From a virus (Duplodnaviria > Caudoviricetes): DNA of 28,528 nt. The first letter of the stretch is position 1. Each line of letters starts with the position of its first letter. This document shows positions 1 through 28,528 of this stretch, in pieces. The stretch lies in IMG/VR virus record IMGVR_UViG_3300032305_001754, positions 1-28,528 of that record. One strand, given 5' to 3'. The notes under the pieces were generated by a model that had not been told where the DNA came from, searched no databases, and worked only from the letters and a program-made list of their open reading frames with translations. Made by a program: the position numbers and the translations under genes.

Positions 1-638
1 CCGGCGAGGTTGAGCGACGGCAGGCCGTTCGCTTGGCAGTACAGTTCCCGCAGCAGCGGCAGCAGCGACGTGTCGAGGACTTGCAGCGAGTTGCTCTGGC
101 AGTACAGGAAGCGAAGCGACGGCGTTCGGGACAAGTCGAGCGACGAGAGCGAGTTGGTCGCGCAGTTGAGCGACTCCAGCGATTCGCAGCCTGACACGTC
201 GAGGAACACAGCCCCGGCCGAGGCCGCACTCAGGGAGAGCAACTCGCCGCTCTGGGTGCGGTTCCCTGCCCAGACGTAGACTTCCTTGGGGCTCGAACCT
301 GACCAGTCGCCTGTCGACGGAATCGCCCTGGTGGCGAACAGGGGCGACGCCGCGCTGGCTGGGCCGACGACTTGAACCTGACCGTCCCACCACCTCACCG
401 TGAAGAAGCCGGAGGCTGTGGTCGCTGAGATGCTGATCGAGCCCGAGGCCTTCGTCGACATCATCCAGGCCATGCCGCGAGGCTTGAGAAGCGGCTCGGG
501 CAGAGCCGGGCTCGGCTGCTGGCCCACAGAGACCTGGGACGGCCCAGCGCCGGCCACAGGCTGGATGATATTCTGCGAGCCGCCCACTGTGACCAAGATC
601 GGATCAGAGGGGGGGGTGACCGCAATGAAGGTCGGCAC
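1..638 (-). CDS. Leucine-rich-repeat protein, runs off the window at its 3' end (absent from the ORF track)
   Basis: Manual translation from GTG at 638 (GAGG upstream) is open to the window edge: MPTFIAVTPPSDP...LDVSGCESLESLNCATNSLSSLDLSRTPSLRFLYCQSNSLQVLDTSLLPLLRELYCQANGLPSLNL. These are 21-residue LxxLxCxxNxLxxLD repeats. Confidence 0.85.
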   Translation of the reverse strand, partial: MPTFIAVTPPSDPILVTVGGSQNIIQPVAGAGPSQVSVGQQPSPALPEPLLKPRGMAWMMSTKASGSISISATTASGFFTVRWWDGQVQVVGPASAASPLFATRAIPSTGDWSGSSPKEVYVWAGNRTQSGELLSLSAASAGAVFLDVSGCESLESLNCATNSLSSLDLSRTPSLRFLYCQSNSLQVLDTSLLPLLRELYCQANGLPSLNLA

Positions 639-648
639 GATCGCCTCG

Positions 649-957
649 TCAGGGGACGTATTCGGCGACGCCCGACAAAGCGGTTCGTCGCCCGCCATCG
701 CTGCTCGTCCAGATCATCTGCCAGCCATAGGAGCCGGCCGGAAGACTTGTCGGAAACGAGAGCGAGACTTGCCCATTCGCGGCGTTGGTCACAGTGGTCG
801 TGATTGGCGACACAATCTGGCCCGTGACGAGCGACATGATCTGCGACGACACGGTGTACGGAGCCAGGGAGACGTCGAAGTCGACGCTGGTCGAGGCCTT
901 GTCGCCGGCCCTGATCTCGACGTTCATCCGGGCGGGCAGTTGCGTGAACGACGACAC
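649..957 (-). CDS. Small beta-rich putative virion/baseplate-type protein
   Basis: 102 aa, LP...GD...DF...G.Y.W...W...RT.L.G pattern typical of small Ig-like phage structural proteins. GTG start overlaps the upstream TAG. Confidence 0.65.
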   Translation of the reverse strand: MSSFTQLPARMNVEIRAGDKASTSVDFDVSLAPYTVSSQIMSLVTGQIVSPITTTVTNAANGQVSLSFPTSLPAGSYGWQMIWTSSDGGRRTALSGVAEYVP

Positions 958-1037
958 TAGATTCGCTCTCCGAGGACGATAGCGATGTCGAGGTCGTCGT
1001 CCTCGTCCCAGCCTTCGAGGTCAGGAACCAGGGACAT
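957..1037 (-). CDS. 26-aa acidic micro-ORF (MSLVPDLEGWDEDDDLDIAIVLGERI)
   Basis: GGAGG 8 nt upstream of ATG 1037. Its TAG overlaps the GTG of the next gene (TAGTG). Confidence 0.5.
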   Translation of the reverse strand: MSLVPDLEGWDEDDDLDIAIVLGERI

Positions 1038-1056
1038 GGCCGGGCCTCCGCAGGGT

Positions 1057-1094
1057 GCTTCTGCACTCTAGCAATGCGGAAGGTCTCGCCTAAA
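1057..1094 (-). promoter_or_regulatory. Putative promoter with extended -10 (TGcTAGAGT)
   Basis: ATTGCTAGAGTG at 1064-1075 matches 10193-10204 at 11/12 positions. Both lie in intergenic gaps ahead of an SD. Confidence 0.5.
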
Positions 1095-1095
1095 G

Positions 1096-1155
1096 TTACT
1101 TGTTCTGTGCCTGCTTGCCGCCGCTCGGCGGGCCTGGGAGCGGCATCCAGTGGGC
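1096..1155 (-). pseudogene. C-terminal remnant of a DUF551-like gene (AHWMPLPGPPSGGKQAQNK*)
   Basis: 1102-1152 is 38/51 identical, ungapped, to 1495-1545, the 3' end of the intact DUF551-like gene. There is no upstream in-frame start. Confidence 0.7.
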
Positions 1156-1163
1156 ATTAGAAG

Positions 1164-1430
1164 TCATCGGGCAGCAGCATCTCGTCTCGCAATCTTCTTG
1201 CCAGCCTCAACGCCAGCAAGGTACGCCGCAGTCAGAACATCGTCTTCGTCCTCTCCTTTGGCTAAATAGACCGCCTCGCAGCGGTCGAACACTTCAGCCA
1301 GCCGGGATCGCCAGAAGGTTAGTTTCTGTCCGCGATGCTTCACAACCAGCGTGATTCTGTCTGTTCGCAGCGGATGCTCCATGTGCCGGTTCTGGGCAGC
1401 ACACAGAGCGCCGTCGTCCTCTTTGCTCAT
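1164..1430 (-). CDS. Hypothetical protein (cassette-like unit)
   Basis: 88 aa, GAGGAG SD, fills the space between the attC-like site and the DUF551 remnant. Confidence 0.7.
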   Translation of the reverse strand: MSKEDDGALCAAQNRHMEHPLRTDRITLVVKHRGQKLTFWRSRLAEVFDRCEAVYLAKGEDEDDVLTAAYLAGVEAGKKIARRDAAAR

Positions 1431-1452
1431 CGTCTTCTCCTCGTACAGGAAG

Positions 1453-1501
1453 CCCTAACCACGCGATGCTGCGGACGAGCCGCAGATTGCTGGCGTTCTG
1501 T
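1453..1501 (+). mobile_element. Compact attC-like (integron cassette) recombination site
   Basis: R'' CCCTAAC, 5-nt spacer CACGC, L'' GAT[G]CTGC, GG[A]C-GA-GCC, L' GCAGATT, 6-nt spacer GCTGGC, R' GTTCTGT. Spacers and both extrahelical bases are at canonical attC positions. Confidence 0.65.
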
Positions 1502-1503
1502 GG

Positions 1504-1845
1504 CTACTTGTCGTCCGCTGGCAGGGGCGGAAGCGGCATCCAGTGCGTGACGTGCTGCTTGCTGCTCAGTGGAGGCAGTCCACTGTCAGGCTCGGCAACC
1601 CAGACCATCACGTCGACGTACCTCGCCGCGCCGGGGATGTCCCGCACCACCAGGACTCGCTGATCCTGGGGCTCCTCATCGGACAGGAGCCGCCACTGGG
1701 CGTGGCCCTTCTCCAGTTCGTCGGCCGCTGCCACCAGTGCGTCTCGCTGCTTCTGCTGGCACTGCTCGGCGTGGGCCAGTCTCTCGACGAGGTCTGTCCC
1801 CATGTGGTAGCCGGCGAGCAGCCTGAGGTCGCTGACGAGACTCAC
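1504..1845 (-). CDS. DUF551-like phage protein
   Basis: W..LSDEEP..RVLV...VTHWMPLPPLP signature. Confidence 0.8.
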   Translation of the reverse strand: MSLVSDLRLLAGYHMGTDLVERLAHAEQCQQKQRDALVAAADELEKGHAQWRLLSDEEPQDQRVLVVRDIPGAARYVDVMVWVAEPDSGLPPLSSKQHVTHWMPLPPLPADDK

Positions 1846-2102
1846 GGATTGTCCCTTCGATTGAACGAGACCGTGGCGTAGGTGCCGACGAACGCGCCGG
1901 CGGCGAGCGGAACGAGGTACAGCGGGTTGGAAGAGTAGGTGATCACGCCGTACGCGAGGAGCGAGTAGAGGAGCGACGAAATCGCTGCCGCAGCCATCGC
2001 GCGGCGACGCTCGACGCAGATGATGTACGCGGCGTAGAGGATGTCCACGGCGACGTAGGTGAGGAAGATGATTCCGGCAGTGAGGGGCGAGAAGTCAGTC
2101 AT
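1842..2102 (-). CDS. Small integral membrane protein (about 3 TM segments)
   Basis: 86 aa, three hydrophobic stretches, 4-nt overlaps with both neighbours. Confidence 0.75.
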   Translation of the reverse strand: MTDFSPLTAGIIFLTYVAVDILYAAYIICVERRRAMAAAAISSLLYSLLAYGVITYSSNPLYLVPLAAGAFVGTYATVSFNRRDNP

Positions 2103-2353
2103 GGCTTCATCCGCTCCAACAGTTCTCGGAGCGCGGCTGCGTATCGCTCAGGCAGTCCGTAGTGCGCAAACCATTGAATGGCGGCTCGCTCCTCGTCGGT
2201 GAGCGTACGTCTCGCCTGCTCCTCCCCCAGGGCGTCTGCGAGCCGTTGGATCATGCAGTCGCGGTGCCACATATGGCACCCGTCGCTATGGGTGCTGACG
2301 CGAGCGGCTTGCTGGTCTCGCCACTCGCGGTAGTCGGCCAGGATGTCTGCCAT
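2099..2353 (-). CDS. Hypothetical phage protein
   Basis: 84 aa with HxxxCHxxHxxC cluster and LTDEERAAI...LRELLER C-terminus. ATGA overlap with the downstream gene. Confidence 0.75.
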   Translation of the reverse strand: MADILADYREWRDQQAARVSTHSDGCHMWHRDCMIQRLADALGEEQARRTLTDEERAAIQWFAHYGLPERYAAALRELLERMKP

Positions 2354-2380
2354 TTTCCATTTTCCAGAACGAGACCCCCC

Positions 2381-2418
2381 ATCGTATCGCCGGCGTCAGT
2401 TGCGTCTACGATTTTTTT
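2381..2418 (-). promoter_or_regulatory. Sigma70-like promoter driving the accessory block
   Basis: A7 tract, TAGACG (2408-2403), 16 nt, TACGAT (2386-2381) in the intergenic gap. Confidence 0.55.
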
Positions 2419-2434
2419 CCACCAGCGATGCTGG

Positions 2435-4012
2435 TCAAGTGACCGTAAAGCCAGCACTCGCCGGGCCTTGCCCAACAGAGTTTGTCGCGCTCATGGTAGC
2501 CATTGCCCCTTGGTAGTCTTGATAGAACCAAGCCACGCCGTTTCCCGCTCCGGGGTTATTTTCCGCTGGCGACAACGCACTGCCGTCGAAGTAGAACGTG
2601 TAGGCAGTGATCGTTGAGTTGCCATTATCGGCGGGGAAGTTGTATTCGATATACGTCCGGTCATTGAATGAATCGTAGTACGCATTGGTGATCGTCGGCG
2701 CGCCCGGCACGGTCGGGGTGTCGTAGTACGCCGTGATCGGCGAACTCCACTCTCCGTTGCCGAGAGAGTTGCTCGCCCGGATTCTGAAGTACCTCGTCGA
2801 GTCTTGCGTCTCGACATTGCGGGATATTGGCGACTGGCTCTGCTGCATTGTTGTCGGGTTGCTGAAAGTAGCCGACGAATCCTCTTGGATTTCGTACCAA
2901 GTGATGCTGCTGCCGCCATTCGCTGGATAAGTCCAGGCCATATTCCACTGGTATGGGTACGATTGGTAGTTCGGCGTAACGCTGAAGTCAGTGATCTGCG
3001 ACGGCGGCGTATTGCTCGCGCTTGCGCTGATGTTCGTGGAAGTCCAAGGGGCATTGCCGATAGCATTCCTGAACCGGACGCGGAAGTAGTAACTGACCCC
3101 GCCAGTGAGTCCGGTGATTTCCTTGCTGAAGTTGAATGACCCCGTGTTCTGATCCGTGAAGTTGAAACTCACCGGGAAGTTCGTGCCGTCGTTGCCATAC
3201 TCAACGTCATACGAAGTGATCGGGGAGTAGTTGGAACTCGGCACGTCGATGCTCAGGATGACTGCGCCTTGGCTCAGGTAAGACGAGTTGGCGCTGGCAC
3301 TTGTTTCGCTCGGGACGTCAGCCACGGTTGCCGTCAGCGTGTCGCTCCACGGGCCGCCTTCAATGCCGCCGTTGTTGGATGCCCGCACCCGGACTTGAAC
3401 CTCCTGCCCGCCGTTCATGGAACTCAGGTCAACTGTGTAGTTGTTCGTGTTTACCGAGAGTGTGGTTTCCATGCCGTTGACGAAGTACGAAACCTCATAG
3501 TCGGTGACGCTCGGCCCGCCGTCATAGGTCGGTTGGTTCCACGCGGCGTAGATGTTGTAGCCCGCGACCGGGGTGGCAGTAAACGCAGTCGGGGCCGATG
3601 GCACGGAGTTAGAGAGCGTGACCATCGGCTGGCCGATTGGATCAGCGGACGGCCCCACGCCGACAGAGTTGACCGCGCGAACGTCAACTTTCACAGACTC
3701 GCCGCCGAGATACAGGGCAGCGAGAACTCCGGGGCTGCTTGCCGCGCTGCCAGCCGCGACCCATGTCGTGCCGCCGTCGCGAGAGTAGTAGATGTTGTAC
3801 CCAGTGATCGGCGAGCCGCCGTTGTTTGGCGCATCCCAATCAACGTCGGCAGCGGCCTGTTGCGTTGTCGATGTGGTCGCGTCGATCCCCGTGACCGCCG
3901 CAGGCACAGTCGCCACGACTGCCGTCCACGCCTCAGCCGCGCCGACATAGACCTTGCTCGGCGTGTTGCTGCCGAGGCGAAACGAGGCGACGGTCGTGCT
4001 GCCAATCTTCAT
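2435..4012 (-). CDS. Fibronectin type III repeat protein (5 FN3 domains), likely virion adhesin
   Basis: Start re-called at ATG 4012 (MKIGSTT). Five P.AP...W..P..GGS.IT.Y...RA.N..G.G..S-type units. Confidence 0.9.
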   Translation of the reverse strand: MKIGSTTVASFRLGSNTPSKVYVGAAEAWTAVVATVPAAVTGIDATTSTTQQAAADVDWDAPNNGGSPITGYNIYYSRDGGTTWVAAGSAASSPGVLAALYLGGESVKVDVRAVNSVGVGPSADPIGQPMVTLSNSVPSAPTAFTATPVAGYNIYAAWNQPTYDGGPSVTDYEVSYFVNGMETTLSVNTNNYTVDLSSMNGGQEVQVRVRASNNGGIEGGPWSDTLTATVADVPSETSASANSSYLSQGAVILSIDVPSSNYSPITSYDVEYGNDGTNFPVSFNFTDQNTGSFNFSKEITGLTGGVSYYFRVRFRNAIGNAPWTSTNISASASNTPPSQITDFSVTPNYQSYPYQWNMAWTYPANGGSSITWYEIQEDSSATFSNPTTMQQSQSPISRNVETQDSTRYFRIRASNSLGNGEWSSPITAYYDTPTVPGAPTITNAYYDSFNDRTYIEYNFPADNGNSTITAYTFYFDGSALSPAENNPGAGNGVAWFYQDYQGAMATMSATNSVGQGPASAGFTVT

Positions 4013-4019
4013 GCTAGTC

Positions 4020-4814
4020 TCATGCTGAGTCGGGGAACGCTGCTGTCGGCGGCGTAAAGTTTGCTGTGTAGCGCGCGGCCTTCGTAATCCGGAAGTCGTC
4101 GATGCTCCCCCGGAACCCGTAGATGCCACCCGCCTCACTGTTTCCGCCAACTCTCACTGCGTTTCCTGAGAGAGTCGGTGATGTTTCACCGGAGGCAGTT
4201 TCGTTTCCGTTGCGGTACAACCTGATGACGCCGCCCGAGAGAACGAGCGCGTAATGTACCCATTCGTTGGACGGTAGATTCGAAGACTCGGAACATAAAG
4301 CCTCGCCGCTGCTCGCATACACCGTCACGCGGCCGCCAGCAATCGTGTGCTTGCCGAAAAACAGGGAACTACTTGTCGAAAAGGAGTCGTAGTTGGCAAA
4401 CATGATCTCGATGGCATTTCGGCCGCCGTCAGTAGAGTAATACCAGCCTTCGATAGTCCACGCGGAAAGTCCGCTGAGTGACAAGTCTGCCGCAGAGGCC
4501 GCCAGATGACTGCTGCCGTCAAGAGACAAACTCTTCCCACCGAACTTGCTCTGCGCTGCAGACTGCGTTGCAGTGCCAGCCGCTGTGATCGTTTTCGTCA
4601 GCGGCGACGAATCGACAAAGTTACTTCCTGAGCCATCCATGTGCAGCAGTAGCGACACGCTGCCGAAAAGCGGATCGCTGGTTGTCGGCCACGTTCCTGC
4701 CCGATTCAGCGACTCTGCTTCGCGCAACGTCCATACGCCGCTCGCCGCAGAGTTGGTTGTCGTTGCCGCAGGCACGCGCCGAAAACCGATGTATCCGCCG
4801 GGGAGTCTTCTCAT
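4020..4814 (-). CDS. LamG/concanavalin A-like lectin domain tail protein
   Basis: DP.F..VSLLLHMDG, SKFGG.S, WTIEGW, WVHYALV, IDDFRITKAARYTANFTPPTAAFP motifs. Confidence 0.9.
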   Translation of the reverse strand: MRRLPGGYIGFRRVPAATTTNSAASGVWTLREAESLNRAGTWPTTSDPLFGSVSLLLHMDGSGSNFVDSSPLTKTITAAGTATQSAAQSKFGGKSLSLDGSSHLAASAADLSLSGLSAWTIEGWYYSTDGGRNAIEIMFANYDSFSTSSSLFFGKHTIAGGRVTVYASSGEALCSESSNLPSNEWVHYALVLSGGVIRLYRNGNETASGETSPTLSGNAVRVGGNSEAGGIYGFRGSIDDFRITKAARYTANFTPPTAAFPDSA

Positions 4815-4829
4815 ACGTCGCCAGCCCTT

Positions 4830-5492
4830 CTACGCATCGAAAACATCAAACCGGGAAGCACTTGCGCCCGCCGGGCCGAGGAGCAATCCGGTGTAGGTGC
4901 CATACGAAAAGTCGCTGTTGACCACGGACAGGATTTGAGTGTTGTTGTAAAACCCGGTAAGCGTGGAGCCACTGACGCGGATGCCAAACGTGTCGCCGAC
5001 CCGCATCGTCGGAATGGATGCACTTGTCAACGTGGCACTGGTGTATTGGTAACTGCGGTACAGGGATGCGGTCTTTGTCGCGGTTACATTCAATCCATAC
5101 CCAATGTGGTAGTTACCCGGATACTCCTCATAAGCCGTTGTCCGCGCCAGCACGGCAAAACTCCCAACCGCACCCACAACGCATTGGGCATAGAAGTTCG
5201 TCCTGCCTGTGTTCAGGACGTTGCCGCAGTTGCCGTAGGCGTCTGCTGTTCCGCGCACGGCAGACGATGAGCCGGAGCGAGCGAGACTGCTGGGGGAGTC
5301 TTCGACCACAAAGTCCCCCCATCGCGGAGAGTGCGACGCCGAAGAGAGCAGTACGCCAGCAGACCCCGCGAACGTGTCTGACAAAAATGGGATTCTGATC
5401 ACGGGCGTATCGCTCAGTCCCCACACGCCACTGGCGGCAGGCGAGCCGCGACGTTCGCGGTTGAATCCGACGTAGCCACCAACCGGCCTCAT
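4830..5492 (-). CDS. Putative tail-associated beta-sandwich/lectin-like protein
   Basis: Shares the N-terminal GGY(V/I)GF...AASGVW.L motif with 4020-4814. S/T/G/Y-rich beta-strand body. Confidence 0.75.
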   Translation of the reverse strand: MRPVGGYVGFNRERRGSPAASGVWGLSDTPVIRIPFLSDTFAGSAGVLLSSASHSPRWGDFVVEDSPSSLARSGSSSAVRGTADAYGNCGNVLNTGRTNFYAQCVVGAVGSFAVLARTTAYEEYPGNYHIGYGLNVTATKTASLYRSYQYTSATLTSASIPTMRVGDTFGIRVSGSTLTGFYNNTQILSVVNSDFSYGTYTGLLLGPAGASASRFDVFDA

Positions 5493-5944
5493 GCGTCACC
5501 TTCAGCGGAAGCCGCCGCGCGTGCCGCACCATACGCGAGCATCATGGCCTCAAACTCCGCGAACGTGAGCGTGTGCCGCTCGCCCGCCATGTCAGTCACC
5601 ACGCAGGGCTGCGTCGCTCCCAACTGGCTCGCCCTCGCGGCGAGAACGTAGAGTCCGGTGAGCAGTGCCACATCATCGGCCTGCCAGCCAAGTCGCCATC
5701 CGCCAGCCGTCTCATAGCCCGCCTCCAGCCACGACGGTTCCGGCGGTGGCGGAAACATCGCGTCCAAGTCGGCCTGCGTCAGCGTCGATCGCGACCAGCC
5801 AGCGTCGGCGAGAATGTCGGCGTTCTCGGCCCACTGCGACGGGTCGGTTCGCGTACTGCCGTCCGTCAGCCTGACGCGGAACGGCAGTTCCAGAGCCGCC
5901 GCGCCGCTCGCATCTCGCCAGCAGGGATCGTTCAGTTCGGGCAT
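5489..5944 (-). CDS. Putative tail fibre assembly/chaperone protein
   Basis: LPFRVRL.DGSTRTD N-terminus, poly-Pro linker, DUF4376-like C-terminus, position among fibre genes. Confidence 0.6.
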   Translation of the reverse strand: MPELNDPCWRDASGAAALELPFRVRLTDGSTRTDPSQWAENADILADAGWSRSTLTQADLDAMFPPPPEPSWLEAGYETAGGWRLGWQADDVALLTGLYVLAARASQLGATQPCVVTDMAGERHTLTFAEFEAMMLAYGAARAAASAEGDA

Positions 5945-6303
5945 CAGGTAATCTCCTCATACGCGACATTGAACACGATGTCGCCGCTCGCGCTCGCCAG
6001 ACCGGCGAGCGTCCACCCCTCCGCAAGGTGGATCGGATTCTCGCGGGACGCGATAACGAGCGAAGCATCCGCCGGCACTGCCACTGTGCTGACGAGCGCG
6101 TGCGAGTTCGTTCCGTCCGTCGTGGTCACGGTCACGTCAGCGGCGTTCGTCCCGTCGATGTTCGCGGCTATGAGCGACACGACTCGGATCGCCATGTTGC
6201 TGCTCGCGCCGCATGACAGGATGGTCTGCGATGATGTCGTGGCGGCAAGGCGGGTGGACTTGAATTCGACGCGGGTTGGGCTGCTTGCATTGGGCGCTGC
6301 CAT
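5944..6303 (-). CDS. Conserved small phage virion protein
   Basis: MAAPN...ANIDGTNAAD...VPADASL...YEEIT pattern common in tail modules of aquatic phages. Confidence 0.75.
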   Translation of the reverse strand: MAAPNASSPTRVEFKSTRLAATTSSQTILSCGASSNMAIRVVSLIAANIDGTNAADVTVTTTDGTNSHALVSTVAVPADASLVIASRENPIHLAEGWTLAGLASASGDIVFNVAYEEIT

Positions 6304-6306
6304 AAG

Positions 6307-6465
6307 TCACATACTCCAGTGGTACGAGGGTGAGAAAGTTTCTGCCTTCCAGAGGCCCGTCGGCGTGAATGCCGTCCAGACCTCCACGTTCCCAATGGCG
6401 ATCTTCGTCGGCGTGGCATCGCCCAACCGGAAACTCAAATCGCCGCTGCCTAGTTTCGCGCTCAT
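6307..6465 (-). CDS. 52-aa protein homologous to the FN3 protein N-terminus (absent from the ORF track)
   Basis: MSAKLGSGDLSFRLGDATPTKIAIGNVEVWTAF... aligns with MKIGSTTVASFRLGSNTPSKVYVGAAEAWTAV. GAGG SD, fills the gap exactly. Confidence 0.8.
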   Translation of the reverse strand: MSAKLGSGDLSFRLGDATPTKIAIGNVEVWTAFTPTGLWKAETFSPSYHWSM

Positions 6466-6479
6466 GTGCCTAGAGCCTC

Positions 6480-7241
6480 TCAGGTGATGACGTAGAGGGT
6501 CGACGCACTCTTGGTCGCGATCGCGTTGTATTCAGCCTGCGTCAGGCTCACGATGTTGGTGATCTGATCGGCCCCCGTGATGCCGGTCGTGTTGCTCGAA
6601 ACCCTTACGTCGAGCGCGGTCTGCAATCCCGTTACAGCGCTGATGGCATGGGCGTGAGAAGACGCAGCCTTCCCGTCGAGACTTGTCTGTAAGTTTGTGA
6701 CGTCACTGATCGCGTGGGTGTGGCTGGCCGCCGCGTACGATCCCGAGGCCTGCTTCCCGTCAATCGCCGTCTGCAAGCCACTGACGTCACTAATGCTGTG
6801 CGAGTGCGTCGCCGGCGTGAACGTCGCTGGCTTATCGGCGATCACCGACCACACCGGCGTGATGTCGGCGAGTTCGATGTACGACGCCTCCTGAGTCTTG
6901 CTTCCCTCGCCCTTGTAGACCCAGCGTCGCCCGTCGGTTGTGGTCACGATCGCGCCGATCAAGACGTCTTCCTGCTGGCCCGACGTCAGGTTGGCGATGC
7001 CGCCGGAAGACACGACCTGATTGGCCGTGCCGCCCACCGCAGCAACCCCGCCGCCGATGCCCCGGATGTAGATGATTCCATCTGCGAGATTGATTGCAAT
7101 CTCGCCCTCGCCGAGCGTCCCCGCGTCCGGCACCTCCCCCGCGATGCGGGAGAACTGGTGGCAATACTCGAAGCCAACCACGGGCGTCGAGTCGAGACTG
7201 CCGCTGCCGAAACTCGAAACCTTGCTCTTCTCGTAGGCCAT
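6480..7241 (-). CDS. Tail fibre protein
   Basis: GEIAINLADG.IY N-terminal motif, HxH-ISDV..LQT.LDGK repeats, C-terminal LTQAEYNAIATK...TLYVIT. GAGGAGGAG SD. Confidence 0.85.
   Translation of the reverse strand: MAYEKSKVSSFGSGSLDSTPVVGFEYCHQFSRIAGEVPDAGTLGEGEIAINLADGIIYIRGIGGGVAAVGGTANQVVSSGGIANLTSGQQEDVLIGAIVTTTDGRRWVYKGEGSKTQEASYIELADITPVWSVIADKPATFTPATHSHSISDVSGLQTAIDGKQASGSYAAASHTHAISDVTNLQTSLDGKAASSHAHAISAVTGLQTALDVRVSSNTTGITGADQITNIVSLTQAEYNAIATKSASTLYVIT
6609..6806 (-). repeat. Three phage tail-fibre HxH repeats
   Basis: HSHSISDVSGLQTAIDGK / HTHAISDVTNLQTSLDGK / HAHAISAVTGLQTALD. Confidence 0.85.
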
Positions 7242-7281
7242 GACTTGCTCCTCCTCGGTGAACTCAAGAACTTGAATAACG

Positions 7282-7581
7282 CTACTGCCGTGTGTGCTGC
7301 TCTCGCCTTTCGATAACTGCGTCGCGAATCTCGATTTGCACCTGGGACAACTCTTTGAGAGTCTCGGCGTGGGAGCGTTGGGTGTGCGAGATTTCGTCCA
7401 GCGTCTTCTGGGTCGACTCCAGGAACTCTGTATGCCCCTTCACGACCGGCACGACGACCGAGTCGTGCAGCACGGTGGCCGCCTCCCTCGTCATCCACAG
7501 GATCGCGCCCAGGATCACGACAGGAACGCCGAACCGCTCCGCGAACTTCATGGCAGTCTCGGCAGCCAGTTGCATCGTCAT
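7282..7581 (-). CDS. Holin-like single-TM plus coiled-coil protein
   Basis: Start re-called at ATG 7581 (AAGGAGG SD, ATGA overlap). ERFGVPVVILGAILW TM followed by heptads. Confidence 0.6.
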   Translation of the reverse strand: MTMQLAAETAMKFAERFGVPVVILGAILWMTREAATVLHDSVVVPVVKGHTEFLESTQKTLDEISHTQRSHAETLKELSQVQIEIRDAVIERREQHTRQ

Positions 7582-7943
7582 CGCATTCCCTCCTTTCGCC
7601 ATCCGACCATCAGCACCCGATGGGACGCAGACTCTAGCCACCATCTGAGGATCGCCTGGATCGCGTACTGGATCAGGGGCGACACGACGATCCAAAAGAG
7701 CGGGCCGAACTGAATCGCGTCGTCGCCGTACTCCGCGCAGTAGCGATTCTTGACCGAGCCCTGCCACGCTCGCGTGACGACTTCTTCTTCGCGGGAGCCC
7801 CGGTCAACGTAGGGCAGCACTTCGAGCGGCGCACGGTCGATGATCAGGTCGACGACCCGATCCATCCTCGCCCGCCCGATCAGGCGACTGCGGAGCAGTG
7901 GCATCTCCTGCCAGACGAGTTCCCGAAGTTCCTCTCGGTTCAC
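7578..7943 (-). CDS. Hypothetical protein with C-terminal hydrophobic helix
   Basis: Start re-called at GTG 7943 (GTGA overlap). FGPLFWIVVSPLIQYAIQAILRWW segment. Confidence 0.75.
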   Translation of the reverse strand: MNREELRELVWQEMPLLRSRLIGRARMDRVVDLIIDRAPLEVLPYVDRGSREEEVVTRAWQGSVKNRYCAEYGDDAIQFGPLFWIVVSPLIQYAIQAILRWWLESASHRVLMVGWRKEGMR

Positions 7944-8227
7944 TGCTTGCAACTCCCGCCGGGGCCGCACGACTTGGACTTGCACGGACACGACGGGTCG
8001 CACTCGCAGTCCACCAGCGCGAGTTTGTCGCCAGACAGCACCTTCCCCGTGCCGTTGCACTGACCGCAACACGGCTTCTCCGGCGACTCTCCGTCGGGCG
8101 ACGCCGACTCGGCCATCGCGCAGGCATAGGCGGCCTGGGCGAAGCACTCGCACAGCATCTCTCGCGGCGGCTCGTCTCGCACACAGCCGCAGAGGAGGAT
8201 CATCGTGACGAAAGCAGCCGCTCTCAC
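7940..8227 (-). CDS. Cys-rich putative lipoprotein
   Basis: Hydrophobic leader with LLCGC lipobox-like motif, CGQCNGTG (CxxCxGxG), CECDPSCPC. Confidence 0.7.
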   Translation of the reverse strand: MRAAAFVTMILLCGCVRDEPPREMLCECFAQAAYACAMAESASPDGESPEKPCCGQCNGTGKVLSGDKLALVDCECDPSCPCKSKSCGPGGSCKQ

Positions 8228-9147
8228 AACACGCCTCCAGTCCAGTCGGGAAGTTTGCGAGGCGGAAAGCCGTCGTAGTTCGACATCGCGAAGGTATCGC
8301 CCTGCCGGGCCATACGGTCAAACACCTCCGCATCAATCCAGAAGGTGGAGCCCCGGAACGGCACGGGCATATCGTCGGGATAGTGAGGCCCAGAGTTGGA
8401 AGAGTTGCCCCAAGAGTTCCAGATCAGCGCACCGGGCCGCTTGCCGTGCCTCTTCGAGATCGCGGCCATCGCGTGGCTCCAAGACCCCTTGGGGCGACAG
8501 AAGCCCTCGCTGTCTCTGGCGAACGTGAAGCCCACGTTGCTGCACACGGCCACGGGATACCCAGCCCCCACTGCGCGGCAGTAGTCGTCAAAGTTGCGAA
8601 TGAGCGTCGTCTCCTTGATGCGACGCTTCTTGGCGAACGGCTCCAGTTCGTCCGGAACTCCCGTGTCACCCCACTGCTTCTCTCGGAGGCCTGAGTATTC
8701 GGCGAAGACCGTGCCTTTGTAGTCCACGTCGTAGTGGAGCAGGCCCCAGTTCATCACAGCCTTGCAAGCAGCGGCTCCGTATGATCCGTCGGACGTGCCT
8801 GCTCGACGCTTGCCCCTGGCTTCGACCCTGCTAAAAGCATAAATCGAAGCCTCCAGCGTTCGGCCGTGCCAGTCTTCGGCCTCGCCGTGGACGGAAATTT
8901 CTGTAGAGGCCAGGATGTCCGCGCATCCAGCGTACGCATGGCCGACACAACTACCCACAGCCTGGGCCACGCGGCGGTACTTCGGGCAGACCTTGAGAAG
9001 GTACTGGTACAGGAAGACGTCTTTGTCCTCCTGCACCTTGAGTTTCGGCCCGCCCTCGCGGATCGTCGGGTACTTGAGCCCGCTGACGAACTTCTCGGTC
9101 TCGGCCGGGTTGGGTGTCCAACCTTCGGGCCTCCACGGCGATGCCAT
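8224..9147 (-). CDS. Papain-like (C1 family) cysteine peptidase
   Basis: QAVGSCVGHA (Q, C), WSHAMAAI (H), LIWNSWG (N) catalytic motifs in order. Confidence 0.9.
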   Translation of the reverse strand: MASPWRPEGWTPNPAETEKFVSGLKYPTIREGGPKLKVQEDKDVFLYQYLLKVCPKYRRVAQAVGSCVGHAYAGCADILASTEISVHGEAEDWHGRTLEASIYAFSRVEARGKRRAGTSDGSYGAAACKAVMNWGLLHYDVDYKGTVFAEYSGLREKQWGDTGVPDELEPFAKKRRIKETTLIRNFDDYCRAVGAGYPVAVCSNVGFTFARDSEGFCRPKGSWSHAMAAISKRHGKRPGALIWNSWGNSSNSGPHYPDDMPVPFRGSTFWIDAEVFDRMARQGDTFAMSNYDGFPPRKLPDWTGGVL

Positions 9148-9148
9148 G

Positions 9149-9601
9149 TCAGCCGTCCTTTCCGAGACCAGCCCAGGCGATCGCCTCGAACAGTTCGGCG
9201 GCCTTCTCCCGCATCTCGGGCGTCAGCCCCTGCCGCGAGTCGCCGATTGTGCTGTTGAAGGCTCCCTCGATCGCGTCCTTGAGGGCCGGATACTTGCCCG
9301 GCGAGTTGTCGGCCATCCCTCGCCAGATGAACGACAGGATCGCGACGTGAACAGCCCGCAGGCCGTCCGTCGTTTCGATCGCCGGCGAGGCCTTCGTGAT
9401 CTTCGCGGCGTTCTGGTAGATGTACTGCAACCAGAGCCTGTCCACCGCGCTCATGGCGGAGACGGCCCTGGCGACCGGCCTGACTTCTGCCTTCATGGAT
9501 TCAGTCGGCTCCGGAATGGACGGAGACGTGGTCAGACTCGGAGGCCCGGCAAACGCGATGGCGACGAGGATCGCCGCCGCGAGCAGTCTTGCGACCTTCA
9601 T
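9149..9601 (-). CDS. Secreted or membrane-anchored helical protein
   Basis: Signal peptide-like MKVARLLAAAILVAIAFA and Pro/Ser linker. Confidence 0.75.
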   Translation of the reverse strand: MKVARLLAAAILVAIAFAGPPSLTTSPSIPEPTESMKAEVRPVARAVSAMSAVDRLWLQYIYQNAAKITKASPAIETTDGLRAVHVAILSFIWRGMADNSPGKYPALKDAIEGAFNSTIGDSRQGLTPEMREKAAELFEAIAWAGLGKDG

Positions 9602-9607
9602 GTCTGC

Positions 9608-9889
9608 TCACTTCCTCTGGGGTTCGGGCTGAAGCAGGACGTCGAGAAGTTGCTGACACAACTCGACTCCCCGCTTGTTTCCGGCGGCCTGGAGCCGTCT
9701 CGCCATCTCGACGACGGTGAAGGCGTCGTCTTTGGATTCGGTGACGGGCCGTCCTTCGGCACCAGTCCGCCCCCAGGTTCGGAGCCGAGCGACTGCCGCT
9801 TGGGAATGAGCCACCAGACTGGGGCCTGCCACAAGAACAGCCGCCGCCACGACGGCAGCGGAGCGAAGAGCGAACTCATAGTCGATCAT
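9608..9889 (-). CDS. Hypothetical membrane-anchored protein
   Basis: Start re-called at ATG 9889 (ATGA overlap). N-terminal hydrophobic helix. Confidence 0.75.
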   Translation of the reverse strand: MIDYEFALRSAAVVAAAVLVAGPSLVAHSQAAVARLRTWGRTGAEGRPVTESKDDAFTVVEMARRLQAAGNKRGVELCQQLLDVLLQPEPQRK

Positions 9890-10164
9890 GCCTGCACCTT
9901 GCCGATCACCCAACGCAGAAATGCCTCGCCCTCGTCCGACCGCAGCACGGCAGAGAGGTGCGACACCAGTTCGTCGTCGACCTTCGTGGCATCCGTCTTG
10001 GAAGCGAGCCACTCGCAGCACTCCGCGACGACAATCGCCTTGCGGTGCGGGTCGTCGGTCGCCAGGAACGCCTGGACGAACGTCATCACGGGAGCCCACT
10101 CCTGGAACAACCGCAGTTTTTCCCAGAGCGACAGGCTCGCGCCGTACTTGTTGTCGGTGGTCAT
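9886..10164 (-). CDS. Hypothetical helical protein
   Basis: 92 aa, AGGAGG SD, KT..T.VDDELV motif. Confidence 0.75.
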   Translation of the reverse strand: MTTDNKYGASLSLWEKLRLFQEWAPVMTFVQAFLATDDPHRKAIVVAECCEWLASKTDATKVDDELVSHLSAVLRSDEGEAFLRWVIGKVQA

Positions 10165-10184
10165 AGAAGCAGCCCTCCTGTGCC

Positions 10185-10222
10185 GCTTCTCTCACCCTAG
10201 CAATCTCGGGCTATGCACCCGA
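10185..10222 (-). promoter_or_regulatory. Putative promoter with extended -10 (TGcTAGGGT)
   Basis: ATTGCTAGGGTGagAGAAGC, near-identical to the element at 1057-1075. Confidence 0.5.
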
Positions 10223-10624
10223 AGTATCCGCCAAGTCTTCGATCGACATTCTTTCGTCGCCGCCGCCGGAGTAGCCGCCGCTGAATGCCGAGTCGGAGAT
10301 CACCCTGATTTCGACAGGCAGAGGGGACTGACTGCCGCCGACGAGCCGCCGGGATCGCTCCTCGTCCGACCAAGTTGCCTGGAACTCCAGGCACTTCTGT
10401 CGAATTTCTTCGGGCGAGGGCAGATACGCCGTCCGCTTGCCGGCCTTCGAGTTGTGCCAACTCTCGCGGCGGGGGAGTTTCAGGGCTCTTCGAGCGACGT
10501 CACACCGATCCGCTGATATTCGCAGCGTCTCAGCGATGATTCGGGTCGGCGAGCCCTCCAGCCACATCTTCGTGAAGGTCACCGTGCAGACGTTCGCCGG
10601 CACCTTCAGGTTTTTCTTCGTCAT
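10211..10624 (-). CDS. GcrA-like HTH protein with PxPEEI motif
   Basis: KMWLEGSPTRIIAETLRIS...RRALKLPRR resembles the GcrA N-terminal HTH, followed by PSPEEIRQKCLEFQATWSDEERSRR. Start uncertain; overlaps the upstream gene by about 95 nt. Confidence 0.7.
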   Translation of the reverse strand: MTKKNLKVPANVCTVTFTKMWLEGSPTRIIAETLRISADRCDVARRALKLPRRESWHNSKAGKRTAYLPSPEEIRQKCLEFQATWSDEERSRRLVGGSQSPLPVEIRVISDSAFSGGYSGGGDERMSIEDLADTSGA

Positions 10625-11510
10625 CGGGAACCCAGAAGGATACAACCCTCTGCGACGGATTGAGGTAGCAGTCCCCTCCGCAAGTCCTCCAGTGCGAGAC
10701 GTGTTCGCAGTCGCCGCCTCGATATGTCCCCTCCAGGTATCGTCGTGTTCGGTAGACGGCCAACTGGCCGAAGGCTGAGTTCATCCGGATCGGCTCGCCG
10801 CCCACGGGCGGGTGCCAGAGGTGGAACCAGAGTTCGCTTCGCTCGTCCCAGTGGTTCCAGCGACACGCCCACGCGTCGTACTGCGCCTCGATGATCGCGT
10901 TGCCGAACTGCGGCATTCGCCACTTGGCCCAGGAGTACGAAGCCATGCCAGCCGCGTAGCCCCAGTCCTGATGCCAGGAGTCGGCCTCGTCGAGTTCGTT
11001 CTCGTAGTCTTCGAGCCAGCCGACCGTGTTCGCGATGCCGTTCACCGACCAGCCGCCCCAGGGGTCGGTGTCGAAGACGATCGTGTACTCGAAGTCCGGC
11101 ACGTTGCGGCGAACCCAGTCGCGGCACTCGTTGCGATACTCAGCGAGCGGGAAAGTGCGGTCGGCCGCCTTCGTGTAGTTGAGGTGCGGTCGGTTCTTCG
11201 TGTTGAGGCTCACCGAGAGACGGTCGCAAGCCCGAGCCGCCTCGGCCAGGAAGTCCTGCGTCCCGTCGGTCGAGTCGTTCTCGTAGATGAAGCATCGCCA
11301 GTCCTTGAACAGCGACGCCGTCTGCTCGACTCGCTGCATCGTCATGCCGAGCCACGGCATCGCGTTGCGGCAGATCGCCACGAACGCGACCCGCATCTCG
11401 CTCGCCTCGCGGCGGCCGAAGTCCACGCGATCCCAATACTGGCGAGTGAACGCCGCGTCGGGTGGCAGGATCAGGTCAGGGTCGTGGCGAGCAATCTCGG
11501 CAAGACTCAT
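10530..11510 (-). CDS. GT-A glycosyltransferase, CAP59/GT69-like
   Basis: ICRN, IYENDSTDGT, LAEYRN, FDTD (DxD), NSAFGQLAVY, DCEH, YLNP. Start at ATG 11510 (ATGA overlap) or 11519. Confidence 0.8.
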   Translation of the reverse strand: MSLAEIARHDPDLILPPDAAFTRQYWDRVDFGRREASEMRVAFVAICRNAMPWLGMTMQRVEQTASLFKDWRCFIYENDSTDGTQDFLAEAARACDRLSVSLNTKNRPHLNYTKAADRTFPLAEYRNECRDWVRRNVPDFEYTIVFDTDPWGGWSVNGIANTVGWLEDYENELDEADSWHQDWGYAAGMASYSWAKWRMPQFGNAIIEAQYDAWACRWNHWDERSELWFHLWHPPVGGEPIRMNSAFGQLAVYRTRRYLEGTYRGGDCEHVSHWRTCGGDCYLNPSQRVVSFWVPDDEEKPEGAGERLHGDLHEDVAGGLADPNHR

Positions 11511-12175
11511 CGTTGCCATGTTGCGAACATCTCCGTCTGGGCTTCGCCCGTGGAGCCCGGCGGCCACGGGTGCGTTAGGACATATCCTTGTCCGTCGAGT
11601 GTCGAGAGTTCCGGGTAGGCGTAGACCCCAGGCACCGAGCCCGGCGACTGTTGGCTTCCCTCCGAATGGACGTGCCTCGTCCGCACATCGATCGCGGGGT
11701 TCAGTACGCCGCAGCCAGCCGCGACCATCTCGCCCAGGAACGCGTTCTCGCACCCAGTGACGCCGAGCGGAATTGACGCCGCTCGCTCCGGCCGATGCAC
11801 CTGACCTCCGACGAACACCCACACGTCCTGACTGCCCGAGAAGAATCTGTCGTGGACTGAGTGTCCAATCATGCGAGGGCTCGTCGCGTTCTCCCACCGA
11901 GTGATCGCCAGCATTCGCTTGCCGCCGACCATCTCGCCAGCCACGGCGATCGTCGAGTCGAAGAGGATGTCCGTGTTCGCGACGACGACTGGCTTGCCGG
12001 AGCAAGTCTCAGCCGCGAGCAGGAGGAAGTCGCCGTATGTCCATCGCTTCTGGCTGCCGTCAACGTAGATGCACCGCTCGAACAGTCCGCTCGACTCGTT
12101 CACCTCACGGACGTCCGCCAACTCCTTCGCCCTGGTCTCGCTCTCTGGCGTGAACCACTGAGAAAGCAGGATCAT
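11507..12175 (-). CDS. Putative GT-A fold glycosyltransferase
   Basis: R.KEL, RWTY, VANTDILFD, AITRW, SQDVWVF, LG..GCEN, NP...RHVH motifs. Confidence 0.7.
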   Translation of the reverse strand: MILLSQWFTPESETRAKELADVREVNESSGLFERCIYVDGSQKRWTYGDFLLLAAETCSGKPVVVANTDILFDSTIAVAGEMVGGKRMLAITRWENATSPRMIGHSVHDRFFSGSQDVWVFVGGQVHRPERAASIPLGVTGCENAFLGEMVAAGCGVLNPAIDVRTRHVHSEGSQQSPGSVPGVYAYPELSTLDGQGYVLTHPWPPGSTGEAQTEMFATWQR

Positions 12176-12777
12176 TGATTCGCCCTACCGATCAGCCAGC
12201 AGTGGCCTGGGTGAGCCGTGGGAGACGGATGACGATGGAGTTCGACTCGCTTGCCGAGCCTCCACAACTGATCTGCCACCGCCGGTCGCGTGTCGTGGCA
12301 TTCGACGATGAACAGCGTCCGAGACCACCGACCGTCTGCCGAGCATCCCAGCAAGACGTCGCACTCAGCGCCTTCGACGTCGATCTTGACGACGTCGGCG
12401 CCTTCGGGGTGAGCCTCGTCGAGCGAGACAGTCCTCACGTCGATCGTGGCCGTGACGGGAGCCGGGGCCTGTGAGCCCGCACCGATCGGGTGATGTTCCA
12501 GGAGCGAGTTCTGCCCAGCGTCGGGCCGGAGGAAGAACGAGGCCGTGCCGTCGGTTGAGGAGACGGCGGCCGCGATCACCGTCACGTTGTCGGACTCGGT
12601 GATCCGCACTCTCGCGCGGCTGTCGGGCTCGTAGGCCACGACGCGGGTGAAAATCTTGGCGAACTCGGACGTCCAGTCTCCGACATTCGCACCGACGTCG
12701 ATCGCCAACTCTCGCCTCCGCAGCGAGCCGATGCCGCTGCCAACTGCGTCGACGAGCCAGTATTCCTCGATCGCCAA
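12172..12777 (-). CDS. FkbM-family SAM-dependent methyltransferase
   Basis: IDVGANVG, VVAYEP, VSLD, VKIDVEGAE, IVECH. Confidence 0.9.
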   Translation of the reverse strand: MAIEEYWLVDAVGSGIGSLRRRELAIDVGANVGDWTSEFAKIFTRVVAYEPDSRARVRITESDNVTVIAAAVSSTDGTASFFLRPDAGQNSLLEHHPIGAGSQAPAPVTATIDVRTVSLDEAHPEGADVVKIDVEGAECDVLLGCSADGRWSRTLFIVECHDTRPAVADQLWRLGKRVELHRHPSPTAHPGHCWLIGRANQ

Positions 12778-12780
12778 GCG

Positions 12781-13104
12781 TTACCTCCTGCTGATTGACA
12801 GTGACTCGGCAACTCCGATGAGTTCGCCCTCGCGGTAAGCCGGAGGCCTCCAGCGGCGGGGAGCGCCACCGACCGCCCGTCGCCTTCGCTCGCTCGGCGT
12901 CCATGAGTCGCGAACCTCGGCGGCCCGCTCCGCGATCTCCTCCGGCGTGGGGCCGACTTCGGGATCGCGGAGGTCGTCGAGCGACAGGCCCCACGACCGA
13001 ATCCTGGCGTAGATCACCTGATTCGAGGCCTTGAACCTCTTAGCCACCTCGGCCACCGACGTCGACTCGACGATCGCAGCCTGGAGGGTCTCCTTCGTGA
13101 GCAT
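12781..13104 (-). CDS. HTH protein with PxPEEI motif
   Basis: Start re-called at ATG 13104 (GGGAG SD). SVAEVAKRFKASNQVIYARIRSWGL HTH, then PTPEEIAERAAEVRDSWTPSERRRR. Confidence 0.75.
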   Translation of the reverse strand: MLTKETLQAAIVESTSVAEVAKRFKASNQVIYARIRSWGLSLDDLRDPEVGPTPEEIAERAAEVRDSWTPSERRRRAVGGAPRRWRPPAYREGELIGVAESLSISRR

Positions 13105-13162
13105 GGCAAAACTCCCTGGGGTGAGTGAGGCGAGCCGAATGGCTCCACCCGGCGGAGACGGA

Positions 13163-13648
13163 CTATTCATCCGCTCCGCCGGGCAGAGACCACCGGAGGG
13201 GCTTGTGTTCGAGAACGAGCGACAGTCGCCAGTCGTCCCCGAAAAGTTCGTAGAGCCGGATGTCCGTGAACCCGAGCGAGTGGGCCACGCCGATGCAATC
13301 CGGAGAGAAGATGGCGACAGGGCTGTCCGGATCGAGCGCTCGGCTCGCGACGAGCATCGCGACCGCAGCGCGGCAGCAGCCCCGCCGACGAAAGTCGGGG
13401 TGCGTGAAGCCCTCGATGGTTTGCAAGCCTCGCCACTGATGCGACGCCGCCCAGGCGGCGATCCTCCATGATCCTTCGCGAACCAGAGCAATCGGAGTTC
13501 GCGATCCCTCGCGGCTCATCACCTCGACCTGGAACTCGCTGCCGGCCCTCGTCAGCGACGACGTAATGGCCTTCGCATCGAGATCGTCAAGGCTTCCGAC
13601 GACCGTGGTTATCGCTTCCAGACAACGAGGTGTCAATGGTTTTTTCAT
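13163..13648 (-). CDS. GNAT-family acetyltransferase
   Basis: FTHPDFRRRG..RA acetyl-CoA binding motif A and a downstream SLGF motif. Confidence 0.75.
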   Translation of the reverse strand: MKKPLTPRCLEAITTVVGSLDDLDAKAITSSLTRAGSEFQVEVMSREGSRTPIALVREGSWRIAAWAASHQWRGLQTIEGFTHPDFRRRGCCRAAVAMLVASRALDPDSPVAIFSPDCIGVAHSLGFTDIRLYELFGDDWRLSLVLEHKPLRWSLPGGADE

Positions 13649-13974
13649 GTTTCACCTGAGGTTTGACCGTCACTCTCACAGACTTGGTCACAGACTTGCC
13701 GCGATCCGCCTTCCACCGCACTACCCTCTTCATCGCAGATCACCTCGCTGTTGGTCTCGATCCAAACTCTTGCCCCGCACGGCAGCGGCTCATGCGGGCT
13801 GTGGACGATCCGGCTCGGCCCGGTGATGTGGGCTGTGTGGGCCTTGCGGGCCGAGACGGGCTTCGCGTGTCGGGCTTCCGACGCGAACGTCTTGACCGTG
13901 AGCGGCGGATCGTTGCGGCCGTGCTTGCGGTTCAGGGCGATGATCTGCTGGTGAACGTGGACAATCGTTCTCAC
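13645..13974 (-). CDS. Conserved hypothetical phage protein
   Basis: Start re-called at GTG 13974 (GTGA overlap). IVHVHQQ.I..NRK...P.LTVK...GPSRIV.SP..PLPCGARVWIET family motif. Confidence 0.8.
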   Translation of the reverse strand: MRTIVHVHQQIIALNRKHGRNDPPLTVKTFASEARHAKPVSARKAHTAHITGPSRIVHSPHEPLPCGARVWIETNSEVICDEEGSAVEGGSRQVCDQVCESDGQTSGET

Positions 13975-14255
13975 GGCTGCTGGCCTCGCACAAAGACGGG
14001 AGCGAACGGCTGGTCGCACTTGCTCAGGGTGTTGAAGTAGAAGTACGCGACCGCCTCCTCCTCCGTGATGTCTCCCTCTCCCACCACGATGTCGATGCAG
14101 ACGTCGTAGTCGTAGACTGCGGACGGCTTGGCGGCGACCGTGAAGCCGATGTAGGCCTGCTCGAAGCCCTTGCAGACCAGGGCCTCGGGGTTGACCTCGC
14201 ACAGCGAGGCGTAGACCTTGCTTGGATCAGTGCCGTACCCAGCCACCGCGATCAT
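13971..14255 (-). CDS. Conserved small acidic phage protein (paralog of 15109-15369)
   Basis: N.EAL...GFEQA..G...AVYD...CI.I.V...EEEA..F..NTL...P.FV. Confidence 0.8.
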   Translation of the reverse strand: MIAVAGYGTDPSKVYASLCEVNPEALVCKGFEQAYIGFTVAAKPSAVYDYDVCIDIVVGEGDITEEEAVAYFYFNTLSKCDQPFAPVFVRGQQP

Positions 14256-14264
14256 TGTCGCTCC

Positions 14265-14552
14265 TTATCGATCCCATCGATCGAGAATCTCTTCCGCCTG
14301 GGCCTTGCTGGTCACCACCTCGGCGACGGCGCCGCCGACGGTTCGCAGTTCCTCCATCACATGAACCTGGAGCGGCGTCGGCTTTTTGCCCGGTTGCTTC
14401 ACCTCCAGGAACACGGCCCGTCCGTTCTTGATGCACAACACGTCGGGAATGCCGGGCCGCTGGAAGGCGCCGCCGGCGACCTTGAGAACCCACCAGCCGC
14501 GAGCCTTCGCGGACTGTTGGATCGACTTCGTGATGGTGGACTCAAGGGCCAC
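14265..14552 (-). CDS. VRR-NUC domain nuclease (Holliday junction resolvase-like)
   Basis: LES.I, GIPDVL, FLEVKQPGKKPTPLQ. GGAGGG SD. Confidence 0.9.
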   Translation of the reverse strand: MALESTITKSIQQSAKARGWWVLKVAGGAFQRPGIPDVLCIKNGRAVFLEVKQPGKKPTPLQVHVMEELRTVGGAVAEVVTSKAQAEEILDRWDR

Positions 14553-15069
14553 GGCGACCCTCCCTCCACGCTCGCTTCATGGACTCCGAGATTTTCGCTC
14601 GCGTCTCCTTGCTGAGGACTCGCCCACGGTTGGCGTACTTCATCGCGAGGCTGATCTTTTCGCGGGTGGACGGGTCGAGGTGGATGTCTCGCATCCGAGC
14701 GCTGATCAACTCGCGAGTCTCGGGCGAGTGCGTCCTGCCTTGGCGATAGTCGCGAAGCCGCTGCCTCGATTCCTCGGTGTGCCTGTGGCCGTAGCCGCCC
14801 CGGCCGCCCGTCTTGATGTTGTAGGTGTCCTCCCGTTTGCAGAACTCCTCCGTGACGACCTCGGCCTCGCGGGTGTAGGCCTCGTCGAGCGAGCCGCAGA
14901 CAAAGAGCGTTCGTCGCTCGAAGGCTTCGGCGCCGTGCTTCGCAATCGCCGCGAGCAGGGCCGTGCCGGAGCCCAGGTATCCGTCGAAGTCTTCTCCGTC
15001 CTGGAGGTGGACTCCGACGTAGACCTTGCCGCTGACTAGGTTGCGGGTCTCATAGACGATCCATCGCAC
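14542..15069 (-). CDS. GIY-YIG (Seg-like) homing endonuclease with NUMOD3-type repeats
   Basis: IVYETRNLVSGKVYVG, YLGSG, E...YN..GG, then HTEESRQRL / HSPETRELIS / STREKIS / SKETRAKIS. Confidence 0.9.
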   Translation of the reverse strand: MRWIVYETRNLVSGKVYVGVHLQDGEDFDGYLGSGTALLAAIAKHGAEAFERRTLFVCGSLDEAYTREAEVVTEEFCKREDTYNIKTGGRGGYGHRHTEESRQRLRDYRQGRTHSPETRELISARMRDIHLDPSTREKISLAMKYANRGRVLSKETRAKISESMKRAWREGRRGP

Positions 15070-15108
15070 CGATCAGTCTCTCGCGGGTTCCCCTCCGCGA
15101 ATGACTTC

Positions 15109-15369
15109 TCAACTCCAGACGAACAGAGGCCCGTTCTCTCCGACGTACGCTCCGAGTGTGTTCAGCGAGAAGAACTCCTCGGCCTCCTCCTCGCTCATGC
15201 CGTCACGGCGAACGAGGATCGCGATGCACTTCTTGGCGTCGTAGACAGCGACGTTCGGATGGTGATAGTTCGACGTGTACCCGACCAGGGCCTGCTCGAA
15301 GCCGTCGGCCAGCAGCGCCTCGGAGTTCAACTCAGCGAGAGCCTCGGAGATGTCGTCGAAGCGGCTCAC
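15109..15369 (-). CDS. Conserved small acidic phage protein
   Basis: Start re-called at GTG 15369 (GTGA overlap). LADGFEQALVG...AVYD...DGMSEEEAEEFFSLNTLGAYVGE.GPLFV. Confidence 0.85.
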   Translation of the reverse strand: MSRFDDISEALAELNSEALLADGFEQALVGYTSNYHHPNVAVYDAKKCIAILVRRDGMSEEEAEEFFSLNTLGAYVGENGPLFVWS

Positions 15370-15776
15370 GCCGGGTAGCCTCCGCGAACGACGCCTGAAC
15401 CTGGGGGCCACTCGGGCAGCGTGAGCCAGAAGTCGGTGGCCCGGAGGTCGCCCATCTCGGCGATGAATGCGGTCTCCTCTATCACCGTTCTCTCGCTCGC
15501 GGCGATGCTGATCCCTCCCATCGGCAGAGAGGCGCCGGCGCCGGCGCCGGCGCCGAAGGCGACATCCGAAGGCTCTTCGGCCTCAGCGCCGATCGTCTCG
15601 GTAACTCCTCGCCTGGAGACGAGTTCGTTTGGGTGTTCCGGATAGAAGCAGTACCAAACTCCGTTACTCAGCCATCCGGCGAAGATTCGATACCCGCTCG
15701 GGCCTTCCTGGCAGACGATGACGACAGACCTCTCGGTCGGCATCTTCTCGGCGACTGGAATCCAGGGGATGTTCAT
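15366..15776 (-). CDS. DUF551-like protein with an internal acidic/Gly-Ala insertion
   Basis: Start re-called at ATG 15776. WIPVAEKMP...VIV N-terminus and DFWLTLPEWP C-terminus. Confidence 0.7.
   Translation of the reverse strand: MNIPWIPVAEKMPTERSVVIVCQEGPSGYRIFAGWLSNGVWYCFYPEHPNELVSRRGVTETIGAEAEEPSDVAFGAGAGAGASLPMGGISIAASERTVIEETAFIAEMGDLRATDFWLTLPEWPPGSGVVRGGYPA
15531..15554. repeat. (GGCGCC)x4 tandem repeat encoding GAGAGAGA
   Basis: Direct reading of the sequence. Confidence 0.9.
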
Positions 15777-16255
15777 GTCTTCTCCCACGGTCGACTCAAC
15801 CGATCGATCTCGACGTACTTCTCGCTCTGGTACGTCCCGACAAGATCGGCGATCACCTCGTCGGCGGAGATGCACCCCAGAATCTCGACGGTGCGAAACT
15901 CTTCGTCGGCGATCCTGGCACCCCAGACGATCTTGCCGGCATCCTTCTTGCGAACCTTGACGGCGTTGCCAGTGCGGACACGACGAACCTCGATGTCGTC
16001 GCCGACATCCGCGAGGTGCTTGTACTTTTCGTGATCGACGCGGCACCACACGCCGCCGTGCCAATACTTGCCGGTGAACTTCGCGACCGCGAGTTCGCAG
16101 ATCGCGGCGGCTGGCTGGGCGAGACGATCTTCCTGCATCCGCGAGCGGTCGTAGTGGGGCGCGTCCTCGACGTTCCAGTTGGCGGTGAAGCGTCCGATGC
16201 CCACGGCGAAGGCTCGCTCGTATTCCCAGGGAAGGAGTTCGATGATGGGGTTCAT
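15773..16255 (-). CDS. Hypothetical protein, probable restriction-endonuclease-like fold
   Basis: CELAVAK...ADVG..IEVR resembles an E...PD...ExK core with K replaced by R. Confidence 0.6.
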   Translation of the reverse strand: MNPIIELLPWEYERAFAVGIGRFTANWNVEDAPHYDRSRMQEDRLAQPAAAICELAVAKFTGKYWHGGVWCRVDHEKYKHLADVGDDIEVRRVRTGNAVKVRKKDAGKIVWGARIADEEFRTVEILGCISADEVIADLVGTYQSEKYVEIDRLSRPWEKT

Positions 16256-16256
16256 G

Positions 16257-16793
16257 TCAGAACAGCATTAATTGAACAGGCTCAGGCCCAGGCGCACCGT
16301 CGAGAACGTGCCAAGCGTCCTTCCACTCGCCGAACCTCTTTCGACAGAAACTGCCTCGCACCATCCCTGCGTGTTTTGGGCATCGGAAGCGGTCGGTTGG
16401 AATGAGAAAGACCTCGAAGGATGAAAGCAGACACACTGCCATGACGTCGATTGCGGACAGCGGATATCTGCGAACATTGCGGTTGGCTGCGTAGGCGCGA
16501 ACTGGTGAGCAATCAAGGCGCCCGGTCTTTCCGGCACCGCACTTTGCCTGAACCCGATGTCCGTTGATGACAAGGTCATATGGCAGGCCTCTCTTTCGGA
16601 CGTCTTCCCACCGAAGAGACCTCTTTGTCGCCTCGCCCAAGAGCCAGTCACCAAACCTGTCCTCGCCAAAAGCCGTGTTTAGTTTTGCCAGTGCGGCAGG
16701 GTCAGAGATGCACTTCGCAAAGGCAGCGATGGCGTTTGCGGTGGCGGCGTCTGACCTGAGTGCTAGTCCATCAATCAAGAGCCGAGCCTCCAC
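16257..16793 (-). CDS. PD-(D/E)XK endonuclease, I-Ssp6803I/PDDEXK_5-like (probable free-standing homing endonuclease)
   Basis: GE...PYDLVINGHRVQAK...Y....IDVMAV...FLIP. Start re-called at GTG 16793 (TAGTG overlap). Visibly more A/T-ending codons than its neighbours. Confidence 0.75.
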   Translation of the reverse strand: MEARLLIDGLALRSDAATANAIAAFAKCISDPAALAKLNTAFGEDRFGDWLLGEATKRSLRWEDVRKRGLPYDLVINGHRVQAKCGAGKTGRLDCSPVRAYAANRNVRRYPLSAIDVMAVCLLSSFEVFLIPTDRFRCPKHAGMVRGSFCRKRFGEWKDAWHVLDGAPGPEPVQLMLF

Positions 16794-17746
16794 TACATAG
16801 CCGCGACTCTTGGCTTCCTGCCGTTCGCCATTCCGCCCCCCGCGATCCGCTCCTGCGCAAGCGCGACGTACTCCGGATTGAGTTCGATGCCGACCGAGTC
16901 GCGGCCCAAGACTTTGGCGACGGCAAGAGTGGTGCCGCTGCCCGCGAACGGGTCGAGGACGACGCACGGCACGGGTTCATGCGGCTCGCACTTGCACGAC
17001 TGCTGCCAGCCGAGAGTCTCGACCGCCACGCCAGCCACGCTGTTCGCGCAGGAGTTTCCAGTGCCAGCCGCGCCGGTTCGTTTGACGTAGTCGGCGGGCC
17101 TGGGCCGCAGCAACTTCGTCCGCTTCGTGACCCTCGCCCACGGCGAGCCGCAGTGCGGGCAGCGGCCCCGCTCGCTGCTGCCGGCCTTGATGCACGTCTC
17201 GGCCAGTTCCGGCGGCATCGTGGCGAAGTGGGCGCCGGCGTAGGGCTTCGTGGCAATCCGCCAGACGGAGCGACGGTTGCGGCTGCCGATCTCGGACGGC
17301 TCCTTGATCGCCTCCGCGTCGAAGAAGTAGTCAGCCTGCTTCGCGAGCAGGAAGACGTATTCGTGAGCCTTCGTGCATCGATCGGTCACGCTCTCGGGCA
17401 TGGGGGACGGCTTGTGCCAGACAACATCCTGGCGAAGCACCCACCCGTCCGCCTGGGCGGCCAGGGCCAGCCTCCACGGAACGCCGAGCAACTGCTTGCC
17501 ACTGCCGTAGGAGTCGCCGACGTTGAGCCACAGCGTCCCGTCGTCGCGAAGCACTCGACGACACTCGCAGAGAACCGCGACCATCCGGTCGATGTACTCC
17601 TGCACCGTGCCTTCCAGGCCGATCTGCCCGTCGTGTCCGTAGTTGCGCTGGTTGTAGTAAGGCGGCGAGGTCACGATGCAATGCACACTCCCGCTCTCCA
17701 TCGAGGCGAGATGCTGAATCGCGTCGGCGTTGACGAGAGTGTGCAT
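16793..17746 (-). CDS. Beta-class amino DNA methyltransferase (SPPY, likely N4-cytosine)
   Basis: VTSPPYY precedes [32 protein letters not shown], and a CPHCG...CKC insertion. Confidence 0.95.
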
Positions 17747-17763
17747 TGCCGTGTCCGTACTAC

Positions 17764-18063
17764 TCAGGCCGTCTCGCGAACGAGCGTCACGCCGAACTCA
17801 CCCGGCTTGGCCGGCGGGATCGTGTCGGCGGCCGTGAACTCGAACACGGCCGGCTCGCTGACGTTGCCGGCGTCGTCGATGTCGACGAGGGTCACGATGA
17901 CCTGGGCATCCTGCGGAACGATGATCTCGCCGAAGGAGGTCGCCTCTGGTGGGAAGTCAGCGGGAGCGCCGCTCGCCTCGCCGTTGACGATGACCGTGAG
18001 TTGGCGAGCCACGACATCGGGGTCGATCGACGGGGCTGCGGTGACGCTGTAGACGAGGGCCAT
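17764..18063 (-). CDS. Small acidic Ig/FN3-like beta-sandwich protein
   Basis: [16 protein letters not shown]...ADTIPPAKP. Start at 18063 (GGAG SD) or 18174. Confidence 0.7.
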
Positions 18064-18204
18064 GCTGGCAATCTCCCTGCGAATGAGACGTAGACGAGCC
18101 GCGTGAGGCCGACGCATCCGCATCGCCAGCCGGCGGAGTTCAGAGGCGACCGTGCGAGATGACCACGGCCACATAGATCGGGGACTCCATTCCTCCCGGA
18201 ATCA

Positions 18205-18253
18205 CCGTGGCGGGCTCCGATCCGTGGAGCCCGCCACGGAACCTTCCGTGGCG
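18205..18253. repeat. Two overlapping perfect inverted repeats
   Basis: 14-bp arms 18205-18218/18226-18239 and 10-bp arms 18232-18241/18244-18253. Confidence 0.9.
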
Positions 18254-18263
18254 AGACGCTCGA

Positions 18264-18291
18264 AGGTTAGCGTGTCCAGACAGCGGGTCAA
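18264..18291 (-). promoter_or_regulatory. Sigma70-like promoter
   Basis: TTGACC, 16 nt, TAACCT at the start of an intergenic gap. Confidence 0.6.
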
Positions 18292-18773
18292 GCGATTTTC
18301 TTCGCCAGCCACTCGCTCGCTGCCTTCGCCAGTCGGTCGCTCTTGGCGAGCGTCGGGAGTTCGCGGATGTACCACTCGCCGCCTTCGTCCCAGACTTCGT
18401 CGAGAGTCTTGCCGGCGAATCGACCCTCGCGGAGAACGATTGCCCGGCCCTTCTTTTCTTCAGCATCGAGCAGGCCTGGAATCGGCGGCATGAGCCAAGA
18501 GTGCATACACCACCAGCCGCACTGCACTCGCCACTGTTTGATGCCGTTGATGATCACGACCTCGGCCAAGTCCATCGGGAGGCCGCATTGGTTGCACGGC
18601 ACCGAGTCGAGCGAGAGCAGGAACCCCAGCGGAGGCGGACGGTCGTCGAAGTCGTCCTGGCTCGCCAGGATCGGCAGAGGCTCGTCCTGCTTGGGCTTGC
18701 GGCGACCGCCCTTCTTCTTTGACTGACCGTCGCCTTCGAGGGGCGACGTGTCGAACAGCATCGAGTCACTCAT
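18288..18773 (-). CDS. Zn-ribbon protein with a GRFAGKTLDEV..WYI small domain
   Basis: CNQC...CGWWC, plus a motif resembling the FGKYKGK...YL.W (DUF3820-like) domain. Confidence 0.7.
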   Translation of the reverse strand: MSDSMLFDTSPLEGDGQSKKKGGRRKPKQDEPLPILASQDDFDDRPPPLGFLLSLDSVPCNQCGLPMDLAEVVIINGIKQWRVQCGWWCMHSWLMPPIPGLLDAEEKKGRAIVLREGRFAGKTLDEVWDEGGEWYIRELPTLAKSDRLAKAASEWLAKKIA

Positions 18774-19521
18774 CGCGGGTCATCTCCGTGAGAACCCAGT
18801 CTCGATGGACGCTCAGGCGGACATGGACGGACTCCTCGCCATACGTTGCGGTGGGCGAGCGGCCCTCGGCCATGATGCAAGAGTTGATACCGGCCAGTTC
18901 GCTGCCCAGGAACAGGCCTCCGCCGCTGTCACCCGCGCAGATCAGAAACTCCAGCGTCGTCCAGGGCGGCCCCGAGATCGAGCAGATCAGGTAGTCCTCC
19001 GTGGCGGAGTCGATCACGTTGCTGCCCGCCCGCCGCTTGCCGTCGGAGCCCGTGACCCCGTCGCGGAAGTTGCCCCGCATTCCGTAGCCGGCGATCGACG
19101 CCGTCTTGCCCGACTCGTCCGCGTCCTTGTAGATCGCCGGATACCACTCCATCTCGACCGGCTCACGCAGTGTGCCGACGGCCAGATCGTTCGAGCCTCC
19201 CTTGCCTGCGCCGTAGAGCGGATGGGTCTGCATCCGCACCAGTTCTCGCTCGACGCCGTCTGGCCCTGTGATCTTCCACTGGCTCGTCCCTCGGACGACG
19301 TGGGCGGCCGTCAGGACATGGCGAGGCGACACGATCACGCACGATGCCATGCACACGCCGGTGGGGTTGTCGTCGGTCTTGTCGCCCTTGCAGCGAATCC
19401 TGGCGACGTGGACGAACTTGCTGCCGTACTCGACGTGCTTCGAGTCCTCGACGCGAGGGCTGATCGTTCCGCCCATCAAGGCGAAGGCGACAACGGCAAC
19501 TGCGGCAAGTCTTGGATTCAC
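18766..19521 (-). CDS. Trypsin-like (S1) serine protease with signal-like N-terminus
   Basis: VLTAAHV, NDLAV, GDSGGG triad. Start re-called at GTG 19521 (GTGA overlap). Confidence 0.9.
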   Translation of the reverse strand: MNPRLAAVAVVAFALMGGTISPRVEDSKHVEYGSKFVHVARIRCKGDKTDDNPTGVCMASCVIVSPRHVLTAAHVVRGTSQWKITGPDGVERELVRMQTHPLYGAGKGGSNDLAVGTLREPVEMEWYPAIYKDADESGKTASIAGYGMRGNFRDGVTGSDGKRRAGSNVIDSATEDYLICSISGPPWTTLEFLICAGDSGGGLFLGSELAGINSCIMAEGRSPTATYGEESVHVRLSVHRDWVLTEMTRDE

Positions 19522-21182
19522 AGTGGCAACTCCAGCCTGTTCCGGTCGCCGTCCTGAACGTAGGTCAGCGACTTCTTGGCCCTCGTCACGGCGACGTAGG
19601 CAACGCGGCACTCCTCGTCGTGCAGTTCCGGCAACGACTCGCGAGAGCGGTCGACGCTCGGGCTGGAGATCGAGGAGAGGATGACGTGATCGGCTTCGAG
19701 CCCCTTGGCCGAATGAATCGTCGAGAGCCGGATCGGCGGATTGCTGGCGAGCGACTCGCCGAACCTCGTCGCCGCCTCATGCCAGAGGGCAGCCCGCTCC
19801 TGGCACTTCGGCTCGATCGCCTCGGCCCACCGACCCTCGCGAACCAGCGTCCGCATTTCAGGCGTGAACCCGACGAGATCGAAGTCGTCGTCGATCGGTC
19901 GGATGATGTCGAGATGGCTCTTGCGGCCGTCCTTCCACGCAGTCTTTGCACCGCGAGTCATCAGGACTCCGTGACGCTCGGTCTTGACCGACAGGATCGA
20001 GACTGCGTGAGCGAGGTCTTCGCCCCGGCAGGCCCGGCCGTGCTGGAGCGACCACAGGCTTCCGTATCCAGACATCTGGGCCGCAGCGTGGCCCTTGTCC
20101 ACCCACTGGTACGGCAGCCGTCGAGACTTGAGAACGGCCTCGTACTCTTCGAGGCTGAACGTGCATCGGCCCAGCAGCAGAGCGCTGGAGTCGGCCGTGA
20201 GTCGGTCGATTGCTTCGCAGGCCGAGCCCACCTGATCCACTCGCCCGCCATTGCTGGCAGGACGGATGCCACGGTCTCGGTAGCCCCGATTCATCTGCCT
20301 CAGGCAACGCTCTCCGAGTGCGAGAATCTCACTCGGGCAACGGTAGGACTGCGGCATGGTGTACTCGTCTGCGTCCCAGGCCAGGAACAGGCTGTAGTCG
20401 CCGCCGGCGAAACTGTGGATCGACTGGTACGGATCGCCACACAGCCATATTCGCTCGACTCGGCCGCCGCCGGCAAGTCGACGGCAGACTCGATCGACCA
20501 ATGGAGAACTGTCCTGAGCCTCGTCGACGGCCAGCACACGAAGCGACTCCGGCGTGTCGCCCATTGGCTCGATCTCGACCGGCCCGTCGACGGTGAACCG
20601 CACCCCAGCGAAGCCGGCAATCATGTCGCTGAAGTCGAGTCGGCCCTCTCGGAGTTTCGCCAACTCGTACTTCCGGATGATCGCCGTGGCCTCCGTCAGT
20701 TCCGGAGACCGCTCGTTGCAAGTCGCCCAGCGGCGGAGAGTCTTGGAGAGCGGCTCCATCCGGCTGCGGGCCAGTTCCCAGGCCCTCATCGCCAGCGGGA
20801 TGATGTCATTCTCATCGGTGACGTACTGCCGCTCGCCACGGGCGTCGCTCTTCGTGTGAACCCGACCTCCCAGGACATTGCTGACCCACTCGTCTCCGCT
20901 GACGCCCTCGATCAACTGCCCCTCCTCGACTCCGCAGCAGCGGTGAGCGATCGAGTGAGCCGTGCGGAACCAGCCTCGCCGCGTGAGGTCTTCGGGCGAG
21001 ACACCCCAGGCGTCGGCGGCCCGCTCCGCGATCTCCGCCCGGCCGGCTCGGGTGAAGGTGCAAAACCCGATCTCGTCCACGCTCAGGCCCAACTCGTCCT
21101 TCGCCTGGGTCAGCCTCTCCAGGATGAGCCGAGTCTTTCCCGTCCCCGCGCCGCCGATTGCCCGCTCTACTTTCGCCCTCAT
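19518..21182 (-). CDS. UvrD/Rep-like superfamily 1 DNA helicase
   Basis: GGAGTGKT, TFTR, VDEAQD, GDPYQSI, QSYRC, STIHSAKGLE, AYVAVTRAK. Confidence 0.95.
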   Translation of the reverse strand: MRAKVERAIGGAGTGKTRLILERLTQAKDELGLSVDEIGFCTFTRAGRAEIAERAADAWGVSPEDLTRRGWFRTAHSIAHRCCGVEEGQLIEGVSGDEWVSNVLGGRVHTKSDARGERQYVTDENDIIPLAMRAWELARSRMEPLSKTLRRWATCNERSPELTEATAIIRKYELAKLREGRLDFSDMIAGFAGVRFTVDGPVEIEPMGDTPESLRVLAVDEAQDSSPLVDRVCRRLAGGGRVERIWLCGDPYQSIHSFAGGDYSLFLAWDADEYTMPQSYRCPSEILALGERCLRQMNRGYRDRGIRPASNGGRVDQVGSACEAIDRLTADSSALLLGRCTFSLEEYEAVLKSRRLPYQWVDKGHAAAQMSGYGSLWSLQHGRACRGEDLAHAVSILSVKTERHGVLMTRGAKTAWKDGRKSHLDIIRPIDDDFDLVGFTPEMRTLVREGRWAEAIEPKCQERAALWHEAATRFGESLASNPPIRLSTIHSAKGLEADHVILSSISSPSVDRSRESLPELHDEECRVAYVAVTRAKKSLTYVQDGDRNRLELPL

Positions 21183-21350
21183 TTTACGCCTCCGGATATA
21201 CCGCCTATGCAGCCCTATGCCCGTTCCAAACGGAATAGATATAAGGAGAAAAAATCCCTATTTTTACAGGTCGAACCATTGCGGATTTGGGGGGTATACC
21301 ACCTATACCGCGTAATTTCGTGGTGGAGAGAAATTGTCTCCCTATACGGA
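21183..21350. other. Putative replication origin
   Basis: AT-rich intergenic gap between prim-pol and helicase with repeated TATACC(G/A)CCTAT / CCTATAC motifs and short palindromes. Confidence 0.55.
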
Positions 21351-22958
21351 ATCGGCGAGTTTCCTCAGGGCGTCGATGTGACGCTCGCGGAAGATGTGCC
21401 ACTTCCCCTGGCGGCCGTTGACCTTCTTGGAGATCATCGAGATCGTCTTCTCGCCGGCCGCATCCAGGATCGCCTCCTTGAGAGCAGCCCGCTGCGAAAT
21501 CCCCAACGCTCCTGCCTTGGCGTTCTGCCATGCCTTGCTGACGGTCTCATGCCACTTGAGCCACAGGCACCACTCTCCGGACGAGTTTTGAATCCACTTC
21601 GGAAGACCCGAGTGGTTTGGCTTCCTGTCGTCCTCGTCGCTGGCCTCGGCCTTCTGGTGCGAGTCCAGGTACGAGAGCAGAATCGACGCGTTGTACGTCG
21701 TGACATTCGCCTCCGGAGGCGGAATCTCGCTCTCGGCGTCGTCGGTCAGCAGCGACATGAGCCCGCGAATGTCGTCGTATCCGCCCTCGTCGTTCTTGAT
21801 CGACTCCCCAGTCCAGGCCCTCGCCCACCGCGTTGGATTCGGATCGAGCGGATTGACCTTCCCGGTGGCCTCCAGGATTCTCACGGCGACTTTTCGAGGA
21901 GTGACCCACTCCTCCGCCGAGAGCCGCACCGTGACGCTTCGGTTCTCATGCGGGACTGGAACCCGCAACTTGTACTCGGCGTGTTCCCCGCGAACGATCG
22001 TGAGTCTCCACTCCCCAGGCTCCCAGCACCGTTCTTCGGAGTTCCAGGCCAGACCGTACTGCTCGAACTTGAACTTGCCTGACGCCCGTCTCGCGATGGC
22101 ACGGTCGCGGTAGTACGCAAACTGATCGGCGGCAATCTTGGAGACCTCGGCGTCTCCCTTCGGCGGCTCACACATTGCCGCGTTGACGCAGAGCATCGTC
22201 TGCGTCAACTCTTCCAGTTCCTCGCCCGTGTGCTGACGGATGCGGGCCGCCAACTTGGAGGCGATGCCGACCAGGAACGCGTGACGGCCACCTTCGGAAA
22301 TCCTGTCGGCCGCCCTCAGTGCCTTCCTCGCCTGAGCAGTGACGCCCGACCGCTGGCGACGCGAGGACGCCAGCACCGCGTCCCTGAAGGCATCTGGAAG
22401 CCTCGCCGGATTCACTTCCTCCGGAGACCGCCCTGGCAGCCACTTGTACTGGACTCCTGACTTGTGCCAGGACGGAGGGATCACGGACTGGCTCGCCGTG
22501 CCGCCTCCGCCGATCCGAACTTCGATGCCCTCGACCTTGACGACGCCAGAGTCTGGCATCCAGTCTTCGTGAACGAAGATTCGGTGGACGCCTCGGCCGC
22601 TGGAGTAGGCCGGCGTGTCGATCAGATCGAGCCCGTACCGCTTGAGCGCGTCCTCGGCCTCGGGCGAGTCGAACTCGACGTCGATGACGCCGCTCGTCGC
22701 TCCGAGCCGCACTCCGACATTGAGGCGGGTGTGGGGCTCATCGACGCTGTCGAACCAGTACGAGATGTCGTCCTCGTTGTCCGTCGCGCGGTGCTGCCAC
22801 CCTGCTCCGCCGCTGGGATGCTTTCCGGGAGTCGCGCAGTCGGCCTTGCCGCATGTGCATTTCCCGTTGTCCATCACGCCCCACAGGCGGCAGATTTTCC
22901 AGCCCCTGGCCGCGAGTTTGGCGACCTCCTTGAACATACCGGTTGCGTCGTACTTCAC
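21342..22958 (-). CDS. Bifunctional primase-polymerase (prim-pol) with PriCT-1-like domain and uncharacterised C-terminus
   Basis: CTCG...C..PGKHP, AT, NVGV..G...VIDVE, GRGVH, VIPPS.HKSG..Y.W, EGGRH..L. Start re-called at GTG 22958 after AAGGAGG. Confidence 0.9.
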   Translation of the reverse strand: MKYDATGMFKEVAKLAARGWKICRLWGVMDNGKCTCGKADCATPGKHPSGGAGWQHRATDNEDDISYWFDSVDEPHTRLNVGVRLGATSGVIDVEFDSPEAEDALKRYGLDLIDTPAYSSGRGVHRIFVHEDWMPDSGVVKVEGIEVRIGGGGTASQSVIPPSWHKSGVQYKWLPGRSPEEVNPARLPDAFRDAVLASSRRQRSGVTAQARKALRAADRISEGGRHAFLVGIASKLAARIRQHTGEELEELTQTMLCVNAAMCEPPKGDAEVSKIAADQFAYYRDRAIARRASGKFKFEQYGLAWNSEERCWEPGEWRLTIVRGEHAEYKLRVPVPHENRSVTVRLSAEEWVTPRKVAVRILEATGKVNPLDPNPTRWARAWTGESIKNDEGGYDDIRGLMSLLTDDAESEIPPPEANVTTYNASILLSYLDSHQKAEASDEDDRKPNHSGLPKWIQNSSGEWCLWLKWHETVSKAWQNAKAGALGISQRAALKEAILDAAGEKTISMISKKVNGRQGKWHIFRERHIDALRKLADSV

Positions 22959-22997
22959 AGTTTTTCCTCCTTGAAAGACTTGAGTGCAGAAAGATGC

Positions 22998-23028
22998 CCC
23001 CCTCGCCGAGCAAGTCTCGGCGAGGGGG
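22998..23028 (-). terminator. Putative intrinsic terminator/attenuator ahead of prim-pol
   Basis: Perfect 13-bp stem (22998-23010/23016-23028), 5-nt loop, followed on the minus strand only by a weak U-tract (gcatctttct). Confidence 0.55.
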
Positions 23029-23062
23029 TCTAGAGACACAGCAGCGAGGCCGCAGGCCCTGC

Positions 23063-23866
23063 TCAGAACGGAACGGCTTCGTTCGACGAGACGGCAACCG
23101 CCTCGGCGACGGCTGCCACGGCACGGCTCGACGCCGGCGGAGACACGATCGACGTCATCACGTCGGTGATCTTCGCCTTCGCCAGCCGGCCCTGCTCCTC
23201 GCTGATCTCGCCGACCTTCTTGGCGACGAGGACGGCGTACTCCGCACGGGCGCCCTTCCGCTTCTCCAGGGTCAGTTCCACCACCGCACGGTAGTGAAAC
23301 AGCCCCTCGGCCGTGATGCCCCGCAGGAGATCATCGACGGCCCGCAGGCTCGTCTGGCTCACGCGGCAGAACACCGGCAGCGAATCCTCCTCGCGGAGGA
23401 TGCCGAGAACCCGGCTCGACTTCGCGCGGGGCGGCTTCGAGCCCGGCCCGCGACCTTCCCACGCGAAGTAGGGAATCTTCGCCACGGCGTAGGTGCCGTC
23501 GGCGTTCTTGGCCGCCTCGATCACGTTGCGATCGAGGTCGCCGAAGTCCGACCCGCACCGATACGCGATCCGACCGTCGTCGCTGACGAGCAGCGGCCTG
23601 CTCCCCGGCGTCGCGTCGCTCTGCGGCCACAACACCGACTCCGTCCGACCGACCACGACGAGCAGGCCCTTGATCGCCTTCTCGCTGAAGTCCATGCCGG
23701 CCTTGGTCGACCACGACCACCGTGTCGCGCCGCCCGTGGGAATCTTGACCCAGGTGAGGTCGCTGCTCCGCAGCGACTCTCCGCCCAGGTTCGCGGACAG
23801 CAGGTCGTCCGTGACGCTGCCCTCCGACAGGGCGCGGAAACCATCAACCGTCGTCAAACCGCTCAT
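23063..23866 (-). CDS. Putative ssDNA-binding/annealing protein
   Basis: KIPTGG and P....V..TSL motifs, flexible tail ending in VPF, located between the exonuclease and the primase. GAGGAGG SD. Confidence 0.6.
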   Translation of the reverse strand: MSGLTTVDGFRALSEGSVTDDLLSANLGGESLRSSDLTWVKIPTGGATRWSWSTKAGMDFSEKAIKGLLVVVGRTESVLWPQSDATPGSRPLLVSDDGRIAYRCGSDFGDLDRNVIEAAKNADGTYAVAKIPYFAWEGRGPGSKPPRAKSSRVLGILREEDSLPVFCRVSQTSLRAVDDLLRGITAEGLFHYRAVVELTLEKRKGARAEYAVLVAKKVGEISEEQGRLAKAKITDVMTSIVSPPASSRAVAAVAEAVAVSSNEAVPF

Positions 23867-23900
23867 GTGTGAGCCTCCTCAGGAAAAAAACCAACCAACA

Positions 23901-24737
23901 CTAGAAGTCGAGTTCCACCAAACCGTGATACTGCTCGGGGAAGTAGTCGCCCGACGCCCGCCGATCACGAATCAGGTTGAGCGTGTCCTTGATCTCGAAG
24001 GCAGCGCGAGTCAGCACTCCTTCCGAGAGTTTCACGACACGCACCGCAAACGGCGCGAACGTCTGGACGACCACGAACGGAAACTCAAAGGCCTCGAATC
24101 CTGCGACCGCCGCCGCGTCCGAGTACCAGACAGCCTGCCAGTCGTATCCGAAACGTCCGAACGACCACTTCAGGTCACGCCACTCGCTGGACGTGGTCTT
24201 CAAGTCGAACCAACACTTGTCCGTCACACCGTCGGCGCGAGCCTTGCGGCGATGACCCTCGGCGTCTGTCCAGAACACCGTGTACTGCGTGTGAGTCGCA
24301 GCCTCCAGCAACGCGTTCGCCATGCGGTGCTTGCGGATCGAGGCGATGATCCGCTCGACCTTCACGAAGTCAGCCGCCGCGCACTCCAGAGCCCCAGGCA
24401 TCAGCGAGGCCCGCCACTCCTGGAAGGCCTTGCCTCGCCGGGAGCCGTCCGCCGCCAGCACCCCAGGCGGCGGCACGGCGACGGCGTTCCGCCAGTTGTT
24501 GCCCCGCATCTCGGCCTCGCAGGCCACGTCCACCAACGTGCCAAACGTCGTGGCCGAGTTGCCGCCGAACAGGCTCTCGCCGTAGGTGTCGACGTACCAC
24601 TGACTGGGGCCGCCATCGACGCCCCGGTAGCGATGGGCCGTCGACCGGCTGATGTGATCCCGCTCGGCGTGGTAAACCTCGTTGGGCATATCCATGTGAA
24701 TGGTGACGCTGGTTTCCGTGTCCGTACTGACGATCAT
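23901..24737 (-). CDS. RecE/exonuclease VIII-like PD-(D/E)XK nuclease (DUF3799-like)
   Basis: MPNEVYHA...ISRS, FGT, KARAD, FDLKTT, GYDWQA.WY. Confidence 0.9.
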   Translation of the reverse strand: MIVSTDTETSVTIHMDMPNEVYHAERDHISRSTAHRYRGVDGGPSQWYVDTYGESLFGGNSATTFGTLVDVACEAEMRGNNWRNAVAVPPPGVLAADGSRRGKAFQEWRASLMPGALECAAADFVKVERIIASIRKHRMANALLEAATHTQYTVFWTDAEGHRRKARADGVTDKCWFDLKTTSSEWRDLKWSFGRFGYDWQAVWYSDAAAVAGFEAFEFPFVVVQTFAPFAVRVVKLSEGVLTRAAFEIKDTLNLIRDRRASGDYFPEQYHGLVELDF

Positions 24738-26080
24738 GCGATTGCCCTCCGTTGCAGCCTCTTGAGAACTTCTTCCGTCACGTCTCGCTTCGATTGGAGG
24801 GCTCCGTAGATGGTGGCATCGACGGTGTCCTCGCAGATCAGGTGGTAGAAGCGACAGGGCCTGTTCTGGCCCGGCCGTCGCAGCCTCGCGAGGCTCTGCT
24901 CGAAGTCACCCAGCGAGTGCGACAGCGAGAAGTAAGCCGCGTAGGCCGCCCTGGTGCAGTCAACTCCAACTCCTCCGGCCTGTTGCTGCACGACGAGTGC
25001 GATCGTATCGCCGCGTTGCCATGTGTCCAGGGATTTTTTTCTGCCCGACAACTCGCTGTGCGAGATGCCAAGTCGGTCGAGAACAGACTGACAGACTTGG
25101 ATGTCATGGACAAACTTGCAGAAGATCACGATCGGCTCGTTGGCCGGCAGGCTTTCTAGCAACTCGGCAATCGCCTCGGCCTTCGGGTTGTCTCCCGAGA
25201 GTTTCACCGTCTCGCCGCTCTCGTCGACGGCGAAGCCTGACGTCGCCTGTTGCAGTCGCGTGACGACGACGAGTTTGTTCGCGGCCGTCACCGTCTCGCC
25301 GCTCTCCAGTGTCGCGACGAGATCGTCTTCGAGGCGGTCGTAATACTTGCGATTCGCAGGCGACAACCGAAGCGGCACGTCGACGTGCAGAATCTCCGGC
25401 AGCGTCAGGACGTCGTCAGCCTTGATGCGGTAGACGTGCGGGTCGATTCGACGACTCAGGGCCTCCAGGGCCTCACCCTTGAACTCCTTGACCCAGCCAG
25501 GGTATCGCGGATGCGTGACGGCGATCCTGGAGCGGTAGCCTGTGTACGATGAGCCGAGAATCTTCGGATCGAGGAAGCGGAACTGAGCCCACCAGTCGAG
25601 CGGCGAGTGCGGCGTCGGAGTCCCGGTCATGCAGATACGCTTCGCCTCGGGCTGCGAGGCCGCGAGTTTCGCGAGCCACCGCGAGGCCCGGCCGCTGGGA
25701 GACTTGACCTTGTGTGACTCGTCCAGAACGATCGCATCCCACTGAAGCGAGTTCACGGCCTTCCCGACGCCGCCTCGCCAGACGGCGTCGTAGTTCACGA
25801 TCACCGCGCACCGCTCGCCGGTTGCCGAGATCGACGCCGCCCGCCTCGCCGCCGACCCATCAACGGCGAGGCAGACGTCGCGGGTGTTGTCCCAGAGGCT
25901 GAACTGCTTGACCCAGGCAGGCCCAACCGCGATCGGGCAGACGATCAGCACTCGGCCGCACTGCCGCAGCCCCTCGATCGCGGCGGCGGACTTGCCAGTC
26001 CCCATGTCCGCCGCGATGAACGCGAACGGATTGCCGGCGATCATGGCCGCCTCTTCGAGTTGGTTGGGCCAGAGTTTCAT
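24734..26080 (-). CDS. SNF2-like superfamily 2 helicase
   Basis: Start re-called at ATG 26080. DMGTGKS, LIVCP, IVNYD, LDESH, MTGTP, GGVGVD, QSLARLRRPGQ. Confidence 0.95.
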   Translation of the reverse strand: MKLWPNQLEEAAMIAGNPFAFIAADMGTGKSAAAIEGLRQCGRVLIVCPIAVGPAWVKQFSLWDNTRDVCLAVDGSAARRAASISATGERCAVIVNYDAVWRGGVGKAVNSLQWDAIVLDESHKVKSPSGRASRWLAKLAASQPEAKRICMTGTPTPHSPLDWWAQFRFLDPKILGSSYTGYRSRIAVTHPRYPGWVKEFKGEALEALSRRIDPHVYRIKADDVLTLPEILHVDVPLRLSPANRKYYDRLEDDLVATLESGETVTAANKLVVVTRLQQATSGFAVDESGETVKLSGDNPKAEAIAELLESLPANEPIVIFCKFVHDIQVCQSVLDRLGISHSELSGRKKSLDTWQRGDTIALVVQQQAGGVGVDCTRAAYAAYFSLSHSLGDFEQSLARLRRPGQNRPCRFYHLICEDTVDATIYGALQSKRDVTEEVLKRLQRRAIA

Positions 26081-26361
26081 GTTGAGAGCCTTGCCTCGCA
26101 GGCTTCCGCAGCCTCCGACACCTGGGCCGCCCGCCGCCGCAGCACAGCAGCACAGTGGCCCCAGGCTTCGCCCTCGGTGGCGAATACCTTCGAGTCCGAG
26201 AACGGGCCTCCGTAGGTGTAGATGCCACCGTGCGAGGCCTTCACGACCACTTCGCCACGCTCGCCTTCCGCAACCACCGTACCCTCGGTGACGTGGCCCT
26301 TGGGCTCCGAGCCGGCTCCGTACACCGGAAGCGCGACAAACACCTTCTCTCCTGCCGTCAT
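26077..26361 (-). CDS. Hypothetical protein
   Basis: Start re-called at ATG 26361 (GAGGAGG SD). ATGA overlap with the helicase. Confidence 0.75.
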   Translation of the reverse strand: MTAGEKVFVALPVYGAGSEPKGHVTEGTVVAEGERGEVVVKASHGGIYTYGGPFSDSKVFATEGEAWGHCAAVLRRRAAQVSEAAEACEARLST

Positions 26362-26372
26362 TGCAATCCTCC

Positions 26373-26708
26373 TCAGGGGTAAAACGTGTCCATTGACGCC
26401 GCCGCGTCGCGGCAGCCCTTTGCGTGTGAACGCTCGCCGACCTTCGACCACAGTTCCGCAGCAGAAATAATCGCATCGACAGCCGCCGCGCCGAGGCCGG
26501 CACTCCGATAGAGCGACGACGCCTTCTCCAGCCGTCTCGCGTTCTTGCGGCAAGTCGCCCAGGCCACGCCACTGAGTTCGCCGACGAACTCCATGCCGCA
26601 CGTCTCCTGGGCTGCCTGAGATCGGAGCCGATCCGCCGCCTCGATCCGCTCATGGCGAATCTTGAGGAAGGGCCAGTTGAAAGCCGATTTTTTGCGTCGT
26701 CGCTCCAT
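26373..26708 (-). CDS. Hypothetical helical protein
   Basis: 111 aa, AGGAG SD. Confidence 0.7.
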   Translation of the reverse strand: MERRRKKSAFNWPFLKIRHERIEAADRLRSQAAQETCGMEFVGELSGVAWATCRKNARRLEKASSLYRSAGLGAAAVDAIISAAELWSKVGERSHAKGCRDAAASMDTFYP

Positions 26709-26735
26709 TGCTCCTGTCTCCTCTCGGGGTTTTCG

Positions 26736-26773
26736 TGTCCGGACAACCTAAGCCTTGGCCTTCTTCGCGTCAA
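26736..26773 (-). promoter_or_regulatory. Sigma70-like promoter with overlapping palindrome TGTCCGGACA
   Basis: TTGACG (26773-26768), 17 nt, TAGGTT (26750-26745). Perfect 10-bp palindrome at 26736-26745. Confidence 0.55.
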
Positions 26774-27080
26774 CCTTCTTCGGCGGCCGCTTCTTGCCGA
26801 CGATGACGTACGGTCGCGTGATGATCTGCGGCGAGGCGCGACGCCGACGGCCGGCGATGTGCAGCACCGTGTGAGCGCCGGCCTTGTCGATTGCCTCGAC
26901 CCACTCGCACTGACCTCGCCGGCAGAACGCGAGGAACACGAACGGCCCCTTCGCTGCGAGCGGAGTCTTCGTGCCATCGTCGCACTTCCACAGCGGGCCT
27001 CCCTTGGCGCGGAACACGTCGCCTCGCGACAGCAGGACTCGCTCGCTGACTCGGTAAGTCTCAAGTCTCTCAGTCTTCAT
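26748..27080 (-). CDS. Basic hypothetical protein
   Basis: 110 aa, Lys/Arg-rich C-terminus, fits the gene tiling. Confidence 0.7.
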   Translation of the reverse strand: MKTERLETYRVSERVLLSRGDVFRAKGGPLWKCDDGTKTPLAAKGPFVFLAFCRRGQCEWVEAIDKAGAHTVLHIAGRRRRASPQIITRPYVIVGKKRPPKKVDAKKAKA

Positions 27081-27120
27081 GCGCTTGGGTTCCTGTCCTG
27101 GTGGTGGTGATTTGGTCGGA

Positions 27121-27272
27121 GTCGCCGCTGCGGCTGCGTGATTTTCGCTGCCGGAGGATGGTATCCGGCTCCGCAGCGGCGGCCCCTCCCCAGGTTACTT
27201 ATGTCCGCCACTCTGGGTGTTGGCGGGCCACGCGGCCGATCGATGGATGGGAAGCCGCTTCGAGTCCGTGGC
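27121..27272. other. Structured intergenic region (candidate RNA element)
   Basis: Several nested stems in a gap of about 200 bp (see findings). Confidence 0.4.
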
Positions 27273-27277
27273 AGGCC

Positions 27278-27634
27278 TCATGCTTGGCGTTGCTTGATCT
27301 CCAGGTACAGGGCCTCAGGGGCCTTCGGGTAGTAGCGGTACAGCGCCGGGCAGAGCCAGCCTTCCTGGCCCGTGCCTTCGACGACGTACCAGTTGCCGCC
27401 GAACTCCGCCCGCGTCCGTCGGATCACCGTCTGGTGACCGGGGAACGGCTCGGAGGAGAACCGCAGCGTGAACCTCTCCCGACACGACTCGTCCACCTGG
27501 GCCGCCAGTTCTCGCAGCACGTCGTCGGCTCCGGCGACGAACGGCTCTCGGCTCAGGCCGACAGACGCGTCGTCGAACACCAGACTGCCCTCCTCGTCCC
27601 AGTACGGATGAATGACCAGAATCTGATTCGCCAT
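27278..27634 (-). CDS. DUF6717-like protein
   Basis: I.VIHPY...VFDD..VGL.REPFV.GAD...FS..PFPG.Q...GGNWY...EGWLCPAL..Y...AP. Confidence 0.8.
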   Translation of the reverse strand: MANQILVIHPYWDEEGSLVFDDASVGLSREPFVAGADDVLRELAAQVDESCRERFTLRFSSEPFPGHQTVIRRTRAEFGGNWYVVEGTGQEGWLCPALYRYYPKAPEALYLEIKQRQA

Positions 27635-27649
27635 GATGCACCCCTCTCT

Positions 27650-27949
27650 CTAGTTGCGTTCCGCAACCCGTCGGCGATGAAGTTTGTCCACAACATCGAC
27701 AGCCCCGATCGCCGCCAGGGACGTCAACGCAATTGTCAGGTTCGCTTCCGTCAGGATTCCGTTCTCCTCCATGCCGACCGCAGCCTCGGGCAACTCCTCG
27801 TCAATGATTCGGGGAATGGCTGCCCGCAGGCTATCTGCCAAGACCCTCGTCACCGCTTGAGCCTCGTCGTGGCTCCAGCCGTGGCCCTTGAGCCGACGCG
27901 CCGCGCACGCGCACATCAGGTCAAAGATTCCGTCCATGTTCAGGGACAC
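27650..27949 (-). CDS. Hypothetical helical protein (paralog of 27965-28270)
   Basis: AGGAG SD before GTG. LK..GWS..E and LHR.R.A..N shared with its neighbour. Confidence 0.75.
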   Translation of the reverse strand: MSLNMDGIFDLMCACAARRLKGHGWSHDEAQAVTRVLADSLRAAIPRIIDEELPEAAVGMEENGILTEANLTIALTSLAAIGAVDVVDKLHRRRVAERN

Positions 27950-27964
27950 GATCTACTCCTTTCT

Positions 27965-28270
27965 CTAGTTGCAGGCCGCGAGCCGCTTGCGATGCAACTC
28001 GCTCGCGATCTCGATGCCCCGCAGTGCGTACTCCGCTCTCACCAGACCGAACAGCGTCGTCTCGTCGAACCCGTGATCCGCCGTGTAGGCAGCGATTTCC
28101 TCGCTGATCACTTCGCGAGTCTTCGCGAGCGCTTCCAGCACAGTCAGGTGAATCGCCTGCTGCAACTGCTCGACCTCGACCGCAGACCACCCGAACTTCT
28201 TGAGAGACTTGAGCAAGACTCCCACCGTCAGGACGTAGCCCTCTTCCTCGTTGATGTCGATCTTGTTCAT
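27965..28270 (-). CDS. Hypothetical helical protein
   Basis: Start re-called at ATG 28270 (AAGGAGG SD, ATGA overlap). Confidence 0.75.
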   Translation of the reverse strand: MNKIDINEEEGYVLTVGVLLKSLKKFGWSAVEVEQLQQAIHLTVLEALAKTREVISEEIAAYTADHGFDETTLFGLVRAEYALRGIEIASELHRKRLAACN

Positions 28271-28528
28271 GCTTCGCCCTCCTTGTTGTTGACTTCCTCG
28301 AACACTTCCCCTGCGTGGTCGTGATACCACTCGCACACCTTCTGCTCGATGTAGCAGTAGATCGCGACCATCCCGTTGTTCTCTCGCGGGTTCTCGCCGA
28401 TGCCGGCCGTCTCGTAGGCCTCCTCCAGGTCGCGGCCGTGCAGAAACCACGCGGCCTCGATGTCGGATGTCCTGTGTGGCACTTCGCCGTCGATGATGCC
28501 GTGGACGTCGCCGCTGTAGTCCAGGTCG
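28267..28528 (-). CDS. Ocr-like acidic DNA-mimic (anti-restriction) protein, 5' end outside the window
   Basis: Frame open to the window edge: DLDYSGDVHGIIDGEVPHRTSDI...GRDLE..YE.AGI...YIEQ, resembling T7 gp0.3. 21 D/E versus 5 K/R in 86 aa. Confidence 0.65.
   Translation of the reverse strand, partial: DLDYSGDVHGIIDGEVPHRTSDIEAAWFLHGRDLEEAYETAGIGENPRENNGMVAIYCYIEQKVCEWYHDHAGEVFEEVNNKEGEA

Follow-up and report, generated by a model that had tools for sequence, protein, structure and literature searches.

The window analysed here, a stretch of 28,528 nucleotides, is a linear virus record of a freshwater phage that is approximately 29% complete and whose minus-strand gene set includes tail, methyltransferase, helicase and exonuclease genes. 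Between an FN3-repeat minor tail gene (2435-4150, minus strand; Pfam fn3, phrog_6977) and another structural-type gene lie four small minus-strand ORFs, at 1164-1430, 1504-1845, 1842-2102 and 2099-2353, here called genes A to D, which agrees with a preliminary description of this DNA as a tail module interrupted by four small genes. A phage gene of 102 amino acids (649-957, minus strand; phrog_1084) flanks the locus on its downstream side, and no relatives of the FN3 tail gene were found in the viral contigs searched. The tail module also contains a leucine-rich-repeat protein (3-698) that is open at the contig end, and at 14265-15069 two adjoining ORFs match endonuclease and homing-endonuclease PHROGs amid methyltransferase genes.

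Gene A encodes a protein of 88 amino acids belonging to no family, with all of its matches in the Atlas under 0.8, and there are 23 nt between its start and the R'' box of a minimal attC-type site of 49 bp (1453-1501, plus strand), relative to which the gene is inverted. It occurs together with the attC in L061/L260 and without it in L261-L263. Gene B, of about 100-113 amino acids, is DUF551-like (match below the Pfam cut-off) and has the 3' end typical of a cassette but no attC of its own; its 98% identical counterpart in L266/L267 lies behind a different attC, and neither gene B nor a pattern of the left flank was found in the metagenome contigs searched. Gene C encodes a hydrophobic protein of 86 amino acids, overlaps each of its neighbours by 4 nt and has relatives outside cassette boundaries, while gene D (84 amino acids), judging by the sequences of relatives, is the first gene of a fixed block and is preceded in those relatives by a non-attC hairpin or other sequence. 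The order B-C-D, with each overlap being four bases, is unchanged in L267, and these genes are a fixed, translationally coupled block and not a three-gene cassette.

Such a cassette, running from 1495 to 2370, had been proposed from the pairing of GTTCTG at 1495 with CAGAAC at 2365-2370, and we rejected it. GTTCTGT and CCAGAAC (2364-2370, plus strand) match at 3/4 variable positions, a level that 148 of the 338 plus-strand GTT sites in the window reach within 200-900 nt and which is therefore that of chance. No attC body follows 2370, L267 diverges from the window at 2374 and not at the triplet, and other relatives read AAT there, so that CCAGAAC is not a working cassette end.

Upstream of gene D a candidate sigma-70-type promoter (TAGACG, 16 nt, TACGAT; 2381-2408, minus strand) has 8 of 12 consensus bases and was not called by a promoter scanner; both hexamers are unchanged in L267, in which 3 of the 16 spacer bases differ. 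As a promoter it would be predicted to transcribe D, C, B and A, towards the attI end of the locus. The far end of the arrays in L253-L257 and L259, likewise upstream of gene D, has a conserved hairpin that pairs perfectly, with neither bulges nor a GTT; it may be a terminator or an attC that has become immobile.

The 49-bp site consists of an R'' box (CCCTAAC, 1453-1459), 5 nt, an L'' box (GATGCTGC, 1465-1472), GGAC, GAGCC, an L' box (GCAGATT, 1482-1488), 6 nt and an R' box (GTTCTGT, 1495-1501), with the crossover G|TT at 1495/1496 and extra bases at 1468, within L'', and at 1475. No other short-loop site of this geometry exists on either strand of the window, and in 30 dinucleotide shuffles the mean number of such sites was 0.0 (0.37 when any loop length was allowed); the full attC geometry first described for this element is thus upheld, and by its sequence 1453-1501 is a real attC-type site. 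The "bulged G" reported in L'' is present, but on the top strand, and in the strand that should recombine the first extra base is therefore a C. The site is damaged at 1488, a T in the window and a C in all 114 pattern matches listed, though the pattern allowed T. Its L'' and L' boxes pair at 6/7 positions (7/7 in most of the family) and the probability of the recombinogenic fold on the bottom strand is 0.015 against a family median of 0.50, the lowest of 96 sites.

One might also read the element as an ordinary RNA hairpin, a processing or attenuation signal before small early genes in which the attC geometry has arisen by chance. It does lie in the leader of the gene A transcript and, taken alone, is a weak hairpin whose fold is unremarkable against shuffles (z -0.6 for the bottom strand and -2.1 for the top strand), but an Rfam search matched no family, and a hairpin in RNA would leave unexplained the fixed spacing of AAC and GTT, the offset complementarity, the anchoring at attI and the G|TT breakpoints that are described below. 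We consider this explanation largely refuted and highly improbable; the attC-type site may have a secondary role in RNA.

Cassette arrays with short attC-type sites in related phages

Further copies of the element were looked for with a pattern made up of the L boxes and GTT only, the AAC of R'' not being included, and at least 129 viral loci matched, corresponding to an estimated 190 or so stretches. AAC lies exactly at the R'' position in 111 of the 130 distinct viral matches listed (114 with three locus-edge matches). The free A/T positions of the stem covary among the matches listed (91 A/T, 20 T/A, 3 T/T and 0 A/A of 114), such that 111 of 114 related and hence not independent sequences are matched at the two free positions. 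By length the 222 distinct sites in the viral DNA analysed comprise 96 of 48-51 bp, 29 intermediate and 97 long ones, and 46 of 69 long sites contain an in-frame ATG with an SD-like motif. As attC sites are reported to span 57-141 bp, or 56-141 bp in mobile integrons (Loot et al. 2017, PMC5371416, in the text available), the 48-51-bp class falls below the published range for class 1 and Vibrio attC sites, the minimum of which is 56 or 57 bp. A CALIN comprises at least two close attC sites without an integrase; the window has one attC, and its relatives have 8 in L267 and up to 14 in G013, the largest array.

The preliminary description had taken as a hallmark of cassettes that the outer boxes of a site pair not with each other but with those of neighbouring units, and in the relatives this holds. 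Across 102 adjacent pairs, a set that includes a few unrelated arrays and whose members are not independent, the offset R'/R'' complementarity is 3.45 of 4, compared with 2.20 within sites and 2.02 when permuted, and none of 20,000 permutations gave a value as high. Among 122 viral units no longer than 600 nt, many of them related, complementarity is 4 of 4 in 98. The bottom-strand ORF is the longer one in 109 of these units, as opposed to 18 of 83 planctomycete chromosomal units, and stops within 12 nt of GTT in 107, orientation being judged by the longest ORF and not by a gene finder. The reverse orientation of cassette genes claimed for the window is thus a property of the phage group, and it differs from the top-strand genes, read from a promoter at attI, of a complete integron. 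No clear host-type top-strand cassette was seen by eye inside a phage array among the units listed.

In intact relatives an attI-like site is followed by cassettes, each of which has G|TT at one end and the G of its own attC at the other. The start of the gene falls within this attC or beside it and its stop at the far GTT, and the attC body stays with the unit on the R'' side. Cassette proteins share modular ends (e.g. L001, L021, L267), including an LTDEERE-like C-terminal segment, DUF551 HWMPLP ends and N-termini encoded by the attC loop, which suggests that new genes arise by exchange between cassettes. Some of the larger cassettes resemble DNA methyltransferases or a metallophosphoesterase, and those of L317 and L324 contain tRNA-like stretches on the bottom strand that were not called by ARAGORN.

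The identity of site bodies is 0.78 between pairs with the same left flank (62 pairs), 0.40 between those with the same right flank (51 pairs) and 0.38 at random, the pairs again being related and not independent. Because the body co-segregates with the left flank and not with the right, the crossover is placed at R', and a crossover at R'' was rejected. On sequence grounds this fits the position predicted by the extra-helical bases, since the arm carrying the first extra base sets both the strand and the crossover; in VCR, the cost of replacing G by C at this base is only 2.7-fold (Bouvier et al. 2009, PMC2727003, in the text available for both statements).

The same locus in relatives and its decay in the window

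In a comparison that covers essentially one genotype, L267 (identical to L266) is 98.4% identical to the window over 392-1097, continues after 1097 into attI and eight cassettes (seven found by the scanner, the eighth by eye) and rejoins the window exactly at the GTT at 1495, with 97.6% identity, behind a different, long attC. Breakpoints at G|TT, which had been anticipated for relatives of this phage, are accordingly found both in this junction and in the R' crossover given by the co-segregation of site bodies. A contig of run X4 returns to the window sequence at 1495 in letters identical to those of L267, and for that reason probably represents the same genotype. Among the contigs compared, neither an excision circle nor a circular-cassette junction was seen.

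In the window (1095-1101, plus strand) the left flank ends at 1097 and is followed by a 4-nt stump; the attI-like sequence of approximately 120 bp present at this point in relatives has been lost. In L267 the GTT of attI lies 123 nt beyond the left-flank end, and in contigs of runs X3, X5, X6 and X7, which come from three studies, the match to the window likewise stops at 1097, where attI sequence takes over. On an attI profile built after 5 of 37 candidates had been dropped by eye, position 1102 of the window scores -11.8 bits (rank 24 of 665 GTT sites) and L267 scores 31.5 bits, so that an attI heads the array in relatives and none does in the window.

A third unit had been proposed to begin at 1102. 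The junction is real, in that 25 of 31 BLAST rows over 1098-1154 begin exactly there (the loci being redundant), but it is the attI-side junction of a remnant and not a working unit. It consists of a G|TT junction and the 3' end of a DUF551-type cassette gene (1102-1154, plus strand; DUF551 E 0.011, below the cut-off). The GTTCTGTG words at 1102 and 1495 open a 51-nt direct repeat (second copy at 1495-1545) representing the 3' ends of two DUF551-like genes, both below the Pfam cut-off, and a deletion of about 250 nt has left a mini-ORF of 23 codons (1096-1167, minus strand).

The remaining pairing proposed for the window, between CCCTAAC at 1453 and ATTAGAA at 1156-1162 (plus strand), involves a partner without the crossover G and with Watson-Crick pairing at 2/4 positions, and the best GTT partner for CCCTAAC between 700 and 1452 is no better than 2/4. 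Hence the pairings proposed within the window itself lack the offset complementarity that is seen in the family and at the 1495 junction. The contig of run X2, a run belonging to the study of the window's probable source run, has the same loss of attI as the window but carries about 250 extra bases at 1152-1154, which is why ATTAGAA may be the R' box stump of a deleted attC; contig pieces from X2 and X3 begin at 1152 with one mismatch, as would be expected of a former R' box, and the 1157 junction sequence was not found in the genomes searched.

Compared with its relatives the window is, by sequence, a relic in which attI has been lost and one attC kept, in a damaged state. Deletions would have removed attI and all but one attC in this genome, with the consequence that shuffling at this locus has probably stopped, and the function of the array appears to have been lost here. 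A working three-unit array in the window is contradicted by these data. On its own the window is neither a CALIN nor a complete integron; it is a decayed member of a group of integrase-less, reverse-polarity phage arrays with a host-type attI.

Not all exchange at these sites need be site-specific. The 6-nt spacer adjoining R' matches in 14 of the 62 same-left pairs, so that homologous exchange within the site probably also occurs. Taken further, the hairpins would be conserved linkers between which genes are swapped by RecA or a phage recombinase, and their attC look would be inherited from captured host sites and disused. The near identity of the short sites, with one loop common to 52 of 96, would suit this idea, as would pairs that break inside the site (L005 vs L058; R' spacer common to 14 of 62); in addition the window's own rearrangements have an illegitimate look, and it encodes an exonuclease VIII-like protein. 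However, breaks at G|TT also join unlike bodies, long and short at 1495 and host-type and phage-type in L176 (see below), breaks occur at attI as well, which has no homology to attC, and both the offset complementarity and the covariation of the stem are maintained. We regard homologous swapping as quite unlikely to be the main process, and favour site-specific recombination of the cassettes by an integron integrase.

A shared attI-like site and the probable recombinase

The conserved site upstream of the first cassette has a AAACACTG-like core before GTT and a GTTATC-like repeat further up. A pattern for attI only was found at 38 viral loci, of which 28 are followed by an attC, the first cassette having 4 of 4 complementarity in 26 of these 28; in four others no attC follows over at least 600 nt, and for six there is too little DNA. 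In genomes the pattern was found at 32 loci, most of them without a following attC (20 with at least 600 nt) and probably due to chance, whereas the four matches followed by a detected attC are all on Pirellulales contigs. A strict attI pattern gave no match in the viral contigs searched. The same or a similar attI lies just behind an integron integrase gene in L298 (Pirellulales), L291 and L201 (Pirellulales), with integrase scores of 371-475 bits against TIGR02249 (cut-off 265), and the site behind intI in L201 scores 21.2 bits on the phage attI profile. In all three (L298:2965-4031, L291:2900-4031, L201:375-1560) intI points towards attI, on the array strand and not divergently, and the L298 integrase gene seems to be without its N-terminal part. 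Chromosomal attI sites with cassettes and no intI within 4 kb upstream were observed in Pirellulales L269, L274 and L281 (around 4025), and attI-headed arrays without an integrase thus occur in hosts too.

Certain phage cassettes have the attI core, and no attC, at their end (L252/L324, L261, L305, L329/L330). They resemble the delta-attI cassettes of integrons of classes 1 and 2, in which the last bases of attI stand in place of the attC (PMC12901181, in the text available), with the difference that here these ends are in phages, adjoin inverted genes and are known from sequence. L252/L253 was considered as an empty array and rejected, as an upstream attI with cassettes lies on the same contig and the junction is of the delta-attI type.

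The preliminary description noted no IntI-type recombinase in the window and invoked that of a host or a distant one. None was indeed found in the window, although this phage may encode one outside the record, whose completeness is about 29%. The intI that a complete integron has of its own was likewise not found above the TIGR02249 cut-off in any of 40 array-bearing phage records, including 8 near-complete ones, or by tblastn in the 38 viral attI loci. By comparison IntI is present in 12 of 19 genomes with the attC pattern. A Cyanobium contig (L176; recR, lipA) has an intact IntI (457 bits). At L176:5361-6401 it also carries three inverted cassettes of the phage type, one of which has a 49-bp attC; they are bordered by a host-type attC on one side and a mazEF-like unit on the other, each of the two ends falls at G|TT, and two mazEF-like units follow these cassettes. 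Furthermore, on a Pirellulales chromosomal contig (L162, with aminotransferase, MFS and creatininase neighbours) the first cassette after attI (5102-5516) is an inverted one of phage type; over 219 nt it shares 94.5% identity with a phage cassette, and top-strand cassettes come next. No intI was seen beside this array. L176 and L162 are single assemblies and could be chimeric. The presence of phage-type inverted cassettes inside two bacterial integron-type arrays makes host IntI the likely enzyme, as does the shared attI; of the two sources originally suggested the host is therefore favoured, an IntI of the phage group itself not having been found in the 40 records.

A competing candidate is a tyrosine recombinase of about 300 amino acids encoded by the phages themselves. 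PF00589 matches occur in 15 of the 40 array-bearing records and 6 of the 8 near-complete ones, 14 of the 15 proteins being alike by eye (unaligned), and in G004 the gene lies 1.3 kb from the array. Proteins of this kind with 280-340 amino acids (L131-L144), distant from both XerC/D and IntI, were seen in 14 of the 40 records. None of the 8 that were scanned matches the integron-integrase model, however, and over 11 linear records in which it was mapped the gene is 1.3-33 kb from the array, as that of an ordinary prophage integrase might be. Moreover the phage attI matches sites that adjoin true intI genes, and phage cassettes are found in IntI arrays. Recombination by this enzyme is in our view unlikely, and host IntI is retained as the probable recombinase. 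From the same sequence comparisons we infer that the host belongs to the Planctomycetota and likely to the Pirellulales.

Known systems and biological significance

Clusters of attC sites without an integrase (CALINs) in phage genomes, and recombination of 5 of 6 tested phage attC sites with attI1 by IntI1, are already published in the available text of Qi et al. 2023 (PMC9892861). The arrays described here are similar in being integrase-less attC clusters and in their methyltransferase-like cargo (by eye). They differ in opening with a host-type attI and in having their genes on the bottom strand, the arrays of Qi et al. being same-direction and typical of bacterial ones, with divergent sites in one phage; systematically inverted genes, start codons inside attC or sites below 56 bp are not reported in the available text of that study. 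Chromosomal integrons of Planctomycetota (L145-L192, L201, L298) have the same type of attC, with G and A as extra bases on the top strand, similar L boxes and the same offset complementarity, and in Pirellulales an attI matching that of the phages lies beside IntI. L148, L149 and L169, which have no AAC box, were set aside. These host arrays in contrast have top-strand genes, sites mostly of 58-62 bp or more and their own intI. Like the attC sites of class 1 and Vibrio integrons (PMC2727003; PMC5371416; PMC7439510, the last, Nivina 2020, covering general attC features; available text in each case), the phage sites have R and L boxes, an unpaired central spacer and two extra-helical bases on the R''-L'' arm which determine the strand and place the crossover in R'. 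On the bottom strand the first of these bases is C in the phage sites and G in those of class 1 and Vibrio integrons.

The literature searched, which was thin on subscription journals, yielded no account of phage arrays that are headed by attI and systematically inverted, and the supplement of Qi et al. may list some; nothing on inverted cassettes was found in the available text of PMC9024848, PMC11551772 and bioRxiv 10.1101/2025.06.18.660453.

The explanation we prefer, with a probability of roughly 0.8, is that the site is a damaged attC of a phage-borne, integrase-less integron platform with genes on the strand opposite to that used in bacteria, and one likely to use the IntI of a planctomycete (likely Pirellulales) host. 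Host IntI would cleave the folded bottom strand at R', cassettes would be excised by attC x attC recombination and inserted at the phage attI, and a phage promoter at the far end of the array would read the bottom strand, such that a newly inserted cassette would be added to the operon at its 3' end. Phage shuffling of accessory genes as reverse cassettes, as initially proposed, would accordingly hold for the phage group, the window itself being a remnant. As far as can be judged from sequence these arrays work like an integron cassette array, yet they are not complete integrons.

Integrons have been regarded as bacterial devices and, of late, as stores of anti-phage genes. The origin of integron cassettes is, to our knowledge, an open question. 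The window matters mainly as an example of the decay of such an array. The 48-51-bp sites lower the apparent minimum size of attC, and the phage cassette pool may escape tools whose detection is tuned to longer sites. The phage attI, the 49-bp attC and a Pirellulales IntI are defined substrates for a direct test.

In these phages the insertion site and the cassettes are kept but, in the records searched, not the enzyme, with the attI sequence of the host being used and gene polarity reversed, and phage cassettes turn up inside bacterial arrays. A broader and tentative proposal, which we hold to be possible though somewhat doubtful, is that freshwater Planctomycetota phages run integrase-less reverse integrons in which host IntI is hijacked, the cassette pool is common with chromosomal integrons, no natural class of attC is smaller than the 48-51-bp sites, long sites also serve as translation starts and the reversed polarity acts as a firewall. 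If the last were true, host defence cassettes caught at a phage attI would lie antisense to the promoter of the phage, while phage genes caught by the host would lie antisense to the host cassette promoter.
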